NCBI RefSeq assembly: GCF_013122565.1
Contig: NZ_CP053258.1
Direction: 5' to 3' (one strand)
From: Escherichia coli
Lineage (GTDB): Bacteria > Pseudomonadota > Gammaproteobacteria > Enterobacterales > Enterobacteriaceae
DNA length: 64,000 nucleotides
Shown here: positions 1-64,000 of the stretch, in pieces
How positions within the stretch are numbered: position 1 is the first letter of the stretch
How the letters are laid out: every line of letters starts with the position of its first letter
Notes under the pieces: generated by a model
Seen by the model: the letters and a program-made list of their open reading frames with translations, nothing else
What the model was told of the DNA's origin: nothing
The model's database searches: none
Translations under genes and position numbers: made by a program

Positions 1-12
1 GCAGCAGTGTTG

Positions 13-1059
13 CTATTTCGAGCAACGGCGGGTTAATGCGACACCAGCCCCGATCAGCCCCCCGACAATGCCCCACATAATCATCAGGAAGGCACGACGT
101 GGGCTATCGCGTTTTACCGGTTCTTCCGGCGTACGCAAATAGCGATAGGTCTGAAAACGCGGATCCAGGGTTGGACCAACATTCAGGGTGTTTAACATGG
201 CCCGATTCTGATCATAGTCGAGATCAAAGGCCGGACCGACGGCCTGTAAATTTTCCAGTCGAGCCTGGAGCATTGGACGCCCAAGCAGGAACATTTCTGA
301 ATCAGGTAATTCCTCGGCAGGCACATCTGTCGCACTGCGCGAAATATTATGCTGCTCAGCAATTTTCAGCGCCTGCTCAATGCTGTTCATCCGGCGGTCG
401 TAGATGGCTTTCGCCACCTCTTCCTGACGCTTCACCTGAGCTTTCATCTGGATGGTGCGTGCCGCCCATGCGCCTTTCAGCTCATCATTCAGATGGCTGG
501 CTGCACGCTGGCTGGCAAAAGCAACATACTGACGTAACAGGTTATTAGCGTCAGGCGCGGTTTCGGCAATAAGCTTCACGCTGTCATTGACCGCGCGGGT
601 AAAGTCTCCGGGGATAAACTGGATGTTGTTAATCATTTCATCCAGCAACGCCGCATCGGCTTTGCTGTTGCCCACCATCCGCTGCTTGTAATAGTCGGTT
701 TGCAGCCAGAACTCTCTGCGGGTATCCCACGAGGCCAGTTGCATAACAAACTCTTTATAGGCTTCGTCCATGACCGATGGTTGGTCGGCAGAAGCCATGT
801 TTGAACGGACATCCAGGTTACGCAAAAATTGCTGCTGCGAGTAATATCCCCCCAGCATATTCACCGTTGGACGATCGGTAATCGCCGTCGAGCTCCACTC
901 CTGACGAGCAAAAAAAGTATACGCCAGCGCGATTAACGCAAACGCCAGCCCCATGCCAATAATCCATAGCTTCCCAGCCCACAAGGTACGAAACAACCCA
1001 CGAATATCCAGTTCATTTTCAGCGTCTTCGGCCGGTTTCCCAGGCATTGGTTGTGTCAT
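13..1059 (-). CDS. wzzE: ECA polysaccharide chain-length modulation protein WzzE
   Basis: ORF 13..1062 (349 aa, MMTQPMPGKPAEDAENELDIRGLFRTLWAGKLW...) matches remembered WzzE; start taken at the second Met (1059), 1062 is the alternative. Directly downstream of wecA as in E. coli. Confidence 0.85.
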   Translation of the reverse strand: MTQPMPGKPAEDAENELDIRGLFRTLWAGKLWIIGMGLAFALIALAYTFFARQEWSSTAITDRPTVNMLGGYYSQQQFLRNLDVRSNMASADQPSVMDEAYKEFVMQLASWDTRREFWLQTDYYKQRMVGNSKADAALLDEMINNIQFIPGDFTRAVNDSVKLIAETAPDANNLLRQYVAFASQRAASHLNDELKGAWAARTIQMKAQVKRQEEVAKAIYDRRMNSIEQALKIAEQHNISRSATDVPAEELPDSEMFLLGRPMLQARLENLQAVGPAFDLDYDQNRAMLNTLNVGPTLDPRFQTYRYLRTPEEPVKRDSPRRAFLMIMWGIVGGLIGAGVALTRRCSK

Positions 1060-1070
1060 CACATCCTCAT

Positions 1071-2174
1071 TTATTTGGTTAAATTGGGGCTGCCACCACG
1101 ATTTCTACGCAGTCTGCGTTTTACGCGCTTAATAAAGCGAGCAACTTTCCAGGCACGCTTAATGCAATATCCATAGAGGAAGAATGCTAGCAAAAAGAGC
1201 ACCAGCATGACCCACTCCGGGACAAAATGAGAATATTCTGCCAGCACGCCAATGGAAGCGAGCAGTGCTGCGGCAAGGGTAATCAGCACAAACGCCTGAC
1301 GGGAAGTAAACCCGGCACGCATGATCAAATGGTGAATATGCTGACGGTCAGGAGAGAATGGGCTCATGCCTTTACGCAGGCGACGGTACATAATCGCCAC
1401 CATATCCATTAGCGGAATGGCGATTATCCACAAAGCGGTAACCGGGCTGATGGGATGGGTTTTGCCCTGGGTCGTTTCGAGCAGGATCCAGATAACGGTA
1501 AAACCAATCAGCGTACTGCCCGCATCACCCATAAAGACTTTGTAGCGGCGACCCAGGATACCAAGGTTAAGCATGATATATGGCAGGATGGCGGCGATCA
1601 TCGCAAAGCACCAGATTGCGAGGCTGGTTTGCCCGTCGAACCACAAAATCATACCGATTGCTGCAAACGAGACGCAGGACAACCCGCCCAGCAAGCCATC
1701 AATGCCATCAACCATGTTGAAGGCATTAATGGCCGCCCAGACGGCAAATAGCGTCAGGAAGTAACCAAACGGTCCGAGCACCATCTCCCAGGAGCCAAAG
1801 ATATAACCCAGGCTACTGAGATAAAGGTTGCCAAACACCATCATAACAATGCCAACAGCGGCCTGTATGGTGGCACGGATTTTTACGCTGATATCAAAAC
1901 GGTCATCCAGCGCGCCAATGAAAACAAGCACACCGGCACAAGCGAGATAGAGAGATGCATGCGGAATATAGTAATCGACAATTCCGAACGTGAAGCAAAT
2001 CCCTGCGTAAACCGAAATACCCCCAACGAGTGGTATCAACCCCTGGTGACGTTTGCGGAAGTTTGGTTTATCCACTAAACCGACTTTTTTTGCCACCTTA
2101 CGGGCAAAAAACAGAAACAGTGTCGTGAATAAAAAAATACTGATGAGATCAGTACTCACTGTCAGTAAATTCAC
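1071..2174 (-). CDS. wecA: UDP-GlcNAc:undecaprenyl-phosphate GlcNAc-1-phosphate transferase WecA (Rfe)
   Basis: 367-aa polytopic membrane ORF (MNLLTVSTDLISIFLF...); length and position downstream of rho match WecA. Confidence 0.9.
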   Translation of the reverse strand: MNLLTVSTDLISIFLFTTLFLFFARKVAKKVGLVDKPNFRKRHQGLIPLVGGISVYAGICFTFGIVDYYIPHASLYLACAGVLVFIGALDDRFDISVKIRATIQAAVGIVMMVFGNLYLSSLGYIFGSWEMVLGPFGYFLTLFAVWAAINAFNMVDGIDGLLGGLSCVSFAAIGMILWFDGQTSLAIWCFAMIAAILPYIMLNLGILGRRYKVFMGDAGSTLIGFTVIWILLETTQGKTHPISPVTALWIIAIPLMDMVAIMYRRLRKGMSPFSPDRQHIHHLIMRAGFTSRQAFVLITLAAALLASIGVLAEYSHFVPEWVMLVLFLLAFFLYGYCIKRAWKVARFIKRVKRRLRRNRGGSPNLTK

Positions 2175-2370
2175 AATGCATGCTCTCAGAGAAAATTATT
2201 AGCAGAAGTATAACCACGAAGACCTTTATTCAGAAGGGAAAGTCCGTTCCGAACCCACCAGTCCTGTGCAAAAATTAACCATTTGATATGCAAATTGCAT
2301 AACATGCCAGCAAATTCCAGGAATTTTCCTAACATCGCCAGCGCGGCATTAAGATTACAGATATAAAAGC

Positions 2371-2399
2371 AAAACGCCACGTAAACACGTGGCGTTTTT
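2371..2399 (-). terminator. Intrinsic terminator downstream of rho
   Basis: Palindrome aaaacgccacgt-aaac-acgtggcgtttt followed on the minus strand by a T-rich run, just 3' of the rho stop. Confidence 0.6.
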
Positions 2400-2413
2400 G
2401 GCATAAGACAAAT

Positions 2414-3673
2414 TTATGAGCGTTTCATCATTTCGAAGAAATCGTCATTGGTCTTGGTCATTGCCAGTTTATTAATGAGGAATTCCATTGCATCGATTTC
2501 GCCCATCGGGTGAATGATTTTGCGCAGGATCCACATTTTCTGCAGTTCTTCCTGAGTAGTGAGCAGTTCTTCTTTACGGGTACCGGAACGGTTGTAGTCG
2601 ATAGCCGGGAAGACGCGTTTTTCAGCAATCTTACGAGAAAGGTGCAGTTCCATGTTGCCTGTACCTTTAAACTCTTCGTAGATAACTTCGTCCATTTTAG
2701 AACCGGTATCGATAAGCGCCGTCGCGATAATGGTCAGGCTGCCGCCCTCTTCCACGTTACGCGCCGCACCGAAGAAGCGTTTCGGACGATGAAGGGCATT
2801 GGCGTCCACACCACCGGTCAACACTTTACCTGACGCCGGAACAACAGTGTTGTAAGCGCGCGCCAGACGAGTGATGGAGTCGAGCAGAATGATAACGTCT
2901 TTCTTGTGCTCAACCAGGCGTTTGGCCTTCTCGATCACCATTTCCGCAACCTGAACGTGGCGAGATGCGGGTTCGTCAAAGGTAGAAGCAACAACTTCAC
3001 CTTTTACCAGACGCTGCATCTCGGTTACTTCTTCCGGACGTTCGTCGATCAGCAGAACCATCAGCACACAATCCGGGTGGTTGTAAGCAATGCTCTGAGC
3101 AATGTTCTGCAGCAGCATAGTTTTACCGGCTTTCGGCGGTGCCACAATCAGACCACGCTGACCACGACCGATAGGTGATGCCAGATCCAGTACGCGAGCG
3201 GTTAAATCTTCAGTAGAACCGTTACCACGTTCCATACGCAGACGAGAGTTTGCGTGCAGCGGGGTTAAGTTCTCAAAGAGGATTTTGTTGCGGGCGTTTT
3301 CAGGTTTGTCGAAGTTAACTTCGTTAACTTTCAGCAGCGCAAAATAGCGTTCACCTTCTTTCGGCGGGCGAATCTTACCAGAGATGGTATCACCAGTGCG
3401 GAGGTTGAAACGGCGGATTTGGCTAGGGGAAACGTAGATGTCATCAGGACCGGCGAGGTAGGAGCTGTCTGCGGAACGGAGGAAACCAAATCCATCCTGC
3501 AATATCTCCAGTACGCCATCACCAAAGATATCTTCGCCACTCTTTGCGTGCTGCTTCAGGATGGCAAAAATAATGTCCTGCTTACGCATACGAGCCAGGT
3601 TTTCCAGCCCCATATTTTCGCCGAGAGTGATCAGCTCAGAAACCGGCGTATTCTTTAATTCGGTAAGATTCAT
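2414..3673 (-). CDS. rho: Transcription termination factor Rho
   Basis: ORF 2414..3745 contains [36 protein letters not shown]... with Walker A GKT; start set at Met-25 of the ORF (3673) to give the 419-aa Rho. Confidence 0.95.
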
Positions 3674-3757
3674 AGTGGTGTGAGTTCTTAAACTTGGGGT
3701 AAATCTCGAACTTAATGTTGTGAATGGTATGGCAGGATCATCCATGCCTGTTTACGG

Positions 3758-3859
3758 TCATCGACTCATGTCTTTTCGCTGCCTGGTCACAGGAGAGTAC
3801 GCAGAACTGAAACGACAAGACGGATTGAGTGACGAGCCAGAAATCTGTTCACTTCGCAT
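3758..3859 (-). CDS. rhoL: rho operon leader peptide RhoL
   Basis: Minus-strand translation from 3859 gives MRSEQISGSSLNPSCRFSSAYSPVTRQRKDMSR*, matching the remembered 33-aa rho leader peptide, immediately upstream of rho. Confidence 0.75.
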   Translation of the reverse strand: MRSEQISGSSLNPSCRFSSAYSPVTRQRKDMSR

Positions 3860-3999
3860 TTAAGATAAAACGGGAAGCGTTGGAAATTACAAGATTCAAA
3901 CTTAATAAGGTATGTTTAATACGAAGTCAACACTAAGTTAGCATGACTCACGCCGGGCGTCCAGTTTTTAGCGACGGGGCACCCGAACATGAAATTCCC

Positions 4000-4329
4000 T
4001 TACGCCAGGTTAGCGTCGAGGAACTCTTTCAACTGACCTTTAGACAGTGCACCCACTTTGGTTGCCGCCACTTCACCGTTTTTGAACAGCAGCAGAGTCG
4101 GGATACCACGGATGCCATATTTCGGCGCAGTGCCAGGGTTTTGATCGATGTTCAGTTTTGCAACGGTCAGTTTGCCCTGATATTCGTCAGCGATTTCATC
4201 CAGAATCGGGGCGATCATTTTGCACGGACCGCACCACTCTGCCCAGAAATCGACGAGGATCGCCCCGTCCGCTTTGAGTACATCCGTGTCAAAACTGTCG
4301 TCAGTCAGGTGAATAATTTTATCGCTCAT
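4000..4329 (-). CDS. trxA: Thioredoxin 1
   Basis: ORF 4000..4434 contains [37 protein letters not shown] (WCGPC active site); start set at MSDK for 109 aa. Confidence 0.95.
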
Positions 4330-4459
4330 ATATAACTCCACAGGAATAAGCCTGGCGTGTTGGTTTCGTTGTTGGTGTAACATTAACCAACTAAAGGTTG
4401 ACTTTATTTCACCGGATACGCTTTCGTAAAGCAATAGTAAGCTGATATTCTACCACACT

Positions 4460-5725
4460 ATGAGCAAAACACATTTAACAGAACAGAAGTTTTCCGACTT
4501 CGCCCTGCATCCGAAGGTTGTAGAAGCCCTTGAAAAAAAAGGGTTTCATAACTGTACGCCCATTCAGGCACTGGCCCTTCCGCTGACGCTGGCGGGTCGT
4601 GACGTAGCCGGGCAGGCGCAAACCGGTACCGGGAAAACGATGGCGTTTCTTACGTCAACGTTTCATTATCTTCTCTCTCATCCTGCGATTGCCGATCGCA
4701 AGGTGAATCAACCACGTGCCTTAATTATGGCACCGACGCGTGAACTTGCCGTGCAGATCCATGCCGACGCAGAACCGCTGGCGGAAGCTACCGGCCTGAA
4801 GCTGGGTCTGGCTTACGGTGGTGATGGCTACGACAAACAGCTGAAAGTGCTGGAAAGCGGCGTTGACATTCTGATTGGCACTACGGGGCGTTTAATTGAC
4901 TACGCCAAGCAGAACCACATTAACCTCGGTGCCATTCAGGTGGTGGTACTGGACGAAGCCGATCGCATGTACGATCTGGGCTTTATTAAAGATATCCGCT
5001 GGCTGTTCCGCCGTATGCCGCCTGCAAACCAGCGCCTCAACATGCTGTTCTCCGCCACGCTTTCGTACCGGGTACGTGAACTGGCGTTCGAGCAGATGAA
5101 CAATGCCGAATATATTGAAGTGGAACCGGAACAGAAAACGGGCCACCGTATTAAAGAAGAGCTTTTCTACCCTTCTAACGAAGAAAAAATGCGTTTGCTC
5201 CAAACGCTGATCGAAGAAGAGTGGCCAGACAGAGCGATTATTTTCGCCAACACAAAACACCGTTGTGAAGAGATCTGGGGCCACCTGGCGGCAGATGGTC
5301 ATCGTGTCGGTTTGTTGACAGGCGATGTCGCGCAGAAAAAACGTCTGCGTATTCTTGATGAATTTACCCGTGGCGATCTGGATATTTTGGTTGCCACCGA
5401 CGTTGCCGCGCGTGGTTTGCATATCCCGGCTGTGACACACGTCTTTAACTACGATTTACCCGATGACTGTGAAGATTACGTTCACCGTATTGGTCGTACA
5501 GGCCGCGCAGGCGCAAGCGGTCACTCTATTAGCCTGGCATGTGAAGAGTATGCATTGAATTTGCCTGCTATTGAGACCTATATTGGTCACTCAATTCCGG
5601 TAAGCAAATACAATCCGGACGCATTGATGACCGATCTGCCAAAACCGCTGCGCCTCACGCGCCCGCGCACAGGCAATGGTCCGCGTCGTACTGGCGCTCC
5701 GCGTAATCGTCGTCGTTCAGGTTAA
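4460..5725 (+). CDS. rhlB: ATP-dependent RNA helicase RhlB (DEAD-box)
   Basis: 421-aa ORF with DEAD-box helicase motifs ([27 protein letters not shown]) and an Arg-rich C-terminus; divergent from trxA as in E. coli. Confidence 0.95.
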
Positions 5726-5860
5726 ATAAAAAATGTCATACTCAAAATCATTCAAACTGTATCAAGATGGCAAGAGAATGAATCCCGATGAACTTACTGT
5801 AGTAAGTGATTCTGGTGAAAGAATGCAGCCAACACAGAGACAGATTGAAGGATGAAGAGT

Positions 5861-7345
5861 ATGGGTTCCACCTCGTCGCTGTATGCAGCCATTGATCTCG
5901 GTTCGAATAGTTTTCATATGCTGGTTGTGCGCGAGGTGGCTGGAAGCATCCAGACGCTGACGCGAATTAAACGCAAAGTGCGTCTGGCTGCTGGCCTGAA
6001 CAGCGAAAATGCCCTGTCTAATGAAGCAATGGAGCGCGGCTGGCAATGTTTGCGCCTGTTTGCTGAACGTCTGCAAGATATCCCTCCCTCGCAAATTCGC
6101 GTTGTCGCAACGGCAACGTTACGCCTTGCCGTCAATGCGGGTGATTTTATTGCCAAAGCGCAGGAAATTCTCGGTTGTCCGGTACAGGTGATCAGTGGTG
6201 AAGAGGAGGCGCGTCTGATTTATCAGGGCGTTGCTCACACCACTGGTGGTGCCGATCAGCGCCTGGTGGTGGATATCGGCGGTGCCAGTACGGAACTGGT
6301 AACCGGCACGGGTGCACAAACTACCTCGTTGTTCAGCCTGTCGATGGGCTGCGTCACCTGGCTGGAACGCTATTTTGCCGATCGTAATCTGGGGCAGGAA
6401 AATTTTGATGCTGCAGAAAAAGCGGCACGCAAAGTGTTACGTCCGGTTGCCGATGAATTACGGTATCACGGCTGGAAAGTGTGCGTTGGCGCTTCCGGCA
6501 CCGTGCAGGCGTTACAGGAAATCATGATGGCACAGGGGATGGATGAACGCATTACCCTGGAAAAGTTGCAGCAACTGAAACAACGCGCCATTCATTGCGG
6601 TCGGCTGGAAGAGCTAGAGATTGACGGGCTGACGCTGGAACGTGCGTTAGTGTTCCCGAGTGGTCTGGCGATCCTGATCGCCATTTTTACCGAACTGAAT
6701 ATTCAGTGTATGACCCTGGCTGGCGGTGCGCTGCGTGAAGGCCTGGTCTACGGCATGTTGCATCTGGCCGTCGAGCAGGATATTCGCAGCCGTACGCTGC
6801 GTAATATTCAGCGCCGCTTTATGATCGATATTGATCAGGCGCAGCGCGTAGCCAAAGTTGCAGCTAACTTCTTCGATCAGGTGGAAAACGAATGGCATCT
6901 TGAAGCGATAAGCCGCGATTTGCTCATCAGCGCCTGTCAGCTTCATGAAATCGGCCTGAGCGTTGACTTCAAACAAGCGCCGCAACACGCTGCTTATCTG
7001 GTGCGTAATCTGGATCTTCCCGGTTTTACCCCCGCACAGAAAAAATTGCTGGCGACGCTACTGCTCAACCAGACTAATCCGGTCGATCTCTCATCGCTGC
7101 ATCAGCAAAATGCCGTACCGCCGCGCGTCGCAGAACAACTCTGCCGTTTACTCCGCCTGGCCATCATTTTTGCCAGCCGTCGTCGTGACGATCTCGTGCC
7201 AGAGATGACATTACAGGCTAACCATGAACTGTTGACCTTGACGCTTCCGCAAGGTTGGTTAACCCAACATCCGCTGGGTAAAGAGATTATTGCTCAGGAA
7301 AGCCAGTGGCAGAGCTATGTCCACTGGCCGCTGGAAGTGCATTAA
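5861..7345 (+). CDS. gppA: Guanosine pentaphosphate phosphohydrolase / exopolyphosphatase GppA
   Basis: ORF 5852..7345; start set at [23 protein letters not shown] (Ppx/GppA family N-terminus); about 494 aa. Confidence 0.9.
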
Positions 7346-7354
7346 TGAGTAAGT

Positions 7355-7387
7355 GCCGGATGCGATGCTGACGCATCTTCTCCGGCC
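7355..7387. repeat. REP-like palindromic element between convergent gppA and rep
   Basis: gccggatgcgatgctgacgcatcttctccggcc: GC-rich imperfect palindrome of the REP type (GCCGGATGCG ... CCGGC). Confidence 0.6.
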
Positions 7388-7391
7388 TTGA

Positions 7392-9413
7392 TTATTTCCC
7401 TCGTTTTGCCGCCATCATCGCTTTCAGATTCGCCAGATGGCTTTGCCCTTTCTGCATCCGTTCTTCGGCGCTGACCACTTTGCGCTCCTGTTCCCAAATC
7501 AGATCATCCTGCGGCAGCTCCAGCAAAAAGCGGCTCGGCTCCGGGCGCACCAGTTCGCCGTACTGACGGCGTTCTTTACACAGTGTAAAGGTCAATTCCT
7601 TCTGGGCGCGGGTAATGCCGACATAGGCCAGCCGCCGCTCCTCATCGATATTATCTTCATCGATGCTGCTCTGGTGCGGCAAAAAACCTTCTTCCATACC
7701 GACCATGTAGACATAAGGAAACTCCAGCCCTTTCGACGCGTGGAGAGTCATCAGTTGCACCTGATCCAGCTCTTCTTCACTCTCACCACGCTCCATCATG
7801 TCGCGCAAAGTAAAGCGCGTCACCACCTGGGTGAGCGTCATCGGCTCATCCAGTTCGCTGCCTTCCAGCATCTCCGTCATCCAGCTAAATAACTGGTTAA
7901 CGTTTTTCATACGCATTTCGGCGGCTTTCGGGCTGGGTGAGGTTTCGTACAGCCAGGATTCATAATCCATGCCGTGGATCAGATCGCGCACCGCGGCAAT
8001 CGGCTCCCGCTCCGCCAGACGCTGGATTTCTGCCAACCAGTGAGTGAAGCGGGTCAATGCTTCATAACCACGTCCGCTAAGCGTCTGACTCAGGCCCATA
8101 TCAAAGCTGGCGGTAAACATGCTTTTATTGCGCGTCATCGCCCACTCCCCCAGCTTTTTCAGCGTCGCCGGGCCAATCTCTCGCTTCGGCGTGTTGACGA
8201 TACGCAGAAATGCGCTGTCATCGTCCGGGTTAGTCAGCACGCGCAGATAAGCCAGCAAGTCCTTGATTTCAGGACGAGAGAAAAACGACGTACCACCAGA
8301 TATTTTGTACGGGATGCGGTTTTGCATCAGGAATTTTTCAAACACCCGCGACTGATGGTTACCGCGATAAAGAATAGCGTAATCTTTGTACTGCGTTTTA
8401 TTGACGAAGTGATGCGCAATCAGTTCACCAGTGACGCGCTCGGCTTCATGTTCTTCATTATTCGCGCTTAAAACTTTTAGCTCTGTGCCGTAACCCAGTT
8501 CGGAGAACAGACGCTTTTCAAAGACGTGCGGGTTATTGGCGATCAGGATGTTCGCCGCTTTCAAAATACGTCCGGAAGAGCGGTAGTTCTGCTCAAGCTT
8601 AATCACCTTCAGCGCCGGGAAATCCTGGCTCAGCAGCACCAGGTTTTGCGGACGTGCGCCGCGCCAGGAGTAGATCGACTGGTCATCGTCACCCACCACG
8701 GTAAAGCGCGCGCGGCTGCCCACCAGCAGTTTCACCAGTTCATACTGGCTGGTGTTGGTGTCCTGATACTCATCCACCAGCAGGTAGCGAATTTTGTTCT
8801 GCCAGCGTTCGCGTACTTCTTCATTGCGTTGCAGCAGCAACGTCGGCAATAAAATCAGGTCATCGAAGTCGAGAACGTTACAGGCTTTCAGGTGTGCATC
8901 ATACAGCCCATAACAATGGGCAAAAATACGATCCCGCTCGCCCTTTGCCTCTGCCGCCGCCTGCGCCGGAGTTTTGAGATCGTTCTTCCAGTTGGAGATG
9001 GTCGAAATCAGCTGTTGCAGGAGAACTTTGTCATCTTCAATCAGCCCCTCGGTCAGCTCTTTAAGCAAAGCAAGCTGATCGGTATCGTCAAACAACGAGA
9101 AGTTTGCTTTCATCCCAAGCGCCGCATACTCGCGTTTGATGATATCCAGCCCCAGTGTGTGGAAGGTGGAGATCATCAGCCCACGCGCCTCTTTGCGACC
9201 CAGCGTCTGCCCGACACGCTCTTTCATCTCGCGCGCCGCCTTATTGGTAAAGGTCACCGCCGCGATATGTCGCGCCTGATAACCACAACCGCGGATCAGA
9301 TGGGCAATTTTATTGGTGATAACACGAGTTTTACCGGAACCCGCGCCCGCCAGCACCAGGCAGGGGCCGGTAACGAATTCGACAGCTTGTTGTTGGCCGG
9401 GGTTTAGACGCAT
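7392..9413 (-). CDS. rep: ATP-dependent DNA helicase Rep
   Basis: ORF 7392..9428; start set at [32 protein letters not shown] (UvrD/Rep family, Walker A GSGKT); 673 aa. Confidence 0.9.
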
Positions 9414-9629
9414 AGGTGTATTGCTCAATCTTCGAACGGGAGGAGGATTGTAGCAGAATCACATTTGAATGTGACCGCGTGTAAGCCGCTAACCGGTTGG
9501 CTGTGGATGTTTAAATCAGAGAGGGAAGACCGAAACCGGAGTTCATTGTGAATCAATTAGACTTAGAAAATATCGGGTCGTAACGTTGTGTTATTACTTT
9601 TTCAGAGTTTACTAAGGAGAGGTTTACTC

Positions 9630-10079
9630 GTGGCGATTAATTTCAGCCCTAAGGTTGGTGAAATACTGGAATGCAACTTTGGTAACTATCCTGTTAGCCA
9701 GAATGGACAGTTCAGCACGACGTATTACGATGGCCGCATTCCTCCTGAAATGATAAAAAACAGGTTAGTTGTCGTGCTCAACGGAAAAATTAATGGCAAC
9801 GCATGTATCGTCGTTCCATTATCAACCACTCGCGACCATGACAAGTTAAATCGTGGAATGCATGTTGAAATAGCCAGTAATGTTATCAATGATCTGCAAT
9901 TCTTTGATCAGCAGATTCGTTGGGCCAAAGCCGACCTGGTACAACAAGTCAGTCGAAACCGATTAAACAGAGCAAGGACTTACAGAGGGTATCTTAATCA
10001 ATGTTTGCCATATGAGTTGGTTGCAGACATACAGAGGGCGGTCATCAAGTCAATCAATGCCATATCGCTCATAAATTGA
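9630..10079 (+). CDS. yifN: PemK/MazF-family toxin-like protein (yifN-like), apparently intact
   Basis: ORF 9588..10079; GTG at 9630 lies 9 nt after an aaggaga Shine-Dalgarno. Product (VAINFSPKVGEILECNFG...RLVVVLNGK...CIVVPLSTTRDH...) resembles PemK/MazF-type toxins by eye. Position between rep and ppiC matches yifN. True start (ATG 9588 or GTG 9630) is uncertain. Confidence 0.6.
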   Translation: MAINFSPKVGEILECNFGNYPVSQNGQFSTTYYDGRIPPEMIKNRLVVVLNGKINGNACIVVPLSTTRDHDKLNRGMHVEIASNVINDLQFFDQQIRWAKADLVQQVSRNRLNRARTYRGYLNQCLPYELVADIQRAVIKSINAISLIN

Positions 10080-10155
10080 CAATAAAATCACCATCCCCGA
10101 TAATGACTTTGTAGCCCATAGAGGCCCTAAGTTTTCTCCCCTTGAGGGACCTGCG

Positions 10156-10180
10156 AAGCCCGGATTTTCCGGGCTTTTGC
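10156..10180 (+). terminator. Hairpin/terminator-like element downstream of the yifN-like ORF
   Basis: aagcccgga-ttt-tccgggctt followed by ttg; short U-tract, so of moderate strength. Confidence 0.4.
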
Positions 10181-10252
10181 CATATATGTACCCCCCCACC
10201 CTGACTGACAATTACGTTAGCATCTGCGGATCATGCTAAAATCGCCGCCTGA

Positions 10253-10558
<306 letters not shown>

Positions 10559-10562
10559 CAGT

Positions 10563-10588
10563 AAGGCCTTCTCCAGGAGAAGGCCTTG
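10563..10588. terminator. Bidirectional terminator between convergent ppiC and ilvC
   Basis: Perfect inverted repeat aaggccttctcc-ag-ggagaaggcctt between the ppiC stop and the ilvC stop. Confidence 0.6.
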
Positions 10589-10603
10589 AACTCTGAATCT
10601 CTA

Positions 10604-12079
10604 TTAACCCGCAACAGCAATACGTTTCATATCTGTCATATAGCCGCGCAGTTTCTTACCTACCTGCTCAATCGCATGGCTGCGAATCGCTTCGTTCACA
10701 TCACGCAGTTGCGCGTTATCTACCGCACCTTCCGGAATAGCTTTCCCCAGATCGCCCGGTTGCAGCTCTGCCATAAACGGTTTTAGCAACGGCACACAAG
10801 CGTAAGAGAACAGATAGTTACCGTACTCGGCGGTATCAGAGATAACCACGTTCATTTCGTACAGACGCTTACGGGCGATGGTGTTGGCAATCAGCGGCAG
10901 TTCGTGCAGTGATTCATAGTAAGCAGATTCTTCGATGATGCCGGAATCAACCATGGTTTCAAATGCCAGCTCAACGCCCGCTTTCACCATCGCGATCATC
11001 AGTACGCCTTTATCGAAGTACTCCTGCTCGCCGATTTTGCCTTCATACTGCGGCGCGGTTTCGAAGGCGGTTTTGCCGGTCTCTTCACGCCAGGTCAGCA
11101 GTTTCTTATCATCGTTGGCCCAGTCCGCCATCATACCGGAGGAGAATTCGCCGGAGATGATGTCGTCCATATGTTTCTGGAACAGCGGCGCCATGATCTC
11201 TTTCAGCTGTTCTGACAGCGCGTAAGCACGCAGTTTCGCCGGGTTAGAGAGACGGTCCATCATCAGGGTGATGCCGCCCTGTTTCAGTGCTTCGGTGATG
11301 GTTTCCCAACCGAACTGAATCAGTTTTTCTGCGTATGCCGGATCGGTGCCTTCTTCCACCAGCTTGTCGAAGCACAGCAGAGAGCCAGCCTGCAACATAC
11401 CGCACAGGATGGTTTGCTCACCCATCAGGTCAGATTTCACTTCCGCAACGAAGGACGATTCCAGCACGCCCGCACGGTGACCACCGGTTGCTGCCGCCCA
11501 TGCTTTAGCGATCGCCATACCTTCGCCTTTCGGATCGTTTTCCGGGTGAACGGCAATCAGCGTCGGTACGCCGAATCCACGTTTGTACTCTTCACGCACT
11601 TCGGTGCCAGGGCATTTCGGCGCAACCATGACTACGGTGATATCTTTACGGATCTGCTCGCCCACTTCGACGATGTTGAAACCGTGCGAGTAACCCAGCG
11701 CCGCGCCGTCTTTCATCAGTGGCTGTACGGTGCGCACTACATCAGAGTGCTGCTTGTCCGGCGTCAGGTTAACCACCAGATCCGCCTGTGGGATCAGTTC
11801 TTCGTAAGTACCCACTTTAAAACCATTTTCGGTCGCTTTACGCCAGGACGCGCGCTTCTCGGCAATCGCTTCTTTACGCAGAGCGTAGGAGATATCGAGA
11901 CCAGAATCACGCATGTTCAGGCCCTGGTTCAGACCCTGTGCGCCACAGCCGACGATGACTACTTTTTTACCCTGAAGGTAGCTCGCGCCATCGGCGAATT
12001 CATCGCGGCCCATAAAGCGACATTTGCCCAGCTGTGCCAGCTGCTGGCGCAGATTCAGTGTATTGAAGTAGTTAGCCAT
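10604..12079 (-). CDS. ilvC: Ketol-acid reductoisomerase
   Basis: ORF 10604..12229; start set at [28 protein letters not shown]... (491 aa); divergent from ilvY. Confidence 0.95.
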
Positions 12080-12228
12080 GGTGATTCCTCGTGATGTTGT
12101 GCTTCTTATTGTTCGGTTCGCGTTTGCGAGATTGAATTCACTATATGACAGGAAATTTATTGCGGAAATTGATATATTCACAACGTCACATTGCAATTTT
12201 TGCAACGTCAACATCGAGGGCTGCGCCA

Positions 12229-23172: not shown

Positions 23173-23292
23173 ATGCCTGGCAGTTCCCTACTCTCGCATG
23201 GGGAGACCCCACACTACCATCGGCGCTACGGCGTTTCACTTCTGAGTTCGGCATGGGGTCAGGTGGGACCACCGCGCTACGGCTGCCAGGCA
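23173..23292 (-). rRNA. rrfC: 5S ribosomal RNA
   Basis: 120 nt; reverse complement begins TGCCTGGCAGCCGTAGCGCGGTGGTCCCACCTGACCCCATGCCGAACTCAG and ends ...GGGAACTGCCAGGCAT. Confidence 0.95.
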
Positions 23293-23384
23293 AATTCTGT
23301 TTTATCAGACCGCTTCTGCGTTCTGATTTAATCTGGATCAGGCTGAAAATCTTCTCTCATCCGCCAAAACATCTTCGGCGTTGT

Positions 23385-26288
<2,904 letters not shown>

Positions 26289-26481
26289 TCACAACCCGAA
26301 GATGTTTCTTGCGATTCATCATCGTGTTGCGAAAATTTGAGAGACTCACGAACAACTTTCGTTGTTCAGTGTTTCAATTTTCAGCTTGATCCAGATTTTT
26401 AAAGAGCAAATATCTCAAACAAGACTTAACAGTCTGTTTTGAGATATTGAGGTCGGCGACTTTCACTCACAAACCAGCAAG

Positions 26482-26557
26482 TGGCGTCCCCTAGGGGATT
26501 CGAACCCCTGTTACCGCCGTGAAAGGGCGGTGTCCTGGGCCTCTAGACGAAGGGGAC
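26482..26557 (-). tRNA. gltU: tRNA-Glu (anticodon UUC) in the 16S-23S spacer
   Basis: Reverse complement reads GTCCCCTTCGTCTAGAGGCCCAGGACACCGCCCTTTCACGGCGGTAACAGGGGTTCGAATCCCCTAGGGGACGCCA. Confidence 0.95.
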
Positions 26558-26642
26558 GTATCAGTCTGCTTCGCAAGACGCCTTGCTTTTCACTTTCTAT
26601 CAGACAATCTGTGTGAGCACTGCAAAGTACGCTTCTTTAAGG

Positions 26643-28184
<1,542 letters not shown>

Positions 28185-28365
28185 AAAAGTTTGATGCTCA
28201 AAGAATTAAACTTCGTAATGAATTACGTGTTCACTCTTGAGACTTGGTATTCATTTTTCGTCTTGCGACGTTAAGAATCCGTATCTTCGAGTGCCCACAC
28301 AGATTGTCTGATAAATTGTTAAAGAGCAGTGCCGCTTCGCTTTTTCTCAGCGGCGCGGGGTGTGC

Positions 28366-28393
28366 ATAATACGCTTTCCCGCCACAGAGTCAA
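28366..28393 (-). promoter_or_regulatory. rRNA operon promoter P2
   Basis: Minus strand has TTGACT (28388-28393), a 16-bp spacer and TATTAT (28366-28371), followed by GC-rich discriminator GCACACCCCGCGCC and the boxA-like TGCTCTTTAACAA antitermination motif (28318-28330). Confidence 0.8.
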
Positions 28394-28484
28394 GCATTTA
28401 TTTTTGCTTTCTCTGCCGAAGTTCTCAGGAGAACCCCGCTGACCCGGCGGCGTGTTTGCCGTTGTTCCGTGTCAGTGGTGGCGC

Positions 28485-28512
28485 ATTATAGGGAGTTATT
28501 CCGGCCTGACAA
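28485..28512 (-). promoter_or_regulatory. rRNA operon promoter P1 with upstream A/T-rich UP-element region
   Basis: Minus strand has TTGTCA (28507-28512), a 16-bp spacer and TATAAT (28485-28490), then GCGCCACC discriminator; A/T-rich tract aggaaatttaaaataattttcc immediately upstream (28513-28540). Confidence 0.85.
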
Positions 28513-28664
28513 GAGGAAATTTAAAATAATTTTCCGACCGCGCATTTTTTCAGCAAAAGCCCCGTTAATGTGCCATAAAACAAGCAATTTGCCGTTTTTG
28601 CAACCGTAATCACACTTCCTGGTGGCATACTAAGGAGGAATAAAAAGAAAAAGGAAGATAAGTA

Positions 28665-29357
28665 ATGCCTTTAAGCGCACAACAGTTAGCTGCACAGAAA
28701 AACCTTTCGTATGTTCTGGCTGAGAAGCTGGCGCAACGGATCTTAAAAGGTGAATATGAACCCGGCACCATTTTGCCTGGTGAGATTGAGCTGGGCGAGC
28801 AATTTGGAGTGAGTCGTACAGCGGTACGCGAAGCGGTCAAAACGTTAACGGCAAAAGGGATGGTTTTACCGCGACCGCGAATTGGTACCCGGGTCATGCC
28901 ACAATCAAACTGGAATTTTCTTGATCAGGAATTGCTTACCTGGTGGATGACAGAAGAGAACTTTCATCAGGTCATCGATCACTTTCTGGTTATGCGTATC
29001 TGTCTGGAGCCACAAGCTTGCCTACTGGCAGCAACGGTTGGCACCGCGGAACAGAAGGCGCATCTCAATACGTTAATGGCCGAAATGGCGGCATTAAAAG
29101 AGAACTTTCGCCGTGAACGCTGGATCGAAGTCGATATGGCCTGGCATGAGCATATCTATGAAATGAGCGCCAATCCTTTTTTGACCTCATTCGCCTCGCT
29201 ATTCCATTCGGTTTATCACACTTACTTCACGTCAATTACCAGCGACACAGTGATAAAGCTGGATCTGCACCAGGCGATTGTCGATGCGATTATCCAAAGC
29301 GATGGCGACGCGGCATTTAAAGCTTGTCAGGCGCTGCTACGCTCACCTGATAAGTGA
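28665..29357 (+). CDS. yieP: GntR/FadR-family transcriptional regulator YieP
   Basis: 230-aa ORF MPLSAQQLAAQKNLSYVLAEKLAQRILKGEYEPGTILPGEIELGEQFGVSRTAVREAVKTL (GntR helix-turn-helix). Confidence 0.9.
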   Translation: MPLSAQQLAAQKNLSYVLAEKLAQRILKGEYEPGTILPGEIELGEQFGVSRTAVREAVKTLTAKGMVLPRPRIGTRVMPQSNWNFLDQELLTWWMTEENFHQVIDHFLVMRICLEPQACLLAATVGTAEQKAHLNTLMAEMAALKENFRRERWIEVDMAWHEHIYEMSANPFLTSFASLFHSVYHTYFTSITSDTVIKLDLHQAIVDAIIQSDGDAAFKACQALLRSPDK

Positions 29358-29379
29358 TAACCCGATAACAGGACATTGA

Positions 29380-30807
29380 ATGAGCGATAAAAAGAAGCGC
29401 AGTATGGCGGGTTTGCCGTGGATCGCGGCGATGGCCTTCTTCATGCAGGCACTTGATGCCACTATTCTGAATACCGCCTTACCCGCAATCGCTCATAGCC
29501 TTAATCGTTCTCCTCTCGCGATGCAATCAGCCATCATCAGTTATACGCTGACGGTGGCGATGCTTATTCCGGTAAGCGGATGGCTAGCCGATCGCTTCGG
29601 TACGCGTCGCATTTTTACCCTTGCCGTGAGTCTGTTCACGTTGGGTTCTCTGGCCTGCGCACTTTCTAATTCGCTACCACAGCTGGTTGTCTTCCGGGTT
29701 ATTCAGGGGATAGGCGGCGCAATGATGATGCCTGTTGCTCGGCTGGCCTTACTGCGTGCTTATCCTCGTAATGAACTTCTTCCGGTATTGAATTTTGTCG
29801 CTATGCCGGGTCTGGTGGGGCCAATTTTAGGCCCCGTACTTGGCGGCGTGCTGGTCACCTGGGCAACCTGGCACTGGATATTTTTAATCAATATCCCCAT
29901 AGGTATTGCGGGCCTTCTTTACGCGCGCAAACATATGCCCAATTTCACCACCGCACGACGCAGATTCGATATCATTGGCTTCTTGCTGTTTGGCCTTAGC
30001 CTTGTTCTCTTCTCAAGCGGAATAGAGCTATTCGGGGAAAAGATTGTCGCCAGCTGGATTGCCTTGACGGTGATAGTCACCAGCATCGGGTTACTGCTTC
30101 TCTATATTCTCCATGCGCGACGCACACCAAACCCATTAATTTCATTAGATTTATTTAAAACCCGCACTTTCTCGATCGGTATCGTAGGCAATATTGCAAC
30201 CCGTCTGGGGACCGGCTGTGTACCGTTCCTTATGCCATTGATGTTACAGGTAGGATTTGGTTATCAGGCGTTTATTGCTGGCTGTATGATGGCACCGACA
30301 GCGTTAGGTTCCATTATTGCAAAATCGATGGTTACCCAAGTCTTACGTCGTCTGGGCTATCGCCATACGTTAGTGGGGATCACGGTGATTATTGGGCTAA
30401 TGATCGCTCAGTTCTCTTTGCAATCACCGGCAATGGCGATATGGATGCTGATCTTGCCGTTGTTTATATTAGGGATGGCTATGTCGACGCAATTTACCGC
30501 GATGAATACCATCACACTTGCCGATCTGACCGATGACAACGCCAGCAGCGGTAACAGTGTTCTGGCGGTCACGCAGCAACTGTCTATCAGTTTAGGCGTT
30601 GCTGTAAGTGCGGCCGTCCTTCGCGTTTATGAAGGGATGGAAGGCACAACGACTGTCGAACAATTCCACTATACGTTTATAACGATGGGCATTATTACTG
30701 TTGCTTCAGCAGCAATGTTCATGCTTCTGAAAACAACCGATGGTAATAATTTGATCAAAAGACAGCGTAAATCTAAGCCGAACCGCGTTCCATCAGAATC
30801 GGAGTAA
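29380..30807 (+). CDS. hsrA: MFS-type efflux transporter HsrA (YieO)
   Basis: 475-aa ORF with about 14 hydrophobic segments ([38 protein letters not shown]...). Confidence 0.9.
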
Positions 30808-31765
30808 GTTGTAATCGTTGTTGCTGAAGGGTCGGCTGGGTTATCCGATGGATGAGTACATCAATCGCCAGCTCCCCCAGTTCATCTTTCGGTTGGTGGA
30901 TAGTGGTTAATGGTGGCGTCATAAATCTTGCCAGTTCGATATCGTCATAGCCAATCACCGCGATATCCTGCGGAACCTGTAACTCTGCCTGATACAGCGC
31001 CTGGTAAACGCCAACAGCCATAGCGTCATTTCCGGTAAAGACAGCCTGAGGACGCAGCGGATGTGATAACAGTTGGCGCATGGCGTCAAACCCGCCGTTA
31101 AATTCAAAATCACCAGTGACTTCATAGCCATCAGGAATGTTGAGACCCGCACGTTTCATCGCCGCCCGATAACCTTCCAACCGCAGGCGCGCCGGAGTTT
31201 TATCCAGCGGACCGGTAATACAGGCGATACGGGTATGACCTTTATCGATCAGATATTGCGTTGCTAAGTCTCCGCCCAGCAACGAGTTATCCTGAATAAG
31301 ATCGCTGTCGCCATCGAACGGAGCCCAGTCCATCATCACGGTAGGCACTGTCGGATAACGTTGCATGATTTCACGCGAAGGTTGATGCGTTTCGGTGCAC
31401 AGTAACAGCAAGCCATCAACGCGTTTTTGCATCAGCGTTTCCAGATTGCGATTCATCCGCTGTTCATCGCCTTCGGTATTGCAAAGGACGAGACTATAAC
31501 CGCGTTCGAAGCAGCTGCGTTCAACGCCACGCACCAGTTCTGAATAGAAAGGATTGGTACTGGCAGTGATCAACATGCCAATGGTATGTGTTTGATTGAG
31601 CTTGAGGCTACGCGCCAGAGCTGATGGCGCGTAATTGAGTTCTTTAATCGCCGCTTCAACTTTGGCGGTAATCGCTTCACTGACGAAGCGATCTTTATTG
31701 ATAACGTGAGAAACTGTTGAGGTAGAAACGCCCGCCTGGCGGGCAACATCTTTCATTGTAGCCAA
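30773..31765 (-). CDS. rbsR: Ribose operon repressor RbsR (LacI family)
   Basis: 330-aa [68 protein letters not shown] (LacI-type helix-turn-helix); last gene of the rbs cluster. Confidence 0.95.
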
Positions 31766-31768
31766 GCG

Positions 31769-32698
31769 TCACCTCTGCCTGTCTAAAAATGCGTCGATCT
31801 CTTCACGCCACGGTACGGAAGGTTGTGCGCCTTTACGTGTTACGGCAATCGCAGCGGCAGCATGGGCAAACCGAATCGCCTCTGGCAATGGTTTTTCTTC
31901 CAGCAACGCCGTGATTAACGCGCCGTTAAAGGTATCTCCGGCAGCAATGGTATCGACAGCCTGCACCCGGAATCCAGGAACGCGCTGACCTTCACCATTC
32001 ACGCTAGCCCATACACCACGACTTCCTAAAGTAATCAGTACAGTACGGATACCTTTTTCATGCAGTACCTGCGCCGCCTTCGCTGCATCTTCATCATTTT
32101 CAACACGAATACCGGTGAGCTTTTCTGCTTCCGTTTCGTTTGGCGTAATAATGTCCACCAGCGCCAGCAGTTCGTCAGGAAGTTCGCGAGCCGGAGCCGG
32201 GTTAAGCGCAACGATAGTCTTATTTTGATGGGCGATTTTCGCCGCTGCCATCACACTTTCGAGTGGTGATTCCAGCTGCATTAATAATGCTGACGCGTTG
32301 GCAATACGCTCACGTTGCGCTTCCACCAGCGCCGGGGAAAGGGCAGCATTAGCGCCGGCATGAATACCGATGACATTCTCACCTTCGCCATTAACAAAAA
32401 TCAGCGCCACACCTGTTGATTCGCCTTTGATCACGCTGACCGGAGAAATATCCATGTTATCAGTGGCGAGCTGCTGGCGAACGCTCTCACCAATGCTGTC
32501 ATCGCCAGTGCAGGCAATAAACGCGATATTCGCACCGCTACGCCCAGCAGCCACAGCCTGATTCGCGCCTTTGCCGCCAAATGCAACCTGATAGTGGTTA
32601 CCGGTTACGGTTTCGCCTGGAGTAGGAAAAGATTGAAGATTAAGAATGTGGTCAGCATTAATGCTGCCAAGAACAACGAGGCTGCCTGCGTTTTGCAT
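31769..32698 (-). CDS. rbsK: Ribokinase
   Basis: ORF 31769..32725; start set at MQNAGSLVVLGSINADHILNLQSFPTPGETVTGNHYQVAFGGKGANQAVAAGRSGA (309 aa, PfkB family). Confidence 0.95.
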   Translation of the reverse strand: MQNAGSLVVLGSINADHILNLQSFPTPGETVTGNHYQVAFGGKGANQAVAAGRSGANIAFIACTGDDSIGESVRQQLATDNMDISPVSVIKGESTGVALIFVNGEGENVIGIHAGANAALSPALVEAQRERIANASALLMQLESPLESVMAAAKIAHQNKTIVALNPAPARELPDELLALVDIITPNETEAEKLTGIRVENDEDAAKAAQVLHEKGIRTVLITLGSRGVWASVNGEGQRVPGFRVQAVDTIAAGDTFNGALITALLEEKPLPEAIRFAHAAAAIAVTRKGAQPSVPWREEIDAFLDRQR

Positions 32699-32823
32699 AT
32701 TCGGGATGTCCATAAAATGCGCCACCGTGTTAGGGTGGCGCGTGCCCTGCTTTTCTTTATATTACACGTTCATCTGTCGATGACGTATTTATGTCACCAT
32801 CAGGTCATACAACCTGATTAAAA

Positions 32824-33714
32824 CTACTGCTTAACAACCAGTTTCAGATCAACCGGATACTTAGCCTGAACTTTCTCGCCTTTCAGCACTTTATCTGCGG
32901 TTTCAACGCCTTTCGCGCCAATCTGATCGGGTAGCTGAGCGATAGTCGCTGCTAGTTTGCCATCATTCACCGCTTTTTCGCCATCCGGTGTACCGTCAAA
33001 TCCGACAACCATCACATCCGATTTACCGGCAGTTTGCAGTGCGCGCAGCGCGCCCAGCGCCATTTCATCATTCTGCGCGAATACAGCCTGAACATCCGGA
33101 TGAGCGGTCAACAGGTTCTGCATTACGTTCAAACCTTTGGTGCGATCAAAATCTGCTGGCTGGCTGGCAAGAACATTAAACTTGTGAGCAGCAACGGCCT
33201 GCTGGAAGCCTTCGCCACGTTCACGGGCTGCGGATGTACCAGCAATGCCTTGCAGCTCGATAACTTTGGCACCTTCACCCGCTTTCTTCGCGATGTAATC
33301 ACCGGCGATTTTGCCACCCAGTACGTTATCAGAAGCAATGTGGCTCACCACTTCACCTTTCGTTGCCTGGCGGTCAAGAGTGATAACCGGGATGTTCGCC
33401 TGGTTAGCCATCTTCACAGCATTACCTACTGCGTCGGAGTCGGTCGGGTTAATCAGCAGAATTTTGGTGCCGCGAACGGTTAAGTCCTGCACGTTCGCCA
33501 GCTCTTTCGCCGGGTTGTTCTGGGAGTCCAGCACCACCAGGTTATAGCCAAGTTTATCCGCCTCTTTCTGCGCGCCATCTTTCAGCGATACAAAGAACGG
33601 GTTGTTAAGCGTGGAGACCACCAGCGCGATGGTGTCTTTTGCCATCGCATTCGCACTGACGGTGGCGCTTAGCGCAACAGCGGAAACCAGGGTAGCCAGT
33701 TTTTTCATGTTCAT
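32824..33714 (-). CDS. rbsB: Ribose ABC transporter periplasmic binding protein
   Basis: ORF 32824..33720; start set at [41 protein letters not shown] (signal peptide, 296 aa). Confidence 0.95.
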
Positions 33715-33738
33715 ATTCAAGATGTCCTGTAGTCGTTA

Positions 33739-34704
33739 TTACTGCTTTTTGTTGTCTACCAGCACCGCCAGCAAAATCACCACCGCTTTGACGATCATCT
33801 GGTAATAGGAGGAAACACCTAACAAATTCAATCCATTATTAAGGAAGCCAAGAATTAATGCGCCGATCAACGTCCCAACAATGCGACCTTTTCCGCCTGC
33901 CAGACTCGTACCGCCCAGAACCACCGCAGCAATAGCATCCAGCTCATAGCCAGTCCCCGCCGTAGGTTGTGCGGAGGAGAGACGCGCCACTTCAATGATC
34001 CCGGCCAGTGATGCCAGCAGACCACAAAGAGAATAGACGATGATTTTGATTTTATTGACGTTGATACCAGAAAGACGCGTTGCCGCTTCGTTGCCGCCCA
34101 GCGCGTAGATGTAACGCCCCAGACGCGTGTGATGCAGCATGTACCAGGCCGCGAGGAAGACAATTCCCATGATCCAGACTGGCGTCGGTACACCCAGCGG
34201 ACGACCAATACCAAACCAGCCAAACAGATCGGCGTTCTCAGTAAAGCCGGTATTCACTGGGCTACCGTTGGTATAAACCATGGTCACGCCGCGCAGTAAA
34301 AGCATCATAACCAGCGTAGCGATAAACGCCTGGACGCGACCTTTCGCTACAATCACCCCGGTTACCGCACCAATTGCGGCACCTAATGCGAGAGCAGCAG
34401 CGACAGCCACCAGCGCATTGACTTCAATGCCGACGATAGATGCAGCAACTGCGCCGGTCAGCGCCAACAGAGAACCTACCGACAAGTCGATGCCCGACGT
34501 CAGGATCACCAGCGTCATCCCGACCGCCATAATGGCGTTCACTGAGGTTTGCTGGAGAATATTGAATAAGTTATTGATGGTGAAAAAGTTCGGGCTTAAC
34601 GTCGAGACAATCGCGATCAGCACCAGCAGAGCGATAAGCGATTTCTGCTCCATCAGCCACGCTTTCGTGAAATAACGGCGACCAGAGACAGTCTGGGTTG
34701 TCAT
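33739..34704 (-). CDS. rbsC: Ribose ABC transporter permease
   Basis: 321-aa multi-pass membrane ORF MTTQTVSGRRYFTKAWLMEQKSLIALLVLIAIVSTLSPNFF... Confidence 0.95.
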   Translation of the reverse strand: MTTQTVSGRRYFTKAWLMEQKSLIALLVLIAIVSTLSPNFFTINNLFNILQQTSVNAIMAVGMTLVILTSGIDLSVGSLLALTGAVAASIVGIEVNALVAVAAALALGAAIGAVTGVIVAKGRVQAFIATLVMMLLLRGVTMVYTNGSPVNTGFTENADLFGWFGIGRPLGVPTPVWIMGIVFLAAWYMLHHTRLGRYIYALGGNEAATRLSGINVNKIKIIVYSLCGLLASLAGIIEVARLSSAQPTAGTGYELDAIAAVVLGGTSLAGGKGRIVGTLIGALILGFLNNGLNLLGVSSYYQMIVKAVVILLAVLVDNKKQ

Positions 34705-34708
34705 TTTT

Positions 34709-36214
34709 TTACTCCTGATTCACGCGATTAAGCTTGCCCACAGCGGCAGCCATTAACACTTCCTGGGTGGCCTGCTCACGAGTAAATTCCCCGCTGAGAT
34801 GCCCTTCATGCATGACGATGATGCGATCGCTCATGCCTAATACTTCTGGCATCTCCGATGACACCAGAATGATGCTCAAGCCATCGGCTTTGAACTGGTT
34901 AATCAGTTGATAGATCTCTTTTTTCGCGCCGACATCTACGCCACGGGTAGGTTCATCAAGGATCAACACTTTGGGGCGTGTCATCAGACCGCGGGCAATC
35001 GCCACTTTTTGCTGATTGCCACCGGAAAGCAGACCAATTGCCTGTTCCATTGACGGCGTTTTCACATTAAACAGACGAATGAAATCACTTACTGCCTGCT
35101 GTTCATCGGCATGCTTCAAACTGCCGCCAGCGCGGCTGAAGTAGCGCAGCGCTGTCAGCGACATGTTCTCTTTTACTGACATGCCCAGCACTAAACCGTC
35201 ACGTTTACGGTCTTCGGAGATATACACAATGCCGTTTGCCAGGCCATCCTGCGGTGAACGGGTAACGACTTCATGCCCATCCAGGGTGACGTAACCGCTG
35301 GTGCGCGGCAGTGCGCCGTAGAGCACTTTCATCAGTTCGGTACGACCTGCGCCCATCAAACCAGAGACGCCAAGAATTTCGCCTTTGCGTAAAGTAAAAG
35401 AGACATCGTTAACGCCAGGTCCGCAGAGATTATCGACTTTCAGGCGGATATCTCCCGGCGCTTTGTCCAGGTGCGGATATTGATCTTCCAGCTTGCGACC
35501 CACCATCATCTCAATCAGCGAATCTTCGGTCAGTGATGCCACTTCGCGCTCAGCAATAAATTGTCCGTCACGAAAAACGGTAACGTCATCGCAAATCTCG
35601 AAGATTTCTTTCATGCGGTGGGAGATATAGACAATACCGCGGCCTTGCGATTTCAGCTCGCGGATGACGCGGAACAGGGATTCGGTTTCGGTATCGGTCA
35701 GCGCATCGGTCGGTTCATCCATAATGATGACTTTCGACTCAAAGCTCAGCACTTTGGCTATTTCAACCATTTGCTGGTCACCGATGGAAAGATCGCCCAC
35801 CAGCTTGTCGCTTTTAAAGCGCAGGTTAAGTTTAGCCAGCAATTTATCCGCTTCGGCATACATGGTTTTCCAGTCAATTTTGCCAAAGCGATTAACAAAC
35901 TCACGACCGAGGAAAATGTTTTCGGCAATGGTCAACTGCGGGATCAGGTTCAGTTCCTGATGGATAATCCCAATCCCGGCTTCCTGGGAAGATTTCGGCC
36001 CGGTAAATGTCGTTTCTTTCCCCAGCCATAAAAGCGTGCCGGCATCGCGAGTATAGATACCAGTAAGCACTTTCATCATGGTGGATTTACCCGCGCCGTT
36101 TTCGCCCACCAGCGCCATCACACGGCCCGGATAGACATTTAACGCAGCGCCCGAGAGGGCTTTTACGCCCGGGAAGGCTTTATCGATGCCTTTAAGCTGA
36201 AGTAATGCTTCCAT
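34709..36214 (-). CDS. rbsA: Ribose ABC transporter ATP-binding protein (duplicated ABC domains)
   Basis: 501-aa ORF with two Walker A motifs (GENGAGKST and GLMGAGRTE) and ABC signature LSGGNQQK. Confidence 0.95.
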
Positions 36215-36221
36215 GACGGCC

Positions 36222-36641
36222 TCAGAACGTCACGCCAGCACAGAGAATGATATTCGCATACGGAGAACATTCTCCGCTGCGAATTACCGCCTGACTTTCT
36301 GCGGTTTGTTGTTTGAATTGTTCATGCGTGGTGTAACGAATTTCAATGGTATTTCCCTGGTGTTTTTGCAGCTGCTCAAGGTGAGTGAGCAACGTTTCGT
36401 GGAGTTGCGGATTATGGTGTTTGATCTCTTCCGCGATAATAGCAGCCTCGACCTGCATTTCATTTGTGACGACGCCCAGCACCTGCATAAAAGAAGGTAC
36501 ACCCTGGGTTAATGCCATATCGATACGCGTTGTACTTTTGGGGATGGGTAAACCAGCATCACACACCACCAGCGTATCGGTATGTCCCAGACGGGAGATC
36601 ACCGATGAAATATCAGAATTAAGAACGGTGCCTTTTTTCAT
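36222..36641 (-). CDS. rbsD: D-ribose pyranase
   Basis: ORF 36222..36653; start set at [34 protein letters not shown] (139 aa); an in-frame ATG four codons upstream is the alternative. Confidence 0.9.
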
Positions 36642-36653
36642 TTTTTTCTCCAT

Positions 36654-36671
36654 CAGCGAAACGTTTCGCTG
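36654..36671. promoter_or_regulatory. Putative RbsR operator (perfect 18-bp palindrome) at the rbsD promoter
   Basis: cagcgaaacgtttcgctg is a perfect inverted repeat about 13 bp upstream of the rbsD start, of the LacI-family operator type; a related half-site cgaaacgttt recurs at about 36735-36745. Confidence 0.75.
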
Positions 36672-36807
36672 ACCCGCAGTTTAATCCTGACTGAGTTGGG
36701 AAAACCATCGTGACGTTACGGAAATGTGATCAACCTCGAAACGTTTTACATGGTGATTATCCACGAAAACAAAAACGCCCCCTTATGGAGAAAGGAGGCG
36801 TCTGGCG

Positions 36808-38676
36808 TTAGATTTCGACCTGAGTACCCAGTTCGATAACCCTGTTTGGCGGGATTTCAAATTGATCCGGTGCACGCAGCGCATTACGTTGCAGCAGCAA
36901 GTACAGCTTGCCGCGCAGACGCAAATACCACGGGCGTTTGCCGAGGATCAACGACTCATGCGACATAAAGAAGGAGGTTTCCATCATCCGGCAACTTAAT
37001 CCTTCCAGACCGCAGCGGTGGAAAACTTCTTCCACGTTTGGCGTTTCTCGCCAACCATAACTTGCCACCACGCGCCAGAAAGTGGGCGACAGTTGTTCAA
37101 TCTGTACCCGACGGACGTTATGGACATATGGCGCGTCTTCGGTGCGCAGAGTTAACAGAATCACCCGCTCATGCAATACCTTGTTATGTTTAAGGTTATG
37201 CATCAGCGCAAAGGGAATGACGTTGATTGCACGCGACATATACACCGCGGTCCCAGGCACGCGAACGGGCGGTGATTTCTCCAGCGAAGCAATCATCGCT
37301 TCCAGAGAGTTACCATGTTCATGCATCCGCCGCAGCAAGCGGAAACGCTCGCTCTTCCAGGTGGTCATCACGATAAACATCACCGTACCGAGGCTCAATG
37401 GCAACCAGCCGCCGGAAAGCAGTTTATCGAGGTTAGCGGTGAACAATGGAATATCGACACAAAGAAAAGCAATCAGGATCAGCGCAACAAAATACTTATT
37501 CCAGTGCCAGTTCTGACGTGCCACGGTAGTCGAGAGAATAGACGTCAGCACCATGGTTCCGGTCACCGCAATCCCGTACGCCGCCGCCAGGTTGCTGGAG
37601 TGCTCAAAGCTGACAATCACAATCACGACCGCGACATAGAGCATCCAGTTCACAAACGGAATATAGATTTGCCCTGACTCCATTTCGGAGGTGTGAATAA
37701 TGCGCATCGGCGACAAATATCCCAGACGTACCGCCTGACGCGTTAATGAGAAGACGCCAGAGATAACAGCCTGCGAGGCAATTACCGTCGCCAGTGCGGC
37801 GATGATCAGCAGCGGGATCAGCGCCCAGTCCGGTGCCAACAGGAAGAACGGGTTCTTAATCGCTTCCGGGTTCTTTAACAACAGCGCTCCCTGGCCGAAG
37901 TAATTAAGGGTTAAGGAAGGTAATACGACGGTGAACCACGCCAGGCGAATAGGGAACTTACCAAAGTGCCCCATATCGGCATACAGCGCCTCGACCCCCG
38001 TAATCGACAGCACCACTGCCCCTAATGCAATAAAAGAAACCGTTTTGTATTCAAGGAAGAAATGCACCGCCCACATCGGATTCAGTGCATGCAGCACTTC
38101 CGGGTTAGCAATAATGCTACGTAACCCCAGCCCTGCCAGAATCAAAAACCAGGTCAACATGATCGGCGCAAACAGCTTACCGACCATAGCCGTGCCATGT
38201 TTTTGAATCATAAATAATAATGTGAGAACGATAATTGAGAGGGGAACTATCCAGGTATCCAGCTGCGGGGCGACGATTTCCAGACCTTCAATGGCTGACA
38301 TCACCGAAATAGCGGGTGTTATGACGACTTCACCATAGAAAAAGCTGCCGCCGATTAGCCCCATAATCACCAGCATTGATGTGGTTCGCGCCGACGTATT
38401 ACGCCCGGCAAGCGACATCAACGTCAGGATCCCCCCTTCACCGGCGTTATCTGCCCGCATCACGAAGGTGAGATATTTAATGGAAACCACAAAGATTAGC
38501 AGCCAGAAGATCAGCGATAAAAAGCCAAACACGGCATCGCGTTCAACGCCAAAACCAAACTGGCCGGACAAACATTCACGAAGTGTATATAACGGGCTGG
38601 TACCAATATCGCCGTAGACAACTCCAATCGCCGCGAGGGTAATCGCGGGCAATGATTGCTTATTATCAGTGCTCAT
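36808..38676 (-). CDS. kup: Low-affinity potassium transporter Kup (TrkD)
   Basis: 622-aa polytopic membrane [61 protein letters not shown] (KUP/HAK family motif). Confidence 0.95.
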
Positions 38677-38898
38677 AGACTAGTCTTTCGTTGAAATATG
38701 AAATGTGTGCTTAGTCCCTTGGCCCACAAAAAAGCGCACAGTATGCACGATTAACGGCAAAATCGTACTCCTAAATGCGGCCACATTAACCTGGCTCAAA
38801 GAAAAATGCCCCCCCTTTGAGACTATTTTAGCCACCAGCAAGAAACGTCTATACTCGCAATTTACGCAGAACTTTTGACGAAAGGACGCCACTTCATT

Positions 38899-40395
38899 AT
38901 GGCTCACCCTCATTTATTAGCGGAAAGAATTTCCCGCCTGAGCAGTTCGTTGGAAAAGGGGCTTTATGAACGTAGCCACGCCATCCGCTTGTGTTTATTA
39001 GCGGCATTAAGTGGTGAAAGTGTGTTCCTCCTTGGCCCGCCAGGTATTGCCAAAAGTTTGATCGCCCGGCGCTTAAAATTCGCCTTTCAGAATGCCCGCG
39101 CGTTTGAATATCTGATGACCCGCTTCTCCACGCCGGAAGAAGTTTTTGGTCCACTTTCTATTCAGGCGCTAAAAGATGAAGGGCGCTATGAACGTTTAAC
39201 CAGCGGTTACTTGCCGGAAGCAGAAATCGTCTTTCTGGATGAGATCTGGAAAGCGGGCCCGGCAATTCTTAATACCCTGCTCACCGCCATTAACGAGCGC
39301 CAGTTCCGCAACGGTGCACACGTAGAAAAAATCCCGATGCGCCTGCTGGTGGCGGCCTCCAACGAGCTGCCGGAAGCAGACAGCAGTCTGGAAGCGTTAT
39401 ATGACCGCATGCTGATTCGTCTGTGGTTAGATAAAGTGCAGGATAAAGCGAATTTCCGCTCCATGCTGACCAGTCAACAGGATGAAAACGACAATCCGGT
39501 TCCTGCCTCCTTGCAGGTCACAGATGAAGAATATGAACGCTGGCAGAAAGAGATTGGTGAAATTACGCTGCCCGATCATGTATTTGAGTTGATTTTTATG
39601 CTGCGCCAGCAACTGGATAAATTACCGGATGCGCCTTATGTCTCGGATCGTCGCTGGAAAAAAGCGATCCGCTTATTGCAGGCCAGCGCCTTTTTTAGCG
39701 GTCGCAGTGCTGTTGCCCCGGTAGATCTCATTTTGCTGAAAGATTGCCTGTGGTATGACGCGCAAAGCCTGAATTTGATACAACAACAAATTGATGTATT
39801 GATGACCGGTCACGCCTGGCAACAGCAAGGGATGTTGACCCGCCTGGGCGCGATTGTGCAACGTCACCTGCAACTCCAGCAGCAACAAAGCGATAAAACA
39901 GCCTTAACGGTAATTCGTCTGGGCGGCATTTTCAGCCGTCGTCAGCAGTATCAACTCCCTGTTAACGTTACTGCTTCCACTCTGACTCTGCTGCTGCAAA
40001 AACCGTTAAAACTGCATGATATGGAAGTGGCTCATATCTCCTTTGAGCGTAGCGCGCTGGAACAGTGGCTGAGCAAAGGTGGTGAAATTCGCGGGAAACT
40101 AAACGGTATCGGCTTTGCCCAGAAACTGAATCTGGAAGTTGATAGCGCCCAACATCTTGTTGTACGCGATGTAAGTTTACAAGGTAGTACGCTGGCACTT
40201 CCCGGTTCATCGGCTGAAGGTCTGCCAGGTGAAATAAAACAACAACTGGAAGAGCTTGAAAGCGACTGGCGCAAGCAACACGTTTTATTCAGCGAACAGC
40301 AAAAATGTCTGTTTATCCCTGGCGACTGGTTAGGTCGCATTGAAGCCAGCCTACAGGATGTCGGCGCACAGATTCGCCAGGCACAACAATGCTAA
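38899..40395 (+). CDS. ravA: MoxR-family AAA+ ATPase RavA
   Basis: ORF 38875..40395; start set at [53 protein letters not shown] (Walker A); 498 aa. Confidence 0.9.
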
Positions 40396-41840
40396 CGCTG
40401 GATACGCTCAATGTGATGCTGGCCGTCAGCGAAGAGGGATTGATCGAAGAGATGATCATCGCACTGCTGGCCTCACCGCAGCTAGCGGTCTTCTTTGAAA
40501 AATTCCCACGACTGAAGGCGGCAATCACTGATGATGTTCCCCGCTGGCGTGAGGCGCTGCGTAATCGGCTGAAAGATGCCCGAGTCCCGCCAGAACTCAC
40601 CGAAGAGGTTATGTGCTATCAGCAAAGCCAGCTCCTCTCCACGCCGCAGTTTATTGTGCAGCTACCACAGATCATGGACTTACTGCATCGTCTGAATTCC
40701 CCATGGGCAGAACAAGCCCGGCAGTTGGTTGATACTAACAGCACGATCACTTCAGCGTTACACACGCTTTTTCTCCAGCGTTGGCGTTTAAGTCTGATCG
40801 TGCAAGCAACGACGTTAAATCAACAGCTATTAGAAGAAGAACGCGAACAACTGTTGAGTGAAGTTCAGGAACGCATGACGCTGAGCGGACAACTTGAACC
40901 GATTCTCGCAGATAACAATACCGCAGCGGGTCGTCTGTGGGATATGAGCGCCGGTCAGCTTAAACGTGGCGACTATCAGTTGATTGTGAAATACGGTGAA
41001 TTTCTTAACGAACAGCCGGAACTGAAACGCCTGGCAGAACAGCTGGGGCGTTCCCGGGAAGCCAAATCAATACCGCGCAACGATGCGCAGATGGAAACCT
41101 TCCGCACCATGGTGCGCGAACCGGCGACGGTTCCTGAGCAGGTTGATGGTCTGCAACAAAGCGATGATATTTTACGTCTCCTGCCGCCAGAACTGGCGAC
41201 ACTAGGGATAACGGAACTGGAGTATGAGTTTTACCGTCGGCTGGTGGAAAAACAGTTGCTCACCTATCGCCTGCACGGTGAGTCGTGGCGAGAAAAAGTG
41301 ATCGAACGTCCGGTGGTACATAAAGATTACGACGAACAGCCGCGCGGACCGTTTATTGTCTGTGTGGATACTTCCGGCTCAATGGGCGGCTTTAATGAAC
41401 AGTGTGCGAAAGCGTTCTGCCTGGCCTTGATGCGCATTGCTCTCGCTGAAAACCGGCGCTGTTATATTATGCTATTTTCCACCGAGATCGTCCGTTATGA
41501 GCTTTCAGGCCCACAAGGCATCGAACAAGCAATCCGTTTTTTAAGCCAGCAGTTTCGTGGCGGCACCGATCTTGCCAGTTGTTTTCGCGCCATTATGGAA
41601 CGCTTGCAAAGCAGGGAATGGTTTGATGCCGATGCGGTGGTGATTTCTGATTTTATCGCCCAGCGGTTGCCTGACGACGTGACGAGTAAAGTGAAAGAGC
41701 TACAGCGGGTACATCAGCATCGCTTTCATGCCGTGGCGATGTCGGCACACGGCAAACCCGGCATCATGCGCATTTTCGATCATATCTGGCGCTTTGATAC
41801 CGGGATGCGAAGCCGCCTGCTCAGACGCTGGCGGCGATAA
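40389..41840 (+). CDS. viaA: VWA-domain protein ViaA, partner of RavA
   Basis: 483-aa ORF overlapping the ravA stop by 7 nt; C-terminal region with VWA-like DTSGSM motif. Confidence 0.9.
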
Positions 41841-41844
41841 ATTA

Positions 41845-42837
41845 TTACAGCAGAGAAGGGACGCTCTCGCGAACAGCAGCTGGCCATACTCCACACTGAA
41901 CCTGGCCGATATGCGGCAGTTGCAGCAGCAGCATGGTCAAACGAGACTGGCCGATACCGCCGCCGATGGTCTGCGGCATTTCACCGCGCAGCAGCGCCTG
42001 ATGCCACTCCAGCTGCAGACGATCTTCATCACCGGTCAGCGCCAGCTGATGCTTCAGCGTCTCGGCATCTACACGGATCCCCATGGAAGAAAGCTCAAAC
42101 GCATCTTCCAGTACCGGGTTCCACACCAGAATATCGCCGTTCAGACCCGCATGGCCCAGCTCTGACGGGGTGCTCCAGTCATCATAATCCGGTGCGCGCA
42201 CGTCATGGCGATGACCATCGCTCAGCTTGCCGCCAATCCCGACCAGGAATACCGCGCCAAGATCTTTCGCAATCGCCCGCTCACGCCCTTTGGCATCGAG
42301 ATCCGGATAACGAGACAGTAACTCCTGGCTGTGTACGAAGTGGATCTGATCCGGCAGGAACGGTGCCAGGCCAAACTCTTCGCTAACCGCAGCTTCGGTT
42401 GCTTTAATTCCCGCCCAGATCGCCTCTACCGTGCTTTTCAGAGTCGAGAATTGACGCTCGCCGTCGCCCATTACGCGTTCCCAGTCCCACTGGTCTACAT
42501 AGACCGAGTGCAACGGAGAAAGACGGTCTTCATCGGGGCGAAGGGCTTTCATGTGCGTGTACAGCCCTTCGCCCGCGCTGAAGTCGTGTTGCCCTAAGGT
42601 CTGACGTTTCCATTTCGCCAGTGAATGAACCACTTCGAACTGGGCATCAGGCAGAGCTTTCACTTTTACCTGTACCGCTTTTTCACAGCCCGACAAGTTA
42701 TCCTGCGTGCCATCCCCCACACGGCTAAGAATCGGCGCCTGGACTTCGATCAGCCCCAGACGTTCTTCCAGTTGACGAGAAAAGTGAGATTTCACGAAGC
42801 TAATTTGGCGTTGTTTGGCAATGTAAGCGGTTTTCAT
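41845..42837 (-). CDS. asnA: Aspartate-ammonia ligase (asparagine synthetase A)
   Basis: 330-aa [53 protein letters not shown]...; divergent from asnC. Confidence 0.95.
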
Positions 42838-42988
42838 TTTTTATACTCCTGCGTCCTGTTGCTTATGATTAAGCAACAAAAACCGACACACATGCAATAA
42901 TCATTCAATAAAAAGCCTCGCGTACTTTTGATTCATTAAAAAAGAAGGCTAAAATAGAATGAATCATCAATCCGCATAAGAAAATCCT

Positions 42989-43447
42989 ATGGAAAATTAT
43001 CTGATCGACAATCTGGACCGAGGCATCCTGGAAGCATTAATGGGCAATGCGCGCACCGCTTACGCCGAACTGGCGAAACAATTTGGCGTCAGTCCGGGGA
43101 CGATTCACGTTCGAGTAGAGAAAATGAAGCAGGCGGGAATCATTACCGGGGCGCGTATTGATGTCAGCCCGAAGCAGCTCGGTTATGACGTAGGCTGCTT
43201 TATCGGCATTATATTAAAGAGCGCCAAAGACTATCCTTCGGCGCTGGCGAAACTGGAAAGCCTTGATGAAGTGACCGAGGCGTACTACACCACCGGCCAC
43301 TACAGCATCTTTATAAAAGTGATGTGCCGTTCGATCGATGCTCTCCAGCATGTACTTATCAACAAGATCCAAACAATTGATGAAATTCAGTCCACCGAGA
43401 CATTGATCGTCCTGCAGAACCCGATCATGCGTACCATCAAGCCCTGA
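42989..43447 (+). CDS. asnC: Lrp/AsnC-family transcriptional regulator AsnC
   Basis: 152-aa ORF MENYLIDNLDRGILEALMGNARTAYAELAKQFGVSPGTIHVRVEKMKQAGIITGARIDV... Confidence 0.95.
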   Translation: MENYLIDNLDRGILEALMGNARTAYAELAKQFGVSPGTIHVRVEKMKQAGIITGARIDVSPKQLGYDVGCFIGIILKSAKDYPSALAKLESLDEVTEAYYTTGHYSIFIKVMCRSIDALQHVLINKIQTIDEIQSTETLIVLQNPIMRTIKP

Positions 43448-43460
43448 TCGGCTTTTTTAA
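43439..43460 (+). terminator. Short terminator-like hairpin at the asnC 3' end
   Basis: aagcc-ctgatc-ggctt followed by ttttt, overlapping the asnC stop; a DnaA-box-like ttttccaca follows at about 43469-43477 in the mioC promoter region. Confidence 0.5.
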
Positions 43461-43536
43461 TCCCATACTTTTCCACAGGTAGATCCCAACGCGTTCACAG
43501 CGTACAATACGCCACTCTTAATAAAGGTGGCGGTTT

Positions 43537-43980
43537 ATGGCAGATATCACTCTTATCAGCGGCAGCACCCTCGGCGGTGCCGAATATGTAGCAGAACACC
43601 TGGCTGAAAAGCTGGAAGAGGCGGGTTTTACCACCGAAACGCTGCACGGTCCGCTGTTGGAAGATTTATCTGCCTCTGGGATCTGGCTGGTTATCAGCTC
43701 AACCCACGGTGCCGGAGATATTCCGGACAACCTTTCTCCTTTCTATGAAGCATTGCAGGAACAGAAGCCCGATCTTTCTGCGGTCCGCTTTGGCGCAATC
43801 GGTATTGGTAGTCGAGAATATGACACCTTTTGTGGGGCTATCGATAAACTCGAGGCAGAACTCAAAAATTCCGGTGCAAAACAGACAGGCGAAACACTGA
43901 AGATCAACATTCTTGATCACGACATTCCGGAAGATCCGGCAGAAGAATGGCTGGGATCGTGGATTAATTTACTCAAATAA
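43537..43980 (+). CDS. mioC: Flavodoxin-like FMN protein MioC
   Basis: 147-aa ORF MADITLISGSTLGGAEYVAEHLAEKLEEAGFTTETLHGPLLEDL...; transcribed toward oriC. Confidence 0.95.
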   Translation: MADITLISGSTLGGAEYVAEHLAEKLEEAGFTTETLHGPLLEDLSASGIWLVISSTHGAGDIPDNLSPFYEALQEQKPDLSAVRFGAIGIGSREYDTFCGAIDKLEAELKNSGAKQTGETLKINILDHDIPEDPAEEWLGSWINLLK

Positions 43981-43997
43981 GCATACAGATCGTGCGA

Positions 43998-44270
43998 TCT
44001 ACTGTGGATAACTCTGTCAGGAAGCTTGGATCAACCGGTAGTTATCCAAAGAACAACCGTTGTTCAGTTTTTGAGTTGTGTATAACCCCTCATTCTGATC
44101 CCAGCTTATACGGTCCAGGATCACCGATCATTCACAGCTAATGATCCTTTCCAGGTTGTTGATCTTAAAAGCCGGATCCTTGTTATCCACAGGGCAGTGC
44201 GATCCTAATAAGAGATCACAATAGAACAGATCTCTAAATAAATAGATCTTCTTTTTAATACCCAGGATCC
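43998..44270. other. Chromosomal replication origin oriC
   Basis: DnaA boxes tgtggataa (44004-44012) and ttatccaca (44183-44191) plus further 9-mers; three AT-rich 13-mers ctaataagagatc / aatagaacagatc / aaataaatagatc (about 44205-44248); at least 11 GATC sites in about 280 bp; sits between mioC and mnmG (gidA). Confidence 0.95.
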
Positions 44271-44358
44271 CAGGTCTTTCTCAAGCCGACAAAGTTGAGT
44301 AGAATCCACGGCCCGGGCTTCAATCCATTTTCATACCGCGTTATGCGAGGCAATCACC

Positions 44359-46248
44359 ATGTTTTATCCGGATCCTTTTGACGTCATCATCATTGGCGGG
44401 GGTCATGCAGGCACCGAGGCCGCGATGGCCGCGGCGCGTATGGGTCAACAGACTCTGCTTTTGACACACAATATCGACACTCTGGGGCAGATGAGCTGCA
44501 ACCCGGCGATCGGCGGTATTGGGAAGGGACATCTGGTAAAAGAAGTGGATGCACTCGGCGGTCTGATGGCGAAAGCGATCGATCAGGCGGGTATCCAGTT
44601 TAGGATACTAAACGCAAGCAAGGGACCGGCAGTTCGCGCTACCCGAGCTCAGGCGGATCGTGTGCTCTACCGTCAGGCGGTACGTACGGCGCTGGAGAAC
44701 CAACCGAACCTGATGATCTTCCAGCAGGCGGTTGAAGATCTTATTGTCGAAAACGATCGCGTGGTCGGTGCTGTTACCCAAATGGGACTGAAGTTCCGTG
44801 CCAAAGCCGTCGTGCTCACCGTTGGGACGTTCCTCGACGGTAAAATTCATATCGGTCTGGATAACTACAGCGGTGGCCGTGCTGGTGATCCGCCGTCCAT
44901 TCCGCTTTCTCGCCGTTTGCGTGAACTGCCGCTGCGCGTTGGTCGTCTGAAAACCGGGACACCACCGCGTATTGATGCTCGAACCATCGACTTTAGCGTG
45001 CTGGCGCAACAGCATGGTGATAACCCAATGCCGGTATTCTCGTTTATGGGCAGTGCGTCCCAGCATCCCCAGCAGGTGCCGTGTTATATCACTCATACCA
45101 ACGAGAAAACCCATGATGTGATCCGCAGTAACCTCGATCGTAGCCCAATGTACGCAGGGGTGATCGAAGGTGTCGGCCCACGCTACTGCCCGTCGATCGA
45201 AGACAAAGTCATGCGCTTCGCCGACAGAAATCAGCATCAGATCTTCCTTGAACCGGAAGGGCTGACCTCTAACGAAATTTATCCGAATGGTATCTCCACC
45301 AGCCTGCCGTTCGATGTGCAGATGCAAATCGTCCGCTCTATGCAGGGGATGGAAAACGCGAAGATCGTGCGTCCGGGTTATGCCATTGAGTATGACTTCT
45401 TCGATCCTCGCGACCTGAAACCGACGCTGGAGAGCAAGTTTATCCAGGGGCTGTTCTTTGCTGGTCAAATTAACGGCACTACCGGTTACGAAGAAGCCGC
45501 TGCGCAAGGTTTGCTGGCTGGTCTTAACGCTGCCCGTCTGTCTGCAGACAAAGAAGGTTGGGCTCCGGCGCGTTCTCAGGCGTATCTCGGAGTACTAGTT
45601 GATGACCTGTGCACTTTAGGAACCAAAGAACCGTATCGTATGTTTACTTCGCGCGCAGAATATCGTCTGATGCTGCGCGAAGATAATGCGGATCTGCGTT
45701 TGACTGAAATTGGTCGTGAACTGGGCCTGGTGGATGACGAACGTTGGGCGCGCTTTAACGAGAAACTTGAGAATATCGAGCGTGAGCGTCAGCGTCTGAA
45801 ATCGACCTGGGTAACCCCGTCGGCGGAAGCTGCAGCCGAAGTGAATGCTCACCTGACTGCGCCGCTTTCCCGTGAAGCCAGTGGTGAAGATCTGCTGCGT
45901 CGTCCGGAAATGACTTATGAAAAATTAACCACGCTGACGCCGTTTGCCCCTGCGTTGACAGACGAACAGGCGGCGGAACAGGTTGAGATTCAGGTTAAAT
46001 ACGAAGGTTATATCGCGCGCCAGCAAGATGAGATCGAAAAGCAGCTGCGTAACGAGAACACCCTGCTACCCGCGACACTGGATTACCGCCAGGTATCCGG
46101 TCTTTCTAACGAAGTGATCGCCAAACTTAACGATCACAAACCGGCCTCTATCGGCCAGGCTTCACGTATTTCTGGCGTCACGCCTGCGGCCATCTCCATT
46201 CTGCTGGTGTGGCTGAAAAAACAGGGTATGCTGCGTCGTAGCGCATAA
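44359..46248 (+). CDS. mnmG: tRNA uridine-5-carboxymethylaminomethyl modification enzyme MnmG (GidA)
   Basis: 629-aa [65 protein letters not shown] (FAD-binding GxGxxG). Confidence 0.95.
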
Positions 46249-46311
46249 CGCATTAAAAATGCCTGGTAAGCACCCGCTTACCAGGCAACGCATCAAGAAC
46301 AGGTAATCACC

Positions 46312-46935
46312 GTGCTCAACAAACTCTCCTTACTGCTGAAAGACGCAGGTATTTCGCTTACCGATCACCAGAAAAACCAGCTTATTGCCTACGTGAATAT
46401 GCTGCATAAATGGAACAAAGCGTACAACCTGACTTCGGTCCGCGATCCTAATGAGATGCTGGTACGCCATATTCTCGATAGCATTGTGGTGGCACCGTAT
46501 CTGCAAGGTGAACGGTTTATCGATGTCGGCACCGGTCCTGGACTGCCTGGCATTCCACTCTCTATCGTGCGTCCTGAAGCCCATTTCACTCTGTTGGATA
46601 GCCTTGGTAAACGCGTGCGTTTCCTTCGTCAGGTGCAACATGAGCTTAAACTGGAGAATATTGAGCCAGTACAGAGCAGGGTAGAAGAGTTTCCTTCAGA
46701 GCCGCCATTTGATGGCGTAATTAGCCGCGCTTTTGCCTCTCTGAACGATATGGTGAGCTGGTGTCACCATCTTCCTGGTGAGCAAGGCCGTTTCTACGCG
46801 CTGAAAGGGCAAATGCCGGAAGATGAAATCGCTTTGTTGCCCGAAGAATATAAGGTCGAATCAGTGGTTAAACTTCAGGTTCCAGCCCTGGATGGCGAAC
46901 GTCATCTGGTGGTGATTAAAGCAAATAAAATTTAA
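46312..46935 (+). CDS. rsmG: 16S rRNA m7G527 methyltransferase RsmG (GidB)
   Basis: 207-aa ORF from GTG 46312 ([42 protein letters not shown]...). Confidence 0.9.
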
Positions 46936-47551
46936 TTTTTATCAAAAAAATCATAAAAAATTGACCGGTTAGACTGTTAACAACAACCAGGTTTTCTACT
47001 GATATAACTGGTTACATTTAACGCCACGTTCACTCTTTTGCATCAACAAGATAACGTGGCTTTTTTTGGTAAGCAGAAAATAAGTCATTAGTGAAAATAT
47101 CAGTCTGCTAAAAATCGGCGCTAAGAATCATCATTGGCTGTTAAAACATTATTAAAAATGTCAATGGGTGGTTTTTGTTGTGTAAATGTCATTTATTAAA
47201 ACAGTATCTGTTTTTAGACTGAAATATCATAAACTTGCAAAGGCATCATTTGCCAAGTAAATAAATATGCTGTGCGCGAACATGCTCAATATGTGATCTG
47301 AAGCACGCTTTATCACCAGTGTTTACGCGTTATTTACAGTTTTTCATGATCGAACAGGGTTAGCAGAAAAGTCGCAATTGTATGCACTGGAAAAATATTT
47401 AAACATTTATTCACCTTTTGGCTACTTATTGTTTGAAATCACGGGGGCGCACCGTATAATTTGACCGCTTTTTGATGCTTGACTCTAAGCCTTAAAGAAA
47501 GTTTTATACGACACGCGGCATACCTCGAAGGGAGCAGGAGTGAAAAACGTG

Positions 47552-48756
<1,205 letters not shown>

Positions 48757-48784
48757 TTTACCAACACTACTACGTTTTAACTGA

Positions 48785-49059
<275 letters not shown>

Positions 49060-49103
49060 TAAAGAGCAATATCAGAACGTTAACTAAATAGAGGCATTGT
49101 GCT

Positions 49104-49574
49104 GTGAATCTTAACGCAACAATCCTCGGCCAGGCCATCGCGTTTGTCCTGTTCGTTCTGTTCTGCATGAAGTACGTATGGCCGCCATTAATGGCAGCCA
49201 TCGAAAAACGTCAAAAAGAAATTGCTGACGGCCTTGCTTCCGCAGAACGAGCACATAAGGACCTTGACCTTGCAAAGGCCAGCGCGACCGACCAGCTGAA
49301 AAAAGCGAAAGCGGAAGCCCAGGTAATCATCGAGCAGGCGAACAAACGCCGCTCGCAGATTCTGGACGAAGCGAAAGCTGAGGCAGAACAGGAACGTACT
49401 AAAATCGTGGCCCAGGCGCAGGCGGAAATTGAAGCTGAGCGTAAACGTGCCCGTGAAGAGCTGCGTAAGCAAGTTGCTATCCTGGCTGTTGCTGGCGCCG
49501 AGAAGATCATCGAACGTTCCGTGGATGAAGCTGCTAACAGCGACATCGTGGATAAACTTGTCGCTGAACTGTAA
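49104..49574 (+). CDS. atpF: F0F1 ATP synthase subunit b
   Basis: 156-aa ORF from GTG 49104 ([44 protein letters not shown]...). Confidence 0.95.
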
Positions 49575-49588
49575 GGAGGGAGGGGCTG

Positions 49589-50122
49589 ATGTCTGAATTT
49601 ATTACGGTAGCTCGCCCCTACGCCAAAGCAGCTTTTGACTTTGCCGTCGAACACCAAAGTGTAGAACGCTGGCAGGACATGCTGGCGTTTGCCGCCGAGG
49701 TAACCAAAAACGAACAAATGGCAGAGCTTCTCTCTGGCGCGCTTGCGCCAGAAACGCTCGCCGAGTCGTTTATCGCAGTTTGTGGTGAGCAACTGGACGA
49801 AAACGGTCAGAACCTGATTCGGGTTATGGCTGAAAATGGTCGTCTTAACGCGCTCCCGGATGTTCTGGAGCAGTTTATTCACCTGCGTGCCGTGAGTGAG
49901 GCTACCGCTGAGGTAGACGTCATTTCCGCTGCCGCACTGAGTGAACAACAGCTCGCGAAAATTTCTGCTGCGATGGAAAAACGTCTGTCACGCAAAGTTA
50001 AGCTGAATTGCAAAATCGATAAGTCTGTAATGGCAGGCGTTATCATCCGAGCGGGTGATATGGTCATTGATGGCAGCGTACGCGGTCGTCTTGAGCGCCT
50101 TGCAGACGTCTTGCAGTCTTAA
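49589..50122 (+). CDS. atpH: F0F1 ATP synthase subunit delta
   Basis: 177-aa [51 protein letters not shown]... Confidence 0.95.
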
Positions 50123-50134
50123 GGGGACTGGAGC

Positions 50135-51676
50135 ATGCAACTGAATTCCACCGAAATCAGCGAACTGATCAAGCAGCGCATTGCTCAGTTCAATGTTGTG
50201 AGTGAAGCTCACAACGAAGGTACTATTGTTTCTGTAAGTGACGGTGTTATCCGCATTCACGGCCTGGCCGATTGTATGCAGGGTGAAATGATCTCCCTGC
50301 CGGGTAACCGTTACGCTATCGCACTGAACCTCGAGCGCGACTCTGTTGGTGCGGTTGTTATGGGTCCGTATGCTGACCTTGCCGAAGGCATGAAAGTTAA
50401 GTGTACTGGCCGTATCCTGGAAGTTCCGGTTGGCCGTGGCCTGCTGGGCCGTGTGGTTAACACTCTGGGGGCACCAATCGACGGTAAAGGTCCGCTGGAT
50501 CACGACGGCTTCTCTGCTGTAGAAGCAATCGCTCCGGGCGTTATCGAACGTCAGTCCGTAGATCAGCCGGTACAGACCGGTTATAAAGCCGTTGACTCCA
50601 TGATCCCAATTGGTCGTGGTCAGCGTGAATTGATCATCGGTGACCGTCAGACCGGTAAAACCGCACTGGCTATCGATGCCATCATCAACCAGCGCGATTC
50701 CGGTATCAAATGTATCTATGTCGCTATCGGCCAGAAAGCGTCCACCATTTCTAACGTGGTACGTAAACTGGAAGAGCACGGCGCACTGGCTAACACCATC
50801 GTTGTGGTAGCAACCGCGTCTGAATCCGCTGCACTGCAATACCTGGCACCGTACGCTGGTTGCGCAATGGGCGAATACTTCCGTGACCGCGGTGAAGATG
50901 CGCTGATCATTTACGATGACCTGTCTAAACAGGCTGTTGCTTACCGTCAGATCTCCCTGCTGCTCCGTCGTCCGCCAGGACGTGAAGCATTCCCGGGCGA
51001 CGTATTCTACCTCCACTCTCGTCTGCTGGAGCGTGCTGCGCGTGTTAACGCCGAATACGTTGAAGCTTTCACCAAAGGTGAAGTGAAAGGGAAAACCGGT
51101 TCACTGACCGCGCTGCCGATTATCGAAACTCAAGCGGGTGACGTTTCTGCGTTCGTTCCGACCAACGTAATCTCCATTACCGATGGTCAGATCTTCCTGG
51201 AAACCAACCTGTTCAACGCCGGTATTCGTCCTGCGGTTAACCCGGGTATTTCCGTATCCCGTGTTGGTGGTGCAGCACAGACCAAGATCATGAAAAAACT
51301 GTCCGGTGGTATCCGTACCGCTCTGGCACAGTATCGTGAACTGGCAGCGTTCTCTCAGTTTGCATCCGACCTTGACGATGCAACTCGTAAGCAGCTTGAC
51401 CACGGTCAAAAAGTGACCGAACTGCTGAAACAGAAACAGTATGCGCCGATGTCCGTTGCGCAGCAGTCTCTGGTTCTGTTCGCAGCAGAACGTGGTTACC
51501 TGGCGGATGTTGAACTGTCGAAAATCGGCAGCTTCGAAGCCGCTCTGCTGGCTTACGTCGACCGTGATCACGCTCCGTTGATGCAAGAGATCAACCAGAC
51601 CGGTGGCTACAACGACGAAATCGAAGGCAAGCTGAAAGGCATCCTCGATTCCTTCAAAGCAACCCAATCCTGGTAA
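50135..51676 (+). CDS. atpA: F0F1 ATP synthase subunit alpha
   Basis: 513-aa ORF with Walker A GDRQTGKT ([44 protein letters not shown]...). Confidence 0.95.
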
Positions 51677-51726
51677 CGTCTGGCGGCTTGTCTTAGGGCA
51701 GGCCGCAAGGCATTGAGGAGAAGCTC

Positions 51727-53999
<2,273 letters not shown>

Positions 54000-54019
54000 C
54001 GCCTTAATCGGAGGGTGAT

Positions 54020-54439
54020 ATGGCAATGACTTACCACCTGGACGTCGTCAGCGCAGAGCAACAAATGTTCTCTGGTCTGGTCGAGAAAATCCAGGTAACG
54101 GGTAGCGAAGGTGAACTGGGGATCTACCCTGGCCACGCACCGCTGCTCACCGCCATTAAGCCTGGTATGATTCGCATCGTGAAACAGCACGGTCACGAAG
54201 AGTTTATCTATCTGTCTGGCGGCATTCTTGAAGTGCAGCCTGGCAACGTGACCGTTCTGGCCGATACCGCAATTCGCGGCCAGGATCTCGACGAAGCGCG
54301 AGCCATGGAAGCGAAACGTAAGGCTGAAGAGCACATTAGCAGCTCTCACGGCGACGTAGATTACGCTCAGGCGTCTGCGGAACTGGCCAAAGCGATCGCG
54401 CAGCTGCGCGTTATCGAGTTGACCAAAAAAGCGATGTAA
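54020..54439 (+). CDS. atpC: F0F1 ATP synthase subunit epsilon
   Basis: 139-aa [57 protein letters not shown]... Confidence 0.95.
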
Positions 54440-54458
54440 CACCGGCTTGAAAAGCACA

Positions 54459-54491
54459 AAAGCCAGTCTGGAAACAGGCTGGCTTTTTTTT
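54459..54491 (+). terminator. atp operon intrinsic terminator
   Basis: aaaagccagtctg-gaaa-caggctggc followed by T8, 20 nt after the atpC stop. Confidence 0.85.
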
Positions 54492-54789
54492 ACGCGTTGA
54501 CCCGTCCTGAAGAGCGTTCACATAGATCCTGCTGATATAAAACCCCCTGTTTTCCCGTTTATTCATTGATCGAAATAAGAGCAAAAACATCCACCTGACG
54601 CTTAAATGAAGGTACTGTCTTAATTTTTGGCAGACAAATGGCGTGACTATGGTTGAAAATGGCGCTTTCGTCAGCGGGGATAATCCGTTATTGAACAATT
54701 TATCCTCTGTCCATTTCACGATGAAAAAAATGTAGTTTTTTCAAGGTGAAGCGGTTTAAATTCGTTCTCAAATTACAGTCAGGACGCGT

Positions 54790-64000: not shown

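Follow-up and report, generated by a model that had tools for sequence, protein, structure and literature searches.

A small RNA gene adjoins yifN, a MazF/PemK-family gene, and is probably its missing antidote

Toxin-antitoxin biology has long been puzzled by "orphan" toxins. The yifN gene appeared to be a case in point: a sequence-only reading of the 64-kb stretch of Escherichia coli DNA analysed here (the window) described it as an apparently intact, solitary gene for a PemK/MazF-type toxin, with no obvious antitoxin gene. Does such a gene stand alone, or does it have a partner of another kind?

The yifN gene and its product

The following features define the gene:

9630..10079, plus strand: yifN coding sequence, 149 aa, GTG start, stop codon TGA at 10077-10079
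9614..9620, plus strand: Shine-Dalgarno sequence AAGGAGA for the 9630 start, read off the sequence
9588..9590, plus strand: upstream in-frame GTG, a possible minor start that would give a 163-aa form
9837..9839, plus strand: His70 codon of yifN, whose T9839 is deleted in K-12 MG1655

The 149-aa reading frame from GTG 9630 is intact on the plus strand (9630-10079), as described, and AAGGAG lies at 9614-9619. The longer alternative, a 163-aa form from an ATG at 9588, holds in part: an in-frame start is found at that position, but the codon is GTG. An N-terminus of the form M-[AP]-I-N-F is shared by all YifN homologues in the alignment and speaks for the start at 9630; the N-terminal extension of the 163-aa form shows no conservation among them. 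Initiation at both the annotated and the upstream start has been reported in a Ribo-RET preprint.

The sequence-only reading's view of K-12 yifN as a pseudogene proved correct. RefSeq lists MG1655 yifN (b3777) as a 449-nt pseudogene, and alignment of the window with NC_000913.3 identifies the frameshift as a 1-nt deletion of T9839, in codon 70. The window retains T9839, so the disabling K-12 lesion is missing here. This exact frameshift allele occurs in 1,223 of 5,426 complete E. coli genomes, and the yifN locus is missing from about 26% of E. coli genomes. In other E. coli, RefSeq labels intact yifN 'type II toxin-antitoxin system PemK/MazF family toxin'.

The assignment of the product to the PemK/MazF type is confirmed by profile search. 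PemK_toxin (PF02452) is the best Pfam family for YifN (E = 3.6e-10; 40.4 bits, cutoff 23.1), with YifN residues 37-141 covering profile positions 14-108 of 109. An AlphaFold2 model of YifN (pLDDT 77, pTM 0.72) was compared with PDB structures by Foldseek: all of the top 50 matches are MazF (E 1e-5 to 1e-3), with target TM scores of 0.64-0.78 against the MazF structures. The predicted structure is the MazF/Kid SH3-like barrel fold, with an insertion of about 20 residues after the first strand.

Eighteen residues, R45 and S65 among them, are invariant across 42 YifN homologues of 44-86% identity, and all of these family-invariant residues are present in the window's YifN. The MazF catalytic pair is R25/T48 in Bacillus subtilis and R29/T52 in E. 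coli. A weak hhalign profile alignment sets YifN S65 against B. subtilis MazF T48 (E 1.2e-3, obtained with a five-sequence MazF/Kid alignment; the single-sequence comparison of YifN with B. subtilis MazF was uninformative), and the equivalence of R45 to MazF R25 comes only from the E..K.R-then-VVPxS motif and the range of the Pfam match. Of the catalytic core expected in such a toxin, R45 and S65 are invariant, and their mapping onto the MazF pair is provisional.

With 505 clusters at E<=1e-3 among 1.84 billion representatives, the YifN proteins make up a small clade of their own; truncated protein clusters are frequent. The family profile has no significant match among PDB sequences, MazF and Kid included (YbaK came up as a chance match and was set aside), and NCBIfam and PADLOC scans of YifN gave no match. 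Taken together, the predicted MazF/PemK fold and the retained R45 and S65 argue that YifN is probably a sequence-specific endoribonuclease toxin.

The search for a protein antitoxin

No antitoxin-sized ORF is present in the 200 nt 5' of yifN, in agreement with the sequence-only reading. Across 37 YifN loci, clustering of the ORFs within 700 nt revealed no recurrent neighbour family, and the protein-antitoxin hypothesis was rejected. The sole common neighbour ORFs belong to 6 closely related Pseudomonas loci of the 37 and reflect local synteny. Genes flanking yifN, those upstream included, differ between genera. A few YifN relatives have small ORFs directly 5' of the toxin gene, or an HTH gene, which could be protein partners there. 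Comparative genomics, the route proposed for finding an upstream partner, yielded no recurrent small-ORF partner in the 37 loci; it did yield a small RNA, downstream of yifN.

A small RNA gene downstream of yifN

The RNA gene comprises these features:

10076..10104, plus strand: RNA promoter, TTGACA, 17-nt spacer, GATAAT, from a promoter scan
10111..10181, plus strand: YifN-associated RNA, equal to ecr3777(d+), as placed by the covariance model; the 3' end may lie at about 10190
10114..10125, plus strand: mini-hairpin unit 1, GCC-CAUAGA-GGC (RNAalifold helix 1)
10137..10148, plus strand: mini-hairpin unit 2, UCC-CCUUGA-GGG, 23 nt after unit 1 (RNAalifold helix 2)
10156..10181, plus strand: intrinsic terminator, stem AAGCCCGGA / UCCGGGCUU followed by UUGCC, found as an inverted repeat

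The promoter matches the consensus at 11 of 12 positions, and the yifN stop codon lies inside its -35 hexamer. A counterpart of this promoter, TTGAC(A)...TAnAAT, lies ahead of the RNA in the sequences shown for other genera. The covariance-model match (77 bits, E 5e-16) is the only one in the window, and the RNA folds with an MFE of -27.8 kcal/mol (z = -2.9).

The E. coli RNA has a simple architecture: two hairpin units, each with a 3-bp stem and a 6-nt loop (C-N-U-N-G-A), and then the terminator, whose arms occupy 10156-10164 and 10168-10176. Compensatory changes occur at 7 of the 10 terminator stem pairs, and the observed covariation was reached by none of 500 shuffles. The pairs of unit 1 are kept in every one of 47 distinct sequences (100%); unit 2 is 95.6% paired, with double changes at two of its three pairs. 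Mini-hairpins of the core family are almost invariant, and their covariation support is weak and comes mainly from comparisons between subfamilies. A long-range helix in the MFE structure (GGCCCU with AGGGACC) was rejected, being broken in Herbaspirillum and Pseudomonas sequences; both small hairpins persist.

In Table S5 of Romero et al. (2014), a 79-nt same-strand RNA is listed in the interval bounded by ppiC and yifO/yifN; the paper also reported northern analysis of this K-12 transcript, ecr3777(d+). RefSeq annotates no RNA gene at this locus in MG1655. Rfam gave a best match of 20.8 bits in the whole window, against a gathering score of 70; it placed no family at the RNA locus even at E<=10, and gave no gathering-level match at seven diverse YifN loci.

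The terminator-like hairpin that had been noticed after the ORF exists, but it is not merely the terminator of yifN. It forms the 3' end of a small-RNA gene distinct from yifN, one that has its own near-consensus promoter and terminator.

Linkage of the RNA to YifN

The covariance model (R1) places the RNA beside 36 of 36 full-length YifN genes (at least 38% identity, in one-per-species genomes) and nowhere else in 306 kb; none of these 36 genes is without it. The RNA is strictly linked to YifN, and the description of yifN as a solitary toxin gene does not survive this result. The pairs range from Enterobacterales to Burkholderiales, and extend to plasmids such as pCAR1. At most loci the RNA lies downstream of yifN on the same strand. 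It is convergent to the YifN gene in Shewanella and Limnohabitans, and divergent, upstream of the YifN gene, in Massilia and Herbaspirillum. This variable orientation likewise speaks against a role as yifN terminator and nothing more.

A pattern scan for the RNA that was independent of the protein found 16 loci in metagenomes, all 16 of them true motifs, and YifN lies directly upstream of the RNA in 10 of these 16. (A first scan, of viral contigs, had returned six GC-rich chance matches without YifN; the pattern was tightened after it and before the metagenome scan.) On some plasmid-like contigs the RNA occurs alone, without YifN, beside ParA, ParM or a relaxase. A protein that is never found without the RNA, together with an RNA that is sometimes found alone, is an asymmetry typical of toxin-antitoxin pairs.

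Across the family, the RNA consists of two to three tandem mini-hairpin units of about 25 nt plus a terminator, and the unit sequence changes with the toxin subfamily. Vibrio has two copies of AGCCGCAAGGCAAGUUU, Pasteurellaceae two copies of UUCGGCUUAGACCGC, and Roseateles three units; unit spacing is 24-27 nt in subfamilies other than that of E. coli. In distant subfamilies, units of 15-17 nt are found twice at a spacing of 24-26 nt, or three units at 27 nt. The stem is different in the equivalents of unit 1: Pasteurellaceae have CGG-CUUAGA-CCG, and a Pseudomonas plasmid has GGC-CUUUGA-GCC. The E. coli units are similar hairpins, too diverged for repeat calling. At one locus, L091, a distant YifN relative (hhalign probability 99.3%) has an RNA of 26-nt repeats with a 36-nt period, plus terminator, upstream of the toxin gene.

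These observations bear on the reading closest to the initial impression, namely that yifN is an orphan or decaying gene, its product inactive or checked in trans (for instance by MazE or ChpBI), and that the RNA is unrelated or a mere terminator. Decay would agree with the absence of the locus from about 26% of E. coli, with the 1,223 frameshifted genomes, with the frequent truncated protein clusters, and with the lack of an NCBIfam or PADLOC match. Against this stand the 36/36 co-occurrence, which spans Gamma- and Betaproteobacteria and three relative orientations; the change of RNA units with toxin subfamily; and the 18 invariant residues at 44-86% identity, which argue against decay. An orphan yifN is thus quite improbable.

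Plasmid and phage setting

The YifN-RNA module is located in plasmid stability regions. On Klebsiella plasmids it follows ParA and a ParG-like gene; pCAR1 and small mobilisable plasmids of Pasteurellaceae carry it too. Phage genomes gave no match to the YifN-associated RNA. Small Vibrio Vinavirales genomes do contain a 27%-identical PemK-like gene, behind a LexA-like gene; inspection found no clear homologous RNA downstream of it.

Could the GCC-N6-GGC repeats act as DNA, in the manner of operator or centromere-like sites bound by a protein of the plasmid or island? These short inverted repeats stand in tandem about 25 bp apart, and on some plasmids they lie near ParA/ParG or ParM. However, the repeats always lie, on one fixed strand, between a promoter and an intrinsic terminator that covaries; a discrete 79-nt transcript arises from the region in K-12; and partition genes are absent from the neighbourhood of most chromosomal copies. 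We consider a DNA-site function very unlikely indeed.

Proposed function of the RNA

Sequence comparisons point to the RNA as probably the missing antidote of YifN. A more specific proposal is that yifN and the downstream RNA form a two-gene module, in which the RNA neutralises a MazF-fold toxin by type III-like binding; we see the chances of this as evenly balanced. The RNA, about 75 nt long and transcribed from its own strong promoter, would neutralise YifN in place of a protein antitoxin. Its two units would occupy the two RNA grooves of the YifN dimer, where they might act as uncleaved or slowly cleaved pseudo-substrates that keep YifN inactive, as with type III RNA antitoxins. Once RNA synthesis stopped, whether through loss of the plasmid or island or through phage transcription shut-off, the RNA would decay and YifN would be freed. 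Within this scheme we infer the toxicity, the RNase activity, the RNA-protein binding, the neutralisation and the relative stabilities. RNA-only plasmid copies may be anti-addiction or anti-defence decoys. Counted against a type III-like reading is the layout (a downstream RNA, its own promoter, and two to three short units), which is unlike all described type III systems.

An inhibitory RNA might work in another way, as a type I-like antitoxin that pairs with yifN mRNA, for example through the C/U-rich unit 2 at the ribosome-binding site, and blocks its translation or triggers its decay. The element UUCUCCCCUU, in its likeness to an anti-Shine-Dalgarno sequence, can pair in E. coli with AAGGAGAG at the cost of a single mismatch. 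Furthermore, read-through of yifN would put the RNA sequence in the 3' UTR at most loci. However, the RNA is not antisense to yifN. RNAduplex, a crude method for this purpose, paired the RNA with yifN positions -80..+30 at 24 loci no better than with shuffles (z -1.5 to +1.8), and no pairing site was consistent among these loci. The ribosome-binding site changes from locus to locus, whereas the RNA is constant, and subfamily-specific tandem repeats are not a type I antitoxin feature. Antisense control therefore seems a poor prospect.

A different kind of partnership would have the RNA and YifN cooperate, with the RNA as substrate, cofactor or sensor rather than inhibitor, and with YifN alone not growth-arresting. 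Such a pair, for example a small ribonucleoprotein or one with a mobile-element or anti-phage function, would account for the same linkage evidence. The RNA is identical where yifN carries the K-12 frameshift (about 1,223 genomes), and is also unchanged at a locus where IS2 splits yifN. Its constancy beside the frameshifted gene would also fit an RNA function of its own; this constancy, and the solitary copies on some plasmids, would be expected if the RNA had its own activity. The small, distinct YifN clade, and the lack of a significant sequence match to a solved structure, also count in favour of this reading. On the other side, the asymmetry by which the protein never occurs without the RNA fits antitoxin logic better; the putative equivalents of the MazF catalytic residues are invariant in YifN; and the module adjoins plasmid partition genes, the usual place of addiction modules. 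Cooperation without inhibition is, in our estimation, unlikely but deserving of attention.

An antidote RNA would explain a common chromosomal polymorphism in E. coli, that of intact, frameshifted and absent yifN with the RNA retained, and a small RNA of E. coli that has been detected by northern analysis, and is so far functionless, would gain a role. It would also suggest that other "solitary" toxins have unannotated RNA partners. Among the papers in the library searched, none connects yifN, or PemK-type orphan toxins, with an RNA partner. K-12 naturally has the RNA beside a dead toxin gene, making E. coli convenient for testing. A tentative classification, which we hold with slightly less than even confidence, is that of a new RNA-antitoxin (type III-like) family, the first with a bona fide MazF/PemK toxin, carried by roughly three in four E. 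coli chromosomes and by IncP-7, IncX-type, Klebsiella and Pasteurellaceae plasmids.

Comparison with known systems

Annotation calls the YifN family "type II", despite the fact that no protein antitoxin was found. The type II systems MazEF, PemIK (Kis-Kid) and ChpBIK do resemble YifN in fold, Pfam match and plasmid stability-region context, and in the conserved Arg and Ser/Thr at the putative positions of the MazF catalytic pair. They differ in having a MazE/PemI-type protein antitoxin gene, which the 37 YifN loci are without. YifN is also set apart by its insertion of about 20 residues, its small separate clade, and the absence of a sequence match to a solved structure.

Type I systems such as SymE-SymR and RalR-RalA likewise have a sizeable protein toxin controlled by an adjacent small RNA. 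Their RNAs pair antisense with the toxin mRNA, whereas the YifN RNA gives no pairing signal. The pemK RNA motif of Bacillota regulates pemK genes in cis from their 5' UTRs. It too is a conserved RNA structure tied to PemK-family genes, but it differs from the YifN RNA in sequence and structure, in its upstream position in cis, and in phylum, and it is one of the Rfam families that gave no match at the YifN RNA even at E<=10.

Type III systems (ToxIN, CptIN, TenpIN) combine a toxin of Kid/MazF-related fold with a small RNA of short tandem repeats. Like YifN and its RNA, they are plasmid and chromosomal-island modules in which each toxin subfamily has a repeat sequence of its own. Differences are found in each component. 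The type III toxins are ToxN, CptN and TenpN, whereas YifN is a member of Pfam PemK/MazF. The type III RNA lies upstream in one operon, whereas that of the core YifN family lies downstream, convergent or divergent, with its own promoter; the classical order of repeats, terminator and toxin is found in only one distant YifN relative, that at L091. The type III units are pseudoknots of 36-45 nt, whereas the YifN RNA has two to three simple-hairpin units of about 25 nt. If this RNA is the antidote, a MazF-fold toxin would be neutralised by RNA, bridging the worlds of MazF/Kid and ToxN.

The YifN Protein, a Putative Toxin

The yifN gene lies between rep and ppiC, within an E. coli-like order of flanking genes (gppA, rep, ppiC, ilvC, and ilvY), and is uninterrupted within the region 9430-10190.

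9614-9619, + strand: ribosome-binding sequence AAGGAG, preceding GTG 9630
9630-10079, + strand: yifN open reading frame, 149 aa, GTG start

Every YifN homologue starts with M-[AP]-I-N-F, in support of the 9630 start. The sequence-only reading had offered a longer form from an ATG at 9588, where the actual in-frame start codon is GTG; a Ribo-RET preprint describes two initiation sites for yifN, the annotated one and one upstream. That reading also took K-12 yifN for a pseudogene, and correctly so: MG1655 b3777 is annotated as a 449-nt pseudogene. Alignment identifies the K-12 lesion as the loss of one T, equivalent to T9839 of the window (codon His70); this disabling deletion is absent from the window, and the site is intact there and in most other E. 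coli. RefSeq labels intact yifN 'type II toxin-antitoxin system PemK/MazF family toxin'.

The proposed PemK/MazF likeness was borne out by a profile search (Pfam PemK_toxin, E 3.6e-10; score 40.4 bits, cutoff 23.1). When the AlphaFold2 model (pLDDT 77, pTM 0.72) is compared with the PDB by Foldseek, its top 50 hits are MazF toxins (E ~1e-5, target-normalised TM 0.7-0.78), including those of S. aureus, B. subtilis, and M. tuberculosis. In an alignment of 42 homologues (identity to the window protein 44-86%), 18 residues are invariant (E40, K43, R45, P63, and S65 included); the window protein has them all. A profile-profile comparison with five MazF/Kid sequences matches S65 to T48, a catalytic residue of B. 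subtilis MazF (E 1.2e-3). Whereas S65 is placed by alignment, R45, in the motif E-x-x-K-x-R, probably lies at the position of the MazF catalytic Arg. By profile and predicted fold, YifN belongs to the PemK/MazF toxins, within which YifN proteins are a distinct family. Their profile gave no significant match to solved-structure sequences and, among 1.84 billion representatives, only 505 clusters at E<=1e-3 (129 at <=1e-10); NCBIfam and PADLOC have no model for YifN.

As noted earlier from sequence, no antitoxin gene is obvious, and the 200 nt upstream of yifN hold no plausible ORF. At the loci compared, the genes beside YifN change with genus: E. coli has rep in divergent orientation, and Serratia a MetQ-like lipoprotein together with a MerR regulator; a Pseudomonas element carries small ORFs of unknown kind, Roseateles a 349-aa unknown, and Klebsiella plasmids ParA and a ParG-like gene, after which the module comes. 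ORF clustering within 700 nt of YifN at 37 loci found no family common beyond six close Pseudomonas chromosomes. The protein antitoxin that defines type II MazEF/PemIK systems was sought at these loci and not found, so the YifN system is not one of them.

A Small RNA Gene beside yifN

The supposedly solitary toxin gene has a neighbor that the sequence-only reading overlooked, a small RNA gene directly 3' of yifN. The terminator-like hairpin reported after the ORF is real; it is the 3' end of this missed gene.

10076-10104, + strand: near-consensus RNA promoter TTGACA-17-GATAAT (promoter scan)
10114-10125, + strand: RNA mini-hairpin 1, GCC-CAUAGA-GGC
10137-10148, + strand: RNA mini-hairpin 2, UCC-CCUUGA-GGG
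10156-10176, + strand: RNA terminator, 10-bp stem in the consensus fold

The yifN stop codon (10077-10079) lies inside the −35 box, and the RNA sequence starts about 7 nt past the promoter and ends in the terminator hairpin. Romero et al. 2014 (PMC4681348) list this transcript as ecr3777(d+), 79 nt, on the same strand in the interval from ppiC to yifO/yifN; it was detected too by Conway et al. 2014. Romero et al. also report a small RNA 'downstream of yifN' analyzed by northern blot. Converted to window coordinates, ecr3777(d+) spans about 10111-10190. MG1655 RefSeq annotates no RNA gene at this site, the RefSeq features beneath the RNA are 'none' among the genomes listed, and Rfam 15 has no matching family.

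The consensus fold comprises two 3-bp mini-hairpins and the terminator stem. Across 47 distinct RNA sequences, 98.8% of cells are paired and 7 of the 10 terminator pairs show compensatory changes, a covariation reached by 0 of 500 shuffles. The mini-hairpins are almost invariant within the core family; they are supported by their mutual similarity and by other subfamilies, not by core-family variation. In those subfamilies the RNA is a plain tandem repeat of the mini-hairpin unit: AGCCGCAAGGCAAGUUU twice in Vibrio (spacing 24), and (U)UCGGCUUAGACCGC twice in Haemophilus and Glaesserella (spacing 25-26), where the stem is CGG/CCG as against GCC/GGC and the loop, CUUAGA, resembles CAUAGA. The Pseudomonas plasmid-type unit has a GGC/GCC stem, and the Roseateles chitinivorans RNA has three units (spacing 27).

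Linkage of the RNA and YifN

The same element, each time with a TTGACA promoter of its own, follows YifN in Serratia, a Pseudomonas mobile element, and the betaproteobacterium Roseateles. A covariance model was built from 30 distinct RNAs out of 45 YifN-related loci, taken from one-genome-per-species contigs. It places the RNA beside YifN in 36 of 36 loci with a full-length relative at least 38% identical, and finds none away from YifN loci in 306 kb, none at a truncated Haemophilus paracuniculus locus, and none at PemK-like genes of 25-34% identity; its sole match in the window is 10111-10181 (77 bits). At most loci the RNA lies directly 3' of yifN on the same strand; in Shewanella and on a Limnohabitans plasmid the two genes converge, whereas the RNA is upstream and divergent in Massilia and in Herbaspirillum, where the RNA gene is present twice in tandem and YifN is preceded by an HTH_36/DnaD-like gene. 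Because its position varies, the RNA is not merely the yifN terminator.

The Herbaspirillum RNAs lie at 1482-1560 and 1639-1719 (−), with the HTH gene and YifN at 1959-2489 and 2501-3145 (+) of locus L044; in Massilia (L041) the RNA is at 1636-1714 (−), and the corresponding genes at 1906-2481 and 2459-3142 (+). In both, YifN sits right behind the HTH_36/DnaD_N-like gene, a distinct arrangement of the module, and reaches a greater length of 214-227 aa through a C-terminal tail rich in Ala and Pro. The HTH protein may serve as an additional regulator.

In the reverse test, a YifN-independent, RNA-only pattern was run over metagenome contigs and returned 16 loci, all with genuine RNA motifs. YifN is immediately upstream in 10; one has the convergent arrangement of Limnohabitans and is truncated where the locus ends; one is on a contig too short for judging YifN presence; and four (three distinct contexts) are plasmid-like and carry the RNA without YifN. 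These RNA-only contexts are ParA, RHH gene, DUF4160, DUF2442, RNA, and relaxase, or RNA then ParM. At one locus (L070; 5168-5834, RNA 5899-5970) the RNA is right behind the DUF4160/DUF2442 pair, with ParA and relaxase nearby; at another (L073; RNA 369-440, and 809-1891) it is just ahead of the ParM gene. Such RNA-only copies may be partners of some other toxin or may be decoys.

Distribution and Polymorphism

In PLSDB about 97 plasmids carry the RNA and 129 carry YifN relatives, among them pCAR1, the Klebsiella plasmids, and E. coli conjugative plasmids. On the E. coli plasmids the yifN-like gene is sometimes split by IS2 with the RNA retained, as on pCV839-06-p2 (locus L082, 263-358, 1210-1527, 1498-2726, and 3001-3075), where the DinQ-like type I toxin gene dqlB lies ~1 kb from the homologue. 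The plasmid-type homologue of E. coli (157 aa) is 55% identical to chromosomal YifN; given separate chromosomal and plasmid types, one strain could hold two different pairs.

At least 80% of a 901-bp yifN segment (9380-10280) is present in 3,975 of 5,426 complete E. coli genomes; about 26% have an unrelated 86-bp rep-ppiC spacer instead. The exact K-12 frameshift allele occurs in 1,223 of the 5,426. The RNA is found in 4,015, and is at least 99% identical over an 86-nt query in 3,163 of these carriers, including K-12, which keeps it despite a dead toxin gene.

Between window 9416-10260 and a spacer-type locus (L003, 2520-2640), ~850 bp of yifN and RNA, including ppiC-proximal upstream sequence, is swapped for the spacer. 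The two alleles have no common sequence from the rep start codon to ~18 nt before the ppiC ATG, so the ppiC upstream region differs between allele classes. At 10205-10278, two promoter-like sites upstream of ppiC (CTGACA-18-GATCAT, 44 nt apart) reflect a short sequence, CTGACAATTA, that is directly repeated within the leader of ppiC. The best match of the 901-bp segment is 98.7% identical, and only one of the 5,426 genomes reaches the band of at least 99%; this low best identity indicates a window lineage without close representation among them.

Distant gut-metagenome relatives of YifN (L091, 1905-2110; L093, 1670-1815) also have a promoter-like site, several small hairpins (e.g., GCC-CUGAA-GGC and AGAC-UGAA-GUCU), and a terminator just 3' of the toxin gene, which suggests that structured downstream RNAs may be general across the wider YifN clade. 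Eleven Vibrio Vinavirales genomes of ~13 kb carry at the genome end, immediately behind a LexA/S24-like repressor gene, a gene for a distantly PemK-like protein that shares 27% identity with YifN (locus L089, Vibrio phage 10N.237.312.C11_PE001, 576-1181 and 1201-1620). Downstream lie a terminator and short repeats of CATTGAAG, and inspection of that region revealed no clear RNA homologue.

A Putative RNA-Antitoxin Module

YifN has a MazF fold, keeps the catalytic equivalents, and lacks a protein partner; linked strictly to it is an RNA with a strong promoter and 2-3 repeat units, whose sequence varies with the toxin subfamily. The RNA is sometimes orphaned, the toxin never, and the module occupies plasmid stability regions. 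This combination is best explained by a putative, type III-like RNA-antitoxin module. The RNA would act by binding YifN directly, and its two units would suit a MazF-type dimer, which has two RNA grooves. Less favored alternatives are a ribonucleoprotein that uses the RNA as substrate or cofactor, an RNA unrelated to YifN, and repeats that act at the DNA level; for antisense, type I-like control of yifN, no support was found. If the RNA is indeed the antitoxin, it would resolve the 'orphan toxin' and give a role to an uncharacterised small RNA, in a module directly testable in E. coli itself.

A literature search, mostly without subscription journals, found no paper that connects an RNA partner with yifN or with orphan toxins of the PemK type, and the pair is a candidate for a new RNA-antitoxin family. 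In a more distant member of the family, found in gut metagenomes (139 aa, hhalign probability 99.3%), the toxin gene is preceded by repeats of 26 nt at 36-nt spacing and by a terminator; this is the classical repeats-terminator-toxin arrangement of type III systems, and, coming from a single locus type, is a lead only. In its proposed mode of action the YifN-RNA module is closest to these type III systems, but differs from them in two defining features, toxin family and operon order.

Follow-up and report, generated by a model that had tools for sequence, protein, structure and literature searches.

A convergent 35-nt coding overlap between hsrA and rbsR in Escherichia coli: geometry, apparent origin and constraint

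Do the convergent genes hsrA and rbsR of Escherichia coli share the DNA that encodes their last residues, and, if they do, how did this overlap arise and how are the two facing transcripts brought to an end? The initial annotation of the window, i.e., the whole 64,000-nt stretch of the E. coli chromosome analyzed here, placed the 3' ends of the two genes in a tail-to-tail overlap of 35 bp. The gene order in the window is yieP and hsrA, then, facing them, rbsR, rbsK, and rbsB, which is reversed relative to K-12. The features needed for the description of the junction are listed below (positions are those of the window).

28665..29357, + strand: yieP, a GntR/FadR-family regulator by the ORF listing and annotation, upstream gene of the yieP-hsrA operon (PMC11340327)
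29380..30807, + strand: hsrA, a DHA2-type MFS transporter of 475 aa, second gene of the yieP-hsrA operon, named 'mdtD' by PGAP
30773..31765, - strand: rbsR, the LacI-family ribose operon repressor of 330 aa (NCBIfam equivalog NF007743)
30773..30776, no strand: CTAA tetramer, in which CTA gives the rbsR stop TAG, and hsrA does not read the TAA at 30774-30776 in frame
30775..30804, + strand: 10-codon extension of hsrA (residues 466-475), missing from the 465-aa HsrA of the 4-nt-overlap species in the protein alignment
30806..30808, - strand: rbsR Leu320 codon CTT, whose last two bases form, with the A of Thr321 (ACT), the hsrA TAA on the opposite strand

According to the ORF listing, hsrA stops with TAA at 30805-30807 and rbsR with TAG, which reads CTA on the + strand at 30773-30775. 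The stretch common to both genes, 30773..30807, comprises 35 nt and is coding on both strands. On each strand it takes in the stop codon, the last 10 complete sense codons, and 2 nt of the codon before them; HsrA residues 466-475 plus the stop are read opposite RbsR residues 321-330 plus the stop. Codon positions 1/2/3 of hsrA face positions 1/3/2 of rbsR, i.e., phase (123:132) in the notation of Lillo and Krakauer. The two genes are a convergent overlapping protein-coding pair, with ORFs on opposite strands that share their 3' ends. The coordinates and gene names of the initial annotation were correct, as was its statement that no intergenic room is left at the junction. The RefSeq annotation of K-12 MG1655 agrees (rbsR 3938227-3939219 on the + strand, hsrA 3939185-3940612 on the - strand; b3753/b3754) with an identical 35-nt overlap, and the overlap is also present in a PGAP-annotated genome. 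Two causes of a spurious overlap had been considered, namely an earlier stop in one of the genes and a sequencing error. Neither frame contained an earlier in-frame stop in the ORF listing, and a 111-nt query recovered the same junction from 5413 of the 5426 complete genomes of E. coli (≥99% identity in 4443 of the 5413 matches), where both CDSs were annotated under the match. A chance test hardly applies to the length of the overlap, as it is unremarkable for a shifted frame to continue for 10 codons before it meets a stop.

The HsrA protein of the window was 99.8% identical to that of K-12, and its orthologues in 80 species were 75-99% identical across Enterobacterales. It scored 267 bits against TIGR00711 (DHA2 family; cut-off 230.2) and 457.8 bits against the MdtD subfamily model NF007799 (cut-off 426). 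The latter match covered residues 13-465 only, and the last ten residues lay outside the family profile. The family models thus assigned HsrA to the DHA2 (EmrB/QacA-type) MFS efflux transporters. The PGAP label 'mdtD' is a subfamily-level name and does not denote the mdtABCD gene. RbsR matched the equivalog NF007743 with 694.8 bits (cut-off 531) over residues 1-330 of 330, and this full-length match above the cut-off classified it as a LacI/GalR-family repressor. The stop of rbsR is considered genuine because the full-length 330-aa RbsR has been crystallized (PDB 9ny7/9ny8) and its C-terminal stretch aligns with VHPRLIERRS of PurR. On this evidence, both hsrA and rbsR are taken to be genuine genes up to their annotated stops.

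The conservation of the overlap was then followed across the order. One genome per species was scanned with an HsrA orthologue alignment, which yielded 80 loci from Enterobacteriaceae, Erwiniaceae, and Serratia, and rbsR was convergent with and directly downstream of hsrA in all of them. Each reading frame was walked to its first stop in these 80 species loci and in two E. coli reference records (82 in all), and the junctions fell into the following classes.

4-nt overlap (TTAA, CTAA, TTAG, CTAG), 45 loci: Serratia, Pantoea/Erwinia, Cedecea, Buttiauxella, Klebsiella, Pluralibacter, Pseudocitrobacter, and others
35-nt overlap, 25 loci including the two E. coli records: Escherichia, Salmonella, Citrobacter, the Enterobacter cloacae complex, and Leclercia
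53-nt overlap, 2 loci: Lelliottia-like, with the rbsR TAG lost and RbsR 6 residues longer
9-nt overlap, 3 loci: Kosakonia-like (TCAGGCTGA)
2-nt spacer, 4 loci: Phytobacter, Kluyvera, and Atlantibacter
rbsR interrupted, 3 loci: Kluyvera ascorbata, Serratia plymuthica, and Ca. Pantoea haifensis

The distance between the two genes ranged from -53 to +2 nt, and a spacer of more than 2 nt was found in none of 77 species of Enterobacteriaceae, Erwiniaceae, and Yersiniaceae. Conservation of the overlap, which the initial annotation had suggested as a check, was borne out in that its length was exactly 35 nt in 23 further species as well as in the E. coli records; it was 4 nt in 45. In E. fergusonii, the transporter gene (hsrA) is reportedly missing from its place beside yieP (PMC11340327). 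The 4-nt state, with HsrA ending in ...ERHK(A/P/R/H) and the stop, is ancestral by outgroup comparison, because the outgroups Serratia, Pantoea/Erwinia, Cedecea, Buttiauxella, and Klebsiella carry it.

The junction DNA of 44 species was aligned and anchored on the rbsR stop. Long- and short-overlap species differed by one base just before this stop. Pseudescherichia has CAC AAG CCT TAA GCG (ERHKP and the stop) and Leclercia has CAC AAA CCT AAA CCG (ERHKPKPTRVPSEQE and the stop), one T apart; the corresponding sequences are AAA GCT TAA GCC in Enterobacter sp. ENT03 and AAG GCT AAA CCG in the E. cloacae complex. We propose that hsrA and rbsR abutted in the ancestor with interlocked stops (...xCT TAA on the hsrA strand, and the rbsR TAA from TTA), which would correspond to the 4-nt overlap, and that one T was then lost (CTTAA to CTAA). 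The deletion would have left rbsR with a stop, turning TAA (TTA) into TAG (CTA), and would have shifted the frame of hsrA beyond its old stop. The extended frame would have gained 10 codons antisense to the codons of the last beta-strand of RbsR, and would have ended at the TAA formed by rbsR Leu320 (CTT) and Thr321 (ACT). Such a single-T deletion is consistent with the stop usage of rbsR, which is TAG in all 23 non-reference species of the 35-nt class (TAA in 36 and TAG in 9 of the 4-nt species), with the CTAA relic of E. coli and with the change in phase from (123:213), typical of 4-nt overlaps (Lillo and Krakauer, PMC2174442), to (123:132). The deletion as a historical event is what we infer from these comparisons, and the 35-nt state seems to be derived from it.

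A gene tree was built from the gap-free columns of HsrA and RbsR with the tails removed (100 bootstraps). This local tree recovered Escherichia/Salmonella/Citrobacter in 92/100 and Enterobacter/Leclercia/Lelliottia in 100/100 replicates, and the union of these two long-overlap groups in only 9/100. Because of this low value, one origin and two origins are both compatible with the tree: the T deletion may have occurred twice, the junction may have been transferred, or the deep branching may simply be poorly resolved.

How transcription ends at a junction of this kind was considered from both strands. A consensus scan detected no intrinsic-terminator-like site within ~180 nt of the hsrA or the rbsR stop. 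The 180-nt sequences that follow the two stops folded no more stably than shuffled sequences (z = -1.1 and -0.7), the consensus folds of ten species contained no terminator at the junction, and a search of Rfam gave no match there. A bidirectional intrinsic terminator, i.e., a G+C-rich hairpin with an A-tract and a U-tract, was rejected as scan, folds, consensus folds, and Rfam all came back empty. A hairpin at 30831-30876 on the + strand, antisense to rbsR, was also rejected as a conserved structure: in 78 sequences, 80.8% of its cells were paired vs. 79.7% in shuffles, and its covariation was 0.135 vs. 0.125 in shuffles. Its conservation is attributable to the coding of rbsR. The initial annotation had argued that there is no room for an intrinsic terminator for either gene. 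The absence of such a terminator near the stops held, but the argument from space does not hold in general, since a terminator can sit inside the partner CDS, as it does for ~20% of the genes in convergent overlaps of E. coli (Lillo and Krakauer, PMC2174442). Read-through into the partner gene, which had been put forward as a consequence, is required by the geometry because the CDSs overlap without a spacer or an intrinsic terminator, and it is supported by the ExcludonFinder (PMC12288877) and Adams et al. (PMC7815308) data. Each mRNA would extend beyond its own gene as RNA antisense to the partner.

The end of this read-through on the hsrA strand may be sought in published data. Adams et al. 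(2021) reported a bicyclomycin-sensitive region of Rho termination on this strand, 262 nt past the hsrA stop (PMC7815308). K-12 coordinates (x) were mapped to the window as 30773 + (3939219 - x). Two further features of the window are listed below.

about 31069, + strand (K-12 3938923, - strand): peak of the Rho region 'antisense rbsR', Rho score 2.78, p = 7.6e-6 (PMC7815308)
30912..31041, + strand: C>G stretch on the hsrA-sense transcript, +105..+234 after the hsrA stop, with C/G of 1.35-1.69 in 78-nt windows

The reads at this Rho region, low in number and of coarse resolution (800-nt windows), fell from 102 upstream to 32 downstream in untreated cells and were 164 and 143 with bicyclomycin (PMC7815308). 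The stretch 30912..31041 lies just upstream of the published region and is a candidate Rho loading region by its composition. On the rbs strand, Rho termination was reported early inside rbsR (K-12 3938387, score 3.77), together with an ORF-internal 3' end at K-12 3938325 (PMC7815308). Past the rbsR stop on its own strand, Adams et al. reported neither a Term-seq 3' end nor a Rho region (PMC7815308), the SMRT-Cappable-seq supplements had no entries for rbsR or hsrA, and no paper on an rbsR terminator was found in a literature search. Beyond the rbsR stop, the C/G ratio came to 1.35-1.50 over +105..+208; on both strands the values are raw ratios and the C excess is modest. Rho would most likely end each transcript once the ribosomes leave at the stop codon, a role that is likely on the hsrA strand and inferred for the rbsR strand. 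The junction resembles other cases of Rho-dependent termination of untranslated or antisense RNA in that it has no hairpin or U-tract and that hsrA-strand read-through in rbsR is sensitive to bicyclomycin (PMC7815308). It differs from them in the coarse position of its 3' end and in that no Rho region is reported past the rbsR stop.

The shared DNA was further analyzed for selection. In 24 loci with the 35-nt overlap, variation within the overlap peaked at rbsR codon position 3 (= hsrA position 2) with 0.22-0.24, and was about 0.06-0.07 and 0.10-0.11 at hsrA codon positions 1 and 3, respectively. The peak at rbsR position 3 indicates that the RbsR frame would dominate the evolution of the common DNA, to which the tail and stop of HsrA would add measurable constraint. 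In the 35-nt group, rbsR third positions had 2.40 parsimony changes per site over the last 10 non-Met codons, compared with 5.36 over 190 upstream codons, and 20000 random site sets yielded no value as low as 2.40. For the same rbsR codons in Enterobacteriaceae with the 4-nt overlap (n = 26), the values were 6.73 vs. 7.44 upstream (P = 0.23). The overlap sites that hardly varied were those for P-S and for the final E in the HsrA tail, as well as those of the hsrA stop. The Leu320 codon, in which a change from CTT to CTG or CTA would abolish the hsrA stop, was CTT in 17 and CTC in 1 of the 18 loci with a 330-aa RbsR that were tallied among 23 with the 35-nt overlap. CTG predominated at this position in the 4-nt species (17/33). 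CTT and CTC are the only Leu codons that preserve the stop on the hsrA strand, and without the stop derived from Leu320, HsrA would extend by 15-76 further codons. In the window, CTG at Leu320 would lengthen HsrA by 16 residues, since the former TAA would be read as sense and 15 codons would follow up to a TGA at 30853-30855. In the simplest reading, translation of hsrA continues across the overlap, and purifying selection appears to act on the tail of HsrA or at least on how long it is. Selection at the RNA level could mimic protein-level selection on the HsrA tail, and the constraint test comprised only 10-11 codons.

Taken together, the overlap is probably best explained as a genuine and fixed tail-to-tail arrangement that arose as a by-product of the evolution of the gene ends, not as a dedicated device, with read-through that is ended by Rho. 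HsrA and RbsR would both be made to their annotated ends.

Other explanations were weighed against this by-product origin. It could be argued that the 10-residue tail of HsrA is without selective value and that the overlap persists as any change would damage rbsR. The tail is indeed missing from most genera and from the family profile, its sequence differs between species, and the peak of variation at hsrA codon position 2 is a signature of the rbsR frame. However, it is only under the hsrA overlap that synonymous change in rbsR falls to less than half of its upstream rate, the P-S and final E residues of the tail hardly vary, and Leu320 is kept as CTY, which preserves the hsrA stop, although CTG predominates in the 4-nt species. 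A purely neutral tail was accordingly regarded as very unlikely. An artefact of annotation or sequencing, in which one gene ends earlier and no true coding overlap exists, is scarcely credible. No support was found for it beyond the poor characterization of HsrA function and expression, and it is opposed by the open frames of both genes, by the recurrence of the junction in the 5413 E. coli genomes and of the 35-nt length in 23 other species, by the crystallized full-length RbsR, and by the frame-specific constraint in the overlap.

The remaining alternative is that the overlap or abutment was kept as a functional excludon, in which antisense transcription couples the two units and makes their expression mutually exclusive. 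Transcription of the ribose operon through rbsR would then silence yieP-hsrA and vice versa, by polymerase collision or because RNase III cuts the duplex. The published 'excludome' of E. coli contains the pair (PMC12288877), the spacer never exceeds 2 nt in the 77 species from three families, and synonymous variation is lowered in the overlap. However, an ExcludonFinder call is automatic for any overlapping CDS pair and is silent on regulation, and deletion bias alone explains the loss of an unneeded spacer. The synonymous drop was confined to loci with the 35-nt CDS overlap and did not occur in the 4-nt species, whose transcripts must overlap too; this points to the reading frame of hsrA and not to an RNA duplex. 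Moreover, expression in LB is weak by the read counts of Adams et al., and the early Rho termination inside rbsR limits the flux of polymerase toward hsrA (PMC7815308). No paper reporting mutual repression or RNase III processing of rbsR/hsrA was found in the literature search. That the ribose regulator and the pump gene interfere with each other, the other consequence named in the initial annotation, is a hypothesis, and we consider the functional excludon unlikely. Still, the speculation may be allowed that the spacer-free junction was selected for mutually exclusive expression of the ribose regulon and YieP-HsrA, and that the HsrA tail, possibly acquired twice, could have a function of its own; we hold this to be rather improbable.

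The overlap of hsrA and rbsR is already annotated and already known, and it is one of dozens of such overlaps in E. coli. Convergent CDS overlaps were counted as 58 (Lillo and Krakauer, 2007, PMC2174442) and 75 (Huvet and Stumpf, 2014, PMC4161906) in E. coli K-12. Their lengths peak at 4 nt, and phase (123:132) is the commonest among those longer than 4 nt (49%; Lillo and Krakauer, PMC2174442). The pair is like the convergent pairs formed by stop-codon shift (PMC2174442, PMC4161906) in that opposite strands share their 3' ends and also in origin, where a stop is lost or bypassed and the frame extends to the next in-frame stop. There is no essential difference from this class; the hsrA stop would have been bypassed by a 1-nt deletion instead of a point mutation, and hsrA/rbsR would have started from an existing 4-nt overlap. 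The 4-nt interlocked convergent stops (CTAA, TTAA, CTAG, TTAG) are the state of hsrA/rbsR in 45 of the 80 species, whereas E. coli has the derived 35-nt state, in which only a CTAA relic is left with its TAA out of frame.

The junction has also been recorded at the level of transcripts. ExcludonFinder (NAR 2025, PMC12288877) lists rbsR-hsrA among 165 convergent excludons, with an overlap of transcripts in at least 50% of 58 RNA-seq sets of MG1655; the geometry alone demands that the transcripts share 35 nt or more. Excludons such as mscL-arfA (PMC10070815) and those of the ExcludonFinder list (PMC12288877) are likewise convergent neighbors with overlapping transcripts. However, reciprocal regulation has been demonstrated for the classic examples, and rbsR-hsrA conforms to the excludon definition by the transcript overlap in the literature only. 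In addition, most excludons overlap in their UTRs, whereas the rbsR-hsrA overlap lies in the coding regions.

The overlap is of little import for new biology, as it is found in the reference annotation, belongs to a common class and is included in a published overlap list. For annotation, both stops were confirmed to be right. The value added here lies in the evolutionary reconstruction and in the evidence of constraint in both frames. The arrangement offers a separation-of-function allele: re-insertion of the T would remove the HsrA tail and would change rbsR only from TAG to TAA. It may serve as a textbook case in which a one-base deletion in interlocked stops would give rise to a longer coding overlap, and in which the new frame of hsrA would then slow synonymous change in its partner rbsR.

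Across thousands of E. coli genomes, the label that PGAP gives to the hsrA gene (29380-30807 in the window) is "mdtD: multidrug transporter subunit MdtD", and the same label was found in the E. coli RefSeq records H1-H37. HsrA scored 457.8 bits against the MdtD subfamily model NF007799, and it received this label because it passes the model's cut-off of 426. The same gene is named hsrA in the K-12 annotation; the mdtD symbol is a name at the subfamily level and is misleading. Some E. coli and Shigella HsrA records (P0006-P0013, P0026, and P0027) were shorter, with 421-465 aa, so hsrA may have been truncated or may be decaying in certain lineages. In E. fergusonii, the MFS transporter gene (hsrA) is reported to be missing beside yieP (PMC11340327).

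The junction between hsrA and rbsR also varied among species. In the Lelliottia-like loci L021 and L027, the overlap was 53 nt because the rbsR stop codon TAG was changed to TCG, and RbsR was extended by six residues (SAGGDL). In the Kosakonia-like loci L026, L032, and L042, the stop codons of hsrA and rbsR were both TGA and lay inside the 9-nt near-palindrome TCAGGCTGA. An apparent interruption or truncation of rbsR beside an intact hsrA was observed in Kluyvera ascorbata (L051), Serratia plymuthica (L063), and Ca. Pantoea haifensis (L072); these could be pseudogenes or assembly errors.

Just upstream of yieP, there was a complete rRNA operon, and most of the draft-genome loci in the one-genome-per-species hsrA scan stop ~1 kb ahead of hsrA because this operon sits there:

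22963-28184, minus strand, complete rRNA operon
26643-28184, minus strand, 16S
26485-26557, minus strand, tRNA between 16S and 23S
23385-26288, minus strand, 23S
23175-23290, minus strand, 5S
22963-23120, minus strand, two distal tRNAs at the operon end

Three other RNA elements were matched in Rfam, and the position of the sRNA RbsZ was mapped from its K-12 annotation (3937045-3937278):

54549-54706, minus strand, sRNA STnc410
19453-19742, minus strand, Rev39 5′ UTR element
4300-4399, minus strand, TrxA 5′ UTR thermometer
~32714-32947, minus strand, expected position of RbsZ (rbsB 3′ region)

The strongest Term-seq signal of the rbs operon is the RbsZ 3′ end (PMC7815308). At the gathering threshold, Rfam gave no match at the expected RbsZ position.

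The DnaA box TTATCCACA occurred three times in the whole window, compared with a chance expectation of 0.3. Two perfect matches were inverted relative to each other at a spacing of 180 bp:

44003-44011, minus strand, DnaA box
44183-44191, plus strand, DnaA box

By K-12 coordinates, oriC falls at this site, and the window therefore seems to hold the chromosomal replication origin.

Within rbsR, a perfect palindromic hairpin was located at codons ~25-33:

31671-31692, both strands, hairpin ATCGCTTCACTGACGAAGCGAT

On the plus strand, which is antisense to rbsR, the hairpin was followed by CTTTATTGAT and had a terminator-like score in the consensus terminator scan. Reading along the rbsR strand, it lay directly before an ORF-internal Term-seq 3′ end at K-12 3938325 (~31667 in the window), which adjoins the Rho region at K-12 3938387 (PMC7815308). 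The hairpin could act as an attenuator of rbsR relative to rbsK; alternatively, it could halt antisense RNA that comes from hsrA.

What the first reader, a model, noticed from the sequence alone, without database searches (positions are those of the whole stretch)
43998..44270. Complete oriC with canonical architecture lies inside the window
All hallmark elements are present and in the standard order: three AT-rich 13-mers on the mnmG side, DnaA R boxes, and a dense GATC cluster. It is flanked by mioC and asnC reading toward the origin and mnmG reading away. This is not novel, but it anchors the window at the replication origin and explains the strand organisation of the surrounding highly expressed operons (atp, rrn).
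Basis: partly seen in the sequence, partly recalled or inferred. Interest (0 to 1): 0.2.

Follow-up and report, generated by a model that had tools for sequence, protein, structure and literature searches.

The report
Ordinary Escherichia chromosomal replication origin (oriC)
This stretch is the standard, intact chromosomal replication origin (oriC) of an Escherichia bacterium, nearly identical to the textbook E. coli K-12 origin, so it is a useful landmark but not a discovery.

Summary
The whole mioC-mnmG intergenic region (window 43981-44358, minus strand) aligns without gaps to E. coli K-12 MG1655 over 378 columns. There are three substitutions, and none falls in a 13-mer or a DnaA box.

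All named elements are present in the K-12 order and spacing:
- the AT-cluster and the L, M and R 13-mers on the mnmG side;
- DnaA boxes R1, R5M, R2, R3 and R4;
- the IHF core and the Fis motif;
- 11 GATC sites in the minimal origin.

Clustering is far beyond chance: 12 GATC against 1.4 expected, and 3 of the window's 7 perfect DnaA boxes within 273 bp.

Other checks agree. AsnC, MioC, MnmG and RsmG pass the curated family cut-offs. Cumulative G-C reaches its minimum at 44391. rrnC (left, minus strand) and atp (right, plus strand) both point away from the origin.

One detail is mildly unusual. G at oriC position 133, two bases from R5M, is absent from 5,414 complete E. coli genomes. It is the normal base in E. 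albertii, Citrobacter, Enterobacter, Erwinia and others, and it recurs in two independent assemblies. The source lineage lies slightly outside sampled E. coli (98.2-98.9% identity). The feature is already known and of low interest.

The parts
44003..44260 (-). oriC proper, from the AT-cluster to DnaA box R4 (classical positions 11-268). The 232-bp oriC annotated in RefSeq for MG1655 corresponds to window 44017-44248 and leaves out R4.
   Evidence: Ungapped alignment to MG1655 with 3 substitutions in 378 columns. RefSeq origin_of_replication feature. Element map.
44249..44260 (-). AT-cluster TATTAAAAAGAA flanking the L 13-mer
   Evidence: Identical to K-12. The AT-rich 12-bp element is described in PMC10380432.
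44236..44248 (-). 13-mer L, GATCTATTTATTT (DUE)
   Evidence: identical to K-12
44220..44232 (-). 13-mer M, GATCTGTTCTATT (DUE)
   Evidence: identical to K-12
44205..44217 (-). 13-mer R, GATCTCTTATTAG (DUE)
   Evidence: identical to K-12. The TT[A/G]T motifs at oriC positions 30, 50 and 60 are retained.
44183..44191 (+). DnaA box R1, TTATCCACA (perfect consensus)
44152..44164 (-). IHF-binding core GATCAACAACCTG (IBS1). It is the only match to WATCAANNNNTTR with at most 2 mismatches in the R1-R5M interspace.
   Evidence: identical to K-12. An IHF site between R1 and R5M is described in PMC10325909 and PMC10380432.
44095..44147 (+). Left-half low-affinity DnaA-box array: tau1 44139-44147, R5M 44128-44136 (TCATTCACA), tau2 44117-44125, I1 44106-44114, I2 44095-44103. 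The lineage-specific substitution (oriC position 133 A>G) is at 44138, in the 2-bp gap between tau1 and R5M.
   Evidence: R5M. The other 9-mers were placed by the 2-bp spacing rule and from my recollection of the literature, and their positions were not independently verified. All are identical to K-12. The box list is given in PMC5716108.
44077..44085 (-). DnaA box R2, TTATACACA (perfect consensus)
44051..44065 (.). Palindromic Fis-consensus match GAACAAC[G]GTTGTTC (oriC positions 206-220). The variable position 213 is its central N.
   Evidence: consensus GnnYAnnnnnTRnnC from PMC10380432. The motif is common (104 in the window), so this is consistent with a Fis site rather than proof of one.
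44015..44056 (-). Right-half low-affinity DnaA-box array (C3, C2, I3, C1), with R3 (TTATCCAAA on the + strand) at 44042-44050
   Evidence: R3. The C and I site positions were inferred from spacing and recollection and were not verified. The sequence is identical to K-12.
44003..44011 (-). DnaA box R4, TTATCCACA (perfect consensus)
44278..44305 (+). Sigma-70-like promoter TTCTCA-16-TAGAAT reading into mnmG, at the position of the gidA/mnmG promoter
   Evidence: consensus scan only. Calling it the gidA/mnmG promoter (PgidA) is my inference from established knowledge.
43537..43980 (+). mioC, reads toward and into oriC. No terminator-like site lies between its stop codon and oriC.
   Evidence: NCBIfam NF006531, 244.9 bits against a cut-off of 158; terminator scan
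42989..43447 (+). asnC, reads toward oriC. A terminator-like hairpin is at 43439-43454.
   Evidence: NCBIfam NF008384, 300.7 bits against a cut-off of 227
43469..43477 (+). One-mismatch DnaA box TTTTCCACA in the asnC-mioC gap, upstream of mioC
   Evidence: A role in DnaA repression of mioC transcription is inferred from the literature (PMC10380432).
44359..46248 (+). mnmG (gidA), reads away from oriC
   Evidence: TIGR00136, 1016.7 bits against a cut-off of 524.85
47540..54439 (+). atpIBEFHAGDC operon, co-directional with the rightward fork
   Evidence: ORFs, collinear with the annotated E. coli PT62
22960..28184 (-). rrnC-type operon (16S, tRNA-Glu, 23S, 5S, tRNA-Asp, tRNA-Trp), co-directional with the leftward fork
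   Evidence: Rfam, ARAGORN, annotation of the collinear E. coli MJ-T

Best explanation
Window 44003-44260 (minus strand in the classical orientation) is the functional chromosomal replication origin, oriC, of an Escherichia strain, with the same architecture as E. coli K-12.

The mechanism below comes from established knowledge of E. coli oriC and is not shown here. DnaA occupies the high-affinity boxes R1, R2 and R4. ATP-DnaA then fills the oppositely oriented low-affinity arrays: R5M, tau2, I1 and I2 on the left, and C3 to C1 on the right. IHF bends the R1-R5M interspace. The adjacent AT-rich 13-mers (the DUE) then unwind and are held as single strands by the left DnaA subcomplex, and DnaB is loaded for bidirectional replication. 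The 11 GATC sites allow SeqA to sequester the hemimethylated origin after firing. Transcription from mioC (into oriC) and from mnmG (away from it) modulates initiation.

Shown here:
- sequence identity with K-12, with every element intact at its K-12 spacing;
- the chromosomal context;
- the local switch in GC skew;
- co-orientation of the rrn and atp operons with the forks.

Inferred: that this copy actually fires.
For: - The mioC-mnmG intergenic region aligns to MG1655 over 378 of 378 ungapped columns with 3 substitutions. The MG1655 record annotates oriC there.
- The same region is present in 5,424 of 5,426 complete E. coli genomes, always on the chromosome, between mioC and mnmG.
- The 13-mers, R1, R5M, R2, R3 and R4 are found at the K-12 positions.
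- There are 11 GATC in the minimal origin, as the literature states (PMC10380432).
- Clustering P values are 3e-8 to 3e-6.
- In an alignment of 31 enterobacterial origins, the 13-mer GATC anchors, R1, the R5M-I2 block, R2, R3 and R4 are conserved while the spacers diverge.
- Cumulative G-C has its minimum at 44391, and skew is -0.040 on the left against +0.039 on the right.
- AsnC, MioC, MnmG and RsmG are confirmed.
- The whole window is collinear with E. coli, from wzzE to phoU.
- The exact intergenic sequence recurs in two independent assemblies.
Against: Nothing substantive.
- Function was not measured.
- GC skew was assessed over only 64 kb, not the whole replicon.
- The substitution at oriC position 133 (G) is absent from 5,414 complete E. 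coli genomes. However, it lies outside every box and is the normal base in many other Enterobacterales.
Confidence: 0.97

Rival explanations
1. A functionally tuned oriC variant. On this reading, the lineage-specific G at position 133, two bases from R5M and at the edge of the IHF-binding region, changes IHF, tau1 or R5M occupancy, and so changes initiation timing relative to E. coli sensu stricto.
For: - A at position 133 is fixed in 5,414 of 5,414 complete E. coli genomes that carry the 57-mer, and in 10 further assemblies.
- The window and two related assemblies carry G.
- R5M is the assembly core for the left DnaA subcomplex (PMC5716108).
Against: - The base lies in the 2-bp spacer, not in a box.
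- G is the base in E. albertii, a roughly 94%-identical Escherichia lineage, Citrobacter, Enterobacter, Kosakonia, Buttiauxella, Erwinia and Pantoea. Both states therefore support working origins.
- The simplest reading is neutral retention of the ancestral base.
Confidence: 0.03
2. An inactive or redundant origin copy, for example a relic, with replication of this genome actually starting elsewhere or from a second oriC.
For: None positive. Only 64 kb of the genome is visible, so a second origin elsewhere cannot be formally excluded.
Against: - All elements are intact and 99.2% identical to a proven origin.
- The native mioC/mnmG context is present.
- The local skew minimum coincides with the origin to within about 130 bp.
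- Operon orientation fits firing from here.
Confidence: 0.01

Closest known systems
E. coli K-12 MG1655 oriC (NC_000913.3 3,925,744-3,925,975; classical 245-bp minimal origin)
   Same: The intergenic region has the same length (378 bp) with no indels. The AT-cluster, the L, M and R 13-mers, R1, the IHF core, R5M, tau2, I1, I2, R2, R3, R4 and all 11 GATC sites are identical. The flanking genes and their orientations are the same.
   Different: There are three A>G substitutions in the classical strand, at oriC positions 133, 213 and 289 (window 44138, 44058 and 43982). Position 213 G also occurs in natural E. coli such as strain 120899, and the position is tri-allelic (A, G or C) among natural strains. 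G133 and G289 were not seen in any complete E. coli genome or in the 10 extra assemblies examined.
oriC of other Enterobacterales (E. albertii, Citrobacter, Enterobacter, Kosakonia, Buttiauxella, Erwinia, Pantoea)
   Same: They share the overall architecture and conserved blocks. They also share G at position 133, within the invariant 24-mer GGATCATTAGCTGTGAATGATCGG.
   Different: Their spacer sequences, the R1-IHF interspace and the region right of R3 are strongly diverged. The window is 91% identical to E. albertii and 94% identical to the nearest non-coli Escherichia representative over about 13 kb, against 98.2-98.9% to E. coli.

Membership tests
E. coli-type (enterobacterial) chromosomal oriC | Duplex-unwinding element: three tandem AT-rich 13-mers (GATCTnTTnTTTT) plus a flanking AT-cluster, next to R1 | tested here: met
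   44205-44260; the 13-mers have 1, 1 and 2 mismatches; 76.8% A+T; identical to K-12
E. coli-type (enterobacterial) chromosomal oriC | High-affinity DnaA boxes R1 and R4 (perfect TTATNCACA) at the two ends of the DnaA-oligomerisation region, in opposite orientation, with R2 between them | tested here: met
   R1 at 44183-44191 (+), R2 at 44077-44085 (-), R4 at 44003-44011 (-); this is 3 of the window's 7 perfect boxes
E. coli-type (enterobacterial) chromosomal oriC | Arrays of low-affinity DnaA sites (tau1, R5M, tau2, I1, I2; C3, C2, I3, C1) at fixed spacing | tested here: met
   The sequence across both arrays is identical to K-12 apart from spacer base 133. R5M and R3 were detected as one-mismatch boxes. 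The exact 9-mer boundaries of the tau, I and C sites come from spacing and recollection and were not independently verified.
E. coli-type (enterobacterial) chromosomal oriC | IHF site in the R1-R5M interspace and Fis site between R2 and R3 | tested here: met
   IHF core GATCAACAACCTG at 44152-44164. Fis-consensus palindrome at 44051-44065. Both are at the K-12 positions. Protein binding was not tested.
E. coli-type (enterobacterial) chromosomal oriC | Dense Dam GATC cluster (11 sites in the minimal origin) for SeqA sequestration | tested here: met
   11 GATC in 44003-44248, and 12 in 43998-44270 against 1.38 expected. The literature count is in PMC10380432.
E. coli-type (enterobacterial) chromosomal oriC | Genomic context: between mioC (reading in) and mnmG/gidA (reading out) | tested here: met
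   NCBIfam equivalog hits above the cut-offs; synteny with annotated E. coli genomes
E. coli-type (enterobacterial) chromosomal oriC | Change of sign of GC skew at the origin | tested here: met
   The cumulative G-C minimum is at 44391, with skew -0.040 on the left and +0.039 on the right. This covers the 64-kb window only; the whole replicon was not available.
E. coli-type (enterobacterial) chromosomal oriC | DnaA-dependent initiation activity (autonomous replication, marker-frequency peak) | not testable with these tools
   This requires an experiment or read-depth data from growing cells.

The most novel reading that the evidence does not exclude
Position 133, beside R5M, might be a functional tuning site of the left DnaA-IHF subcomplex. 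On this reading, A133 is a derived change that became fixed in E. coli sensu stricto (0 of 5,414 complete genomes carry G). This window would then come from a little-sampled Escherichia lineage that keeps the ancestral G, with measurably different initiation control.
Probability: 0.04. Interest if true: 0.25.

Novelty: already known. Interest (0 to 1): 0.05.

Why it matters
Its value is as a landmark. It fixes the window at the replication origin. It also explains why the skew changes sign and why rrnC, atp and every protein-coding gene to the right point away from it. It adds nothing new to origin biology. The only marginal points are the ancestral-type base next to R5M, and that the source strain lies slightly outside the diversity of 5,426 complete E. 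coli genomes.

Tried and rejected
- Whole-window motif enrichment. TTATNCACA with at most 1 mismatch gave 55 matches against 45 expected. GATCTNTTNTTTT with at most 3 mismatches gave 164 against 166 expected. Neither is enriched overall, so I rested the statistical case on local clustering instead.
- Sequencing error as the source of the private substitutions. Rejected: the identical 378-bp intergenic sequence occurs in two independent Logan assemblies, SRR11451224 (100% identical over 9,452 bp) and SRR11451197 (99.4%).
- G133 disrupting an element. Rejected: it sits in the 2-bp spacer, and the 24-mer containing it is exact in 39 species representatives across Enterobacterales.
- Naming the source organism. 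This failed.
  - The GTDB scan found only more distant Escherichia carrying G133, at 94.1% and 91.3% identity.
  - A literature search for the two SRR accessions found nothing.
  - The MioC allele is too common to be informative.
  - Shigella dysenteriae seems unlikely to me, because the 64 kb is fully collinear with E. coli and shows no IS insertions. That is inference only.
- The RefSeq oriC feature of MG1655 (232 bp) excludes R4, so I used the classical numbering instead.

Full report
**1. What is in the sequence**

Read on the minus strand, window 43998-44270 is immediately recognisable as enterobacterial oriC. A pattern search finds perfect DnaA boxes (TTATNCACA) at three places: 44183-44191 (+), 44077-44085 (-) and 44003-44011 (-). 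One-mismatch boxes lie at 44128-44136 (TCATTCACA) and 44042-44050 (TTATCCAAA).

Three head-to-tail 13-mers sit on the minus strand at 44236-44248, 44220-44232 and 44205-44217. They match GATCTNTTNTTTT with 1, 1 and 2 mismatches. A TATTAAAAAGAA AT-cluster precedes them at 44249-44260.

This is the densest GATC cluster in the 64 kb.

**2. Is it more than chance?**

Across the whole window, neither the DnaA-box pattern nor the 13-mer pattern is enriched: 55 matches against 45 expected, and 164 against 166 expected. The signal is in the clustering. With the rest of the window as background, the 273 bp hold:
- 12 GATC against 1.38 expected (P about 3e-8);
- 3 perfect boxes against 0.017 expected (P about 8e-7);
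- 5 boxes with at most one mismatch against 0.21 expected (P about 3e-6).

The DUE plus AT-cluster is 76.8% A+T, in the top 0.4% of 56-bp windows.

**3. Alignment to the reference**

The MG1655 record annotates oriC between mnmG and mioC. The complete intergenic region is 378 bp in both sequences. It aligns without a single gap and has three substitutions, all A>G in the classical strand. I took position 1 as the G of the GGATCC at window 44270. The substitutions are then at oriC positions 133 (window 44138), 213 (44058) and 289 (43982).

- Position 133 lies in the 2-bp gap next to R5M.
- Position 213 is the central unspecified base of a palindromic match to the Fis consensus, GAACAACNGTTGTTC, at oriC positions 206-220 (consensus from PMC10380432).
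- Position 289 lies between R4 and the mioC stop codon, outside the origin.

The minimal origin holds 11 GATC, the number given in the literature (PMC10380432). The IHF core GATCAACAACCTG sits in the R1-R5M interspace, and the TT[A/G]T motifs of the DUE are retained. These fit the descriptions in PMC5716108, PMC10325909 and PMC10380432.

I placed the 9-mer boundaries of the tau, I and C sites by the 2-bp spacing rule and from recollection. They are not independently verified. Since the sequence there is identical to K-12, the conclusion does not depend on them.

**4. Natural variation**

The region is present in 5,424 of 5,426 complete E. coli genomes, always chromosomal and always between mioC and mnmG.

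G at position 213 is shared with natural strains such as 120899. Across ten further assemblies, that position carries A, G or C. Those assemblies differ from the window at 3-7 of the 378 positions, so the window's origin is within the normal range of variation.

G at position 133 is different. A 57-bp query centred on it finds 5,414 genomes, none of them identical. It is not a sequencing error, because the identical 378-bp sequence occurs in two independent assemblies: SRR11451224, which is 100% identical to the window over 9,452 bp, and SRR11451197, which is 99.4% identical.

Nor is it exotic. The 24-mer containing G133 is exact in 39 species representatives, including E. albertii, a roughly 94%-identical Escherichia, and many Citrobacter, Enterobacter, Kosakonia, Buttiauxella, Erwinia and Pantoea. 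In a 31-sequence alignment of these origins, the 13-mer anchors, R1, the R5M-tau2-I1-I2 block, R2, R3 and R4 are conserved while the spacers diverge. That alignment was selected for the 24-mer, so conservation of that block is partly by construction. The simplest reading is that G133 is the ancestral state and A133 is a derived state of E. coli sensu stricto.

**5. Surroundings**

The ORFs on either side are AsnC, MioC, MnmG and RsmG, all above the NCBIfam equivalog cut-offs. asnC and mioC read toward the origin. A terminator-like hairpin follows asnC, and none lies between mioC and oriC. A promoter-like site at 44278-44305 reads into mnmG.

The whole window is collinear with E. coli. From left to right it runs wzzE-wecA-rho-trxA-rhlB-gppA-rep-ppiC-ilvC-ilvY-ilvADEMG-yifB-maoP-hdfR-rrnC-yieP-mdtD-rbsRKBCAD-kup-ravA-viaA-asnA-asnC-mioC | oriC | mnmG-rsmG-atpIBEFHAGDC-glmUS-pstSCAB-phoU.

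The rrn operon (16S, tRNA-Glu, 23S, 5S, tRNA-Asp, tRNA-Trp; 22960-28184) is on the minus strand to the left. All 21 protein genes to the right, including atp, are on the plus strand. Both arrangements are co-directional with forks leaving the origin.

GC skew is -0.040 to the left (-0.024 without rrnC) and +0.039 to the right. The cumulative G-C minimum is at 44391, about 130 bp from the origin's DUE end.

**6. Mechanism**

The mechanism is that of E. coli oriC, taken from the literature and not shown here. DnaA binds at R1, R2 and R4. ATP-DnaA fills the two oppositely oriented low-affinity arrays. IHF bends the R1-R5M interspace. The 13-mers unwind and the single strands are captured. DnaB is then loaded. 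After firing, SeqA sequesters the hemimethylated GATC sites (PMC5716108, PMC10325909, PMC10380432).

**7. Source organism**

The best identity to any of 5,426 complete E. coli genomes is only 98.2-98.9% across the window. For comparison, MG1655 and PT62 are 99.0% identical over the 5.5 kb around the origin, and each is 98.7% identical to the window. The strain therefore lies slightly outside the sampled diversity of E. coli but well inside the genus. I could not name it.

**8. Verdict**

The feature is already known and of low interest.

Noticed in passing
window 63046-64000: Immediately after phoU the sequence turns AT-rich (39.8% G+C) and has no megablast match in any of 5,426 complete E. 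coli genomes. From about 63383 an ORF runs off the window end. It encodes a signal-peptide protein whose first 206 aa match Pfam DUF1120 (E 1e-25). This looks like a lineage-specific insertion at a variable spot; other E. coli carry bglG or a type III effector pseudogene there.
   Followed up: partly
whole window: The best identity to any complete RefSeq E. coli genome is only 98.2-98.9%, although gene order is identical. One Logan assembly (SRR11451224) is 100% identical over 9.4 kb, and another (SRR11451197) is 99.4% identical. The source seems to be an under-sampled Escherichia lineage, and it was not identified.
   Followed up: partly
window 44058 (oriC position 213): This base is tri-allelic among natural E. 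coli: A in K-12, G in the window and strain 120899, and C in several assemblies. It is the central base of a perfect palindrome that matches the Fis consensus.
   Followed up: partly
window 61442-61531 (pstA-pstB gap): The intergenic region is about 85-92 bp shorter than in E. coli PT62, where the alignment breaks into two pieces. This is probably presence or absence of a repetitive extragenic element.
   Followed up: no
window 1424, 19992, 28361, 37692: Four perfect DnaA boxes lie outside oriC. The one at 28361-28369 sits about 180 bp upstream of the 16S gene of rrnC. A one-mismatch box (TTTTCCACA, 43469-43477) sits upstream of mioC.
   Followed up: no
window 54549-54706 (-), 19453-19742 (-), 4300-4399 (-), 26296-26404 (-): There are Rfam hits above the gathering score. 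STnc410 sRNA lies antisense in the atpC-glmU gap. Rev39 5'UTR lies over the ilv leader. The TrxA thermometer lies upstream of trxA. StyR-44 lies in the rrn spacer.
   Followed up: no
E. coli genome collection: Two of 5,426 complete E. coli genomes gave no megablast match to the 501 bp around oriC, and 57 more lacked 80% coverage in one place. These are probably records that start inside oriC, or rearranged or engineered strains.
   Followed up: no

Follow-up and report, generated by a model that had tools for sequence, protein, structure and literature searches.

A solitary REP-like palindrome between mnmG and rsmG of Escherichia coli has the anatomy of an intrinsic terminator on the antisense strand only

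The described systems that come closest to the hairpin between mnmG and rsmG of E. coli are intrinsic terminators, the REP and BIME elements of Enterobacteriaceae, stop-proximal REP stem-loops, and the cis-antisense RNAs of E. coli. REPs and BIMEs are known targets at the DNA level, where they are bound by gyrase, Pol I or RAYT. REPs lying less than 16 nt from a stop codon have been reported to lower translation (Liang, Rudd and Deutscher 2015, as cited in PMC12306157), and most antisense RNAs of E. coli are reported to be ended by Rho (PMC7815308). An operon shared by rsmG and mnmG has been described in the literature, and the rsmG-atpI spacer is in use as an insertion site (Steinrueck and Guet). 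In a literature search we found no paper that discusses the hairpin, or rsmG together with an asRNA. Here, we describe the hairpin in a stretch of 64,000 nucleotides of the E. coli chromosome (contig NZ_CP053258.1 of assembly GCF_013122565.1, in the following the window). We regard it on balance as probable that it is a decayed REP-type element whose flanks make it a one-way terminator, transparent to sense transcription and an intrinsic stop for a weak antisense RNA.

The hairpin belongs to known kinds, the intrinsic terminator and the REP-like palindrome, in an unusual orientation, and the RNA 3' end at its foot is already contained in a published supplementary table. With intrinsic terminators it shares a G+C-rich 12-bp stem, a 4-nt loop, an immediate U-run and in vivo 3' ends within this U-run. 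In contrast to them, the U-run is found only antisense to both flanking genes, within a co-oriented operon, and the coding direction is read through. Since the U-run is antisense only and serves no annotated gene, the element fits neither the normal terminator of a gene end nor the bidirectional kind. Like a REP it is extragenic, REP-sized and placed where relatives have canonical GCCCGGTGGCGC..GCTTACCGGGCCTAC REPs, but it is single-copy in E. coli, has no GTAG/CTAC and is not paired with a second REP, and its stem is fully Watson-Crick whereas REPs carry G.T and a bulge. As with the stop-proximal REP stem-loops that lower translation or stabilize mRNA, the stem base follows the mnmG stop codon closely within a polycistronic transcript; it differs from those in that the Term-seq lists give no sense-strand 3' end for it. 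The RNA that runs against rsmG resembles other cis-antisense RNAs of E. coli in being a low-level RNA antisense to a whole gene with a dRNA-seq transcription start site (TSS), and differs from them in its discrete end at a hairpin and U-run.

The locus is adjacent to oriC (window 44017-44248), which lies about 2 kb from the hairpin. A piece of 361 bases around the hairpin was found in 5424 of 5426 complete E. coli genomes, where the annotated genes that flank it are mnmG and rsmG; the RefSeq annotation on both sides agrees with the gene names that a first-pass annotation of the window had assigned. From asnC through bglG every annotated gene (mioC, mnmG, rsmG, atpIBEFHAGDC, glmUS, pstSCAB and phoU) is on the + strand of the window, so that a terminator on the opposite strand serves none of them. 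Window positions x convert to MG1655 coordinates as 3969992 - x, the + strand of the window being the minus strand of MG1655. The coordinates of the features are collected in Table 1.

The mnmG-rsmG spacer is 63 nt long and wholly contains the 28-nt palindrome. The first-pass annotation had described an 11-bp perfect stem, gcctggtaagc-accc-gcttaccaggc. Its letters are present at 46261-46286 as given, and so is its spacing, G46261 being the 13th base past the mnmG stop with 25 nt between 46286 and the rsmG GTG; its length has to be corrected, because T46260 pairs with A46287 and the perfect stem is 12 bp. The loop reads ACCC on the + strand and GGGU on the minus strand. As RNA, the 28-mer folds with -21.6 kcal/mol on either strand, and in its 81-nt context z is -4.8 (+) and -4.2 (-), with 0 of 200 shuffles being as stable. 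The window has 4 distinct sites at which 11 bp or more form a perfect inverted repeat around a loop of 3-10 nt; a dinucleotide shuffle contains 0.15 such sites on average. The hairpin is thus well above chance expectation. A second copy was not found within the window at up to 3 mismatches, no Rfam covariance model matched the hairpin in a search of 45800-46800 at E up to 10, and in 5419 of the 5426 complete E. coli genomes it occurs in one place only.

Table 1. Positions of the hairpin and of the features around it in the window
Feature	Position	Strand	Remarks
mnmG stop codon TAA	46246-46248	+	11 nt upstream of stem base
U-tract of minus-strand terminator	46252-46259	-	TTTTTAAT on minus strand, ATTAAAAA on + strand
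Antisense RNA 3' ends	46254-46255	-	Term-seq, three conditions (PMC7815308); MG1655 3923738 / 3923737
Perfect palindrome, solitary, REP-like	46260-46287	strand-neutral	stem 46260-46271 / 46276-46287, loop 46272-46275
C-over-G stretch	46288-46400 (C-rich from 46260)	+	GC skew -0.2 to -0.3; ends near Rho region 46383
Antisense RNA body	46288-47057	-	TSS MG1655 3922935 = window 47057; assembled transcript = window 47493-46181
rsmG Shine-Dalgarno AGG	46302-46304	+	outside hairpin
rsmG start codon GTG	46312-46314	+	24 nt after end of 12-bp stem
Likely rsmG terminator	47020-47070	+	11-bp stem AACGCCACGTT / AACGTGGCTTT, 47020-47063, then T7; from sequence only

The two strands differ in what follows the stem. 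On the + strand the tail is ACGCATCAAGAAC (ACGCAUCAAGAAC), which has no T-run and a TransTermHP-type tail score of -1.56 (threshold -2.5), and the terminator scan reports no + strand site. With no U-tract after it, the hairpin is ruled out as an intrinsic terminator in the sense direction. On the minus strand, the consensus scan finds a terminator-like site, the only one of the two strands to have one, with 12 pairs, 7 of them G-C, followed by TTTTTAAT; the U-tract is a consequence of the + strand reading ATTAAAAA directly 5' of the stem, which on the minus strand places TTTTTAAT directly after it. The minus-strand tail UUUUUAAU scores -4.78. Hairpin and UUUUUAAU together are the canonical anatomy of an intrinsic terminator. 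The absence of a T-run that the first-pass annotation had noted therefore holds for the + strand, and its verdict that a terminator is unlikely stands in the sense direction only; the minus-strand tail and the Term-seq 3' ends in the U-run contradict it in the other. Beyond the three Escherichia species, a strong tail on the minus strand was seen only in C. sedlakii and Yokenella, as a separate occurrence.

In vivo RNA ends are available from the curated Term-seq lists for MG1655 of Adams et al. 2021 (PMC7815308, Supplementary file 1). An end classed as antisense is listed at MG1655 3923738(+) in LB at OD 0.4 and at 3923737(+) in LB at OD 2.0 and in M63, with the flanking sequence ...TGCCTGGTAAGCGGGTGCTTACCAGGCATTTTTA/ATGCG. 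In the window, these ends fall inside the U-run, 5-6 nt beyond the last paired base. In the sorted lists of PMC7815308, no entry on either strand lies between MG1655 3922387 and 3923737/8, and the next entries past it are at 3926314 (LB OD 0.4) and 3927468 (LB OD 2.0 and M63). The antisense end is the sole discrete RNA 3' end recorded in these lists across mnmG-rsmG. The RNA to which it would belong is given independently in Table S2 of a preprint (bioRxiv 10.1101/2023.03.23.533988) as an antisense RNA at 3922499-3923811(+) that overlaps b3740 and b3741, has a dRNA-seq TSS at 3922935 and was seen under heat shock, in LB, in MOPS and under phosphate starvation. From the reported TSS to the Term-seq end it measures about 0.8 kb and spans all of rsmG.

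Several observations on this RNA count against a one-way terminator. The score of its 3' end is low, about 1,300 compared to about 90,000 for the neighboring atp ends (PMC7815308). A search of the minus strand with relaxed -35/-10 criteria gave no convincing or strong promoter for it, the TSS at 47057 being as reported in the preprint, and this TSS sits within the 3' arm of the candidate rsmG terminator stem. That candidate was missed by the consensus scan; its stem has one mismatch (91% complementary) and an unusually long loop of 22 nt. Antisense transcripts would pass it, since no minus-strand T-run follows its stem. The Term-seq lists of PMC7815308 contain no 3' end at this likely terminator. 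In the supplementary files of the SMRT-Cappable-seq study (Yan 2018) that we examined, the mnmG-rsmG locus has no entry. An antisense protein gene was also considered and rejected: a 103-aa ORF with an ATG start at 46330-46641(-), whose end is 43 nt short of the minus-strand terminator, is almost certainly spurious, since E. albertii has a stop within it and only 34 of the 80 relatives keep it open.

The favored explanation treats the two directions separately. RNA polymerase would pass from mnmG into rsmG, because the sense strand has no U-tract, and any attenuation in the sense direction would be Rho-dependent and would take place further downstream of the hairpin. On the antisense strand, the 12-bp stem and UUUUUAAU would end the low-abundance RNA whose start is in the rsmG-atpI spacer and which spans rsmG. 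An antisense RNA ended at the hairpin would not extend into mnmG and towards oriC. The position of the ends in the U-run suggests intrinsic termination rather than exonuclease trimming, although RNase II or PNPase, stalled a few nucleotides 3' of the stable stem, could leave the same antisense 3' end. Stopping the antisense RNA may be of selective value. An argument against strong selection on the antisense fold is an allele, A46283G, that is found in 702 E. coli genomes (13%; the reference sequence is found in 4179): the stem folds with -20.9 on the + strand, which is barely weakened, and with -16.9 kcal/mol on the minus strand. E. whittamii has two changes of the same kind, which keep U.G pairs in the sense RNA only. 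The narrow spread of the strong minus-strand tail and such common alleles, which weaken only the antisense fold, make selection on an antisense function look weak.

The descent of the hairpin from a REP is suggested by the corresponding spacers of other species. We compared the mnmG-rsmG spacers of 80 related species. At least one stable stem-loop is present in 78 of them, the two exceptions being Erwinia species with overlapping genes (L073 and L075, overlapping ATGA, no spacer). The content of the spacer turns over strongly across the 80 species: some have one REP or two, of differing type, others a plain terminator, and others nothing. In 28 of the 80, a GCCCGG...CCGGGC palindrome begins 6-15 nt past the mnmG stop, the hairpin of E. 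coli being at 12 nt, and in 11 of those 28 the REP mark CTAC directly follows. Many spacers also contain a second, inverted REP in a BIME-like arrangement. The consensus of the relatives' palindromes is a dispersed repeat with several copies, up to 16-18 or more, on large replicons of Enterobacter, Klebsiella, Salmonella and Citrobacter; in E. coli genomes the median is 3 places. The 3' half of the E. coli hairpin, CGCTTACCAGGC, agrees with this consensus at 11 of 12 positions, and at all 12 in the A46283G allele, while the 5' arm is altered relative to the consensus in a way that gives perfect pairing. Intermediate forms exist in L020, L008 and L022 and in the A46283G allele. A spacer of the comparison set that is labelled Citrobacter freundii (L081) is Atlantibacter-like.

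The hairpin was compared with the REPs by several searches, for which the pstA-pstB spacer of the window served as an internal positive control; it contains a canonical BIME (61447-61510) with a Y-type REP, GCCGGATGCGGCGTGAACGCCTGATCCGGCCTAC, and after it a Z2-like REP in inverted orientation. From the 26 non-Escherichia elements only, a covariance model was constructed; run unfiltered over both strands of the window, it ranks the hairpin first, with 17.8 bits and a rough E of about 0.05, and places the genuine pstA-pstB REPs second and ninth. The REP size range of about 20-40 nt for an extragenic palindrome includes the hairpin (28 nt), and its position is that of canonical REPs in the 28 relatives. 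Against REP descent, the hairpin was missed by nhmmer run with a profile built on the REPs of the relatives, BLAST against REPs gave only an 8-mer match, and GTAG/CTAC is absent from its ends, the flanks being AAAAA/T and A/ACGC. REPs are multicopy, and under the same search settings the hairpin is found in one place per genome compared to at least 40 for the Z2 REP consensus. Membership of the abundant E. coli REP families was rejected at the level of BLAST. The RefSeq feature table of MG1655 has no REP features in the 50 kb that we examined, so that a missing REP annotation at the hairpin is uninformative. Judged by position and stepwise similarity, the hairpin is most likely a decayed, solitary REP and not a current member of a REP family.

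The first-pass annotation had named conservation of the stem with compensatory changes as a way to check the hairpin, and such changes are found at pairs 4, 6 and 7 in relatives and in Escherichia. At pair 4, 26 relatives have C:G, E. coli and E. albertii have T:A, and E. whittamii and the 702 E. coli genomes have the intermediate T.G. At pair 6, G:C is shared by 27 of 29 compared sequences, E. coli among them, and A:T is found in E. albertii. Pair 7 is T:A in some sequences and C:G in others, with intermediates of the T.G type. Among the 26 non-Escherichia sequences, 95.3% of cells pair, compared to 30-54% when the partner is slid, and three pairs change on both sides; the observed values were reached by 3-15 of 500 shuffles. 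This covariation fits a constraint on the RNA and a constraint on the REP as a DNA palindrome alike, and cannot separate them. Within E. coli, the cases examined among 5419 genomes vary only by the wobble-preserving change and by a change in the loop (A46272C in O157:H7).

The alternative that survives best is that the sense mnmG-rsmG mRNA is the relevant molecule, as the first-pass annotation had proposed, and that the stem-loop acts like a stop-proximal REP. We hold this possible rather than probable, and it is compatible with the terminator. By analogy with known stem-loops, the stem would plausibly block 3'-to-5' exonucleases after Rho termination in early rsmG and so stabilize the mnmG segment, or it could impede ribosomes that finish mnmG or alter the expression of rsmG. 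The distance of 11 nt from TAA to the stem base lies within the range of less than 16 nt for which lowered translation has been reported (cited in PMC12306157), and the 28 relatives have their palindromes in the same place. The non-Watson-Crick cells on the + strand are G.T 46 times and A.C 4 times, so that in 26 of 28 relatives the better fold of the two is that of the sense RNA, and A46283G and the E. whittamii changes, which retain U.G pairs in the sense RNA only, point in the same direction. However, the G.T asymmetry does not represent many independent events, because it is mostly a property of the REP family consensus itself.

Data on the sense transcript bear on this alternative from both sides. 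Supplementary file 2 of Adams et al. (PMC7815308) lists a Rho termination region at MG1655 3923609(-) with a Rho score of 2.49, which corresponds to window 46383 and lies 71 nt into rsmG and about 95 nt downstream of the hairpin, after the C-rich stretch; it also lists a Rho region at 3925620, 13 nt into mnmG. Steinrueck and Guet inferred a non-intrinsic terminator after mnmG from Conway 2014, and they detected wild-type readthrough into the rsmG-atpI spacer. Cedecea (L071, L077) and Atlantibacter-like spacers (L078-L081) have canonical + strand terminators, hairpin and T-run, at the mnmG-rsmG junction. On the other side, mapped ends of the mnmG-rsmG mRNA at the hairpin, which the first-pass annotation had looked to as a further check, are missing from the Term-seq lists in all three conditions; this is weak evidence against a sense role, because the expected end at the rsmG terminator is missing too, and sense transcripts may be below the Term-seq threshold. 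The Erwinia species manage without a spacer, and in the RNA fold the hairpin involves neither the Shine-Dalgarno sequence nor the start codon of rsmG.

A neutral relic seems to us rather unlikely. In that case, a REP that landed in the spacer or was inherited there would have lost CTAC and would have no selected function on either strand, and the antisense 3' end would be incidental, the product of an A-rich spacer beside a strong stem. The single copy, the missing CTAC and the high turnover of the site across the 80 species are in line with this, as are the weakness of the antisense RNA, which has no clear promoter and whose ORF is not conserved, and the frequency of alleles that weaken the fold of one strand. 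What argues against it is that the stems of Escherichia stay perfect or wobble-paired through compensation (C:G to T:A at pair 4, G:C to A:T at pair 6), that 78 of the 80 relatives retain some stable stem-loop in the spacer, and that the variation examined in E. coli preserves wobble pairing or is limited to the loop.

A stronger version of the favored explanation, in which the hairpin is a selected one-way insulator that allows mnmG and rsmG to be co-transcribed and confines the antisense RNA to rsmG, appears very doubtful to us. If it were true, two co-transcribed genes would be regulated separately, and antisense transcription, which is directed head-on against the leftward replication fork and at the unwinding end of oriC, would be kept from mnmG and the origin. 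Least probable of all is that the palindrome acts on the DNA level, some 2 kb from oriC, by binding a protein (gyrase, Pol I or RAYT, for example) or by forming a cruciform: its perfect symmetry as DNA, its two Dcm sites and the nearby origin would suit such a role, but it is solitary and not part of a BIME pair, it lacks the GTAG/CTAC needed for RAYT, and the excess of G.T over A.C in the orthologues is a signature of RNA or single strands.

If the hairpin is indeed a one-way terminator, it shows a route by which a decayed REP turns into a stop within an operon for transcription of one strand only, and the rsmG antisense RNA would be a rare case in E. coli of a discrete intrinsic end where Rho is the usual route. 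For annotation, it follows that a hairpin without a U-tract needs to be read on both strands. The hairpin is located beside oriC and before the rsmG-atpI insertion site, and knowing the transcripts that cross the locus has some value for engineering. The current understanding of terminators or REPs is unchanged.

Two further features of the hairpin sequence may be mentioned. The stem contains two Dcm sites, CCTGG at 46262-46266 and CCAGG at 46281-46285, which arose by the compensated change from C:G to T:A relative to the CCCGG/CCGGG of the relatives; in the 702 E. coli genomes the 3' arm still reads CCGGG. A 7-nt direct repeat, AACGCAT, at 46247-46253 and 46287-46293 brackets the A-run and the hairpin and resembles a target-site duplication. 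E. albertii and E. whittamii share this repeat, and Citrobacter amalonaticus lacks it despite an orthologous palindrome there; it could be due to chance, to slippage or to an insertion.

The window contains other perfect palindromes. The ilvE-ilvD spacer, between genes on the minus strand, has a second perfect intra-operon hairpin (16543-16570) with a T-run, TTTTTTGTATTT, only on the antisense strand; despite this similar geometry, the Term-seq lists of Adams et al. give no 3' end near MG1655 39534xx. A perfect 11-bp palindrome lies between the convergent genes ppiC and ilvC (10563-10587). The sequence that follows it is gaactctgaatctc, compared to GAGTGTTTTCTCCC in MG1655 as quoted in Adams et al., which shows that the window strain is not MG1655. 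A perfect 12-bp palindrome, AAAACGCCACGT/ACGTGGCGTTTT, at 2371-2398 is located directly past the stop of a 443-aa minus-strand ORF and, from its sequence, looks like an ordinary gene-end terminator.
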